DNA from: Escherichia phage SZH-1
DNA length: 43,969 nt
Sequence record: NC_073319.1
Reading direction: 5' to 3' (one strand)
The translations under genes and the position numbers were made by a program. Below are positions 1-43,969 of the stretch, piece by piece. Under the pieces are notes generated by a model, which saw nothing but the letters and a program-made list of their open reading frames with translations, was not told where the DNA came from and searched no databases. Each line of letters opens with the position of its first letter. Position 1 is the stretch's first letter.

Positions 1-51
1 ACGCGCCCTACGCGTCTAAAGGGATTATATAAGGGGATTAGGCGGGATGTA

Positions 52-75
52 CAGAAAAGCCCTCCGTAGAGGGCT
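52..75 (-). terminator. Putative intrinsic terminator ending the leftward small-gene operon
   Basis: Hairpin AGCCCTC-cgta-GAGGGCT (58..75); on the minus strand it is followed by TTTTCT. Confidence 0.4.
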
Positions 76-177
76 TGCATCAGTTGCATATGCCGTGTCG
101 TGGTGCTCTTTTACCATCGCCGCCGTAATGGTCGTTAGCTACGGGAATGGTCCAGGCGTTAGGTATGATTAGTAGTT

Positions 178-360
178 TCATTTGAAAAACCACAACAGGA
201 TTTGAGCGATACCGGCGACATATAGACCACCTACCGTCATCCATAATTGATTCTTAGGTAGTTGTTTCATCACCGACCAACTTGATATTAGAATCCATGC
301 AAAGGATATCGTGAATACATTATCCCCGAAATGGATAAGAAACTCTAAAACCTCAATCAT
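178..360 (-). CDS. Small hydrophobic membrane protein (60 aa)
   Basis: ATG start; ATGA overlap with upstream gene; hydrophobic sequence ...FAWILISSWSV...GGLYVAGIAQILLWFF. Confidence 0.5.
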   Translation of the reverse strand: MIEVLEFLIHFGDNVFTISFAWILISSWSVMKQLPKNQLWMTVGGLYVAGIAQILLWFFK

Positions 361-593
361 TCCCTGCTCTCCCCTCGTGCGATGCGTTGCTCAGTTTTAG
401 TGATACCCCGGCGCGTGAATAACACCGGGCTTGTCTTAACGTGCGTCATCAGACGGTTGTTATAAATTACGTGGCGCTCGCAGTTAACATCGTTGCGGTA
501 CTTGGCAATAGTCATTTCGCTGATACCTGTTTGCCGGCAAGTCTCCGACATATTTCCGTACTCTTCAATCAGTTTAGGGATGCTGGTAATCAA
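357..593 (-). CDS. Putative HTH DNA-binding protein (78 aa)
   Basis: TTG start overlapping the upstream stop (TTGA) with AAGGAG 9 nt upstream; HTH-like segment TGISEMTIAKYR. Confidence 0.5.
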   Translation of the reverse strand: MITSIPKLIEEYGNMSETCRQTGISEMTIAKYRNDVNCERHVIYNNRLMTHVKTSPVLFTRRGITKTEQRIARGESRE

Positions 594-871
594 TTTGTCT
601 CTCCTTTAGTGACAGTAATGTCTTTCTTGTCCAGGTCTACAAAAATAGTATGTGCACCGCTTGTGTAAACGTGGCATCGCGGGATGAGGCTTTCTGTGGT
701 CCATAAAAACTCGTGCGGACGACCAGCGCGCACCCTTCTAATTTCAAACTTGCCGTATTTAATGACAACCCCGTAGTTATGTGTTGCAGATTGGTTGCAG
801 AATTTACTATAAACGGCTTCTTCTATCGCAGATTCAATATCAGTGAATCTCGATGCAACAGTGCGTGCCAT
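590..871 (-). CDS. Hypothetical protein (93 aa)
   Basis: ATG-initiated ORF in the leftward gene chain; no recognisable motif. Confidence 0.5.
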   Translation of the reverse strand: MARTVASRFTDIESAIEEAVYSKFCNQSATHNYGVVIKYGKFEIRRVRAGRPHEFLWTTESLIPRCHVYTSGAHTIFVDLDKKDITVTKGETN

Positions 872-943
872 TAGTATCTACCCCACAAGAATCCAACCAA
901 CAGCCCAATGAAGTAACTAAGACTTACCAGACTGATAACCACT

Positions 944-1204
944 TCAAGACCCATATCCAATACCCCACATAACTAACATCCCAACCGCCACACCAATCAG
1001 AATCGATACTGTTGTATTCGTCCACACCCGTTGGCTACGCAAACTTTCGGCGTTCTCCAGAATGTTGCGAACACGCGTTAAGTGTTCAATCTCCAGTTTC
1101 GCAGCGGTTAGTTCCTGAGTTACTTTTGAGTATTTACCGTTAATCTTATCAAGCGCCCTCTTAAGGTCTTTGTTGTTCTTCTTGAGTTGTTCAATCTGTT
1201 CCAT
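944..1204 (-). CDS. Coiled-coil protein with C-terminal transmembrane anchor
   Basis: Internal ATG (MEQIEQLKK...) chosen; heptad-like N-terminal region, C-terminal hydrophobic helix VSILIGVAVGMLVMWGIGYG. Confidence 0.45.
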   Translation of the reverse strand: MEQIEQLKKNNKDLKRALDKINGKYSKVTQELTAAKLEIEHLTRVRNILENAESLRSQRVWTNTTVSILIGVAVGMLVMWGIGYGS

Positions 1205-1206
1205 AA

Positions 1207-1455
1207 CTACCCCACTATCTCGTCGCCAAGCCACGCCGTTTCTCGTATATCGTCAACCACACACGCGGCGTGCTCACGGCTAATTGCAAAAATGTAGAAG
1301 CTGAACTTCTTCCCGTCGGCGTCGATGTGGTTAACCGAGTAAGGTTTCCACAGGACGCCATCAATAACTACCGGTTTAGGCGGCCCCATACACTTCACCG
1401 CACTTAATGCACGTTGCTCTATGTAGTCCCCCAACCACATGTAGGTAGTAGTCAT
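1207..1455 (-). CDS. Hypothetical protein (82 aa)
   Basis: ATG start; overlaps the next ORF (1376..1615) by about 80 nt in another frame, so one of the two may be wrong. Confidence 0.4.
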   Translation of the reverse strand: MTTTYMWLGDYIEQRALSAVKCMGPPKPVVIDGVLWKPYSVNHIDADGKKFSFYIFAISREHAACVVDDIRETAWLGDEIVG

Positions 1456-1615
1456 GTACGCAAGGCTTCTCGTCCGCTTTCATGCTCTCAAGCAGCAACT
1501 TAAACGCCTCCAGTTGAAACTCACCGTTAATTGATAGTTGCCCGCCTAACGTCTGTTTCTCTGACTCAAGCACCAGGATACGGTTCTCGAGTGATGCGAT
1601 TGTGATTTTAGGCAT
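1376..1615 (-). CDS. Hypothetical Cys-containing protein
   Basis: Internal ATG at 1615 (MPKITIAS...); C-terminal CVHD...CIKCG; overlaps 1207..1455. Confidence 0.4.
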   Translation of the reverse strand: MPKITIASLENRILVLESEKQTLGGQLSINGEFQLEAFKLLLESMKADEKPCVHDYYLHVVGGLHRATCIKCGEVYGAA

Positions 1616-1850
1616 TAGTGTCACCTTTGTTCAGGTTGAAGCGGTTAATCAGTTCACGGCGGCGTTCCATAAGGATGTCTACCTGGCGTAAGTAGTGCTC
1701 AATGTGGGCGTCAATCCACGCTATTTCAGATTCACCAGTAGCGGATTCTACGCATGCTTTTTCATACTCACGGTCGGTCATAAAACTCGTCCCCATCAAC
1801 GTACTCGCAAGTACCATCGTTAAAATGCAGACACCAAACAGCTTTAACAT
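1608..1850 (-). CDS. Hypothetical protein with hydrophobic N-terminus
   Basis: ATG start; N-terminus MLKLFGVCILTMVLASTLMG looks like a signal or TM segment; overlaps 1768..1959, start may be internal. Confidence 0.4.
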   Translation of the reverse strand: MLKLFGVCILTMVLASTLMGTSFMTDREYEKACVESATGESEIAWIDAHIEHYLRQVDILMERRRELINRFNLNKGDTNA

Positions 1851-1959
1851 CTAACTGCGGCATTGGGTGTCTTTCACGGACAACTGCTGTTATTTTCAAC
1901 CTTCTCCACTCAGGGGTTAACCAGCTATCGCCAACTTTTGGTAACGGTTTACGTCTCAT
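1768..1959 (-). CDS. Hypothetical protein (63 aa)
   Basis: ATG start in ATGA overlap with a hand-called upstream ORF. Confidence 0.4.
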   Translation of the reverse strand: MRRKPLPKVGDSWLTPEWRRLKITAVVRERHPMPQLDVKAVWCLHFNDGTCEYVDGDEFYDRP

Positions 1960-2114
1960 TCCTTACGCTCTCCCCACATGCGATTGAGATACTTGTTCTT
2001 GTCCGGCCCCAGGAAACTGTTACGTTTCATCAGTTCCTCACGTGTCGGGAACGGAGTGTGACTGACCTTACGGCCTACTCGTAATGGTTGGCTTACTTGG
2101 CCTTGTTCACTCAT
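1956..2114 (-). CDS. Hand-called small ORF (52 aa, MSEQGQVSQPLRVGRK...)
   Basis: Below the track's size cut-off; ATGA overlaps at both ends link it into the gene chain. Confidence 0.35.
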   Translation of the reverse strand: MSEQGQVSQPLRVGRKVSHTPFPTREELMKRNSFLGPDKNKYLNRMWGERKE

Positions 2115-2320
2115 TTCTTCTCTCCTGCAAACTTGAATTTATCCTCAAACTCCTTCCTACCAACACAATATTCTAAATAGGATTCATTGAATTTTATCAA
2201 TGGGTGGTCGGCGATAAGTATGTGGCACAACCCAACCGCAGTTACAATGACACTAACTTCACCTGCATCACCCCACGAGTAATTACACCTATAGATGCCA
2301 CCAACGATAACGTCGCTCAT
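2111..2320 (-). CDS. Hypothetical protein (69 aa)
   Basis: ATG start with AGGAG about 8 nt upstream. Confidence 0.5.
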   Translation of the reverse strand: MSDVIVGGIYRCNYSWGDAGEVSVIVTAVGLCHILIADHPLIKFNESYLEYCVGRKEFEDKFKFAGEKK

Positions 2321-2466
2321 TTCTTCGCTCCTGCATAAGCTGCTTTAAGTGTCTGCACCGCGGCGAACCAGAACGCGGACGCGGGGATGCTGTTGCTAAG
2401 GTTGCTGACGGCGATGCGTGCCATCAGTTGTGCGTCTTTGAATGCTTCGATATCTGTGATTTTCAT
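2317..2466 (-). CDS. Hand-called small ORF (49 aa, MKITDIEAFKDAQLMARIAV...)
   Basis: ATG overlaps the stop of 2466..2663 and its stop overlaps the ATG of 2111..2320. Confidence 0.35.
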   Translation of the reverse strand: MKITDIEAFKDAQLMARIAVSNLSNSIPASAFWFAAVQTLKAAYAGAKK

Positions 2467-2663
2467 TAGTTATTCTCCAGTATTTCTAACGCTTTCACGA
2501 GGTAACGTTTACGTAAAACATCAGTCTGCGCGCTATTAGCCCTGCGTATGTAGCCCGCAGCAGCCCTCATCTGTAGTTTTTCCACCGAACCATTCCCTAT
2601 AACTGATGCGATACATTTAACTTCGAGTTCTTCGGTTATTTCTATCGTCGATACGTTGCCCAT
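2466..2663 (-). CDS. Hypothetical protein (65 aa), first gene after a leftward promoter
   Basis: ATG start; sits directly downstream of the TTGACT-N17-TATATT promoter. Confidence 0.5.
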   Translation of the reverse strand: MGNVSTIEITEELEVKCIASVIGNGSVEKLQMRAAAGYIRRANSAQTDVLRKRYLVKALEILENN

Positions 2664-2697
2664 TTCTCTCTACTCCGTTCTCGTTGTCGATGAAGTA

Positions 2698-2726
2698 AAT
2701 ATAATAGGGTCGAGGATAATAGTCAA
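2698..2726 (-). promoter_or_regulatory. Sigma70-like promoter TTGACT-N17-TATATT driving 2663 leftward
   Basis: Minus-strand reading of 2698..2726; lies between the lysis terminator and the next gene. Confidence 0.45.
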
Positions 2727-2748
2727 CTAGTCATCACAGAAAATAGAT

Positions 2749-2777
2749 AAAAAAATCCCGGCTGGGTCAGGGCCGGG
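2749..2777 (-). terminator. Intrinsic terminator after the lysis cassette
   Basis: Stem CCCGGC/GCCGGG with a 9-nt loop, followed on the minus strand by seven T. Confidence 0.6.
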
Positions 2778-2931
2778 ATAAAACTGGAGAGCAGAGGGAT
2801 GGAGCAGGAGGTGATTTAAGTATCGTCGGATTAGTCTCAGGTGTCAACCTTTACGGAGAGTGTCAATCACACCCCAAATCACGCCAGTTATCGCACCAGC
2901 CCAATAGCCAGGAAAATGAAGTCAAACTCTG

Positions 2932-3432
2932 TCATTTAACAGCCCTCCCGATAGCCTCAGCCTCTTGCCACGGTTTACCGTCGAACAGGGCCAGACGCCC
3001 TGCCGTACGGCGACGCAGGCCTAGTAGCGGTTTGCCGTTCTGGTTGATGAACAGCGCCAGCTTGGCACGCAGGGCCACAACATCGCCCGAGCGGAGTGCC
3101 TTACCCGTGCCGGTGGTAGCTGCAATCACACCGGCGCCCGCGTTATACACCAGGTCGCAAACAGCGTCGAACTGCGCCTGTGTCAGTGAATGGTGCGCCA
3201 CCGAATCCACCGCAGCTACGGCCTTAGCCATATCGCGATTAAGTAACAGGAGGCCTTGTCCCGGTGTGATAGTCTGCCCGGCCTTAACATGTGGGCCATA
3301 GCTTCCGTACCCAATAGTAAGGTACTTCTCATTTGGCGTAGCACGATATGCAGTTCCACGGAACCCCTCGAACGCAGCGGTAAAATGCAATCCATTATCT
3401 GAAATGTTTCGAGACACGCTTATGCCCTCCAT
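2932..3432 (-). CDS. Endolysin, phage lysozyme (GH24, T4/lambda-R-like)
   Basis: N-terminal motif FEGFRGTAYRA...YLTIGYGSYG typical of GH24 lysozymes; follows two membrane-protein genes. Confidence 0.85.
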   Translation of the reverse strand: MEGISVSRNISDNGLHFTAAFEGFRGTAYRATPNEKYLTIGYGSYGPHVKAGQTITPGQGLLLLNRDMAKAVAAVDSVAHHSLTQAQFDAVCDLVYNAGAGVIAATTGTGKALRSGDVVALRAKLALFINQNGKPLLGLRRRTAGRLALFDGKPWQEAEAIGRAVK

Positions 3433-3667
3433 ACGACAGCCACGCCTGACGAATCTGGCGCAGCGCGACTAATGTGATTAATGTCTCAGGCAGCGTAGGC
3501 GACATGCTGCCCTGTAACAGGTGAATACATCCGGCGGCACAGACGATAGCAGTCAGGATATAGAGAACACGCCCGAACAGCCCGTCGTCCACGCGTTCAT
3601 TATACACGTTGAACAGGGACGAAGCGCCCATTGCCAGCATTACGACAAACCAGAATAGCTCAGTCAT
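3395..3667 (-). CDS. Holin or antiholin-like membrane protein (2 TM, basic C-terminus)
   Basis: Internal ATG at 3667 overlapping the stop of 3660..3968; TM segments LFWFVVMLAMGASSLF and VLYILTAIVCAAGCIHLL. Confidence 0.5.
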   Translation of the reverse strand: MTELFWFVVMLAMGASSLFNVYNERVDDGLFGRVLYILTAIVCAAGCIHLLQGSMSPTLPETLITLVALRQIRQAWLSYGGHKRVSKHFR

Positions 3668-3968
3668 GCGGTCCTCCTGGGCGGGCAATATCGCCGCCCG
3701 ATACGATGCCAGAAAGGCGGGAATAGATAGGCATCCAGAGAATGGCAATGATGAATCCGAGGCCAGCTATCTCGCGCTCACCGGTAATACCAAACCATTG
3801 AGCAGCAAGAGGCGCACCGAAAATGGCGCACGCGAAGCCGGTGAGAAGAAAGACCAGTCCGTCAATCGGCCCGGATATAGACTTTTTATGTTGTCTTAGT
3901 CCGACCAATCCACCGACCAGTGCGGCAGCGAGAAGCCACCCTGTCACTGTTTCAGTAAATTTATCCAA
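3660..3968 (-). CDS. Holin-like membrane protein (about 3 TM)
   Basis: TTG start with GGAGGA 6 nt upstream; three hydrophobic helices; immediately upstream of the endolysin. Confidence 0.55.
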   Translation of the reverse strand: MDKFTETVTGWLLAAALVGGLVGLRQHKKSISGPIDGLVFLLTGFACAIFGAPLAAQWFGITGEREIAGLGFIIAILWMPIYSRLSGIVSGGDIARPGGPHD

Positions 3969-4027
3969 GATGAATCCTCCAGGTGCGTATTAAGTATGCA
4001 GTAACTGGAGGATACCACGGGTAGGAA

Positions 4028-4465
4028 TTATCCTAATAGTTGTTTGGTAATAATCTCGCCGCCTGTGTTGGTGTCGAATTGCGCGGCTACTGTTACCGAA
4101 CGTGCCGCTGTATGGCCTAAATACATAGCCGCTAACGCATATGGCGAGCCAGAACCAACGGCGGCAAAGCCGTCCGCAATCGGAATAACCGAACTAAGCG
4201 CGCAATCCCATGATTTATAAAACGAGACTTTGTACACCTTTTTTGTGTCTTTCATGAATACCAAGGCTTCGAAATCGAAGTCGTATGATTTGGGGTTAAG
4301 TACGCCATTATCACGGATTAGCATAGCCCCAACCCCTGCATCTCCAGCCACCCCGATAACGGCAAAGTCATTCTCGTATATCTTCGTGTATGTGTTGTAG
4401 ATGTGGTCCCCTGCTACTCGGGTATCGCAGGCCATTGTCTTTCCGTCAAATGCGATAGTAGTCAT
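4028..4465 (-). CDS. HslV (ClpQ)-like Ntn-hydrolase peptidase
   Basis: N-terminus M-TTIAFDG (catalytic Thr after Met removal, cf. HslV TTIVSVRR) and GSGSPYALAA (cf. HslV GSGGPYAQAA). Confidence 0.65.
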   Translation of the reverse strand: MTTIAFDGKTMACDTRVAGDHIYNTYTKIYENDFAVIGVAGDAGVGAMLIRDNGVLNPKSYDFDFEALVFMKDTKKVYKVSFYKSWDCALSSVIPIADGFAAVGSGSPYALAAMYLGHTAARSVTVAAQFDTNTGGEIITKQLLG

Positions 4466-4755
4466 TTATGTCTCCAGATGTATTGTCGTCTCTGCGGTTT
4501 CGTCGGAATATCATCATAGCCCAACGATTTCCAGTAATTAAATAACCGATTAGCGATAGCCGCGCGTTCCTTTGTCTTGAACTCACCGAGATTCACGGCC
4601 TTCCCGTTCTGGAATCCACAGGCGCGGGCAGCTTTGCGTCTGGCCTGAATCTCGGGGTACATCGCGTTACGGCGACGCTTGTATATCTGCGTTTTAGCTC
4701 TCGGTGACAGCGGCGCAATGCCGCTTCGTTTCAGGATGTCAGTTGCGAGGCTCAT
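4462..4755 (-). CDS. Hypothetical basic protein (97 aa)
   Basis: ATG start; ATGA-coupled to the HslV-like gene. Confidence 0.5.
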   Translation of the reverse strand: MSLATDILKRSGIAPLSPRAKTQIYKRRRNAMYPEIQARRKAARACGFQNGKAVNLGEFKTKERAAIANRLFNYWKSLGYDDIPTKPQRRQYIWRHK

Positions 4756-4817
4756 TCACATACACGCCATAAGAAACATACATACGCCAAGTATGGATAG
4801 CACAATTATCAGCCCCA

Positions 4818-5093
4818 TTACTCCACCCCTTCCACATGCGTAACTGACCCACAGTTCGCGCACTCGACGTAATCCGGGAACTGGTCTTTATATTTCTGTA
4901 ACTCAGCTTCCGCCTTTTCGGCACGTGCCAAAAAGCTGAAAGCGTCATTGAGTACCTGCACACGCCACGCCATGAGTTCTTTGAACTTACGCTCAAGTTC
5001 CTCATAGTCTTCGTATCTTACAAGATTACCCGCGTCACATTCATAAACTTCCATTTCCCAGTCATACCCGTATGTTTCATATCTCTGTACCAT
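4818..5093 (-). CDS. Hypothetical protein (91 aa)
   Basis: Internal ATG (MVQRYETYG...) placed next to the upstream stop; C-terminal CANCG. Confidence 0.45.
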   Translation of the reverse strand: MVQRYETYGYDWEMEVYECDAGNLVRYEDYEELERKFKELMAWRVQVLNDAFSFLARAEKAEAELQKYKDQFPDYVECANCGSVTHVEGVE

Positions 5094-5094
5094 G

Positions 5095-5298
5095 TTATTT
5101 CTCCTGTTTACCAAGTCGCTTAGGTGAGCATATAGCGCGTACCTCTGAATCGTTAGGCTTGTCACCCTGAAACAGGAAGTGCGCGTTCTCTGCGGCGCGT
5201 GCCGCTGACTGGCACGCCTCCATCGAGTAAAACGTTTCTGATGCCGCTAGTTGCATCTGGCCCGCAGACAGTACCCAGATAAAGAGGATGCTGGTCAT
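5095..5298 (-). CDS. Small protein with signal-peptide-like N-terminus
   Basis: MTSILFIWVLSAGQMQLAASE...; ATGA overlap with upstream gene. Confidence 0.5.
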   Translation of the reverse strand: MTSILFIWVLSAGQMQLAASETFYSMEACQSAARAAENAHFLFQGDKPNDSEVRAICSPKRLGKQEK

Positions 5299-5708
5299 TT
5301 AAGTTTAGCCCCACAATCAAGACACTTTTTAGTAAACCCAGGCGCAAAACCCTTACGCAAACCAACGGTATTAGTGTGTCGGCAATCAATTAATTCAGCT
5401 TCTTGCTTACCGCATTTAGCGCAAATGAAGTAGTCTCCTTTTTCATCCAGAACCCAATCATGCTCGCATTCCTGGGTATCCTCTTTACGGCAACCGGATT
5501 GCTCCTGTTTGCGGATAAGTTTGTACGCCTCCGCGTCGCCCGTAGCTTTGACCAGCGCCATATGTAGCTCCTTAATCTGCGCTGACGCATCACGTAACCG
5601 ATTCTTAAGTGACTGCACCCCATGCGCCAGGTCTTCGCACTTGTTGCTGTTTACCTGCTGCCGTAGCTGGTCAATCAGGTACTCGAATACTTCGTTTTTA
5701 GTGTTCAT
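5295..5708 (-). CDS. Cys-rich putative zinc-binding protein (137 aa)
   Basis: C-terminal half CEHD...CAKCG...C...CLDCG resembles a zinc ribbon. Confidence 0.55.
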   Translation of the reverse strand: MNTKNEVFEYLIDQLRQQVNSNKCEDLAHGVQSLKNRLRDASAQIKELHMALVKATGDAEAYKLIRKQEQSGCRKEDTQECEHDWVLDEKGDYFICAKCGKQEAELIDCRHTNTVGLRKGFAPGFTKKCLDCGAKLK

Positions 5709-5893
5709 AGTACATCTCCAACAAACCCAACCTTCATGATGCCGCGTTCACCTTTCTTACCGGCACGAAGCCACTCACGTGCGACTTTCTCGTCGGCGAA
5801 CACGAATTTAGGTACATGCTTTCCATCAGCGGCAATAACCCACGCCGACCATACCGGGGTGACTTTAATCAAACGCTCGTTTTTGTTACTCAT
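5705..5893 (-). CDS. Hypothetical protein (62 aa)
   Basis: Internal ATG with GGAGGAG upstream; starts MSNKNERLIK. Confidence 0.5.
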   Translation of the reverse strand: MSNKNERLIKVTPVWSAWVIAADGKHVPKFVFADEKVAREWLRAGKKGERGIMKVGFVGDVL

Positions 5894-6104
5894 CTTCTGA
5901 CTCCTCCCCATTATATTCTTCGAACACAAAGTCATCGTCTGCGGCTAGCGCCCATCGGCCGTAGCCAGTGTAATTGACATCAAGTTCAGTGCCGTTGTCG
6001 TCTATTATGTAGCAGCGGCTCTCGTCGCCGTCTTCTTTGAGGTGGTATAAGTCATTTTTAGTCAGCGCCCAATACCCATCATAGGATTTGCATTCCAGGA
6101 GCAT
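5886..6104 (-). CDS. Acidic hypothetical protein (72 aa)
   Basis: ATG start directly downstream of a TTGCAC-N17-TACTAT promoter. Confidence 0.5.
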   Translation of the reverse strand: MLLECKSYDGYWALTKNDLYHLKEDGDESRCYIIDDNGTELDVNYTGYGRWALAADDDFVFEEYNGEESEDE

Positions 6105-6133
6105 CTTCTGTCTCTCCTCTCGTTTGTGTAAAT

Positions 6134-6164
6134 GAATAGTAGTCTATTCTATCCCAGTGTGCAA
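6134..6164 (-). promoter_or_regulatory. Promoter TTGCAC-N17-TACTAT with perfect dyad GAATAG-tagt-CTATTC over the -10
   Basis: -35 at 6159..6164, -10 at 6136..6141, dyad 6134..6149; one member of the repeated promoter-operator family. Confidence 0.5.
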
Positions 6165-6171
6165 GTAAATT

Positions 6172-6345
6172 TTATTGGTGTGTTATGGAGTCGATGAATG
6201 CCAGTAACTCCCTTTCCGCTTCTGCTTCTCTTTCTTCAAGCGACCAGGTAGCGGATTCCTCTGTCGCCGTTGCTAAATCGGTTTTCGCATCAACCATCGT
6301 GTCGATTAACGTGATTAGTCGTTCAGCCTGTTCTTTAGTAATCAT
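6172..6345 (-). CDS. Hand-called small acidic ORF (57 aa, MITKEQAERLITLIDTMV...)
   Basis: ATG with AGGAG 9 nt upstream; antisense to a low-complexity plus-strand ORF that I reject. Confidence 0.35.
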   Translation of the reverse strand: MITKEQAERLITLIDTMVDAKTDLATATEESATWSLEEREAEAERELLAFIDSITHQ

Positions 6346-6395
6346 TGTTGCATCTCCTGCAATAGTCTCTTCGATTGTTGCGTTTGGTGAAATAG

Positions 6396-6436
6396 AACAA
6401 AAATGAGAAAAATGATACGCTGCTGTGTAGCAGCGT
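6396..6436 (-). terminator. Putative intrinsic terminator after the DUF551-like gene
   Basis: Perfect hairpin ACGCTGCT-gtgt-AGCAGCGT followed on the minus strand by a T-rich tract. Confidence 0.45.
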
Positions 6437-6469
6437 AAGTCACTCGGTAAAATCCCAAACTATTGAACA

Positions 6470-6670
6470 TCACACTTCCGGCGGCTCTGGTAACGGCATC
6501 CAGTGCGTCACGTACTTATCATAGTGATTCCAGAACGGCTTTCTACCGCCATCAGGAACTATGTAATAATCGTGCTGAACTGCGTTATTCAACGTTTCAT
6601 ACACCAGGAACTCTTTATTGGTACTACCGTTACCCGGCAGCATCTCGCTACACTTAATCCACTCACCCAT
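6470..6670 (-). CDS. DUF551-like small phage protein
   Basis: C-terminal WMPLPEPP-type ending common in DUF551 proteins; RBS GAGGTGA. Confidence 0.5.
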   Translation of the reverse strand: MGEWIKCSEMLPGNGSTNKEFLVYETLNNAVQHDYYIVPDGGRKPFWNHYDKYVTHWMPLPEPPEV

Positions 6671-6673
6671 AAA

Positions 6674-6817
6674 TCACCTCGTATTCATCACAGTTTGCAC
6701 ACCAGCTTTCCACGCCCGCCACGCGAGACGCGTCTTAACGTTCAGGTACTCTTTCTTTAAACCCTTGTTAACCGGCAGACCCTCTACGACGGCCCATCGT
6801 TCGAATGCTTCTCTCAT
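6674..6817 (-). CDS. Hand-called small ORF (47 aa, MREAFERWAVVEGLPVNKG...)
   Basis: Fills the gap between two listed genes; its stop lies next to the RBS of the next gene. Confidence 0.35.
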   Translation of the reverse strand: MREAFERWAVVEGLPVNKGLKKEYLNVKTRLAWRAWKAGVQTVMNTR

Positions 6818-6820
6818 AAC

Positions 6821-7012
6821 TCAGTCCTCCAGAACCTCACACTCACGGGGGTACACAACTATATACCCGGCGTCGCATTCAATTACGAATATACCGTCAA
6901 CTACGTCGTCCGCTTCAAATTCATCCCCAACGGCAATACCCCAGTAACTAAGCGGAAAATCGTCGCCATCGCACGGGTCCACATAATCAACATCAGTTAT
7001 TCGAATTCTCAT
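6821..7012 (-). CDS. Acidic hypothetical protein (63 aa)
   Basis: ORF in a translationally coupled early gene chain. Confidence 0.5.
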   Translation of the reverse strand: MRIRITDVDYVDPCDGDDFPLSYWGIAVGDEFEADDVVDGIFVIECDAGYIVVYPRECEVLED

Positions 7013-7266
7013 TTACGGCAACCTCCCTCAGAGTCGTCGGCACGAGCATCATGATTCGGTGCCGTTGCGAATGAGGCGGAAACAACATTGAAGAAACTAA
7101 CTGTTAAAGTTTCGCTCACAGAGTCCTCTAAATCCCATTCATCACCGTCTTCATCTAAAACGTATCGACGGCCGTCGTAATATACCCCCGACGAATACTT
7201 GTTACCCTTTACAAACCAATGCTGCACATCTGGACCGGATTCAATACAAATTAATTCTTCCATCAC
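7009..7266 (-). CDS. Hypothetical protein (85 aa)
   Basis: ATGA-type overlaps on both sides. Confidence 0.5.
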   Translation of the reverse strand: MMEELICIESGPDVQHWFVKGNKYSSGVYYDGRRYVLDEDGDEWDLEDSVSETLTVSFFNVVSASFATAPNHDARADDSEGGCRK

Positions 7267-7454
7267 TTCGCCCCTTTGAATTTAAAATTGTTGCCGATGA
7301 GTGTTAAATTATCGCGTAAGGCGAAACCAGGTTTCTTTCTTACCAGACCCCATACGTCGACCAGATTATCCTCGTCATACTCGTTCTCGTCCTGCAACAC
7401 TAATACATATTGTTCTCCGCGTTTAGTTTTCGCCAACTGACCCTTCTTAAACAT
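7263..7454 (-). CDS. Hypothetical protein, first gene of the leftward early operon
   Basis: Internal ATG at 7454 with GAGGAG about 9 nt upstream; directly downstream of a TTGCAT-N17-TACTAT promoter. Confidence 0.5.
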   Translation of the reverse strand: MFKKGQLAKTKRGEQYVLVLQDENEYDEDNLVDVWGLVRKKPGFALRDNLTLIGNNFKFKGAK

Positions 7455-7486
7455 AACCCCCACTCCTCTGTCTCGTTCCTATAGGT

Positions 7487-7517
7487 GAATAGTATCCTAT
7501 TATGTTGGGGTATGCAA
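7487..7517 (-). promoter_or_regulatory. Leftward promoter TTGCAT-N17-TACTAT with dyad GAATAG-tatc-CTATT
   Basis: -35 at 7512..7517, -10 at 7489..7494; same motif family as 6134, 10923, 29405 and 38257. Confidence 0.5.
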
Positions 7518-7599
7518 GAGATTCATTGAAAATGGTTACGTTGCCGTTGCGATTCTTCAGGGAAGGTTGTGCCTTTATTCTTATTACTTGGTAACTAAA

Positions 7600-7620
7600 G
7601 GGCAGGCTTAAGGCCTGCCC
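7600..7620. promoter_or_regulatory. GC-rich hairpin in the divergent control region
   Basis: GGGCAGGC-ttaag-GCCTGCCC, an 8-bp perfect stem inside the 495-nt non-coding region. Confidence 0.35.
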
Positions 7621-7897
7621 AATAATCGTTACATTTTTACGGTTGCGAATCTACGGCACTTTAAGAAAATCAGATACTTAAGAGATTTGCTGCCGTTGAG
7701 AATAGAGCTTGCCCAGGGCAACCGGAGATACTTAGGAAGGAAAGTTACAATAATTCTCGTGTTCAGTAAGCCTGTGTTTAACCCTTTGCTTGTCGCACGG
7801 GTTAAACATTCTTACAAGGTGAACAGGAATCAAAGTAACTAAGATACAGAAGCACCTTAAACGAAGATTTTCATAATGTCAATAGGTGCGATTATGT

Positions 7898-7926
7898 TTG
7901 ATTTCCCATTATTCGCAATGTATACT
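7898..7926 (+). promoter_or_regulatory. Rightward promoter TTGATT-N17-TATACT for the replication operon
   Basis: Hexamers at 7898..7903 and 7921..7926, about 30 nt before the 7959 gene. Confidence 0.45.
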
Positions 7927-7958
7927 TGGTTTCGTTAACTGATAATGAGGGTTTGAGA

Positions 7959-8129
7959 ATGACACAGAATGAAGTAGCTGAGCGTATCGGGGTTACTCGC
8001 CGCACGCTGAATAACTGGTTAAAGAGCGGGAAGTTCCCGGATTGTTGTATCCGCATTATGGGTCGCCGCCAGCCTGGTACGTTCGACCCGGAGAAAGTGG
8101 AAGCGTGGATTAAGGAGAACGTGAAATGA
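7959..8129 (+). CDS. AlpA-like HTH DNA-binding protein
   Basis: ATG at 7959 (listed ORF begins at TTG 7926); MTQNEVAERIGVTRRTLNNWLKSGKFP matches the AlpA/excisionase-type HTH pattern. Confidence 0.6.
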   Translation: MTQNEVAERIGVTRRTLNNWLKSGKFPDCCIRIMGRRQPGTFDPEKVEAWIKENVK

Positions 8130-8359
8130 CCGAGTTCCAGTCACGTGTATTCACGGCGGTCGTTTCATTAACACGTAAAAAAGGGTCGTGCAGCGTTATC
8201 GACTTGCGCCGTAGTTATTTTAAGTACTATAGTTCAGCCGTTATTGAAGGGTCGTTAAAGGCGCTGGTTAAATATGGTGTCGTGAAAAACGTTGGCGGGA
8301 AATATAGTGCCGTTGCTGAAGTTCGCGGAATGGCGGCCACTTTAGAAGACCTGGAATAA
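8126..8359 (+). CDS. Hypothetical protein with C-terminal ...TLEDLE tail
   Basis: ATGA overlap with upstream gene; shares the acidic EDLE C-terminus with two other replication proteins. Confidence 0.5.
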   Translation: MTEFQSRVFTAVVSLTRKKGSCSVIDLRRSYFKYYSSAVIEGSLKALVKYGVVKNVGGKYSAVAEVRGMAATLEDLE

Positions 8360-8417
8360 AAGAAAGCCCCGACGCGGTGAACGCCGAGGCTAAATTACTT
8401 GCTGAAGGAAATACAAC

Positions 8418-10661
8418 ATGTCCGATGTAATTTTATCCTACTCGTGGTCTCGTCGCAACGCGCGGGCAGAGAAAAAGGATATAAACGTCAGAACTACACA
8501 CACGGCAACACTGGACGACCTGAAAGAGTTAATCCAGCCGCTCGATGCTGTTCGTGATGGGATTAACCCGAAGACCGCGCCCGGTTATATCACTGCCGCG
8601 TGTGACTCGACGCACAGCACCGTAAAAGACCCGGAAACAGGAGACTTTAAGCAGGCGCGTAAAGGCTTTTTCTATCGCTGCGACGCGTCTGTAAGCAAAT
8701 CGTCGCTGGCGTATCTGGACTTCGACAACGCAACGCCGGAAGAGTATCAGGAAGCGGTGCGCCTGGTTAAGCGCAGCCGCCGGGCTATGTGTCTCTATAC
8801 CACGGCATCACATACCGATGAGTCCCCGCGCTTTCGCGTCGTCATGCCGCTGGGCCACCCTGTTGAAGGCGGCGACATCATCCGCGTTCGCCATGGATTG
8901 TTGGAACACTTCTTCAAAGGTATGGGCGCCGACCGCAGCGGTTTTACCCTGTCCCAGCCGATGTACCTGCCGCCAGTTGGCTCTACCGTTATCTGGTCGC
9001 GTCGCAACGACCTGATTGACCCGGACGAGTTACTGGAAGGCATCCCGGATTACGAGGTAAGCAGCGCATCGGATTACCAGATACCGGAAGAACTGCGCAC
9101 CGTGTTTACCGATGCGTTCGAGGCACTGGCGTTTGAATACGGCGGCATCATGACACCACGCGGCCTTAAGATGCCAGCTACACCAGAACACGCAGAGAAC
9201 TACAGCGACCCGACCCCTCGCCCGGATGACTTCCTGCTGTGTTTCCCGCGTGAGGGCTACGAAGCGCCTAACGTAACCATGATTCACGACACCGACATTA
9301 CAGCAACCGAAGGAATGTCGCCGAAAGAGGTGTGGAGATACGCGTGCGATGCGACCGGGCTGCCATTCAGTGAAGTCGCCGAGGCTATCGGCTGGGGTGC
9401 ACGTGAATATGTCTCATGCAGCCTCGACGACCTGGAAGATGGTGATGAGGACTCAGAGGAGGACGAGTTACCGGAACCGGTAAAGGCTGATTTCGTCGTT
9501 GAGGGGTATATGCCGTCGGATTGTATCTGGGATATTGTTGGGGAATCAGGCACGTACAAATCATTCTATACGCTGGGTATGATGTATCTCAGCGCCGCCG
9601 GATACCGGTTTGCTGGCGCTGACACGCAGCGTTGCCACCACTTCTATATCGACGGTGAGGGGGGCGCAGCCACACGTACACGTATTGACGCGCTCGCGGC
9701 TAAATACGGCGCAGAGGGTAAAGATTATGTACACGTCATCGACATGGGCGAAGTCGGCAAACTTAAAAGCCTGATTAAGTTAATGCGCGAAACTGCGGGC
9801 GATGAACCTATCGGCATGGTCGCGTTCGACACCCTTAACCAGACCCTGGCCCTGACGATTGATAAGTTCGACGAGAACAGCTCATCAACGGCAATCGGTA
9901 TGGGTAAAGTTATCGCCATCCTGAAAGAAGTACGTGATGCGACTAAAGCCGCGGTGGGCGTCGTCCACCATACACCGAAGGGTGGAAAGAAAGCCCGCGG
10001 TAGTGGGGCGCTGTATGCGGGCGTCGACGTGGAACTGACAATCGAACGCGCCACTGACCGTCAGATAAACGTATACCACTCTAAATTTAAGCATGGGCCT
10101 CAACAGAAGACGGTTGGCATGGTGCTGGAGTCGGTACAGTTCCGTGAAGCGCCACCACCGAAAGAGTACCGTGCGGTTGAGTTCCTCGGTAGCACAGAGG
10201 AATACGGCACAATCGTAAACCTCGACCTGCCGGAACCGCACAAGGCGCTTGTGCTGATGCCGTGGGGCTTCGAGCCGTTCAAAACTGACGAGGAGAAAGA
10301 GCGGGAAGAAGGGATGACAAAGGAAGGTAAAGAAAACGTAAAGAATGCCGTAAAACGTGGGAAGGATGAAGGAAGGAAGGAATCCATACTCGCCGCGCTG
10401 GAAGACCTGCAACAGTCTGACGACACCGGACGAGGTTTTACCCAACGGCAGATAGTATCGAACTCGGGTGACCATGCCATCACTAACCACCATCTCGAGA
10501 AGATGCTGAAAGACGGTGAGTTGATGCTAGGATGTGATGCTAACGGCGAGGTTATCCCCGGTACATACCGGATACCGGAAAAGATGGGTGACAGATTAAG
10601 ACCGAAGACAATATACGAACCAAATGAAATGCTGGTGGTTACAGAGGAGGATTTGGAATAG
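8418..10661 (+). CDS. Primase-helicase-like replication protein
   Basis: N-terminal primase-like region with LDFDN; C-terminal RecA-like NTPase with Walker A GESGTYKS and Walker-B-like VAFDTL; ends VTEEDLE. Confidence 0.8.
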   Translation: MSDVILSYSWSRRNARAEKKDINVRTTHTATLDDLKELIQPLDAVRDGINPKTAPGYITAACDSTHSTVKDPETGDFKQARKGFFYRCDASVSKSSLAYLDFDNATPEEYQEAVRLVKRSRRAMCLYTTASHTDESPRFRVVMPLGHPVEGGDIIRVRHGLLEHFFKGMGADRSGFTLSQPMYLPPVGSTVIWSRRNDLIDPDELLEGIPDYEVSSASDYQIPEELRTVFTDAFEALAFEYGGIMTPRGLKMPATPEHAENYSDPTPRPDDFLLCFPREGYEAPNVTMIHDTDITATEGMSPKEVWRYACDATGLPFSEVAEAIGWGAREYVSCSLDDLEDGDEDSEEDELPEPVKADFVVEGYMPSDCIWDIVGESGTYKSFYTLGMMYLSAAGYRFAGADTQRCHHFYIDGEGGAATRTRIDALAAKYGAEGKDYVHVIDMGEVGKLKSLIKLMRETAGDEPIGMVAFDTLNQTLALTIDKFDENSSSTAIGMGKVIAILKEVRDATKAAVGVVHHTPKGGKKARGSGALYAGVDVELTIERATDRQINVYHSKFKHGPQQKTVGMVLESVQFREAPPPKEYRAVEFLGSTEEYGTIVNLDLPEPHKALVLMPWGFEPFKTDEEKEREEGMTKEGKENVKNAVKRGKDEGRKESILAALEDLQQSDDTGRGFTQRQIVSNSGDHAITNHHLEKMLKDGELMLGCDANGEVIPGTYRIPEKMGDRLRPKTIYEPNEMLVVTEEDLE

Positions 10662-10662
10662 G

Positions 10663-10689
10663 TAAAAAGAAAGGGGCGTTAAGCCCCTT
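10663..10689 (-). terminator. Terminator of the XRE regulator transcript
   Basis: Hairpin AAGGGGC-gttaa-GCCCCTT overlapping the XRE stop codon, followed on the minus strand by TCTTTTT. Confidence 0.45.
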
Positions 10690-10894
10690 CACCGAACGCC
10701 AGCCACTTGGCGTCTACTTGCAGCACTTCCGCCAGTTTAAACAGCGTTGCCGGGCGGACGTCCTGAGTTACCCCGAGTGCGAGCTGGTTAATCGCACCCT
10801 GGGAAACGCCGGCCAGGACAGCCAGACGGCGCTGTGAGATGCCGAGTTCTTTACGGCGTTGTTCTACACGGATGCCTAGTTCAGATGGTTGCAT
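10679..10894 (-). CDS. XRE-family (Cro/CI-type) HTH transcriptional regulator
   Basis: RRKELGISQRRLAVLAGVSQGAINQLALG is a classic XRE HTH; AAGGAG RBS; divergent from a consensus promoter. Confidence 0.75.
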   Translation of the reverse strand: MQPSELGIRVEQRRKELGISQRRLAVLAGVSQGAINQLALGVTQDVRPATLFKLAEVLQVDAKWLAFGEGA

Positions 10895-10922
10895 GTTAAT
10901 TACTCCTTAGTCAGTTGATATG

Positions 10923-10937
10923 TGAATAGTACCATAT
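10923..10937 (-). promoter_or_regulatory. Operator-like dyad GAATAG-tacc-ATATT with TACTAT -10 upstream of the XRE gene
   Basis: -10-like TACTAT at 10925..10930 on the minus strand; no clear -35. Confidence 0.4.
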
Positions 10938-10958
10938 TAATTATTTTAGAAAAGCCCA

Positions 10959-10988
10959 TTGACAACCTGAATAGTTAGCTATTATAGT
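10959..10988 (+). promoter_or_regulatory. Near-consensus sigma70 promoter TTGACA-N17/18-TATAGT with dyad GAATAG-ttag-CTATT in the spacer
   Basis: TTGACA at 10959..10964, TATAGT at 10983..10988; near-identical copy at 13237. Confidence 0.65.
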
Positions 10989-11019
10989 TAGCCCATACCA
11001 AACGAGAGGAGAGAAACAA

Positions 11020-11508
11020 ATGTTAGAACAATTTTTAAAATTACTGGAACGTTTCGTAGTTGCGCACGAACTGATTGCCGCGAATAGCGTGAAACAACCT
11101 GTGTATGAACTTAAGGCAGATGTAAACATCGCAGATAGTGTTCGTGATGTTGTTGTGAAAGAAGTAACGAAAGAAATCCCGGTAGAAGGTGAAGACACCG
11201 TTGACACTAAACCAGCAGAAGAAGAGAAGCCGAAGCGCAAGCCGCGTAAAGCTAAAGTAGAGGAGCCAACGCCAGAGCCGGAAGAAGAGAAAGAAGAAGT
11301 CGATTACCAGTCTCTGCGCGACCAGATTCAGGCTATCGACGATGCAATTAACGAAGGTCCGAGCGATGCCGCGTGCGATGATTCCGATGAACTGCTGGAA
11401 GAGTTTACCGGTAAGAAGATGAAGATTGCTGCGATTAAAGACGAAGACCTGGCTGAGTACCTGGAACGCCTGACGGCAATCAAGAACAAGTATTTTGAAG
11501 AAGAATAA
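11020..11508 (+). CDS. Highly acidic protein (162 aa)
   Basis: Long D/E-rich stretches, ends ...KYFEEE; first gene downstream of the consensus promoter. Confidence 0.55.
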   Translation: MLEQFLKLLERFVVAHELIAANSVKQPVYELKADVNIADSVRDVVVKEVTKEIPVEGEDTVDTKPAEEEKPKRKPRKAKVEEPTPEPEEEKEEVDYQSLRDQIQAIDDAINEGPSDAACDDSDELLEEFTGKKMKIAAIKDEDLAEYLERLTAIKNKYFEEE

Positions 11509-11514
11509 CTATCT

Positions 11515-11531
11515 GGCGGCCTTCGGGCCGC
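11515..11531 (+). promoter_or_regulatory. Intergenic RNA hairpin with UUCG loop
   Basis: GCGGCC-ttcg-GGCCGC followed by only TTT. Confidence 0.35.
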
Positions 11532-11551
11532 TTTAACTGAGGGTCGGAAAT

Positions 11552-11824
11552 ATGATTTACCAACTCTATCGCGCCGTAGACAGGCGGGATAACACAGAGG
11601 CGCTATGGCTATTGCGTGCGCCGTCCGGTGCGCACCAGATGGAAGAGATGGCGTACTTAGGCAAAGTACCGCGGCCTAAAGATATAGGCCGTCACGTGTC
11701 GCAGATTAAGCGCACGACTTTCGCAAAACCTGACTTTTATGTCTTCGAGTCGATGTATAGCTGGGCTATGCATTGCCAGCACCAGACCAGACATCTAATT
11801 GACCAGTGGGAGAACAGGGCATGA
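11552..11824 (+). CDS. Hypothetical protein (90 aa)
   Basis: ATG with GAGGG RBS; stop overlaps the next gene's ATG. Confidence 0.5.
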   Translation: MIYQLYRAVDRRDNTEALWLLRAPSGAHQMEEMAYLGKVPRPKDIGRHVSQIKRTTFAKPDFYVFESMYSWAMHCQHQTRHLIDQWENRA

Positions 11825-13062
11825 TTTTAAAAGAACGCGGCGGCAATAACGATGTTCACGCATTACTGTCGCCGTCAGGTGCTAAAAAATGGCTGTCATG
11901 CGCTGCATCACTGGCCTGTGAAAAAGATATTCCTAACACGTCCGGCAAAGCTGCCGTTACAGGTACCGCGTGCCACACCATAGCAGAGATGCACCTTAAC
12001 CAGTACATCAAAGGCACTGCACTGCCGTTAGAGCGTGAAGTTGGCGCTTACGTGCTGGATGAGGGTAAAGGCCAGATTAAGGCGCTAATCAGCCCGATGA
12101 AAGGTGCGGTGCTGATTACGGCAGACATGATTGAGCAGGTGCGCAAGTACACCGACTACTGCAAAGCTGTTATCGATGTAGCGACTTACGCCAAGCTCGA
12201 GATGCGGGTAAATCTTACTGAGGTATTGCATCCTGGTTACGAAGGCGTTGAGACGTTCGGAACCGCCGACCTTGTTGCCGTTCAGGAACTGGCTAACACA
12301 GACGAGCACATGCTTATTATCGGCGACCTGAAAACGGGACGCCATCGTGTTGAAGCGAAAGAAAACAAGCAGCTTATGCTTTACGCTCTCGGTGTTTATC
12401 GCAGACTCAAGAGACGTTATAACATCACCGTGGTTCGTCTGGTAATCTTCCAGCCGTACGCCGGGGGCGCGTCGGAGTGGGACATCTCGGTTGAAGGTCT
12501 GGAACTGTTCGCTAAGTTCGCGCAGAAACGTGCCCTGTTAGCGTTAGGTGCATATTTCCGCGGTAAGAAGAACCTGAAAGCGTCGGATTTCAGGCCGTCA
12601 GTAGATGGCTGTCAGTGGTGTCGGTTCTCTGAACAGTGTGCCGCGCGTACAAAAACCGTTAACGCGGTACTGGCGGAAGAACTGGAGGATGACTTTGCAC
12701 TGGAGCTTACACCAGAGCAACTTGTGGCTGAGTACGAGAAGTTGCCGTTGTTGCGCCAGCACATCGACAAGGTTGAGAAAGCTATGGCTGCCGCTTTGCA
12801 TTCCGGTAAGAAAGTGCCGGGGTACAAACTGGTTGAAGGTCGCCCAGGTAATCGTGCGTGGAAAGATGCGGAGAAAGTGGCAGAACTCTACGGCGACAAG
12901 CTGACTAAAGAAGTGCTCATGACGCCAACCGAAGCGGTTAAAGTTGTGCCAGAAGAAGAACTGAAAGACTTCATTACCCGTAAGCCTGGCGCGCCATGCG
13001 TCACAACGGCAGACGACAAACGTCCTGAGTGGAATCAGGTAACAGAGGAGGATTTAGAATGA
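11821..13062 (+). CDS. PD-(D/E)XK nuclease, Cas4/RecB-like, with 4-Cys cluster
   Basis: ATG at 11821; nuclease core ...DLVAV...IIGDLKTGRH...; Cys residues WLSCAASLAC and CQWCRFSEQC; ends VTEEDLE. Confidence 0.7.
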   Translation: MILKERGGNNDVHALLSPSGAKKWLSCAASLACEKDIPNTSGKAAVTGTACHTIAEMHLNQYIKGTALPLEREVGAYVLDEGKGQIKALISPMKGAVLITADMIEQVRKYTDYCKAVIDVATYAKLEMRVNLTEVLHPGYEGVETFGTADLVAVQELANTDEHMLIIGDLKTGRHRVEAKENKQLMLYALGVYRRLKRRYNITVVRLVIFQPYAGGASEWDISVEGLELFAKFAQKRALLALGAYFRGKKNLKASDFRPSVDGCQWCRFSEQCAARTKTVNAVLAEELEDDFALELTPEQLVAEYEKLPLLRQHIDKVEKAMAAALHSGKKVPGYKLVEGRPGNRAWKDAEKVAELYGDKLTKEVLMTPTEAVKVVPEEELKDFITRKPGAPCVTTADDKRPEWNQVTEEDLE

Positions 13063-13232
13063 TGGTTTATATTCTCACGCGGTATCACCGCCGATACTCT
13101 ATTCAAGAACTTGATATTGTTTCTGTTCACGCTAAACGCGCCGACGCCGACAAAATTGCGGAAGAGAAGAACTCAAAGCATGAGGCGGTGCAGCCCTATA
13201 TTTATAAGGTAGTTCCGAAGAAACTTAAATAA
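13059..13232 (+). CDS. Hypothetical protein (58 aa)
   Basis: ATG overlapping the upstream stop, preceded by GAGGAGG. Confidence 0.45.
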   Translation: MMVYILTRYHRRYSIQELDIVSVHAKRADADKIAEEKNSKHEAVQPYIYKVVPKKLK

Positions 13233-13236
13233 AGTG

Positions 13237-13265
13237 TTGACACCTGAATAGTTAGCTATTATAGT
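13237..13265 (+). promoter_or_regulatory. Near-consensus sigma70 promoter TTGACA-N17-TATAGT with the same spacer dyad
   Basis: About 30 nt identical to the promoter at 10959; upstream of the SSB-like gene. Confidence 0.65.
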
Positions 13266-13323
13266 TCTAATCACTGGCCGGGCAGTTTCCCGGAGTAAAC
13301 GAAACTGAAAAGCGAGAAATCAA

Positions 13324-13950
13324 ATGGGACTGAAATTAAATCTGCGTAAAGTAAACACTGCATGGGTTAACGTATTTGAACGCGAAAAAGACCGTGAAAA
13401 CGACGATGGCTCAATCACTAAAGGCCAGTACAGCGCGACTATTATCCTGCCGTCCGACCACGCACAAATCGACGCGCTCTACGACACCGTTTACGCTGTA
13501 GTTGAAGAAGCGTTAGGTGCAGCCGCCGCCGAGAAGTGGATGAAGTCCAACTACGGCGAAGGTAAGCACATGGATAAATGTGCGATTAAAGACATTGCCG
13601 AGCGTGACAATCCGTTTGAAGACTTCCCGGAGGGCTTCTACTTCAAAGCGAAGGCACAGAAACAGCCGCTGATTGTAACCTCTAAAAAAGGTGAGACTCA
13701 GGTAGAGCAGGACTTCAACGTAGACGGCGAACAGATTGAAGGTGAACAAGTTTACAGCGGCTGCGTCGCTAACGTAAGCGTCGAAATCTGGTTCAGCCAG
13801 AAATATAAAGTCCTCGGCGTTAACCTGCTGGCGATTAAGTACGTCGGGGAAGGTAAAGCGTTCGGTGGTTCTAAAGTCGCTGCAAGCGTCAACGACCTTG
13901 AAGACGACGAAGAGGATGAAGCGCCGCGCCGCGAACGTCGCCGTCGCTAA
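13324..13950 (+). CDS. T7 gp2.5-like single-stranded DNA-binding protein
   Basis: Blocks align by eye with T7 gp2.5 (YSATIILP, PLIVTSKKGE, GVNLLAIKYVGEG...FGG); acidic DLEDDEEDE then basic RRERRRR C-terminus. Confidence 0.55.
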   Translation: MGLKLNLRKVNTAWVNVFEREKDRENDDGSITKGQYSATIILPSDHAQIDALYDTVYAVVEEALGAAAAEKWMKSNYGEGKHMDKCAIKDIAERDNPFEDFPEGFYFKAKAQKQPLIVTSKKGETQVEQDFNVDGEQIEGEQVYSGCVANVSVEIWFSQKYKVLGVNLLAIKYVGEGKAFGGSKVAASVNDLEDDEEDEAPRRERRRR

Positions 13951-13970
13951 TATCTGAATCAATTTAACTA

Positions 13971-13992
13971 AGGCCCTTCATTGGGCCTTTTT
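13971..13992 (+). terminator. Intrinsic terminator after the SSB-like gene
   Basis: AGGCCC-ttcatt-GGGCCT followed by TTTTT. Confidence 0.6.
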
Positions 13993-14006
13993 ACTAAGGG
14001 TCGAAA

Positions 14007-14165
14007 ATGATGTTTTTCTGTAAGCACGTATACCGATATATGAAGCCACTTCCGTGGTACGCGGACGAGTACCGTGCCGGGTACAGGCATGTGTGGATTT
14101 GCCGTGATTGTATGAAAATAAGACTCAGCGAAACTAAGGCACTGGATTTAAGGAAAAAGAAATGA
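14007..14165 (+). CDS. Hand-called small ORF (52 aa) coupled to the polymerase gene
   Basis: ATG with AAGGG upstream; contains WICRDC; stop overlaps the polymerase ATG. Confidence 0.35.
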   Translation: MMFFCKHVYRYMKPLPWYADEYRAGYRHVWICRDCMKIRLSETKALDLRKKK

Positions 14166-16435
14166 GCTACTTATACCTGGACTTTGAAACATTCTCCGAA
14201 GCCGATTTAAAGAAAGTTGGCTCCTACGCTTATGCTGAACACCCGTCGACCGAAGTGCTCATCTGTACCTATGCTTTTGACGACAAGCCTGTGCATATAT
14301 GGGATTGCACAGACGGCAGCGACATGCCGGGTGATTTGCATCGCGCGTTACGCCGCCTGGTTAAGCCAAACAGCCGCATCAAGATGGTGTGGCACAACGG
14401 TGGACTTTTCGATAGGCTCATCATGAAACACTGCTGGGGCTTTGATATTCCGGTAAGCAATACCATCGACACTATGATTTGGGCGTTCCGTCACGCGCTG
14501 CCAGGGTCACTTGATGCGTTGTGCGAAGTGCTGGGCGTGTCTGCAGACAACGCGAAAGATAAACGCGGAAAGGCGCTGATTCAGCGTTTCTCTAAACCGA
14601 CGCCGAAGAACTACAAAATCCGCCGTTACACCGCTGAAACACACCCGGACGAGTGGGCGCTGTTCATCAAGTACGCCGTGAGCGACATCACTGCGATGCG
14701 TGAAGTGTTCCATAAGCTGCCGCGTTGGGGTAACTCCGAGTTCGAAGACCGCGTACTGGAACTGGACCAGTTAATCAACGACCGCGGGTTCTTTGTCGAC
14801 ACGGCTCTTGCGGAGGCGGCGGTAGCGGCAGTTGAACGCCACAAGCAAGAGCTAAAAAATGAGGCCCGCGCGAAATTCGGGGGGAAGCTAACGGGGAAAG
14901 ACTTCCTGCCCATCCTTCGGGAGCTGGCACCGGCCTACAATATTTATAATGCGCAGAAGGCAACGCTCGAAGGTTTGCTAGAGGACGACGACTTGCCTGA
15001 CGATGCGCGCACAATCATTGAGATGCGCCTCGGTGCGGCCTCCACGGCGTCGACAAAATACAAACCGCTCCTGCTAGGACGGTCCAAAGACGGGCGCCGC
15101 CGCGGTTGCATCCAGTACGGTGGGGCAAAGCGCACTTTACGATTTGCGGGTAAAGGGTTCCAACCGCAAAACCTGTCGCGCGGGTACTACCATGACGACC
15201 CGACTAACGAGGAAAAGAAACTTGTACGCCAGCCGTGGGAGTCCGACGAAGACTGGAACCGTCGTCTCAACCCCCTATCGTTCGGCATCAATCTGCTGCT
15301 AAAGGGTCGGGCGCATCGCCGTTTCGATGTGTCTAAACTAACGGCCTCGACTGTCCGCAGTTGCATCATCCCGGAAAAAGGTAATAAGTTGCTCGTTGCC
15401 GACTACTCAAACGTGGAAGGGCGCGGGCTAGCCTGGACGGCGGGGGAGACGTCCGCCCTTGAGACGTTCCGCGCGGGGATTGATATCTATTGCGCCACAG
15501 CTGGTAAGATGTTCGGCATGGACCCCGTAGAACTAAAAGCCACCCGTAAGGACCTACGTCAGGTCGGGAAATGTTGCGAGCTTGGCCTCGGCTATGAGGG
15601 GGGTGTAGGGGCCTTTATGACTATGGCTAAAACTTACGGGCTGGACCTCTTTAAAATGACAGAGACAATGCGGGGCACGTTCCCCGACCACATTTGGGCG
15701 GCTACCGCCCGTGGCTACGAATGGGCCAGAATTCAGGAGGCTAAACGCCCGCCAAAGCCTGGTAAAAAAGATGAACGGGCCTCTTATGTGCTGCCTAAAG
15801 AAGTCTGGCGCACCTGCGACGCCATTAAGCGCATGTGGCGGGAAGCCCATCCGGAAACAGTGAAATTCTGGAATGACCTTAAGGATTCGGTGATAGCCGC
15901 CATTAGAAATCCGGGACGAGAGTTTTGGGCGGGGGCCCGAGTACGCCTTAACGGCGACAGAGCCATCCGCATCTGGCGTACTAAAGAGAAAGACAGACAG
16001 GGTAACTTTGTGCCGGGTTGGTGGTTGTGCGTGGAACTGCCGTCTGGGCGCATCATGTCCTACCCTGGTATAGGCTTAAGCGTCACTAAAGAGACTGACG
16101 AGGATGGGCGCGTAACAACTAACGTTCGCATTAAGTACCAGGGCGAAAATCAGACCACCCGCCAGTGGACAACTTTGTACACCCACGGCGGAAAATTGTG
16201 TGAAAACATCATCCAGGCGTTGTGCCGTGATTTACTGGTTAACGGACTCCTGACGGTCGAGGCGGCGGGCTACCCAATTGTACTCCACGTACATGACGAA
16301 TGTGTTGCCGAAACGCCAGACACGCCAGAGTACACGGTTAAAGAGATGGGTGACCTGCTATGCTCATTACCTGAGTGGGCCGAAGGGTTCCCGTTAACAT
16401 GGGCTGGGGAAGAGGTGTACCGTTATGCTAAGTAA
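14162..16435 (+). CDS. Family A DNA polymerase with 3'-5' exonuclease domain
   Basis: Exo motifs YLDFETFS, HNGGLFD, YAVSDI; polymerase motifs ADYSNVEGR, RQVGKCCELGLGYEGG, VLHVHDE. Confidence 0.9.
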   Translation: MSYLYLDFETFSEADLKKVGSYAYAEHPSTEVLICTYAFDDKPVHIWDCTDGSDMPGDLHRALRRLVKPNSRIKMVWHNGGLFDRLIMKHCWGFDIPVSNTIDTMIWAFRHALPGSLDALCEVLGVSADNAKDKRGKALIQRFSKPTPKNYKIRRYTAETHPDEWALFIKYAVSDITAMREVFHKLPRWGNSEFEDRVLELDQLINDRGFFVDTALAEAAVAAVERHKQELKNEARAKFGGKLTGKDFLPILRELAPAYNIYNAQKATLEGLLEDDDLPDDARTIIEMRLGAASTASTKYKPLLLGRSKDGRRRGCIQYGGAKRTLRFAGKGFQPQNLSRGYYHDDPTNEEKKLVRQPWESDEDWNRRLNPLSFGINLLLKGRAHRRFDVSKLTASTVRSCIIPEKGNKLLVADYSNVEGRGLAWTAGETSALETFRAGIDIYCATAGKMFGMDPVELKATRKDLRQVGKCCELGLGYEGGVGAFMTMAKTYGLDLFKMTETMRGTFPDHIWAATARGYEWARIQEAKRPPKPGKKDERASYVLPKEVWRTCDAIKRMWREAHPETVKFWNDLKDSVIAAIRNPGREFWAGARVRLNGDRAIRIWRTKEKDRQGNFVPGWWLCVELPSGRIMSYPGIGLSVTKETDEDGRVTTNVRIKYQGENQTTRQWTTLYTHGGKLCENIIQALCRDLLVNGLLTVEAAGYPIVLHVHDECVAETPDTPEYTVKEMGDLLCSLPEWAEGFPLTWAGEEVYRYAK

Positions 16436-16556
16436 ACTGATTATCGCAGTACTGGCGGGATTTGCCACCGGTGTCTACTGTCACGAGGGCCAATACGGCA
16501 TGATTGTAGCCGTATTAGGTATGTTCATCGCAATTTATCTGTGGGTGCTGGAATGA
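16425..16556 (+). CDS. Hand-called tiny membrane peptide (43 aa)
   Basis: MLSKLIIAVLAGFATGVYCHEG...; first of three ORFs linked by ATGA overlaps. Confidence 0.3.
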   Translation: MLSKLIIAVLAGFATGVYCHEGQYGMIVAVLGMFIAIYLWVLE

Positions 16557-16642
16557 AAATCTACTGGTTCTATGAAGAAGACTGTCGAATCTGTCCGCGC
16601 TGCGGGATTGAGCACACGAAACGTGAGGGGTGTGTATTATGA
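16553..16642 (+). CDS. Hand-called tiny zinc-ribbon-like peptide (29 aa)
   Basis: MKIYWFYEEDCRICPRCGIEHTKREGCVL; ATGA overlaps on both sides. Confidence 0.3.
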   Translation: MKIYWFYEEDCRICPRCGIEHTKREGCVL

Positions 16643-16791
16643 CAATGTTTGTATTTTGGACAATAGTAACCATGCTTGCACTGTTACTCGGGGCGGGAAT
16701 AGCCACGATGTTCTGTTATGGCCTGTTCTTTAAGTTTGTCGGTGTTGCCGTTCTAGGAGGGGCTTTCCTTACTTGGGTTCTACGCCCATGA
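16639..16791 (+). CDS. Hand-called tiny membrane peptide (50 aa)
   Basis: MTMFVFWTIVTMLALLLGAGIATMFCYG...; stop overlaps the VRR-NUC ATG. Confidence 0.3.
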   Translation: MTMFVFWTIVTMLALLLGAGIATMFCYGLFFKFVGVAVLGGAFLTWVLRP

Positions 16792-17102
16792 CTAAAGAGG
16801 GCCGCGTACAGAAATATGCAAAGGAGCGATTCGAGGCCCTTGGTGGCCTCGTTCGTAAACTTTCCTACGAGGGGCGTTCCGGCGCCCCTGACCTGCTGGC
16901 AATTCTCCCCGGCGGCGTCGTCTGGTTCGTCGAGGTTAAGAAAGACGAAAACACGAAGCCTGACCCCCACCAGCTACGTGAGCATGAGCGGATGCGCAAA
17001 CGTGGCGCAAATGTTTTTGTCGTTGGTTCGATAAAACAGATTGACACCCTAATAGCAGACTATTATAGTAAGCACATACCCCAACAATATAAGGAATTAT
17101 AA
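16788..17102 (+). CDS. VRR-NUC domain nuclease
   Basis: ATG at 16788 (listed ORF begins at TTG 16773); PD-(D/E)XK-like core ...PDLLAILPGGVVWFVEVKK... Confidence 0.65.
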   Translation: MTKEGRVQKYAKERFEALGGLVRKLSYEGRSGAPDLLAILPGGVVWFVEVKKDENTKPDPHQLREHERMRKRGANVFVVGSIKQIDTLIADYYSKHIPQQYKEL

Positions 17103-17103
17103 A

Positions 17104-17358
17104 ATGGCTATCGAACTTCAACTGTCAGTAAACACCATGATTATTGGTTCAATCGATTCATCTGTTCGTATCGGTAAATACACAGGGGCGTCAGTTAATT
17201 ACTCATGGTCTATGAAGGTTTCGGAAGTAAACCGTATCCTGGGTTTCGGGTCGGTTGGCCGCAAAGTGCTTGCGGAAGACGTAGCCAAACGGCTGTCCGT
17301 AGACTTCACAACGGCTGGAGAACTTATTAAGCAAGTTCAAGGCGAATTATCTAACTAA
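17104..17358 (+). CDS. Hypothetical protein (84 aa)
   Basis: ATG two nt after the upstream stop. Confidence 0.5.
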   Translation: MAIELQLSVNTMIIGSIDSSVRIGKYTGASVNYSWSMKVSEVNRILGFGSVGRKVLAEDVAKRLSVDFTTAGELIKQVQGELSN

Positions 17359-17361
17359 TAC

Positions 17362-17377
17362 AGGCCCTTCGGGGCCT
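17362..17377 (+). promoter_or_regulatory. Intergenic RNA hairpin with UUCG loop, no U-tract
   Basis: AGGCCC-ttcg-GGGCCT. Confidence 0.35.
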
Positions 17378-17397
17378 TAACTATAAGGAATTGAGAA

Positions 17398-17589
17398 ATG
17401 AAACACGAATACGACCGCAAACCAGCACGTGACATCGTACCGGGCGACATGATTTTCAATGTTAAGACCCGTCGCCCTGTTGCCGTTGATACGGTGTACG
17501 TAGAGTCGAACGGTAAACTGGTTATCGAAGACGTAACCGGTAACGTTACGGCGTTCGGGCGTAAAGAGTTAGTTCTGGTGGCGAAATGA
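17398..17589 (+). CDS. Hypothetical protein (63 aa)
   Basis: ATG with AAGGAA RBS. Confidence 0.5.
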   Translation: MKHEYDRKPARDIVPGDMIFNVKTRRPVAVDTVYVESNGKLVIEDVTGNVTAFGRKELVLVAK

Positions 17590-18269
17590 TTATCTGGTCA
17601 TTGTTCGACGGTTCGGGCCTCATGGCCCAACCGTGGGCGGAAGCGGGCCATACTTGCTATTGTTTCAACTACGACGGTGCCGACCACGGCGACTACGCGC
17701 GATTGGGCGCAAAAGTTGAACACGAGAACATCCACTATATAAACGCGTGGATTGACAATAAATTCGACTTCGAGGTTGCGCCGGATATTATTTTTGCGTT
17801 CCCTCCGTGCACAGATTTAGCTGTTAGCGGCGCAGCGCATTTCGAAACGAAGCGGAAGAAGAATCCAACTTTTCAGGTAGAGGCCGTGATTACATGCAAA
17901 GCGGCTGCGCGTCTGGCTAAAAAGTACAACGTACCTTATATGATTGAGAACCCGGTTAGCGTTCTTTCGTCTTTATGGCGCAAGCCTGACTATTCGTTCA
18001 ATCCGTACGAATACGGCGGCTATTTACCCGAAGACGACACGCACCCAATGTTCCCCGAATACATAAAACCGCGGGACGCGTACCCTAAGAAGACATGTAT
18101 TTGGGCGGGTAACGGTTTTGTGATGCCCGTTAAATCATGTGTCGCCGTGGTTGATGGGTACTCCGACCAACACAATAAATTAGGCGGTAAATCGGTGAGG
18201 ACAAAAACAATACGCAGCCTTACCCCGCGTGGTTTCGCAAAAGCAGTTCATGAGGCCAATCATGTCTAA
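17586..18269 (+). CDS. Compact DNA (cytosine-5)-methyltransferase-like protein
   Basis: Motif I LFDGSG, motif IV FPPCTDLAVSG, motif VI ENPV, RSLTPRGFAKAV near the C-terminus; only 227 aa. Confidence 0.55.
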   Translation: MIIWSLFDGSGLMAQPWAEAGHTCYCFNYDGADHGDYARLGAKVEHENIHYINAWIDNKFDFEVAPDIIFAFPPCTDLAVSGAAHFETKRKKNPTFQVEAVITCKAAARLAKKYNVPYMIENPVSVLSSLWRKPDYSFNPYEYGGYLPEDDTHPMFPEYIKPRDAYPKKTCIWAGNGFVMPVKSCVAVVDGYSDQHNKLGGKSVRTKTIRSLTPRGFAKAVHEANHV

Positions 18270-19686
18270 GTTTCAAAGGCGCGAGTACCAAAAGCTCATG
18301 ACTTCGTTCATGCTGCAACACCCTCGCTGTAATATCTGGTGCGGCATGGGAGGGGGTAAAACCTCCTCTACTATGTGGGTGCTTAATCGCCTGTTCCGCA
18401 ACGGGCAGCTTACGGAAGATGACCGCGTGTTAATCCTTGCCCCGTTACGCGTTGCATCAGGTACATGGCCCGCAGAACAAGAGAAATGGCAATTCCCGTG
18501 TCTGAGTGTCGTCGATGCGACCGGTTCAGAGAAGCGCCGCATCGCGGCGCTGGAGTCAGATGCTAACGTGGTGTGCACCAACTACGAAGTTATCGAGTGG
18601 CTGATTGACTACTACGGCAAAGACGACTGGCCTTTTACTGTTATTGTTGCCGATGAAAGCACGAAACTGAAATCATTCCGCAGCCGTTCTGGCGGAAGCA
18701 AGCGGGCGAAGGCGCTAAGCAAAGTGGCGTTCGGTAAGGTTAAGCGTTTCATTAACCTCACTGGCACACCGTCGCCAAACGGCCTCAAAGACTTGTGGGG
18801 GCAGAACTGGTTTATCGACGCTGGCGAGCGCCTCGGTTCATCATACACCGCATTCACCGACCGCTGGTTTAACTCGGTACAGAAAGGCAAATCCGCGATG
18901 GCGCGTGAGTATCATGCGCGCCCTGGCGCGGATAATGAAATTCACCAGAAGATGAAGGACATCAGTCTCACTATTGACGCCGCAGAGTGGTTCGGTTGCG
19001 AAGCGCCTATTATAGTGCAGGTTGAAATCGACCTGCCGAAGAAGGCGCGTCAGGCGTACATCGATATGGAGGAGAAGTTATTCGCGGAACTGGAGAGCGG
19101 AGAAGTTGAAGCGGCTAACGCGGCGGCGAAGACGTCAAAGTGTTTGCAGATTGCCTCCGGTGCCGTATATGTGACGGGCGACGACGGAGAAGCAACGAAA
19201 GAATGGGAGAAAGTGCACGACACAAAACTTGACGCACTTGAGTCGATTGTTGAGGAGTTACAGGGTGCGCCATTACTGGTGGCCTATCAGTTTAAGCACG
19301 AACTGGAGCGCATCCTGAAACGTTTCCCGCAGGCCCAGGCGTTTGCAAAAGGCGCTAAGGGTAATAAGCAGATGGACGCGTGGAACCGTGGTGAAATTGA
19401 GATTTTATGCGTTCACCCTGCGTCAGCGGGCCATGGTTTGAATTTACAGGACGGCGGGCATCATCTGGCATTTATTTCGCAAGGCTGGAACCTTGAGCAC
19501 TATTTGCAGGTCGTTGAGCGCATCGGCCCGGTACGCCAGAAACAGGCGGGCCACGAGCGCCCGGTGTTCCTGTATCATATCGTTGCTAAAGACACGCTGG
19601 ACGAGGTTGTTGCCGCGCGTGCAGACGAGAAGAAATCTGTCCAAGAAGAGTTGCTTAATTACATGAAGAGACGAGGTAAGAAATGA
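18262..19686 (+). CDS. SNF2-family (DEAD/DEAH-like) helicase
   Basis: ATG at 18262 (listed ORF begins at GTG 18229); GMGGGKT, DEST, LTGTPSPNG, C-terminal helicase motifs. Confidence 0.8.
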   Translation: MSKFQRREYQKLMTSFMLQHPRCNIWCGMGGGKTSSTMWVLNRLFRNGQLTEDDRVLILAPLRVASGTWPAEQEKWQFPCLSVVDATGSEKRRIAALESDANVVCTNYEVIEWLIDYYGKDDWPFTVIVADESTKLKSFRSRSGGSKRAKALSKVAFGKVKRFINLTGTPSPNGLKDLWGQNWFIDAGERLGSSYTAFTDRWFNSVQKGKSAMAREYHARPGADNEIHQKMKDISLTIDAAEWFGCEAPIIVQVEIDLPKKARQAYIDMEEKLFAELESGEVEAANAAAKTSKCLQIASGAVYVTGDDGEATKEWEKVHDTKLDALESIVEELQGAPLLVAYQFKHELERILKRFPQAQAFAKGAKGNKQMDAWNRGEIEILCVHPASAGHGLNLQDGGHHLAFISQGWNLEHYLQVVERIGPVRQKQAGHERPVFLYHIVAKDTLDEVVAARADEKKSVQEELLNYMKRRGKK

Positions 19687-19874
19687 AACTGTTTTGCGTA
19701 AGTTCTACTATAGGTGTTTTCGATGAAGGTAATTATTACGTCGCGGAGTACAAGGGTGGCGGGCAATTCGTGGTGATGGATAACACCGCCAATCGTTGGG
19801 GCGCGTGTTACGATGATAGAACAGGACTAATTTACACAGAGTCGGTAAATGGTGATTTTATGGAGTTCGAATGA
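19683..19874 (+). CDS. Hypothetical protein (63 aa)
   Basis: ATGA overlap with the SNF2 gene. Confidence 0.5.
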   Translation: MKLFCVSSTIGVFDEGNYYVAEYKGGGQFVVMDNTANRWGACYDDRTGLIYTESVNGDFMEFE

Positions 19875-20011
19875 TGAACATCATAGCCCCGATTCCGGCA
19901 TTGCAAAAACGTATCAAGGAACTCGAAGAAGAGGTTCTACGACTACGGCAACAGAGAGATGCCGCTAATGCGCAACTGGCGTTTGTACTGGAGAAGTTAT
20001 CGGAAGAGTAG
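19871..20011 (+). CDS. Hand-called small coiled-coil ORF (46 aa)
   Basis: MMNIIAPIPALQKRIKELEEEVLRLRQQRD...; last rightward gene before the terminator. Confidence 0.35.
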   Translation: MMNIIAPIPALQKRIKELEEEVLRLRQQRDAANAQLAFVLEKLSEE

Positions 20012-20016
20012 AGAAA

Positions 20017-20043
20017 AGGCCCCGTTTGGGGCCTTAGTTTTAA
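20017..20043. terminator. Bidirectional terminator between the replication and tail operons
   Basis: AAGGCCCC-gttt-GGGGCCTT with T-rich flanks on both strands; near-identical to the hairpin at 31385. Confidence 0.65.
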
Positions 20044-20087
20044 ATAGTTCTTATCCAGCAACTTGATGCCATTCCGCTTGAGTTAAA

Positions 20088-22277
20088 TTAGACATACGTG
20101 GCCTTCACTACACGTACTCGCAATGTTGATGACAACGAATCTATCGTCGCCCCTGTTTCATTTCTGAAAAACACAGTAACGGTATTTGCGCTGGTTACCT
20201 GAGCCCACATTTGAATGCCTTGCAGGTCTATCCCGAAACTGGGGATAGCGAAATCACCAAGCTCCGCACCGTTTACTGTAATTGTCGTGCTAGCACCCGT
20301 CCCAGTCGCCATACTCGGCGGATTGTACGACACAGACCCAAGTAGCTCACTAACTGCTGGGGCAGCCACCATGGGCTGCCCACCCTCACCAAATGTTACT
20401 GCGGCATAGCAAACATCAACGTTGAACGGGGTTGCGTCATTTGTCAGGATTTGGATGTCTGGCTGCTGCCCTGCTGCAATGTCTGCACCCACCGTCAGAG
20501 TCCAGAAAGTCCAGTCCGTGTTGCTAATCTCTGCGACTTCGTAAAGATTGTTAAAACCAAGGCGGATTGTTCTAGCTCCAGGGTCGGCATTGCGGATGAT
20601 TATTGCTGCGGTGTATCTGCCTGTGAACGGGAGCGGCACCGGCCTAAATCGAGTGGTGCCACTTGTTCCAGCTTGATTGATGTTCAGATATCTGCCGGAT
20701 ATTGCACCGGACGCTTCGGTGATCACCGCGCCACCAGATGCTCCGATAGGACGTCCAGCTCCGGCATAAGTCGGAAGACCTACGCGGAAATCCCCATCAG
20801 GGATGAAGTTGATGGCTGAGAATTGCGCCCAACCGGCGGAGCGGTCTTGGCGAAACATATCCTGCCCGCCGCGAGCAACAGCCTGCATTTTTGCAGAGTT
20901 CGGAAGGCTTGTTGTACTGTTTGAGTAGTGACACTTCTTTGTTTGAACTCTGCTTCTAGCGCGATTGATTGGAGCGGGGGTCAGCGTGTCGAAATACGTC
21001 CCGTCGAACGTCAACTCAATGTCTCCATTTGTGTTTCCAGCGCCAACATTGTAAACAGCAATATTGTGATAACTAATATCCCCTCCCCAGAAAACCCATG
21101 CTTGTGCGTTTGCGTTAGCGTTGAACTCGAATGCATAGTCTGCTGGGCCAGAAAAACCTTGGTTTGCGTTACCCCGCATTGAGCATGAATACCAATCAAA
21201 CTTATTATTGAACGTTGAAGCCGCGCCAGTTTTAATGGATTGGAATTGGCAGTTTGTCCACTGACACCAGTAGTTGCTTGTAAATGCAGTTCCCGCCACA
21301 TCAGCGAGCATTAGGTATTTAAATCGCATCCCTTCGAAGTTGCTCCACCAGCAACCGCGCAAAATAAGATTGTGATTTGGCGCATCGATACCGACAATAG
21401 TCAGTCTCTTGCAGCTATCGACAATAATATTTCCGCTACCTGTAAACCGGACCCCTTCGGCATTTAAGCGAAACGACCCAAAAGGCCCGGTAGTGCTTTC
21501 GTTGTTCTTCAACTGGATTATCACATCGCCGTTGATTGCGTATTCACCGGGGGGTATTGTTAGCTCGCCATCCGCCATTCCAGCGATGGAAGTGTTAATT
21601 GTTGCGATAGATACAGCCCCAACTTGTTTGACGGCGTTTAACTCATCGCTCCTATCAAGCCACACCTCCGGCTCTGCGCTGGGGGTGGAGCCAGCCGCAA
21701 CAGTGTGCGGCAGAGTGCCGGAGTAGGAGTAGGCTTTGCCTTTCGATTCATATAGCAGCACATCGGTGGCGGTCGTTACCGTGCCACCAGCCTCGAAGCT
21801 GCCAGCAACCAGATTATATCCAGTCTCGGCGTAGGAGCGGCGCAAGACTTCGCGCACAGCAATGCGTAATTCAGGGTCGAATCGGCTAATCCAAGCTCCA
21901 GATGCCGGGGTGCTGGCCGCGGGTACGACTTTCGGGAACGCGCCGCTCCATCCGTATTCCTGGCCGTCGCCCCCATCGGCAACGTCCCACAGCAGAGTCT
22001 GGCGCGGATTGGTAAGTGTTGCGCCTGCTGCAAAGGTTCCGACGCGAGTAAACCCCATGTTCAGAATCTGGGCGTCGAAATCCGCGTTGGCGTCCGCAAT
22101 AACAGCCGGTAGCGTCTTTTGTGCCTGTCCGGTAACCTGATTTGTCGCGTAATCAATATTAGCGCCACCAGCAACGCCGCCGGATTTACCGGTGATAACC
22201 TCAGCTTCGAAAATCTGGTGTTTCTTGGCGGTCTGTAAATCCGCCAGGCTTAAAACGTCACCGCATCCGCTTGACAT
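20088..22277 (-). CDS. Tailspike / receptor-binding protein with beta-helix-like repeats
   Basis: Last gene of the tail operon; AGAGGA RBS; repetitive N/G/T-rich segments typical of pectate-lyase-fold spikes; no resemblance to P22 tailspike seen. Confidence 0.65.
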   Translation of the reverse strand: MSSGCGDVLSLADLQTAKKHQIFEAEVITGKSGGVAGGANIDYATNQVTGQAQKTLPAVIADANADFDAQILNMGFTRVGTFAAGATLTNPRQTLLWDVADGGDGQEYGWSGAFPKVVPAASTPASGAWISRFDPELRIAVREVLRRSYAETGYNLVAGSFEAGGTVTTATDVLLYESKGKAYSYSGTLPHTVAAGSTPSAEPEVWLDRSDELNAVKQVGAVSIATINTSIAGMADGELTIPPGEYAINGDVIIQLKNNESTTGPFGSFRLNAEGVRFTGSGNIIVDSCKRLTIVGIDAPNHNLILRGCWWSNFEGMRFKYLMLADVAGTAFTSNYWCQWTNCQFQSIKTGAASTFNNKFDWYSCSMRGNANQGFSGPADYAFEFNANANAQAWVFWGGDISYHNIAVYNVGAGNTNGDIELTFDGTYFDTLTPAPINRARSRVQTKKCHYSNSTTSLPNSAKMQAVARGGQDMFRQDRSAGWAQFSAINFIPDGDFRVGLPTYAGAGRPIGASGGAVITEASGAISGRYLNINQAGTSGTTRFRPVPLPFTGRYTAAIIIRNADPGARTIRLGFNNLYEVAEISNTDWTFWTLTVGADIAAGQQPDIQILTNDATPFNVDVCYAAVTFGEGGQPMVAAPAVSELLGSVSYNPPSMATGTGASTTITVNGAELGDFAIPSFGIDLQGIQMWAQVTSANTVTVFFRNETGATIDSLSSTLRVRVVKATYV

Positions 22278-22289
22278 ATAGAGTCCTCT

Positions 22290-24854
22290 TTAACTAAAAC
22301 CGTTGCTGAATCCGCCGGAGAAACCGCGACCGAAAGGCGCGACGCCGTCGTATTTATAGAAATCTGCTTCATAGTTAATCCCGGTAATCTTAACTGTTCT
22401 GTCATCTCCAGGGTCAACTGTGGAAACAAGAATCATCTGAGCATTATGCCTTGCTTCGTTGCCGAATGAAAACTCAGTTTTTAGTGCGCTATTCCCTGTG
22501 TAGATTGCTTCCTGTGGGGCAGATAACATAACTACTTCCCGTTCATTACTTCCAGGAACTACCGCGACGCTCTGGACACCGCCGTCGCGCTTCTTAAGGA
22601 TTAAAGAGTGGTCGTCACCCGGGGTAAATGTAACAGGCTGCGACAGAGTTAATGTAAGCCCGTTAACGGCGACAATATAACCATCCTGCGGGGCCATACG
22701 CGAACCTTTTACCACACTTACCGCGCGCCCTGGCATCGCAAAAACGCCTTCTTCTGTCGCCGTGAATGATACTGTCACCTTCTTCAACAGGTTTTTCTGG
22801 TATCGGCGGTATGCGGCCCAGTACGCCTGTCGATAGTTACGGATACCTTTAGAGTCGTACGTTTCAGTATTAACGCCACCTTCTGCTGGGATGCTGATTG
22901 TCTCTTTGACGTTTGTATTCGGGTCGATGTACGAAAACTTGAGACTATCGTATACCTGGGAGTCATTAAACGTGCGTGTCCACTTCTCCGTAGCGGTAGT
23001 TTTACTGCGGTGGGTGAATACCATCTCAGGACCAATCCGCGGGCGTTCAAAGTCCAGAAGAATATCCGCACCTCTACGATATGGAGTGCAGAAAATTGCT
23101 TCCGCTATCGTAGTAACGATGTCCTGCATCGTAGTTTTGTAATCATCAAACGTATAGCAAAACTCACCGGCGGATGCGCTACCAAAATAACTCTCAATTT
23201 CGTTTTGCACAGCCAACAGCTTATCCATATTTGCCGTTGTCAGATTTAATGCCCCGACATCCGGGTCGCGGGCAAGGCGAATCAGAGACTGTACAGCTTG
23301 TGTGTTTGGTGTTCTTACGGAGTCAAAAACACCGTTACCGAGGTACTTGTGCACCATTTCCGTTACCACCATGCGCAACTGAGGCTGTTTAACCTCCGCG
23401 GCTCGTGGCGTCTGTTTACGCGCGGAATGTACGGTCGTTCGGTTGCCGTAATGTGGGGTTCGGTCAACAGACTGCCCATACAGATTTATGTACGAAACTT
23501 CATCTGACACTGTTCCGGAGAAGTCGCGGTCAGTGCCAGATACACGACGGCAGCGAACACGTACCTTAGATTTAACAGGAAGGTCAGCGTAGACAGTAAC
23601 CCCAGTGTAATCGCTGCTTCTGCCGGAAATAGTTCCCTGTTTGGTGTAGATTGGGCCGTAAGCACCCCCGTCATCGCCAATTAGCTGGTACTGAACTTCT
23701 ATCGTTGCCGATGCGCTTTGTTTGTTGCCGTCATCCTTAAACATCCCATTCGCGGCGGCGAAATTAGCAACTACACGTTCCACCGGGATTCGGTTAAGGG
23801 ATACCCAATCCGTCAGGCTAGCGCTATATGTATCAGTCGGGCCAATAGTCGCCGCTTTATCTGCCGTAACGTACCCTTCGCGGATTCCGCCTCCGCGGTC
23901 CGGTAAGGTCTGCCACTCAGATAGTTTTGGTGAAGCATCTACCGTTATCTGGAACTCGTCCACACTTAATACCGTGTAGACTCCGTCAAGGTTTCCCCCA
24001 CCTTCCGGACGTATCCACGTAAAAGTGGCCTGGTCCCCCGGGGATATGTATGTATTAAAAGCCGAGTCGCCTGTAGGGTCCGTTACGGTCCCTGTTGCCC
24101 CCACAAGTCTGGCACGCGAAGAATTACCAACATTATTAGCCAGGTCATTAGGTGCTTTTAGAACCACACCATCTACTTCATTGGACGCTATTGTTATATA
24201 CAACCCTTGTCCGATAGGTTCGCCGACAAGAATTTGCGGGGAGCTTGTGTTATTGGGTGATGTGTACGGGGCATACACGGCAACAGAAGTTCCGGTTATC
24301 TCCTGGACTTTGGTGTCGCCGTCGGTGATGTCTTCTGCTTTAACGTCCAGATATCCGCGTCCGGCATCATAGAAGCCGTACTCAATGATTCGTCCCGCGT
24401 TATCGAAAACCTTATAAGTGGTCATAAGGTTATTGGGTATCGTCTGCACCCGGCCGCAGATGTCATAAGTTCGCTCGTATGGGCGGGCCTTGTTATTCCG
24501 GTCTGTCAGGCTGTTGTTTGGGGAGTCAGCTTGCTGGTTAGCGAGATTGTTAGACGCACCCTTCGTTGACGGGGTAAGTAATTTAGCCAGCGGTTTAAGG
24601 ATTATGCTGAACACTTTCATCACACCTTTGATAACGCCGCCGCCAGCACCTTCCAGGACGTGAAAAACAGCATCCTGTTTTAATGCGTCAAAATCTTCTG
24701 TTACGTCGTTATCCTCCCCTATCTCTTCGAGGAAAACGCGAAACGGTACACCATCAGGGATATGGTTTACGACGAAATTCAGCGGCGAGTCGTTATGCCG
24801 TTTTTGTGTGAATGTCCCGTCTTCGTTGCGGGTGTAGTGGATGACTATCGCCAA
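22290..24854 (-). CDS. Tail tip / central fibre protein (gpJ-like position)
   Basis: 854-aa ORF after gpM/L/K-like genes; TTG start with AGGAG upstream. Confidence 0.6.
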   Translation of the reverse strand: MAIVIHYTRNEDGTFTQKRHNDSPLNFVVNHIPDGVPFRVFLEEIGEDNDVTEDFDALKQDAVFHVLEGAGGGVIKGVMKVFSIILKPLAKLLTPSTKGASNNLANQQADSPNNSLTDRNNKARPYERTYDICGRVQTIPNNLMTTYKVFDNAGRIIEYGFYDAGRGYLDVKAEDITDGDTKVQEITGTSVAVYAPYTSPNNTSSPQILVGEPIGQGLYITIASNEVDGVVLKAPNDLANNVGNSSRARLVGATGTVTDPTGDSAFNTYISPGDQATFTWIRPEGGGNLDGVYTVLSVDEFQITVDASPKLSEWQTLPDRGGGIREGYVTADKAATIGPTDTYSASLTDWVSLNRIPVERVVANFAAANGMFKDDGNKQSASATIEVQYQLIGDDGGAYGPIYTKQGTISGRSSDYTGVTVYADLPVKSKVRVRCRRVSGTDRDFSGTVSDEVSYINLYGQSVDRTPHYGNRTTVHSARKQTPRAAEVKQPQLRMVVTEMVHKYLGNGVFDSVRTPNTQAVQSLIRLARDPDVGALNLTTANMDKLLAVQNEIESYFGSASAGEFCYTFDDYKTTMQDIVTTIAEAIFCTPYRRGADILLDFERPRIGPEMVFTHRSKTTATEKWTRTFNDSQVYDSLKFSYIDPNTNVKETISIPAEGGVNTETYDSKGIRNYRQAYWAAYRRYQKNLLKKVTVSFTATEEGVFAMPGRAVSVVKGSRMAPQDGYIVAVNGLTLTLSQPVTFTPGDDHSLILKKRDGGVQSVAVVPGSNEREVVMLSAPQEAIYTGNSALKTEFSFGNEARHNAQMILVSTVDPGDDRTVKITGINYEADFYKYDGVAPFGRGFSGGFSNGFS

Positions 24855-25210
24855 AATTCAATCTCCTGATATGTGTCGCGTAAATCGTCCAGGCGGTCGA
24901 GGCGCACTTGTCTGGACGCTAACTCGCAGTGGCTTACCATACCGTCATAATACACGCCAGCGTGCCACACTACACGTCCTCTGTGGTAAGTACCAAGCAA
25001 CACCGCATCATAATTCTGCGGACTGGCGGCGCGTTCCAGACCTTTAGGGTTGGAGTGGCCCGCGTCAAACGCCGCGTCTATCGCCGTCGGGGAGGTTACG
25101 TCGAAAGTCGGGGTAGATAGTCCAACATCACCGCGCACCCTGCGCACGTGATGCCAACAATTGTAACGACGGAAGTCATAAGGGAGGCCAGTATAGGCAG
25201 TGATACTCAT
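24845..25210 (-). CDS. NlpC/P60-type tail peptidase (gpK-like)
   Basis: ATG at 25210 in ATGA overlap; Cys-His signature YNCWHHV...H. Confidence 0.6.
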   Translation of the reverse strand: MSITAYTGLPYDFRRYNCWHHVRRVRGDVGLSTPTFDVTSPTAIDAAFDAGHSNPKGLERAASPQNYDAVLLGTYHRGRVVWHAGVYYDGMVSHCELASRQVRLDRLDDLRDTYQEIEFWR

Positions 25211-25722
25211 GACAAAAGTACCCCACGCAGCAGCGGAATTTCTTCTGGCGTCATCAGGATTCCTGTCTGCCGTTGGTTGAGCATAGGCGTTCCGGTCTCT
25301 GCGGTGAACACGCCTTTTTCTTGCGTCAACGTCTGCAACTCGTATACCACAGGGCCATCGCACGGGTACGACAGGTCAGTGCTTACATAACGGCGGAATA
25401 TAAATTTTGGTAACTCTGTGTTGCTGTACGGGATGCGGTCCATCTCTTCATCGAGAATGTTAAGAACATCCGGCAGTGAGAATGAAGCTGTCTGGTCCAT
25501 GTCATTATTGTTCGCGGCGTTCTTGGCGTCCATAGGGGTTGCTTCGAACGTAACGGTTTCGCCAGTCTCAAGCGTAGCGGTAAGGTCAGACGTCCCGCGC
25601 ACGAGCAACCACCGCTTTGAGAGAAGCGGGTGCGTTATTTCAAGAGTAATGTAATCCAGTTCGCCGTCTGGGTTAGACGCCAGTTTACGACGATATGCGG
25701 CTTCTACTGATTCCTGGCTCAT
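25207..25722 (-). CDS. Minor tail protein (gpL-like position)
   Basis: ATG at 25722 overlapping the gpM-like stop; assignment by position only. Confidence 0.5.
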   Translation of the reverse strand: MSQESVEAAYRRKLASNPDGELDYITLEITHPLLSKRWLLVRGTSDLTATLETGETVTFEATPMDAKNAANNNDMDQTASFSLPDVLNILDEEMDRIPYSNTELPKFIFRRYVSTDLSYPCDGPVVYELQTLTQEKGVFTAETGTPMLNQRQTGILMTPEEIPLLRGVLLS

Positions 25723-26213
25723 TGCATTGGGTCCCAAATACGTGGAAACGTTGATTGCGCGGTTCCGTATGCTTTAAGGAATCCGCCTAAGCAATCCCCA
25801 TAGCAGCCGAACAAATCCGGCAGATTCTTCGTAAGACATGTGTCTTCCTGAATCGCTGTGCGTTCTGCTGTTGCGGTGAACGAGATTACCCAGTTCTTGC
25901 CGTCGTCGGTGCTGTCACTAATAGTCGATGTGATGAGTACCTGGTGGTCCTCGATGCCCATACCTGTATCATGCGGCATTATGAAAGACGATGCGCCGCC
26001 ATCTATGTGATTCAGGAAGCTATAAAACGCCTGGCGCCCGAGAGAAGACACGACAAGCGTTACACTAATAGGCACTGGTTCAAAGTACGTGTCTCGCCCC
26101 TGCCGGGGTAAGCCACCCTGAACCTCGGTGCGCCAGATATTACTCCCCCTTGTCTGGGAGTACCCCTTCGACACTATCGGGCGAAGGGACATAGGGAATC
26201 TCAAATCGCTCAT
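25719..26213 (-). CDS. Minor tail protein M-like
   Basis: SKGYSQTRGSN resembles lambda gpM GDGYSQRAPAG; follows the tape measure gene. Confidence 0.6.
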   Translation of the reverse strand: MSDLRFPMSLRPIVSKGYSQTRGSNIWRTEVQGGLPRQGRDTYFEPVPISVTLVVSSLGRQAFYSFLNHIDGGASSFIMPHDTGMGIEDHQVLITSTISDSTDDGKNWVISFTATAERTAIQEDTCLTKNLPDLFGCYGDCLGGFLKAYGTAQSTFPRIWDPMQ

Positions 26214-26216
26214 TAA

Positions 26217-28526
26217 TTAGTACCCCGGCTGACCGCGAGTAGAGCGGCGAGCTTTAGAAATCGGTGAGTTGTTATCCTGTAACTGCGACGCTACTGTTTC
26301 ACTGATTATAATACGTAACCGCCCTTCGTCGTCACGTTCTGTTACGGCAGAATCAACGCGTCCGGTGGTGTTGTTGACGATTGTCACGTTATCACCGCCG
26401 GACTGGCCGCCGTTTTGCCCCATGATTTCTTTCATCTGCTGCGCGGTGCGCACACGCGATGCACCCGCGGGCATGATAACTTCTGGCTTACCACGTTCCG
26501 CTATAGTTGACATCTGACCCGCGGATAACTGACCGCCCTGTTCACGCGCCGAGCGGATTTTGGCGATATTAGCCAGCCCCGCAGCAACGGCGGTAGCCGC
26601 GGCAACCGGAGCCAGGAATGGGCCGACAACAGGGATAGCAGCCGTTGACTTATACGCCTCAATAGCCGATGTGTACGTGGCGATTGTGGCCTGAGCAATA
26701 GCGAACGCTTTATACGCGGTGGACGCCTCGCCAAATGCTGTTTTAGCGTTAGCCGCCATGTCACCGAAAGAACTACCTAAAGCATCCGCACGTTTCGTGG
26801 CGTACTGCTCGTTGATGGCGTTAAGCGCCGCCTGATACTGTTCCTCGTTAATCAGACCCTGTTCGCGGTATTTATCTGCTACAGCCAGTTTCTGCTGTTC
26901 CTGGATGTCGAGAAGCTCAAGCTCAGTAGCGTTCTGGCCCATAATCTGAGCCATGAAGTCGTCACCTTTCTGCTGCTTTTCCTGCTGCTCTTTTCTTTTC
27001 TTATCCAGTTCTTCCTGTCGGGCCTGCTCGGCTGTGAGCATAATTTGAGTTTTGGCGTTTTCGTACTGCTGCTGGTTTATTGTTCCAGCGCGGTTGAACT
27101 CCTCCAGTTTCGCTAGTTTCTGTTCTTCTGCCGCCGTGATTCGAGAAATTTCGTCTCCGGTTGTACGGTCAACCGTAGCGAGAAAATCTTCCGCGGCTTT
27201 CTTCTGGCGTTGTGCCGCTGTTTCTTCGCGTTTGGCTTGTGCCGCCAGACGTTTCTCGTTCGATTTAGCCTCGCGGTCTGCCTTCGCTTTTTCGGTAGCG
27301 TCGATGCGGGCGATGTCTTGCTGTGCTTCCGTGTCACGAGCGGCATTATACGCGGCGATCTGTTCTTTGGTGACGGCTTCACGTTTAGCGAACGCCTGCT
27401 TATCCAGTTCAGCTTGCGCCCGGATGCGCTCACGGTCGCTTAAGATAGCGATTTGCTGGTTTTTGACGATAGCTTCGTTCTGTTCCTGGAATCTCTGCGT
27501 GGTTGAGTTGACGTTACGACCGAGATTCTTTTGGGCCTCCGCCGCAGCGTTTGCCGACTTCTCCGCGTTCTCCAGTGCCGTTGCGTTCTTGTTGGCGTTG
27601 TCCGTCAGGCGGATAAGTTCCGGGTTCAACTGTTTTGTGTTACCGAGCCAGTCGGTAAACACATCGGCGATGCGACGGGCATTCTCGGCGGTTGGCTCTT
27701 TGTTAAACGCACTCTGCGCCGCTATCATCTCCAGCGCCTGGTCACGGTTAACTCCGAACTTACTGCTAAGCTCCGCTATATTCTGCGCCAGCATGTTGAC
27801 GCCTACGATGTTACCCTCGTAAGTGCCGCCAAGTTTTTCTAACGTGTCGCCTACATCCGCACCCTTAGAGACCAATGCATCGTACTGGCTAATAGCGGAT
27901 GCCGTGGAGGCTTTCCATGTCTCCCATGACTCGGCGTCCTCGCGGACAGCTTTAGCTGTTTGCTGCGCGATAAGGTCTGCGTTAGCCTTAGCCAGAGCAA
28001 GCTGAGTCTCCGCCGCTTCTCTGCTGATTTGGGTAAGCTGGATAAGGCCGTCTGTCAGTTCGAGGGAGCCAGATGCCGTTTGCTGGAAAGTATCCTTTAA
28101 CTGCTTCTGCGCAGCTTCGAGGTCTTTTGAACTGCCTTCTGCTTCGGTTAGTGATTTGTACAGGACACCACCAATTGCTGATGCTAGAGCGATTACCGCC
28201 CCGAGCACCGCACCACCAGGGCCGAAAGCGCCAGCAAGTTGGGAACCTTGCTGCCCTATCGCAACGAATGCAGACGTACCGGATTGCAACTGGACTACCA
28301 TGTCCTGCACCTGGAAACCAACCTGCCCAGCAGCGTTACGGAACTTAGCGAAACCGTCGGACGCTGCTTTAGAGGTGGCGGTGTTAACTTTATTAACATC
28401 CGGCGTTAGTTTGTTTACAGATGTGTCCGCCCGGTCTGCGGATGCCGCCATAGCGTCAAGCTGTTTGGCAGCGACGTCAGCCCCTTCAGTTTTTACTCTG
28501 GCGATTAGGGAAGCCGTATCAGCCAT
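26217..28526 (-). CDS. Tail tape measure protein
   Basis: Largest tail ORF, A/Q/E/K-rich coiled-coil character; ATG at 28526 placed just after the chaperone stop. Confidence 0.85.
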   Translation of the reverse strand: MADTASLIARVKTEGADVAAKQLDAMAASADRADTSVNKLTPDVNKVNTATSKAASDGFAKFRNAAGQVGFQVQDMVVQLQSGTSAFVAIGQQGSQLAGAFGPGGAVLGAVIALASAIGGVLYKSLTEAEGSSKDLEAAQKQLKDTFQQTASGSLELTDGLIQLTQISREAAETQLALAKANADLIAQQTAKAVREDAESWETWKASTASAISQYDALVSKGADVGDTLEKLGGTYEGNIVGVNMLAQNIAELSSKFGVNRDQALEMIAAQSAFNKEPTAENARRIADVFTDWLGNTKQLNPELIRLTDNANKNATALENAEKSANAAAEAQKNLGRNVNSTTQRFQEQNEAIVKNQQIAILSDRERIRAQAELDKQAFAKREAVTKEQIAAYNAARDTEAQQDIARIDATEKAKADREAKSNEKRLAAQAKREETAAQRQKKAAEDFLATVDRTTGDEISRITAAEEQKLAKLEEFNRAGTINQQQYENAKTQIMLTAEQARQEELDKKRKEQQEKQQKGDDFMAQIMGQNATELELLDIQEQQKLAVADKYREQGLINEEQYQAALNAINEQYATKRADALGSSFGDMAANAKTAFGEASTAYKAFAIAQATIATYTSAIEAYKSTAAIPVVGPFLAPVAAATAVAAGLANIAKIRSAREQGGQLSAGQMSTIAERGKPEVIMPAGASRVRTAQQMKEIMGQNGGQSGGDNVTIVNNTTGRVDSAVTERDDEGRLRIIISETVASQLQDNNSPISKARRSTRGQPGY

Positions 28527-28905
28527 CTTCTCTGCCCTCAAATATTCCGTCTAAGCCCATGATAACCTCGGCTTCGAACAAACTTATGCCGTAACCGGCG
28601 ACATCACGAAACGCTACCAAATCTTGCCATTTGAGCGCATCGCGCGGGATTATAACGATAGTATCATCTGTTTCGCGCTGTAGGAATTTAATGGCACGGT
28701 ATTTCTCGAACACGTCGATAAGAGAAACGGGGCATTCTGGCCCCGTCGCTTCTTTCATCTGCGGTTCTTTAATCACGCCCATTGCAATCAAAGCCGCCTG
28801 GTGCCCCGCCGCGATGTCGTCGAATTGCTTACGTTTCTGGCGGTCGACAAAGCACCATTGCGCAAATTCATACAGCGCTTTTACTTTTCCGAGAGTTTCT
28901 CGCGG
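28519..28905 (-). CDS. Tail assembly chaperone -1 frame extension (gpT-like part of a G-T fusion)
   Basis: Frame open without a start codon from 28905 to 28519, overlapping the last 25 nt of 28881..29297; slip site GGAAAAG next to the stop. Confidence 0.5.
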   Translation of the reverse strand, partial: PRETLGKVKALYEFAQWCFVDRQKRKQFDDIAAGHQAALIAMGVIKEPQMKEATGPECPVSLIDVFEKYRAIKFLQRETDDTIVIIPRDALKWQDLVAFRDVAGYGISLFEAEVIMGLDGIFEGREDG

Positions 28906-29297
28906 CTATCGGTGTGGTGCTTAACTACGGCTTCTGCCAACCCACTGTACTGGTCAAACAGGTTAGCCAGCGCCTCTTTGCTGAACGGTTCGTCGAATGA
29001 CCAACCGGTGACGATTTCCACGGCAAGCTGCTTGTTCAGGTCCATCACCCGCCAGCCCTTCTCATCATTATAACGCGCCCAGTTATTCAGTGCCTCACAC
29101 TCTTTATCTAATGGCGCAAGTTCTTCCGTAAGGCGTCGAATTGCCGTTGTGTAGGCGCGGCCCGCGCTAACCCCGACATCACAATCAGGACCAATGACCT
29201 GCAACCATTCTCCGGAGTCTTTACCACTCGGCAGAAGGATAGGCATTTTAGTACCGGCAGCGTGTCGGTCAGCAAAATAGAAATCAGAAAGTTTCAT
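28881..29297 (-). CDS. Tail assembly chaperone (gpG-like)
   Basis: Directly upstream of the tape measure gene; AAGGA RBS; carries the frameshift site. Confidence 0.6.
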   Translation of the reverse strand: MKLSDFYFADRHAAGTKMPILLPSGKDSGEWLQVIGPDCDVGVSAGRAYTTAIRRLTEELAPLDKECEALNNWARYNDEKGWRVMDLNKQLAVEIVTGWSFDEPFSKEALANLFDQYSGLAEAVVKHHTDSREKLSEK

Positions 29298-29404
29298 TCT
29301 TTAGTCCTTTGGTTAAGAGGTTACAGGTTAAGGTTGACGCGCCAGACGGGAACCACCCGCTTTTCGTGTGCGACACTAGGCGCAAACTTATTCTAGCACA
29401 CTAC

Positions 29405-29433
29405 TTGCACACCCCAATATAATAGGGTACTAT
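29405..29433 (+). promoter_or_regulatory. Promoter TTGCAC-N17-TACTAT with dyad AATAG-ggta-CTATT for the plus-strand island
   Basis: 27-nt core caccccaatataatagggtactattca identical to the copy at 38263. Confidence 0.5.
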
Positions 29434-29461
29434 TCACCTGTAACTTACTGAGGAAATAATT

Positions 29462-29788
29462 ATGCGTAAATTAGTGTTAGCTCTTGGTTTTATGTCTTTT
29501 GCTACTTTTGGGTCTCCGTGTGAACAGGTGTTTAGTGAATCCGTTCTTATGACTTCTGGTGTGCTTGATAGAGCCGACCCTACTATTGTAAAGGCATTTA
29601 AGGACTCTACAGTTCGCGAGTGTGAGGCCGCCGTGGAGGTTGGTAAATCGGGCCTACCCCCGCAGGCCGTAACCTACACAGTGATACGTTCGGTAGAGAA
29701 AAACGGAGATGCTTTCTATAGCCTACTGACAGCCACCCGTCTGCAAATGGTAATGACAGGGTGGGCGATAGGCGCAGAAAGTAAATAG
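29462..29788 (+). CDS. Secreted/periplasmic small protein (108 aa)
   Basis: Signal-peptide-like MRKLVLALGFMSFATFG; two Cys; GAGGAAA RBS. Confidence 0.55.
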   Translation: MRKLVLALGFMSFATFGSPCEQVFSESVLMTSGVLDRADPTIVKAFKDSTVRECEAAVEVGKSGLPPQAVTYTVIRSVEKNGDAFYSLLTATRLQMVMTGWAIGAESK

Positions 29789-29853
29789 TTGCCTTTATTT
29801 AAAGGAATCCACTGTGGTTAAATAGAACAAATCCTAAACACGAGGAAGTAAGC

Positions 29854-30984
29854 ATGGCCCAGAAGAAAATAACCGACGAACAGTTACAGGAAGAATTGAA
29901 CGCCGGGATGAAGAATGTAGACATCGCCCGTAAATACGGCATCTCAGACCGAGTTATTCGTATCCGTAAAGCGAAGCTGGCTAAGAAAGGTGTAGGCCAC
30001 GGGCGTGACGTTAGCCACCTTGTCCCAGACGGCTACAAGATTAAAGGGACGTCGTCTCTGGTAGACGAGTTCGGCAATACTAAGTTGCAATGGGTTAAGA
30101 CAGACACCGACGCTGAACGTCAGGTCGAGTTGATGAAAGCCGTGATTGAAGGCATGAAGTCAGAGATTACGCCAGTTGCGCCGGCTAAAGCGACTCGAGC
30201 CAAACGCGACGACAAGCTACTCAATCTTTACACGGTATCTGATTTCCATCTCGGTATGCTTGCCTGGGCCGACGAGAGCGGCGACGACTGGGATATAAAG
30301 ATTGCGGAAGACCTGTTCTCTCGTTGGTTCGACGCGGCGTTTCAGAAAGCACCGGATGCAGGAACAGGAGTTATTAACCTGCTGGGTGATTTCGCGCACT
30401 TCGATAGTCTGGATGCCGTTACACCTGAGTCGCGTCACGTGTTGGACGCAGACACTCGCTACCAGAAACTCGTCCGCTACATGATTCGTATGGTACGCCG
30501 TGTTGTAGATATGGCACTGGTTAAACATAAAAATGTTCGCTTGCTTATCGTACAGGGGAACCATGACCCTGTAGGCTCTGTATGGCTGGCTGAAATGTTC
30601 ACAGTTTTATATTCGAACGACAGCCGAGTGATTGTCGATACGTCGCCGGATGTTTACAAGATGGTGCAACACGGAAAAACGACGTTGTTCTTTCACCACG
30701 GGCATAAGGCGCGATTCGATGCTATCGAACCGGTTATGATTGCCAAATTCCGCAAAGCGTTCGGCGAGAGTGTTTACAGCTACGCCCACGTCGGCCACCT
30801 GCACCACCAGAAGATTGTAGAAAGCCGTAACATGATTGTTGAGCAACACCGCACCTTAGCGGCTAAAGACGCCTACGCCTCCCGCGGCGGATGGATGTCG
30901 GGCCGTAGTGCAAACGTAATTACTTATAGCGCCGAATATGGCGAGGTCGCGCGTTTAACTATTTCACCGGAGATGTTGGGATGA
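29854..30984 (+). CDS. HTH-fused calcineurin-like metallophosphoesterase
   Basis: N-terminal HTH NVDIARKYGISDRVIRIRKAKL; all five metallophosphoesterase motifs: SDFHLG, LLGDFAHFD, VQGNHD, FFHHGH, HVGHLHH. Confidence 0.75.
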   Translation: MAQKKITDEQLQEELNAGMKNVDIARKYGISDRVIRIRKAKLAKKGVGHGRDVSHLVPDGYKIKGTSSLVDEFGNTKLQWVKTDTDAERQVELMKAVIEGMKSEITPVAPAKATRAKRDDKLLNLYTVSDFHLGMLAWADESGDDWDIKIAEDLFSRWFDAAFQKAPDAGTGVINLLGDFAHFDSLDAVTPESRHVLDADTRYQKLVRYMIRMVRRVVDMALVKHKNVRLLIVQGNHDPVGSVWLAEMFTVLYSNDSRVIVDTSPDVYKMVQHGKTTLFFHHGHKARFDAIEPVMIAKFRKAFGESVYSYAHVGHLHHQKIVESRNMIVEQHRTLAAKDAYASRGGWMSGRSANVITYSAEYGEVARLTISPEMLG

Positions 30985-31211
30985 CTTCAAAATACAACCG
31001 CACAATGACAAACACCCACGGCAGCACTATGACTGTAGACGTTTACGATGTGCTGCGCGCCTTCGACATCCGCGACCCGGCGCTACAGCACGCATTGAAG
31101 AAGCTACTGTGTATGGGCCTTCGCGGACACAAGGATACCGGGACAGACTTAGCGGAAGCAATTGAAAGTCTGGAGAAGTTACAGGAGTACAGGAGTAACA
31201 TTGATGAGTAA
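30981..31211 (+). CDS. Hypothetical protein (76 aa)
   Basis: ATGA overlap with the phosphoesterase gene. Confidence 0.5.
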   Translation: MTSKYNRTMTNTHGSTMTVDVYDVLRAFDIRDPALQHALKKLLCMGLRGHKDTGTDLAEAIESLEKLQEYRSNIDE

Positions 31212-31380
31212 GACCGTAATGAAAACAATATACGTAATCCGTGTATATGACGAAGAATGGGATGAGTGGGTCGATATTTACGCCGTGGGTAGCAAGGAAG
31301 AGGCCTCGAAAGAGATGACAGAACGGAGTGACCGAGGTCAGTTAACTAACTTCTATGAAATGCCGTTCAAAAGTGAGTGA
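31204..31380 (+). CDS. Hypothetical acidic protein (58 aa)
   Basis: Internal ATG overlapping the upstream stop by 8 nt; followed by a terminator. Confidence 0.45.
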   Translation: MSKTVMKTIYVIRVYDEEWDEWVDIYAVGSKEEASKEMTERSDRGQLTNFYEMPFKSE

Positions 31381-31384
31381 GAAA

Positions 31385-31411
31385 AAGGCCCCGAAAGGGG
31401 CCTTAGTTTTA
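31385..31411. terminator. Bidirectional terminator between the plus-strand island and the major tail gene
   Basis: AAGGCCCC-gaaa-GGGGCCTT with T-tracts on both strands. Confidence 0.65.
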
Positions 31412-32581
31412 TGCGTAGGTGATACGCTGGATAATAATGGACGACTGGTACTGGTTGCCGGTTGCCTGGCCTTCAATGGACTGAGTGATTGACTCAGGTC
31501 CTCCAATCTCAGGTGTGACCGCCGTAAGTTCTGCGCGTTTCAGACTGAAAGACATAGCACCGTTTACTCCCGCCAGAATAGAGTTAATCTCTACCTGCTG
31601 TTCATTGATAAACTTCTGAATCATCGCCATGTCGTACAGCTTGCCGGAGATGGAGAAGGTGTTAGCCGCGCGACCGCGTTCCACGAACGCAACGCTACTG
31701 TTGCCAAGTTCGAACTGCGCAGAAGCACCGTTGTCGTTGGTGATGGTCAGAGTATCGCAACGCAACGGCGTTGAGCCATCGAACACAGAAACATCAACCG
31801 AAGAGAACGGCTCGTCGCCAAACGTAACAGATGAGAAGTTGGAACCGGTCGGCGGCGTAGTGAGAATCTCCTGACTGCGGCCGATGAATGGGAAGCTGCC
31901 AGTTACCATCGCGTTAACAGCCTGTTCGATGGTAAAACCAGAAACTTCCACGCCTTTGGTTAACGTGTACGCGTCAGTACCGCCGCACTGGCCTTTGTAC
32001 CAGGTAAGGATAGAGAACGTCTTACACGTGTTACCGGTTTCCAGCGTGTCGCCGGTTTTAGCCTTACTAGTTTTTGTCTCGGTGGTCAGGGTGTGTTGGA
32101 TGCCCGCACCAGTAACAACCGTAGCCGTTACTGCAGTAACAATAAATGGTTTTGCGTTATCGCCTGTTAAATCGGTAAATGCAATCAGGTCGCCTACCCC
32201 AACTCCGTCAGCGATAAAACTGCCGGTGGCGCGTGTGAACGTCTTGCCCGCGGGTGCGACGGTAATCGACAGACTGGACAGGGAAACACCGGATTGCCAC
32301 GTAGAGCCTAAAGCACCAGCTAGCCAGTCATCCTGGCTTTTCGAGCTAAGCTCGATCGCGTATTCACCGCTAACCTGTTTGTTACCGGTGCGGATGGATG
32401 TAGTTTCACGGCTGCCGTCCAGTTCGTTGGAAGTCAGCGCATCGCGGGTTACGGCAGGAACGCCACCAGTGTTACGCAACGGAGACCAGACCGGGTTACT
32501 TGGTGTTACGCCCGGGGTCACTTCTGCCACATAGAATTGCGCGGTATTCGCGCCCTTAAAAGGAGTTGTAGCCATATTCAC
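31409..32581 (-). CDS. Major tail protein
   Basis: 390-aa T/S/G-rich protein between tail completion genes and the chaperone genes. Confidence 0.65.
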   Translation of the reverse strand: MNMATTPFKGANTAQFYVAEVTPGVTPSNPVWSPLRNTGGVPAVTRDALTSNELDGSRETTSIRTGNKQVSGEYAIELSSKSQDDWLAGALGSTWQSGVSLSSLSITVAPAGKTFTRATGSFIADGVGVGDLIAFTDLTGDNAKPFIVTAVTATVVTGAGIQHTLTTETKTSKAKTGDTLETGNTCKTFSILTWYKGQCGGTDAYTLTKGVEVSGFTIEQAVNAMVTGSFPFIGRSQEILTTPPTGSNFSSVTFGDEPFSSVDVSVFDGSTPLRCDTLTITNDNGASAQFELGNSSVAFVERGRAANTFSISGKLYDMAMIQKFINEQQVEINSILAGVNGAMSFSLKRAELTAVTPEIGGPESITQSIEGQATGNQYQSSIIIQRITYA

Positions 32582-32994
32582 AGCCTCTTGGTGAATGCAA
32601 TAAAGTTAATTGACAATGGTCGTTTGGCCCATCCGTTTTCTACAATCAGCGGCCCCAGGCTAACCGATTGAACCTCGGCGCAGATGTCGTTACGTGAAAA
32701 TGACTTACCTGCTTTAAACGCTGTGTTAAGTAAGTCTGCCATTTTATTGATTGGCGCGCTACCTTTCACCGATGCGTAGTTAATGTCTACCTGATAAACA
32801 CCGGCGCGTTGCTCGGTGAAGAACAAATCGGCCTGTTCCGTATCGGCAAGTAACATGTAACTCGCCAGATAGGGCGTATCGGTTGACGTCGGTGCGTCGA
32901 TGTTTTCAAGCGCGACATTGATGCCGTTGGCAGTTCCGAAGGCTACCAGCGGCACGTCAAACGCTTTTGTTAAGTCCTCAAAGTAGCCCATCAT
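32578..32994 (-). CDS. Tail terminator / tail completion protein (by position)
   Basis: ATGA-coupled, directly upstream of the major tail gene. Confidence 0.45.
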   Translation of the reverse strand: MMGYFEDLTKAFDVPLVAFGTANGINVALENIDAPTSTDTPYLASYMLLADTEQADLFFTEQRAGVYQVDINYASVKGSAPINKMADLLNTAFKAGKSFSRNDICAEVQSVSLGPLIVENGWAKRPLSINFIAFTKRL

Positions 32995-33386
32995 TTCACC
33001 TTGTTGGCTTCTTCATTAATGAGTTGCTGGAAACGCGATATGTTAGTCCTTACCATGCCTTGCGGGGCCTGTTGTGACCAGCCATACTCCAGCCGCTGTA
33101 TATACGGCAGGTTATTGGTAAGTGTGAATTCGCGCCAGTCTGTAGCGGTGTTTATAACCGCAGTAACGCGCTGGATAGTAGCCGTTCCTTGTGGTGCGCC
33201 GTAGGTAGTAGTTTCCGGTGACGGAGTACCGCCCGACGCGAACCAGTTATTTCTCGCACGACCGGTATCAACTGGCGTCGCCTTTATAATAGCGGAAAAC
33301 AGCTTAATAGACACCTGACGCATCACCTTCTCAGGGTTCTTCTTCGCCTTTTCCACGAACTTAGAGACATCAAGCGCGAAACTCAT
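32991..33386 (-). CDS. HK97 gp10-like head-tail joining protein
   Basis: VDTGRARNNW matches the DTGRLRNSW signature of the HK97 gp10 family. Confidence 0.6.
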   Translation of the reverse strand: MSFALDVSKFVEKAKKNPEKVMRQVSIKLFSAIIKATPVDTGRARNNWFASGGTPSPETTTYGAPQGTATIQRVTAVINTATDWREFTLTNNLPYIQRLEYGWSQQAPQGMVRTNISRFQQLINEEANKVK

Positions 33387-33742
33387 TTTCTCACCTGAAT
33401 AAAGTAGGCTACGGCATCATCATTAACCATCTTCTTCTCGATAGCTACGACAGACCATTGCTCGCCGCCGAATTGCACCTTGTCTTCCATCTTCGGAACG
33501 ACGCTGTAATCGGCTTTAACAATCATGTCGCCAGCCTGAATCGTCGTACCGTTTACCAGTCCCGCGTTTACCGGAACCGGAACGGCCTTCAACGGTAGCA
33601 CTTCATTCGCGGACCAGACGTACTCGCCGAGGGCTTCATCCCACACTTTCGAGCCAGCGCGAATCAGAGATACTGTGCTGCCGAATTTGGCTAGCAGGCG
33701 CGTACCCACGACTTGCATACGTTTACTGAAAGCGGTGCTCAT
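33383..33742 (-). CDS. Head-tail adaptor / head closure protein (by position)
   Basis: 119-aa ORF in ATGA overlap within the connector block. Confidence 0.45.
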   Translation of the reverse strand: MSTAFSKRMQVVGTRLLAKFGSTVSLIRAGSKVWDEALGEYVWSANEVLPLKAVPVPVNAGLVNGTTIQAGDMIVKADYSVVPKMEDKVQFGGEQWSVVAIEKKMVNDDAVAYFIQVRK

Positions 33743-33851
33743 TTGACGCCTCTCTTGGTCGAAAGAATGTTGGCTAATTCCTTACTTGCGTCAGACAACC
33801 GCTTCTTATGACCATAACTACGTTTTATTACGGTGCGTTTTTTACACCCCA

Positions 33852-34466
33852 TTACGCGGCCTCCAGTCTCGAAATAACCAGTAGCGCGGACGGTGCTGTG
33901 CCCCATGCGGTTACGGTAGCCGATTGTGGGTATACGCCGCCGAAGTTGCTTCCAGCGCTATCTCGCATAATCTGAACGGCAAATGTCTGGCCTGCAGTCG
34001 GGTTAATAACGACGCGAGACTCAATCGGGATTGTAGTATCCGCGCTTACCAGTTTAGTAGCTGCGGGCGAGCCGTACTGAGCGCCGTTCAGAAGAAGGCG
34101 TGATAACAGGATAGACGTTCCGCTAGCCCCCGTGCGCCCAGCCTGTAACTTGATGCGAACGGCATAGTTACCCGCGGTGTTGAACGTAACCAGCCCCGCG
34201 GCATTAATCATTACAGGGTCGGATGCGCTACCCTGTGCAGCTCCAAAAGTTAACTGCAACGCCGTGTTCGTTGCGGTGGGCACTTGTATCACGGTCGACG
34301 CTGCGCGGAGAACTTCAACCTCTTTAACACCGGGAGTGGCGTAAATAGGTGAGTCCGCCATCTGCGTCATTACCTCGCGTAGCTTCGCGGGTGTGATGGC
34401 ACCGTTGGTGTTATCGGGGAGATTCGCGCCGATGAGGGTGAACATCTCTGATTTAGTCTTCGCCAT
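33852..34466 (-). CDS. Hypothetical structural protein (204 aa)
   Basis: A/T/G-rich protein in the connector region; function unassigned. Confidence 0.45.
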   Translation of the reverse strand: MAKTKSEMFTLIGANLPDNTNGAITPAKLREVMTQMADSPIYATPGVKEVEVLRAASTVIQVPTATNTALQLTFGAAQGSASDPVMINAAGLVTFNTAGNYAVRIKLQAGRTGASGTSILLSRLLLNGAQYGSPAATKLVSADTTIPIESRVVINPTAGQTFAVQIMRDSAGSNFGGVYPQSATVTAWGTAPSALLVISRLEAA

Positions 34467-34468
34467 TT

Positions 34469-34981
34469 TTAACCCCGGTACACATTAAATGAGAAGCCAT
34501 TGTTAAGACCACCACACAGTAACGGGCGTAAGGCGTCGTCCGCAGCGGTAATCGCGGTTGTAGCGCCACTGCTGCCGTTGTTGAAGTATGTCACTGTTAC
34601 TGCGCCCTCAACACGCTCAGTCTGCACGGAACGCCCGTCAGAGTTGGCCCGCACTTCCGTGCCCGCGCCATATGTGGCGGAGGCGATTACCTGCGCAAGA
34701 ATTACCTGTTTCGGGATAACATTATCCGCTACCGGGAATCCGTTTAACGTTACCCCGGTGCGAGGATATGCCAGAGACTGTTCGGCGGATACACGACGAC
34801 CACACATCTGCGGTTCCGCAAGCCCGACATAAGTTGCGCCGTTGCGCAAGGCGACTTCGGCGGCGGTACCATCCGCAGGTAGCTCAAGGCCATAATTAGC
34901 CGCTAACGCGCGGGCGTCAGCCAGACTAACGTAACTGTCGGCATTCGGGACGATTGCCCCCGTTTCCACGATTAGCGGCAT
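34469..34981 (-). CDS. Head-tail connector protein (gp6-like)
   Basis: N-terminal SYVSLADARALAANYGLELPADG resembles the gp6-like connector family pattern. Confidence 0.5.
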   Translation of the reverse strand: MPLIVETGAIVPNADSYVSLADARALAANYGLELPADGTAAEVALRNGATYVGLAEPQMCGRRVSAEQSLAYPRTGVTLNGFPVADNVIPKQVILAQVIASATYGAGTEVRANSDGRSVQTERVEGAVTVTYFNNGSSGATTAITAADDALRPLLCGGLNNGFSFNVYRG

Positions 34982-34984
34982 AAA

Positions 34985-35164
34985 TTATTCCTCTGACTTA
35001 CGGCGACGTCGCTTAGTACCACCGCCGTTGTTGTGCGCTTCTTCGTTGTCCAGTTGAGTCGCAACCAGTTCATCCGCTTCTACCACACCGCGAACAGGCA
35101 TTACCTGACCGTCAACAATATCAACGTGGGTGTACTTTTCGCGGATTACATAATTATCTGCCAT
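34985..35164 (-). CDS. Hand-called small ORF (59 aa)
   Basis: MADNYVIREKYTHVDIVDGQ...; preceded by AAGGAAAGG RBS. Confidence 0.4.
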   Translation of the reverse strand: MADNYVIREKYTHVDIVDGQVMPVRGVVEADELVATQLDNEEAHNNGGGTKRRRRKSEE

Positions 35165-35178
35165 GACCTTTCCTTATT

Positions 35179-35196
35179 ACGGCCCCGAAGGGCCGT
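35179..35196 (-). promoter_or_regulatory. RNA hairpin with UUCG loop between decoration gene and next gene
   Basis: Minus-strand ACGGCCC-uucg-GGGCCGU, immediately 5' of the RBS of 35164. Confidence 0.4.
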
Positions 35197-35200
35197 TGTA

Positions 35201-35545
35201 TTAAGACACAGTTGCTACAGTGCTGCTGGAGATAATATTACCATATACGTCGTGAACAACCACTTTATACGTACCGGAGTCGGTAGTAGCAACAGTAGTG
35301 GCCTTGGTGTACGTAGCCTCGGTAGCGCCTGCGATGGCGTTGTTATTCTTATACCACTGGTAGGAATAAGGGGCCAGACCACCAGTTACCGCAACAGTGA
35401 GAGTCAATGCGGCGGGTGCGGTAACCTCGGTAGTAGCGTTAAGTGGGGTAGAAAAAGACGCAGGAGAAATAGTCGCCATGTCAATCTTAGCACCTGGGGC
35501 GTCAGCGGAGACGCCGGTGATGCGCCGCTTCAATACGTCTGCCAT
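35201..35545 (-). CDS. Ig-like domain head decoration protein
   Basis: YSYQWYKNNNAIAGATEATYT...DSGTYKVVV is an Ig-like signature; immediately after the capsid gene. Confidence 0.6.
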   Translation of the reverse strand: MADVLKRRITGVSADAPGAKIDMATISPASFSTPLNATTEVTAPAALTLTVAVTGGLAPYSYQWYKNNNAIAGATEATYTKATTVATTDSGTYKVVVHDVYGNIISSSTVATVS

Positions 35546-35570
35546 ATAGGAATCCTCTTAGTAAATGAAA

Positions 35571-35590
35571 AGAGGGACCGAAGTCCCTCT
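35571..35590 (-). promoter_or_regulatory. Hairpin/attenuator after the capsid gene
   Basis: Minus-strand AGAGGGAC-uucg-GUCCCUCU followed by UUUCAUUU. Confidence 0.45.
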
Positions 35591-35606
35591 CGATTATAGC
35601 TTAACC

Positions 35607-36656
35607 TTAAGACCCGACACCAGTTACCAGGAAGGCGATCGGTACGTGCTTACGTTCAACAACACGGTTCCAGTTGGAGGCGTTCGCCAGGTCCTGCCAG
35701 GAGGCAGAACGTGCGACAGTCTCGGTGCCGTTGCCGGTGATTACTGCGCTGGTGAAGCTGTAGCCCAGTGGGTGCAGCAACCAGGTCTTACGGGTCCACA
35801 GGGTTTCTACGCCACCGCCGTTGCCGCGGGACTCTTCGCGCTCATATGCCAGCGGATTGGTCGGGTTACCTTCACCGTAACCGATAGCGCCGTTGCCGAA
35901 GATGATAGAGATGAACTTACGGCTGCCACCAGTACCGACTACGGTCATGCTGTCATCAACAATCACGCGGTAGCCCTGGTAGGTGGCGAACAGGGTGTCG
36001 TTGTCAGCATCTTTGATGAAGTCAATAAGCTGCTGCTTACGGGCCTGCGCGTATACGAAGCTGTGCATCGCGATAGCGCCCAGCACTTCACCACCGTTGC
36101 CCATCAGCGCATCGCCCATAGTCTGGGTAGCGTCGATGAACGCGCCTGCGTCGAAGCCCAGAGTAGAGGACACGTCGATTACCATGTCGTTCTGCTCGTG
36201 ATATGCGTCGGTAGCGGCTACGTTGTCGTTGTATAGACCAAGCGCAGTAGCAATCAGACGGCGTTGGGCCTGGCGCTGCCAGAAATTATCCAGACGGGAT
36301 GCTACAGATTGCAGCGGGTTCTGGCTGGTCAGTTCGACAGTCAGGTCAGCCTGGCCGAAACCTTCGTTCAGGTAGGCAACGCGTGCCATCATCTCACCGG
36401 TCTGCACGTTACGCGGGGTAGCGATGTCCTGGTATACGTCGTTCGAGTAGTTCGGCTCGATGGAAGTGTCAATCGCTTTCCAGAAAGGAATATTAGCGAC
36501 GTTGGACGGGCCGCGGGCAATCTCGGCAGCGTATGGGGTCGGGGTCAGAATACCAGACTGGAAGAATGCGGTTTTTTCTACCGGGTCCTCGGTCATATAA
36601 GACGCCAGGACCGGGATGTTGCCAGTTACGATATCGCCGATAGTGGTAATTGCCAT
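35607..36656 (-). CDS. Major capsid protein
   Basis: 349-aa ORF directly after the scaffold gene and before the hairpin and decoration gene. Confidence 0.8.
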   Translation of the reverse strand: MAITTIGDIVTGNIPVLASYMTEDPVEKTAFFQSGILTPTPYAAEIARGPSNVANIPFWKAIDTSIEPNYSNDVYQDIATPRNVQTGEMMARVAYLNEGFGQADLTVELTSQNPLQSVASRLDNFWQRQAQRRLIATALGLYNDNVAATDAYHEQNDMVIDVSSTLGFDAGAFIDATQTMGDALMGNGGEVLGAIAMHSFVYAQARKQQLIDFIKDADNDTLFATYQGYRVIVDDSMTVVGTGGSRKFISIIFGNGAIGYGEGNPTNPLAYEREESRGNGGGVETLWTRKTWLLHPLGYSFTSAVITGNGTETVARSASWQDLANASNWNRVVERKHVPIAFLVTGVGS

Positions 36657-36658
36657 TA

Positions 36659-37360
36659 TTATTTCCTCAGGGCTTTAAGTTGCCGTTCAAATTCGGCAGG
36701 GTTCGATTTATACAGAGCTAAACGCTCCGCTTCACTCATGTCTTTAAACGCTGGTGCGGCCCCGCCGCCTTTGCTACCGGAAGCCCCGCCGCCGGAAGCT
36801 GCATTTGCTTTAATCAAATGCGAAAACGCTTTGTGTTCACGCAGGTATTTGCGGAACTGTTCCGGGTCAGTCGTGATTACGTTGCCATCTGCACCGACAA
36901 ACTTAGTAACCACGTCATCGCCTTCAAACTCAGTCTTAACGAACGGCGCAAGAATGTCTACAGCTTCCGGGGTAATAAAGTCACCCGCGAAAGAGCCTAA
37001 CACCGCTTTACGTTCGCTGCCGAGGATGCGCTCCGCCATTCTGGAGATGCGACCATCTTTCTCAGCTAACACCGGGTCATACTGGCTACGAATCGTCTTT
37101 TCGAACTCGTCCATCTTACCCGCGGCTTTTAACGCCTCCTGGTGTGCGCGCTGCCGTTCTTCTTCGGCCTCTTTTGCTTTACGGGCTGCTTCTTTCTTCT
37201 CCGCCAGCAACGCTTCCTGGTTGGCCTTAAGCCCGGCGACTTCTTTCTCAATCAGCGCCTGAACTTCTTCGGCTGTGAACATTTTCGGCGCGTCACCGCC
37301 ACCGGCTTTATCTTCTGCCCCAGCTTCTTCCTGGAACGGATAACGTAAAAAACGATTCAT
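36659..37360 (-). CDS. Scaffolding protein
   Basis: ATG at 37360 (listed ORF begins at TTG 37414); helical, charged, A/E/K-rich. Confidence 0.65.
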   Translation of the reverse strand: MNRFLRYPFQEEAGAEDKAGGGDAPKMFTAEEVQALIEKEVAGLKANQEALLAEKKEAARKAKEAEEERQRAHQEALKAAGKMDEFEKTIRSQYDPVLAEKDGRISRMAERILGSERKAVLGSFAGDFITPEAVDILAPFVKTEFEGDDVVTKFVGADGNVITTDPEQFRKYLREHKAFSHLIKANAASGGGASGSKGGGAAPAFKDMSEAERLALYKSNPAEFERQLKALRK

Positions 37361-37413
37361 GGTCAGTATGTCCCCTGGACGTTGGAACCCGGGCCACCCG
37401 GATTTACATGTCA

Positions 37414-37456
37414 AGAATAAATTATTCCAACATGCAAGGCAACTATTCCAGAATAT
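37414..37456 (-). promoter_or_regulatory. Candidate leftward promoter upstream of scaffold with CTATTC..GAATAT dyad
   Basis: Minus strand reads (A)TATTC-tg-GAATAG then TTGCCT-N17-TATTCT; weak -10. Confidence 0.25.
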
Positions 37457-37706
37457 TCCTCACGTAATCCTGCAACATGAACACTTTCAGTCTCAGTTGC
37501 CGTACACATTCGGCATTCTGAACGTCGATAGCCAAATCTTCGTCAGCGTCGCTACTTGGGGGCGCCAGTTTGCACGGCGGCTGCATCATCGTCGTATCCG
37601 GGGATGGAATTGGCGTTTGCGACGGCGCGGGACTTGAGCAGGACGCGAGCATCGTCAAAAGTGCACACGCTACGGCCAGGTGTTTCAATGTACTTAACGA
37701 CTTCAC
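37443..37706 (-). CDS. o-spanin (Rz1-like outer-membrane lipoprotein)
   Basis: GTG start with AGAGGTGA RBS; lipobox LTMLASC; Pro-rich mature part; overlaps the i-spanin 3' end out of frame. Confidence 0.6.
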   Translation of the reverse strand: MKSLSTLKHLAVACALLTMLASCSSPAPSQTPIPSPDTTMMQPPCKLAPPSSDADEDLAIDVQNAECVRQLRLKVFMLQDYVRNILE

Positions 37707-37938
37707 GGGTAATCACCTCTGATTTCGTCTTGCCTTCGTTGTCAGCGGCTGCGGCCTTTGATTCGTCCTGCTGCTGCCGTTGTGTTTTCTTCGCTAACTC
37801 AGCCTGTGCTTCCTGCTGTTGCTGCGAAACGAGATTCGCCCGGCCTTCGTTCCAGCCGCTGCGGTACTGGTAGATGCCGTGTGCGTAAGCCAGGATGATG
37901 AAACATGCTCCCGCTACGACAGTTGCTTTAAGATTCAT
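37552..37938 (-). CDS. i-spanin (Rz-like)
   Basis: N-terminal TM VVAGACFIILAYA, Q-rich coiled-coil, periplasmic C-terminus; AAAGGAG RBS. Confidence 0.7.
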   Translation of the reverse strand: MNLKATVVAGACFIILAYAHGIYQYRSGWNEGRANLVSQQQQEAQAELAKKTQRQQQDESKAAAADNEGKTKSEVITREVVKYIETPGRSVCTFDDARVLLKSRAVANANSIPGYDDDAAAVQTGAPK

Positions 37939-37952
37939 GTTTCTCCTTTCTC

Positions 37953-37982
37953 GATAAGTAAAGCCCCGCCTTAAAGCGGGGC
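37953..37982 (-). promoter_or_regulatory. GC-rich hairpin immediately 5' of the i-spanin RBS
   Basis: Minus-strand GCCCCGC-uuuaag-GCGGGGC followed by UUUACUU. Confidence 0.4.
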
Positions 37983-38161
37983 GCTAGGCCTTATCATTTA
38001 AACATAGAAACGGCGTAATCTCAGTAAACCAGTTACTTTTTACACAAGCAATAGAGTATGGCCCTTCCGAACGCGTCAGCGTAACTACACTCGGACTTAA
38101 CGTCCGGCTCCGTTACCTGCCACGCCGCGGTCGCTTGTTCATACTTCACAAGCTCAGGTGG

Positions 38162-38204
38162 AGCTTAGCACATTTTTGGTGAAAAGTCAACTATTCGAAT
38201 AGTT
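38162..38204 (-). promoter_or_regulatory. Candidate leftward promoter with perfect 16-bp palindrome AACTATTCGAATAGTT at the -35
   Basis: TTGACT (rc of 38185..38190), N17, TAAGCT; palindrome at 38189..38204. Confidence 0.3.
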
Positions 38205-38256
38205 TATTCCAACATTTACAATTGAGTGGAATAACAGGAATACATAAACAAATAGT

Positions 38257-38285
38257 TTGCGCACCCCAATATAATAGGGTACTAT
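38257..38285 (+). promoter_or_regulatory. Promoter TTGCGC-N17-TACTAT with dyad AATAG-ggta-CTATT for the lipoprotein unit
   Basis: Same 27-nt core as the promoter at 29405. Confidence 0.5.
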
Positions 38286-38312
38286 TCATTCTATCGAACC
38301 GGGGAGGCCGTC

Positions 38313-38414
38313 ATGTTAGTCGTTATTTCAGTAGTAATTGCAGTTGATGCGGTGATGTTTCTTTGGGCTTGTAGTGGTATTGGTGAAATTGACACGGGTA
38401 ATGGTGAACTATGA
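38313..38414 (+). CDS. Hand-called tiny hydrophobic peptide (33 aa)
   Basis: MLVVISVVIAVDAVMFLWACSG...; GGGGAGG RBS; stop overlaps the lipoprotein ATG. Confidence 0.3.
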   Translation: MLVVISVVIAVDAVMFLWACSGIGEIDTGNGEL

Positions 38415-38755
38415 AATATATTAAATTAGCAGTAGCGGGTGTTGTAGCCGTTTGTTTGAGTGGTTGCGTAAGGTCGTTGCCAGACCCGGCTTTACAGGTT
38501 TATCAGGCAGGGGATACAACGGCAACATGTAATCAGTTACTATCGAGAATCGCCACGACAAAACAAGCTCAAGCCAACGCTACGCACCGTGTTAATAAGC
38601 AAATAGGTACTAACGTTGTACTCGGTGTTACAGGCGCATTCCTGATTGTTCCGCTGTTCTTTATGGACACGGGCGCCGGGCCTTCTATGGACGAGATGAC
38701 AGCCGGTAATCGTCTGTCGCAGTTACAACAAACATACGACGAGAAATGCAAATGA
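38411..38755 (+). CDS. Lipoprotein with internal hydrophobic segment
   Basis: Signal peptide with lipobox LSGC; hydrophobic VVLGVTGAFLIVPLFF; antisense island inside the head module. Confidence 0.6.
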   Translation: MKYIKLAVAGVVAVCLSGCVRSLPDPALQVYQAGDTTATCNQLLSRIATTKQAQANATHRVNKQIGTNVVLGVTGAFLIVPLFFMDTGAGPSMDEMTAGNRLSQLQQTYDEKCK

Positions 38756-38828
38756 CAAATAGTGTGATGTTTTATTTTGTTTTGTGGGTATCGGCTGCGG
38801 CTATCACCGCGATGTTCATATAAAAATA

Positions 38829-38850
38829 AAGCCCCATAGCGGGGCTTTTT
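38829..38850. terminator. Bidirectional terminator after the lipoprotein unit
   Basis: AAGCCCC-atagc-GGGGCTT followed by TTTTTAT; minus strand also T-rich. Confidence 0.6.
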
Positions 38851-38851
38851 A

Positions 38852-39313
38852 TCATTCCGGCTTAGTAACCTTCGCCGCTTTGCTTACCGCCTCTACACCA
38901 TCGGCATCGGTGACTTTAACGAAGTATTCACCCACCGCGTTAACCGTCAGAGACAGAGCCTCTTCCGGGGCGTTTACCACTTCCTTCCCGTCTTTGTACC
39001 AGGTCAACGCATATGGTGCTTTGCCAGCCTTAACGTCTACAGTGATGGTTGCGCTGCCGTCTGCCAGTTCGGTGTCCTGCGGTTGCACTGAGAAATACAC
39101 GTCGCCCGCGTCAGCCAGATACGGAATTTCATAAAGCATACCCGCCGCTGGCAGCGCGATACCTGTTTTATCCGCAAACGGCATATCGTCTACAGGTGTA
39201 CCGAGTACACTTTCGTCCTCAATAAATACCACGTTCTCGCCGGAGCCAGACACTCGGGCGTACTGAACTACGCGACGCGACGGTACATCAGTTACTTTGA
39301 AAAAGCCCATCAT
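38852..39313 (-). CDS. Ig-like domain protein, probable virion surface protein
   Basis: YALTWYKDGKEV...GEYFVKVTDADG Ig-like signature; coupled to the head morphogenesis gene. Confidence 0.5.
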   Translation of the reverse strand: MMGFFKVTDVPSRRVVQYARVSGSGENVVFIEDESVLGTPVDDMPFADKTGIALPAAGMLYEIPYLADAGDVYFSVQPQDTELADGSATITVDVKAGKAPYALTWYKDGKEVVNAPEEALSLTVNAVGEYFVKVTDADGVEAVSKAAKVTKPE

Positions 39314-40356
39314 TATTCCCCTTTCAGATAATCAGCAACACGTTTATCGAGTTCCGCCATCTGCTTAAGCGTGAGCGGATTCCCGAAACCATCTACAGAT
39401 ATTACGCGAAACTCTTCCGGCGATATACCGCTGTTACGGAAAATCTTACCACGCACCGGGCCGAGCGCCTGGTCCTGAAACCACGCCGGTTGTTGTTTAA
39501 GGAACTCGTAATAGGTGGTGTCTGCGCTTACCTGGGTACCGCCGTCTGCGCCTTTAGCCGCGCGTTTAGCTCCTACGTCCAGGAAGTCGAACTCGGAACT
39601 TATCACCGGGGCTGTGGTACTTCGACAATTTGGATGCGCTGGCGGCATCGGGCCCTTACCGATTTCCCACGTCATTCCGTCTCTGGCCCTGCAAATCGTA
39701 CTGGTGCGGCTGTCCAGCGTTGACACCCACTCGTACTTCTCGATAATGTCGTCGTTCTGGCGATACGTCTCGTTACGTGCTTCGTTGGATACGTGGGACA
39801 GCGCAGTGCGGATTACGGTAGCTGCGTTACGCTCAGAGATGTCCGCCAGTCCACCAGCGCCTACGACATTTTTAACAATCTGCCGTGTGGTTTGGCCTTG
39901 TACGAAACCCATCTTAACGCCAGTTACCAGGCGCGCGACCTCCGTTTCACCCCAGCCAGACATCAGCTTCGTGAAATCAACAGGCTTGTCACTTAACGAT
40001 AATGGCTGAAACTCGGCAGCGGCCCACACCTGTTCTGCGGTAGGCGTAACAAATTCCGCGTTAACGTTAGCCGTCAGCGTCTTTACGTTCCACTCAGCCT
40101 CATATGCCACCAGTTCCTTAAGGTCTTCTGTCAGTTTTGTTTGCCAGTCACCGGTAAGTCCTGCCAGTGCTTCTTCGAGGTCGCGTAACAGTTTATTCAG
40201 TCGCGCGGTGCTTCGCCCGTCGTCGCCAAATAACAGCACCTGCCGTTTTATTTCGTCCCGCATCTCCTGGACGAACGGTGCGAGGTCTTTCACTTCGCCG
40301 GATGCGGTGCGTTGCAGCCAAATCTGGTGGCTGATTAGGGATGTAAGTAGTGGCAT
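39313..40356 (-). CDS. Minor head / head morphogenesis protein (Mu gpF / SPP1 gp7 family)
   Basis: RARDGMTWEIGKGPMPPAHPNCRSTT matches the Mu-F family signature. Confidence 0.8.
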   Translation of the reverse strand: MPLLTSLISHQIWLQRTASGEVKDLAPFVQEMRDEIKRQVLLFGDDGRSTARLNKLLRDLEEALAGLTGDWQTKLTEDLKELVAYEAEWNVKTLTANVNAEFVTPTAEQVWAAAEFQPLSLSDKPVDFTKLMSGWGETEVARLVTGVKMGFVQGQTTRQIVKNVVGAGGLADISERNAATVIRTALSHVSNEARNETYRQNDDIIEKYEWVSTLDSRTSTICRARDGMTWEIGKGPMPPAHPNCRSTTAPVISSEFDFLDVGAKRAAKGADGGTQVSADTTYYEFLKQQPAWFQDQALGPVRGKIFRNSGISPEEFRVISVDGFGNPLTLKQMAELDKRVADYLKGE

Positions 40357-40384
40357 ATTTTATCGCCTCGATAAACAATTCGAT

Positions 40385-40413
40385 TTGAAGGTGTCATGTA
40401 TGCGTACGATACT
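40385..40413 (+). promoter_or_regulatory. Weak candidate promoter TTGAAG-N17-GATACT for the antisense small gene
   Basis: Hexamers at 40385..40390 and 40408..40413. Confidence 0.25.
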
Positions 40414-40443
40414 ACATTCGTTGATTAAACAGGAGGCTTAAAC

Positions 40444-40611
40444 ATGAACTACCATAAACTGATTACCGCTTTCATCAATAACGGTTTGACCGAGAAAGAC
40501 GCTTTTGATGCCGCATACGCGTATAGAAACTGTGACTTGACGCTTGAAGGTGACTCTCAAGAAGATTATGACGAAGCGATAAGAGAAGAAATTAGTTGCT
40601 GGGAGAGTTAA
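40444..40611 (+). CDS. Hand-called small acidic ORF (55 aa) antisense within the head module
   Basis: MNYHKLITAFINNGLTEKDAFD...; AGGAGG RBS 8 nt upstream; followed by a terminator. Confidence 0.45.
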   Translation: MNYHKLITAFINNGLTEKDAFDAAYAYRNCDLTLEGDSQEDYDEAIREEISCWES

Positions 40612-40615
40612 AACT

Positions 40616-40640
40616 AAGGCCTCGAAAGAGGCCTTTTTCT
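40616..40640 (+). terminator. Intrinsic terminator after the small plus-strand gene
   Basis: AAGGCCTC-gaaa-GAGGCCTT followed by TTTTCTTT. Confidence 0.6.
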
Positions 40641-42122
40641 TTACTGCTGAGTGACATCTTGTTGCTGCGCCGACTGCGGAATCTCCCCTGCTACCTGGGT
40701 AACCGCGCCCATCGGCAGCGGCGCGTCCTCGATAGCGTTCTGAATATCCTCGTCTGTCCAGTCGGTTACACCAGCCTTACGCAACGCGGCATAGTAAGCA
40801 GTGGCGGGTAGTAAACCTGCGTTAATGTCTGTCATCCACTGAGCGCGGTCCTGAGCGGTCATCGGTTGCAGGAAGAACTCCATGTTCAGTTTGAACTCAA
40901 TCTCTGTGCCTTCGCGCAGCCCAAGCATCGCTGCCACCCAGCGCAACGCATCGGTGTACGCCATGCTTACGTTACGTGCGATTGTAGCCATAACGGACGT
41001 ATCAGCGCCGCGTTGTAGACGGGCGGATTCAGCGGTTATTTGCTGCGTCGGCGTGATAAGCTGCGCGCCAATCTGAATGGCCTGATTCTCTTTATCCAGC
41101 ATGTTTTGTTTGGCGAGGTTGTTCTCTCCTGCCTGAACCAGAAACGCATTACCGCCGTAACCAATGTTATGGCCTGAACGCGACCCCATGCGAACGCCGT
41201 GCGGGTTAGCCTCTTTCCACTGTTCCATGCTCATATTCTCACCAGGGGCGATGAACAGAGTGGGCTGGCCCACAACGAAACTGGACTCCTCATTGTCTGC
41301 GCTGTTGCGGAAATGCCCGATATTAAGCTCGGCCAACGGCAGCAAAGGCGCATCGTCGATGGTTGCATCGTTGTTGCTTGCACCAATAAACGTGAACGGG
41401 ATTTTGCCGCGCAACTGTTCGCCAAGTTCCGGGAATATTTCGATTACGTCACCATGAGCGCCACCTTCTGCATCGAAGCGGTAAATGCGCTGGCGGTAGC
41501 GACCATCAATCAAATCGAGAACGCGGTATTGCTCACCGAATTTTGTTTCGAACTCTGCCCCAGGTTCCGAGTATTCCCATACCTCCCGTAACACGACCAT
41601 TGTCACACGGTTAACCGAACCGACGCGAGTCAATCGCCAGTTGATGATGTTCTCAGCGGTGTAGAATGCGATGACCGGGTTTAATAATCCCGCGTTCTGT
41701 TCTGCTGCCGTTGCCGCAGCCGTCTCCGGGGCATCCACCAGCAACCCTCCACGACCTACCGAGTCAATCTCCATTAGCGTATCCTGCGCGTGCTGCCACA
41801 GCCCGACACCAGAACCGTCCGCATTGCGTAACAGGTACTCAAGTTCAGGCGGGATAATCTGCTCAGGGTCTTTGCGCATAACACTGCCAACCATCCCCGC
41901 CAGTGTACGTTTAGTGAAGTTGTAGCAGATAGCGCCGTTCTCGTATTCTTCCTGGCGCTGTGCTGCGTATGTCGGGTCTGGTTCGTTCTTCCCGACGTTG
42001 CGAAGATAGCGAATAAGGTCGCCTTCCAGCGCGTGGCGTACCTTCTGCCATTTATCGAAGTGATGCAGCCATTCCCGGTGTTTTGTCTTAACACCCTGAT
42101 TCTGACCGTTCATAGTTAACAT
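40641..42122 (-). CDS. Portal protein
   Basis: 493-aa ORF directly after the large terminase gene. Confidence 0.8.
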   Translation of the reverse strand: MLTMNGQNQGVKTKHREWLHHFDKWQKVRHALEGDLIRYLRNVGKNEPDPTYAAQRQEEYENGAICYNFTKRTLAGMVGSVMRKDPEQIIPPELEYLLRNADGSGVGLWQHAQDTLMEIDSVGRGGLLVDAPETAAATAAEQNAGLLNPVIAFYTAENIINWRLTRVGSVNRVTMVVLREVWEYSEPGAEFETKFGEQYRVLDLIDGRYRQRIYRFDAEGGAHGDVIEIFPELGEQLRGKIPFTFIGASNNDATIDDAPLLPLAELNIGHFRNSADNEESSFVVGQPTLFIAPGENMSMEQWKEANPHGVRMGSRSGHNIGYGGNAFLVQAGENNLAKQNMLDKENQAIQIGAQLITPTQQITAESARLQRGADTSVMATIARNVSMAYTDALRWVAAMLGLREGTEIEFKLNMEFFLQPMTAQDRAQWMTDINAGLLPATAYYAALRKAGVTDWTDEDIQNAIEDAPLPMGAVTQVAGEIPQSAQQQDVTQQ

Positions 42123-42134
42123 TTAATAATCCTC

Positions 42135-43385
42135 TTAAAGTGCGAAAGTCACCGGGATGTTGATTACTGGTTTAGCCACCGGCATCTCATAAACTACAGG
42201 ATAGCCGAGAGCATCTGCCATATGGTCAATGATGCCGTCTTTAGCTGGCTCTCCATTATCGTCGTATGCCTGCTGCTCCAGCGTCTTCGCTATCTCAGGG
42301 CATAAGTGGTCGTTAATCCACAGCTTACCTTTTTCCAGCGCGGTATTCACCGCTAAAACACGGTCTTTAACCGGGGGGTTGGCGGATTTAGCGCGAACAT
42401 CAAAACCGGCCTGCTGTAGTAAGGCGATATCAGAGATTGATGCCGAGTTGGTTTTGCGGTTCTTGCCGCTGGCGTCGGGGTAAACGACGATGCGGTGGCC
42501 CTGCGACTTCCACTTCTCGGTAATTACCCGCACGGTGTCTGGTGTATCGAACAGGCCTTTCAGTTCTGCAACCGCGTGCCAGCCGTCTTTACGCTGTACA
42601 TATACAGCGCTTGCGTTCTTCGTAACGTTGAAGTCCTGACCGATGTACAGAGTGTCGCCCGGTTGAATTGTCTCTTTGCTGCGGTGTTTATGGCGGTCAT
42701 AGGCATAATATACGCTGCCAGAGGTAAGGTTAACGAACTCCCCGTTCAGATACGCGTTAATCAGTTGCGCCGGGTAAGTCTCTGTCAGCGAGCTAATGTA
42801 ATCCGGCGGCAGGAATCGCGCATTCTCATGTGTGGAAGCCTGCACCATCGAGTAACTTGGCGTCGGATTATCTTTAAACTTGGCGAAGACGAACTTGAAC
42901 CCTTCCGGCGTCGTGGTAACAGAGATGTGGTTAGTTACGCCCGGGATAACCAGACGCATACGGGCCACAATTTTGTTCCACGCCAGTTCAGCTTTCTCGC
43001 GACTCAATACGTCCAGCTCGTCCACGACCGCAGCGGCGATTTTGAAGCCGACTATCGAACCGGGGTTATCCATCGAACGGCAGATAACAGTACCGAGCAC
43101 CGTCTTACCCCGAGTAACCACAACCTCTTTGTCGCCGGATTTAACCAGCACATCAAGGCCGAGCAGGTTAGCCGCCTCCTCGAATGTTGGGTAGAAGATG
43201 TCGCGTATGGCCGGGTATGTCGGGCCGAAGTAGCCAAGGCGCGTACCAGGGTGCTTTAGCATAAAAGTAAGCAGGTCAAGGCAGCCGACGAAGGTCTTGC
43301 CACTGCCGAAGCCGCCGACATAGGCCTTGTATTTGTTATCGCAATTCAGAAACAACGCCTGAGGGGCCGATAGCTGGATACTCAT
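42135..43385 (-). CDS. Terminase large subunit
   Basis: Walker A GGFGSGKT near the N-terminus; ATGA-coupled to the upstream small-subunit gene. Confidence 0.9.
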   Translation of the reverse strand: MSIQLSAPQALFLNCDNKYKAYVGGFGSGKTFVGCLDLLTFMLKHPGTRLGYFGPTYPAIRDIFYPTFEEAANLLGLDVLVKSGDKEVVVTRGKTVLGTVICRSMDNPGSIVGFKIAAAVVDELDVLSREKAELAWNKIVARMRLVIPGVTNHISVTTTPEGFKFVFAKFKDNPTPSYSMVQASTHENARFLPPDYISSLTETYPAQLINAYLNGEFVNLTSGSVYYAYDRHKHRSKETIQPGDTLYIGQDFNVTKNASAVYVQRKDGWHAVAELKGLFDTPDTVRVITEKWKSQGHRIVVYPDASGKNRKTNSASISDIALLQQAGFDVRAKSANPPVKDRVLAVNTALEKGKLWINDHLCPEIAKTLEQQAYDDNGEPAKDGIIDHMADALGYPVVYEMPVAKPVINIPVTFAL

Positions 43386-43927
43386 TCCTCCACCTCGCCC
43401 ATATTCGTTGTTACTATTTTACCTACAGGCTCCGCGACACTGAAAATAATCTCGGTCGGTGCCGGTTCTTCGGTGGATTCGACTGGTTTATCTTTGCCAA
43501 GACCCAGCTTAGCCGCGGCAAATCGAGCCGAGATGCCGATTGCCCCGTTTTCTAAGAAGTAGGCCTCTTCAAGCGCTTTCGCGGTTTCGTAGGCTTCAGC
43601 AAATGCAGGAATCTCGCGCAGCCACAGATTAATAATCGGGATAGTTACCCCTATGTGTAGTGCGAATCGGACCAGTGATGGTGGTTTATCCTGCATAAGA
43701 GCGCGTTTTTCACCTTTCGGCGTAAGCTCGAATTCCCATGACGTGCGGTCGAAGAAACGAATCAATTCGTCACAATAGTCCGGGTCCCACAACGCAGCGG
43801 AATTACGGGATGATTGATAAAGGCTCTGTTTACCGCGCGGTCGTTTACGGCGACGGTTTGCGCTAACAGCTTCTTCATGTGCAGCTTGCACCACCTCTGG
43901 CGATGGTTGCTTAAGTTTCAGCTTCAT
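43382..43927 (-). CDS. Terminase small subunit (putative)
   Basis: ATG at 43927 with AAGGGGA RBS (listed ORF begins at 43966); position and size fit TerS. Confidence 0.55.
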   Translation of the reverse strand: MKLKLKQPSPEVVQAAHEEAVSANRRRKRPRGKQSLYQSSRNSAALWDPDYCDELIRFFDRTSWEFELTPKGEKRALMQDKPPSLVRFALHIGVTIPIINLWLREIPAFAEAYETAKALEEAYFLENGAIGISARFAAAKLGLGKDKPVESTEEPAPTEIIFSVAEPVGKIVTTNMGEVEE

Positions 43928-43969
43928 AGAATCCCCTTGCATATGCGTCTGACCATCAGAGCGCATCAG

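Follow-up and report, generated by a model that had tools for sequence, protein, structure and literature searches.

A promoter- and terminator-framed accessory lipoprotein cassette in the Guernseyvirinae phage SZH-1 and its possible role at the host envelope

Introduction

What does a small lipoprotein gene do next to the spanin genes of a phage from a lytic group, on the strand opposite to the late genes? This question is raised by positions 38,162 to 38,850 of the record NC_073319.1 (Escherichia phage SZH-1), a Kagunavirus genome of the Guernseyvirinae whose 43,969 nucleotides, referred to below as the window, were analysed as a whole. In a preliminary description of this DNA, the locus was presented as a self-contained antisense unit of two genes, and superinfection exclusion or receptor masking was suggested as its role. 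Phage- and plasmid-borne exclusion factors determine which mobile elements coexist in one cell, and to our knowledge few such factors have been described in Gram-negative bacteria, most of them specific for one receptor.

Results

Organization of the cassette

The cassette is located on the plus strand, antisense to the late genes, and its neighbours are the Rz/Rz1 genes and a gene for a Hoc-like head decoration protein. It consists of a promoter-like element, three translationally coupled ORFs (33, 114 and 23 aa) and a bidirectional terminator. The features were as follows:

38257..38288, plus strand: promoter-like core, with -35 TTGCGC (38257-38262), a 17-nt spacer and -10 TACTAT (38280-38285)
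38273-38286: 14-bp palindrome AATAGGGTACTATT, overlapping the -10 of the cassette
38303..38307, plus strand: Shine-Dalgarno GGAGG, 5 nt 5' of the orf1 ATG, read from the sequence
38313..38414, plus strand: orf1, 33 aa, MLVVISVVIAVDAVMFLWACSGIGEIDTGNGEL, one hydrophobic helix and an acidic tail
38411..38755, plus strand: 114-aa prolipoprotein, its start overlapping the orf1 stop (ATGA)
38752..38823, plus strand: orf3, 23 aa, MTNSVMFYFVLWVSAAAITAMFI, hydrophobic; 25 aa from the alternative start 38746
38828..38848, both strands: bidirectional intrinsic terminator, a GC-rich hairpin with a T-run on each strand
Cassette flank, minus strand: Rz (phrog_2536)
Cassette flank, minus strand: Rz1 (phrog_5672)
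Cassette flank, minus strand: Hoc-like decoration gene (phrog_3945)

The claim of an antisense unit that brings a promoter-like element and a terminator of its own was thus borne out, and the 33-aa peptide and the 114-aa LSGC lipoprotein were both found as described. A third coding ORF had been overlooked: orf3, whose ATG overlaps the stop of the lipoprotein gene (ATGA) and which ends 4 nt before the terminator stem. All three ORFs are under purifying selection in frame. The pN/pS ratio was 0.41 for orf1 (above 1.3 in the other frames) and 0.16 for orf3 (above 1.1 in the other frames), and that of the lipoprotein gene was 0.20 against the 82% identical copy in the divergent carrier L075. The GC content of the cassette is 44.6% compared with 51.1% for the window. 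Like morons and other accessory cassettes, the unit has its own promoter-like core and terminator, is inserted between genes that lie near-adjacent in relatives and deviates in GC content. No match to Rfam at the gathering threshold was obtained anywhere in the window. The locus is very probably a real, expressed accessory lipoprotein cassette.

Promoter-like core, palindrome and terminator

The promoter core TTGCRCACCCCAATATAATAGGGTACTATTCA occurs at 29405-29436 and at 38257-38288 with 31 of 32 positions identical, and 100 shuffles gave 0 matches, in agreement with the earlier statement that the unit shares its core with the island at 29405. That island contains a DNA-repair exonuclease and is headed by its copy of the core. 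A third copy with 3 mismatches is located at 7486-7517 on the minus strand, where it heads a leftward group of small genes at and below 7463. The palindrome AATAG-N4-CTATT is present in 7 copies in the window, against 0.03 expected; -35 and -10 hexamers line up with every copy, and each copy stands ahead of an operon. Related palindrome-bearing promoters of the form TTGACA-N17-TATAGT were found 5' of operons on the plus strand near 11.0, 13.3 and 17.1 kb; this region also contains the large ORFs 8418-10661 and 14162-16435. In phage fBC-Eco01 the equivalent position is annotated as 'phage promoter (PHIRE)'. The hexamers of the cassette promoter match the consensus at only 7 of 12 positions and were missed by a consensus scan. 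Because the promoter palindrome is common to these operons, the cassette would probably be switched on with the early and DNA-metabolism operons rather than with the late genes, so that an early-class expression is the probable one as judged from the promoter sequence.

The hairpin at 38828-38848 scored as terminator-like on both strands (-13.0 and -13.5 kcal/mol), which confirmed its earlier description as bidirectional. It ends the cassette on the plus strand, and on the minus strand it comes after the Hoc-like gene.

A conserved cargo slot

The whole unit was present in only 9 of 179 related phage records and missing from 170. Between the same promoter and terminator, the cargo of relatives is a 67-aa ORF, a Dam methylase, an endonuclease or the 33-aa peptide alone. 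The promoter core is kept in relatives with other cargo, and so is the terminator, with an A-T to G-C exchange at the base of the stem. The site is a conserved cargo slot of the Guernseyvirinae between Rz/Rz1 and the Hoc-like gene. Guernseyvirinae serve in phage therapy and synthetic biology, and the slot now defined, framed by a promoter and a terminator, is a natural place for payload insertion.

The contents of the slot also bear on the pairing of the 33-aa and 114-aa products, which had been taken as a pair. Both ORFs are real, but the fixed pairing did not hold. In phage K1H a positional homolog of orf1, MMVAISFVLLVNLGLFVWAVSGVEDADSGNGEL, is the sole cargo, and L075 has no orf1 while it carries the lipoprotein and the 23-aa peptide. 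The orf1 peptide is therefore not an obligate partner of the lipoprotein but a separate resident of the slot. In both divergent Kagunavirus lineages, orf3 is the partner that accompanies the lipoprotein, and its length, start and stop are unchanged in L075 (MTNSLGFYAVLWVTAAVITGMFI). When a small hydrophobic ORF 3' of the lipoprotein gene was sought in all homolog loci, it was present in Kagunavirus only.

The location beside the spanin genes, together with a lipobox and a second hydrophobic segment, could suggest that the lipoprotein is a unimolecular spanin or lysis accessory, in which an outer-membrane lipid anchor and an inner-membrane segment bridge the envelope as in phage T1 gp11. However, a complete Rz/Rz1 pair is already present, the gene is on the opposite strand behind a putative early-class promoter, and the unit is missing in those 170 related phages. 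Furthermore, only 48 residues lie between the lipid anchor and the hydrophobic segment and another 28 lie beyond the segment, so it is not at the extreme C-terminus, and homologs occur outside lysis cassettes. This reading is effectively ruled out by position and distribution.

Sequence and predicted structure of the lipoprotein

The signal peptide of the prolipoprotein (residues 1-18) reads MKYIK-LAVAGVVAVC-LSG before C19, with the lipobox L16-S17-G18-C19 and Cys19 as the predicted lipidated residue. It shows the features of bacterial lipoprotein signals, namely a basic n-region, a hydrophobic h-region and a lipobox of the type [LVI][ASTVI][GAS]C. The lipid-attachment Cys was invariant in alignments of 21, 65 and 85 sequences. 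A lipobox-type tetrapeptide precedes the core in 101 homologs, with LSGC, LAGC and LTGC the commonest, and in these 101 the lipobox Cys is followed by A, G or V, and in no case by Asp. In the alignments C19, D35, C40, N68 and C113 were invariant. After the signal peptide, the protein is laid out as a conserved linker (Q32/G34/D35), a helix from C40, the core N68-D86 and a second helix to C113. Among the PHROGs, residues 3-114 matched phrog_13472, a family annotated as of unknown function, over positions 1-113 of its 113-position profile (E=1.2e-44).

Kyte-Doolittle hydropathy reaches a maximum of 2.37 in the hydrophobic stretch N68-D86, whose length and hydrophobicity suffice for transmembrane scoring; the preliminary description had accordingly proposed a lipoprotein-plus-TM architecture. 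AlphaFold2 predicted a helix-loop-helix (mean pLDDT 82) with helices at 2-16, 40-77 and 90-112. For the mature part alone the prediction was poorer (pLDDT 68) and again a helix-loop-helix. Exactly one Cys is found on each side of the core in 82 of 101 homologs, and the spacing is nearly fixed, with 27-28 residues before the core in 93 and 27 residues after it in 93 of the 101. The charge of the core flanks in the homologs is -2.0 after the core (acidic) and +0.7 before it (basic). Invariant cysteines 27 residues on either side of a hydrophobic segment speak for a helical hairpin stapled by a disulfide rather than for a true transmembrane helix, and a hairpin is also favoured by the flank charges, which are reversed compared with those expected for a helix with a cytoplasmic C-terminus. 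The hydrophobic stretch is thus likely to be the tip of a disulfide-stapled helical hairpin rather than a transmembrane helix, and the architecture first proposed is the less probable one.

A bitopic inner-membrane lipoprotein, with a lipid anchor, a true transmembrane helix at N68-D86 and residues 87-114 in the cytoplasm, would agree with the 17-19-residue length and the hydrophobicity of the stretch. The AlphaFold2 confidence was lowest exactly across this segment, as is frequent for membrane-embedded segments, and a few homologs have C-terminal zinc-ribbon-like domains (PF14471; one was named 'DksA' by JGI), which are usually cytoplasmic. The bitopic topology is nevertheless doubtful: the invariant cysteines are placed symmetrically about the core in more than 90% of the 101 homologs, the flank charges contradict the positive-inside rule, and conservation within the protein is highest in the core, as would be unusual for a segment that serves only as an anchor.

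Spread and genomic contexts of the lipoprotein family

It had been stated that the lipoprotein has no obvious relative. This did not hold, for the family comprises 116 representatives at 50% identity from many phyla and, by profile search, at least 282 clusters at 90% identity, all of them unannotated. Searches of Pfam, NCBIfam, PADLOC and PDB sequences gave nothing significant, either for the family profile or for the three products of the window. In PADLOC-DB the window products and the homologs P0007 and P0009 had no match at E<=1, and the homolog P0011, which has a C-terminal SHOCT domain, had one weak match (PDLC03095, a Type I specificity subunit, E=0.015). Literature searches with accession numbers, phrog_13472 and Kagunavirus lipoproteins did not find the family. 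It is a widespread yet unstudied family.

The distribution of the family is patchy. Homologs were found in 55 of 185,579 species genomes, across many phyla and without a conserved neighbour, and members are also present on plasmids, prophages and ICEs. Three contexts are of particular relevance here. In at least 7 P22-like (pro)phage loci without sieA, a homolog is located between gp16 and mnt/arc/ant/tailspike; this position between gene 16 and gene 9 applies to the homologs P0007 and P0004 and to IMG/VR loci, and not to the window gene. For the copy in a Citrobacter prophage, SieA identity of the ORFs beside it was examined and rejected, and no DNA match to this copy was obtained in 5,426 complete E. 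coli genomes. In a Seleniivibrio ICE, a homolog directly follows traH-traG_N and borders variable RM/BREX cargo; across copies it remains linked to the transfer module, whereas the defence cargo downstream of it varies, an arrangement seen in one ICE lineage only. Homologs are also present in the early regions of lytic Aeromonas Autographiviridae (podophages). In an all-against-all neighbour clustering of about 70 loci, only P22-like virion genes and a few integrases recurred, and a Pfam scan of 149 nearest neighbours gave 130 families, none of them more than twice. Many homologs are placed among ordinary chromosomal genes, so the ancestral role may be a housekeeping envelope function.

Small stand-alone genes with such a patchy pattern, over many phyla and on plasmids, prophages and ICEs, are typical of orphan immunity genes. 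A periplasm-facing lipoprotein of this kind, carried by mobile elements, would neutralise a membrane-targeting toxin (a bacteriocin, a T6SS or a CDI effector) on behalf of the host, and a hydrophobic hairpin would be able to bind a pore-forming toxin within the membrane. However, no toxin-like or secretion-system gene recurs beside the homologs in the 55 genome loci. Immunity proteins normally diversify together with their toxins, and the strong conservation of this family across phyla is atypical for them. Lytic phages would also gain little from bacteriocin immunity in a short infection. An orphan immunity function is therefore improbable.

Discussion

Proposed expression, structure and role

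We tentatively propose, as a full explanation that still falls short of being likely, that the locus is a moron-like accessory cassette in a lytic phage which protects the envelope against further invasion. Host RNA polymerase would start at the sigma-70-type promoter TTGCGC-N17-TACTAT, and a single short mRNA encoding the three coupled products would stop at the bidirectional terminator. According to its signal sequence, the prolipoprotein would be exported by Sec, receive its lipid at Cys19 and lose its signal peptide to signal peptidase II, and the mature lipoprotein would be tethered on the periplasmic face of a membrane. There it may fold as an antiparallel helical hairpin whose open end is stapled by a C40-C113 disulfide, while the closed end would show the almost invariant 17-residue hydrophobic loop VALGVTGAFLIVPLFFM, dipping into the membrane leaflet or binding hydrophobic partners. 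Of the roles considered, the most likely would be superinfection or entry exclusion that acts at the periplasm/inner-membrane step, for example by disturbing the trans-envelope DNA conduit of the incoming element. The 23-aa membrane peptide probably helps the lipoprotein in the membrane, and the 33-aa peptide would be an independent, older resident of the slot.

An exclusion function is plausible and is suggested by genomic context, namely the sieA slot, the position after traG and the early regions of Aeromonas phages. None of the known families for exclusion, defence or entry exclusion in PHROGs, NCBIfam and PADLOC matched the lipoprotein itself. Receptor masking, the other role first suggested, is less likely. 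Should the family indeed exclude invaders, very different elements would be making use of one compact module of a single gene, and such reuse would point to a common step of DNA entry as its target. A broader and distinctly unlikely possibility is that the family is an undescribed, phylum-spanning class of envelope lipoproteins, with the 114-aa protein as its first phage example. A lipid-anchored, disulfide-stapled hairpin with an invariant hydrophobic tip would then act as a generic entry-exclusion device that prevents trans-envelope DNA conduits from assembling. Generic blocking would cover the ejection proteins of podophages, the tape-measure channels of siphophages and the T4SS of conjugative elements, and would explain independent recruitment by P22-like prophages (where sieA would otherwise stand), ICEs (beside traG), plasmids and lytic phages.

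Comparison with known systems

A matching arrangement is found in phage lambda, where the annotation shows bor, like the present gene, as a small, self-contained lipoprotein gene adjoining Rz/Rz1 and antisense to the late operon. In both Bor and the SZH-1 lipoprotein, the lipobox is followed further along by a hydrophobic stretch, and two cysteines are present besides that of the lipobox. Homology to Bor was rejected, for PF06291 (Bor/Iss) gave no match to the lipoprotein at E<=1, and hhalign aligned the 21-residue signal peptide only. Lambda is temperate and bor is expressed from the prophage, whereas SZH-1 belongs to a lytic group and its cassette promoter is common to early-type operons.

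Bor confers serum resistance, and the similar arrangement in lambda is one reason to consider that the SZH-1 cassette conditions the envelope rather than excluding invaders, the lipoprotein and the small membrane peptides altering or stabilising the host envelope during infection. This could mean guarding against lysis-from-without, making cells resist membrane-active agents from outside, as Bor does with serum, or tuning lysis. The invariance of the hydrophobic motif across phyla agrees with this, as it would imply a universal envelope target, whether membrane lipid or a conserved machine, and not a component of one particular phage, and so do the many chromosomal homologs without mobile-element neighbours. 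Apart from the confinement of the Bor similarity to the signal peptide, it is opposed by the other cargos of the slot (Dam methylase, endonuclease), which are unrelated to lysis, and by homologs in other phages that are located away from lysis genes, so that spanin adjacency seems to belong to the slot rather than to the gene. Envelope conditioning is thus rather unlikely; if this mundane function were the true one, the cassette would contain an ordinary accessory gene.

For the exclusion reading, SieA of P22 is the positional analogue of the family. The sieA gene is located between gene 16 and the mnt/arc/ant-tailspike region, and it is present in only 22 of 66 P22-like phages, so this slot is known to vary (PMC10883804). 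SieA has 162-164 aa and is an inner-membrane protein with three (to four) predicted transmembrane helices, no signal and the motif FxRYPxEAxxFNK (PMC10883804). In contrast, the lipoprotein has a lipoprotein signal, one internal hydrophobic stretch and no such motif, and the analogy is positional only.

Small phage lipoproteins that act in superinfection exclusion include Llp of T5, Cor of phi80/N15/T1-like phages and Ltp of Streptococcus phage TP-J34. The lytic phage T5 makes Llp early, and Llp, like Cor, targets a single receptor, FhuA. Ltp stops DNA injection through binding to the tape measure protein (PMC3952083). The SZH-1 protein resembles the three in being a small phage-encoded lipoprotein, those being made in the infected or lysogenic cell, but it is not homologous to them: the Cor family phrog_1119 gave E=0.29 over residues 1-37 only (the signal peptide), and no other exclusion family among the PHROGs matched. 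A receptor-specific mechanism like that of Llp and Cor is unlikely, because the family is conserved across phyla which have no common phage receptor.

Conjugative elements offer a further parallel. In F and SXT the exclusion genes, for TraS/TraT and Eex respectively, adjoin traG, and other entry-exclusion proteins, TrbK and EexN, are lipoproteins. No match of the SZH-1 lipoprotein to TrbK, EexN or any other NCBIfam family was obtained, and the likeness to entry-exclusion genes consists in the position of the Seleniivibrio ICE homolog after traH-traG_N. For the predicted shape, the alpha-hairpins of periplasmic adaptors (membrane fusion proteins) such as HlyD and MacA are among the nearest known systems.

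Structure and coding capacity of the cassette

The plus-strand unit is a real cassette of three genes under selection; it is self-contained, occupies a conserved cargo slot and encodes a lipoprotein of a widespread, uncharacterised family. The slot is flanked by Rz (phrog_2536) with the overlapping Rz1 (phrog_5672) and by a Hoc-like head decoration gene (phrog_3945), all on the minus strand, so the cassette is antisense to late genes, as the preliminary description had held. Over the surrounding 1 kb, identity to E. coli and Shigella phages of the genus Kagunavirus (phiSD1, BUCT823, HSE2, fBC-Eco01 and Golestan) was 96-99%; 179 phage records matched part of this stretch and only 9 the whole of it. 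The elements of the cassette are listed below.

Features of the cassette
38257, plus: 32-nt promoter-like core
38313-38414, plus: 33-aa ORF
38411-38755, plus: 114-aa lipoprotein ORF
38752-38823, plus: 23-aa hydrophobic ORF, its start codon overlapping the lipoprotein stop in an ATGA
38828-38848, both strands: terminator-like hairpin (-13.0 and -13.5 kcal/mol)

The observation made earlier was confirmed: the 33-aa and 114-aa ORFs, the lipobox and the internal hydrophobic stretch were all found on reading the sequence, and the hairpin scored terminator-like on either strand, in line with the claimed bidirectional terminator. The 23-aa ORF is an addition. Its stop lies 4 nt before the terminator stem, and a terminating ribosome would partly overlap the hairpin (38821-38848); making the peptide could thus influence termination, or the amount of read-through antisense to the Hoc-like gene.

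By Nei-Gojobori counts, pN/pS in the coding frame was 0.20 for the lipoprotein, 0.16 for the 23-aa ORF and 0.41 for the 33-aa ORF, compared with 1.2-1.5 in the non-coding frames of the three. Judged by this substitution pattern, all three are real coding sequences.

The preliminary description had treated the 33-aa peptide and the lipoprotein as a pair, which did not hold. In an environmental Kagunavirus contig (L075), whose lipoprotein is 82% identical to the window copy, the 33-aa ORF is missing and the promoter leads straight to the ribosome-binding site and the lipoprotein gene; the start, stop and length of the 23-aa ORF are unchanged there despite many nucleotide changes. In phage K1H, where promoter and terminator are the same, a 33-aa-type ORF is all that lies between them (MMVAISFVLLVNLGLFVWAVSGVEDADSGNGEL, versus MLVVISVVIAVDAVMFLWACSGIGEIDTGNGEL in the window). 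The 33-aa peptide is a resident of the slot in its own right. In Kagunavirus it is the 23-aa peptide that accompanies the lipoprotein, and no similar small downstream peptide was found at any homolog outside this genus.

The cargo slot and its surroundings

Between the conserved promoter core and the conserved terminator, the plus-strand genes differ among relatives: Bas70 has a 67-aa protein, EM1 a Dam-type methylase, K1H the small peptide alone, and the Jerseyvirus PK1 a 179-aa ORF annotated as 'endonuclease V11 protein'. In PK1 the promoter core is present and the terminator hairpin was not recovered by pattern search. Since the cassette has its own promoter and terminator frame, variable cargo and a GC content of 44.6% (51.1% for the window), it fits the structural definition of a moron. 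Kagunavirus phages are regarded as lytic.

The stretch from the spanin genes to the cassette promoter (37983-38256, about 270 nt) is kept in nearly all 179 related phages irrespective of cargo, and contains only one 38-aa ORF. Its minus-strand RNA is predicted to fold more stably than shuffled versions (z = -2.98), with a strong terminator at its end just upstream of Rz (37982-37963). A perfect palindrome, CTATTCGAATAG (38191-38202), and an inverted repeat, TTATTCCA...TGGAATAA (38205-38234), lie within it. No Rfam match was obtained for the region, which may act as a leader, encode a small RNA or have a regulatory role.

Promoter-like core and predicted regulation

The promoter-like core is shared with a second plus-strand island, as had been proposed: the copies of the 32-nt string TTGCRCACCCCAATATAATAGGGTACTATTCA at 29405 and 38257 are 31/32 identical, a 3-mismatch copy lies at 7486 on the minus strand, and 100 shuffles contained none. 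The island (29405-31380), set among minus-strand tail genes, encodes a secreted 108-aa protein of unknown function with a signal peptide (phrog_14165), a 376-aa DNA-repair exonuclease/metallophosphatase with an N-terminal HTH (phrog_704) and two further small ORFs. Inside the core is a 14-bp palindrome, AATAG-N4-CTATT, found 7 times in the window against 0.03 expected.

Palindrome copies, aligned along the direction of the downstream genes
Class 1: 6135 and 7488 (minus), 29421 and 38273 (plus); TTGCAC-N17-TACTAT, palindrome over the -10
Class 2: 10970, 13247 and 17051 (all plus); TTGACA-N17-TATAGT, palindrome in the spacer

The seven palindromes resemble operator sites for a single dimeric regulator. 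They precede a leftward small-gene cluster, the 29405 island and three plus-strand operons (at about 11.0, 13.3 and 17.1 kb), and none of the 7 copies in the window heads a structural operon. The lipoprotein cassette is probably under joint control with early or middle genes via a dimeric DNA-binding protein. The hexamers of the predicted cassette promoter match the consensus at only 7/12 positions. One candidate binder of the palindrome is a 67-aa HTH protein (7926-8129). A second promoter-like array, pointing toward the minus-strand structural genes, is present on the opposite strand of the palindromic core (TCGATA-N18-TATATT at 38297-38268; TTACAG-N16-TATATT near 29421, at 29420-29450), and the core may be a bidirectional promoter element.

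Lipoprotein family and predicted topology

The earlier statement that the 114-aa protein has no obvious relative was incorrect: scanning all 1.84 billion representatives gave 116 relatives at E<=0.001, and a profile search gave at least 282 clusters. In a species-level genome scan the family was present in 55 of 185,579 species, and carrier taxa include Alpha-, Beta- and Gammaproteobacteria, Deferribacterales, Planctomycetota, Omnitrophota, Nitrospinota and Desulfobacterota. All homologs are named 'hypothetical protein' at source except one (P0184; JGI: DksA), and the window protein is a member of phrog_13472, of unknown function in PHROGs. No Pfam domain was found in the family core of the 65 members scanned; in 11 of them a SHOCT domain, for which an oligomerisation role has been proposed (PMC3581485), is fused C-terminally.

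By sequence criteria the window protein is a bacterial lipoprotein, with the canonical signal MKYIK-LAVAGVVAVC-LSG-C19. C19, D35, C40, N68 and C113 are invariant, and the residue following the lipid Cys is never Asp in homologs. The second hydrophobic stretch (N68-D86, Kyte-Doolittle 2.37), N-V-A-L-G-V-T-G-A-F-L-I-V-P-L-F-F-M-D, is nearly invariant and the best-conserved part.

Structure prediction, which the preliminary description had proposed, was run with AlphaFold2 on a 65-sequence alignment. The model (pLDDT 82) consisted of a signal helix, an unstructured conserved linker, helix 40-77, a loop and helix 90-112, with confidence lowest across the hydrophobic stretch; the mature part alone agreed at lower confidence, and fold searches returned only generic alpha-hairpins. 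A bitopic protein with a lipid anchor and a transmembrane helix would suit the hydrophobicity of the core, which is sufficient for crossing a bilayer, and the zinc-ribbon-like domains, usually cytoplasmic, at the C-terminus of a few homologs. However, in 82/101 homologs a single Cys separates the lipid Cys from the core and a single Cys follows the core; the former lies 27-28 residues ahead of the core and the latter 27 residues past it in 93/101 each. The flanks are basic (+0.7) before and acidic (-2.0) after the core, the reverse of the positive-inside pattern expected for a cytoplasmic C-terminus. Given the predicted helix-loop-helix, the Cys spacing and the flank charges, an antiparallel hairpin with a periplasmic C40-C113 disulfide and the hydrophobic stretch as its tip is moderately favoured over the transmembrane reading. 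Of the lipoprotein-plus-transmembrane architecture first described, the lipobox and second hydrophobic stretch stand and the membrane span is the less favoured reading.

Genomic settings of homologs

It has been reported that sieA of P22 occupies the interval between gene 16 and mnt/arc/ant/tailspike, in only 22/66 P22-like phages, and encodes a three-helix inner-membrane protein blocking the ejection-protein conduit (PMC10883804). At least 7 loci of Citrobacter and related P22-like (pro)phages have the homolog immediately behind gene 16 (ejection protein) and ahead of mnt/arc/ant and the tailspike; no SieA-like neighbour was found in the P22-like prophages carrying it. The gene in Citrobacter comes with an extended -10-like promoter of its own and, past the stop, a hairpin.

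In Seleniivibrio and Deferribacterales the homolog is fixed behind traH-traG_N of an ICE, and the downstream cargo alternates between a type III-like RM system and BREX. Three loci of Seleniivibrio woodruffii and related metagenome contigs (L007-L009) share the same 134-aa homolog, followed in two contigs by a system of SNF2 helicase, DUF4391, methylase and ResIII endonuclease and in the third by BrxA and an MmeI-like methylase (BREX), which marks the end of the ICE transfer module as a defence-island hotspot there. Further carriers are one small plasmid, Rhizobium megaplasmids and lytic Aeromonas Autographiviridae, in the last among early genes; in environmental genomes the homolog stands alone, without a recurrent neighbour.

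One E. coli blood-isolate record (CP088689.1, pC16EC0033-2, 44,086 bp) was deposited as a circular non-mobilizable plasmid. Over 8.3 kb its gene order is that of the window: a 387-nt gene (Rz size), the lipoprotein, an immunoglobulin-domain gene (Hoc-like position), a minor capsid protein, a DUF4055 protein and the large terminase. This order and the 44-kb size suggest a Kagunavirus genome (carrier state or co-purified phage), not a plasmid.

Possible function and comparison with known systems

Of the preliminary interpretation, the self-contained antisense unit was retained, without the fixed pair, the lack of relatives or the preference for a membrane span. The cassette would be expressed early, and the lipoprotein would be lipidated, tethered in the periplasm and exclude further invaders at the envelope. 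The grounds for this putative exclusion role are two: homologs recur where other elements keep exclusion genes, and there is an analogy with Llp, Cor and Ltp, exclusion lipoproteins that are expressed early or from prophages. The invariance of the hydrophobic tip across phyla argues against masking of a particular receptor and for a common target, e.g. the membrane or a conserved envelope machine. Bor-type envelope conditioning and an orphan immunity protein are rival explanations; strand, distribution and an existing Rz/Rz1 pair all but exclude a spanin-like role. We rate the gene as an accessory lipoprotein moron, with a plausible role in exclusion, of a family characterised by nobody so far, the importance of which would grow considerably if a generic entry-exclusion activity were true.

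The closest positional analogue is lambda bor, in both cases an antisense lipoprotein gene adjoining Rz/Rz1, but Bor has no homology to the window protein except in the signal peptide. Among the closest functional analogues, SieA shares its slot with homologs (not with the window gene) and is an unrelated protein, and Llp, Cor and Ltp gave no profile match to the window protein. Membership of the Bor, SieA, Llp, Cor and Ltp families was rejected, the protein belonging to phrog_13472.
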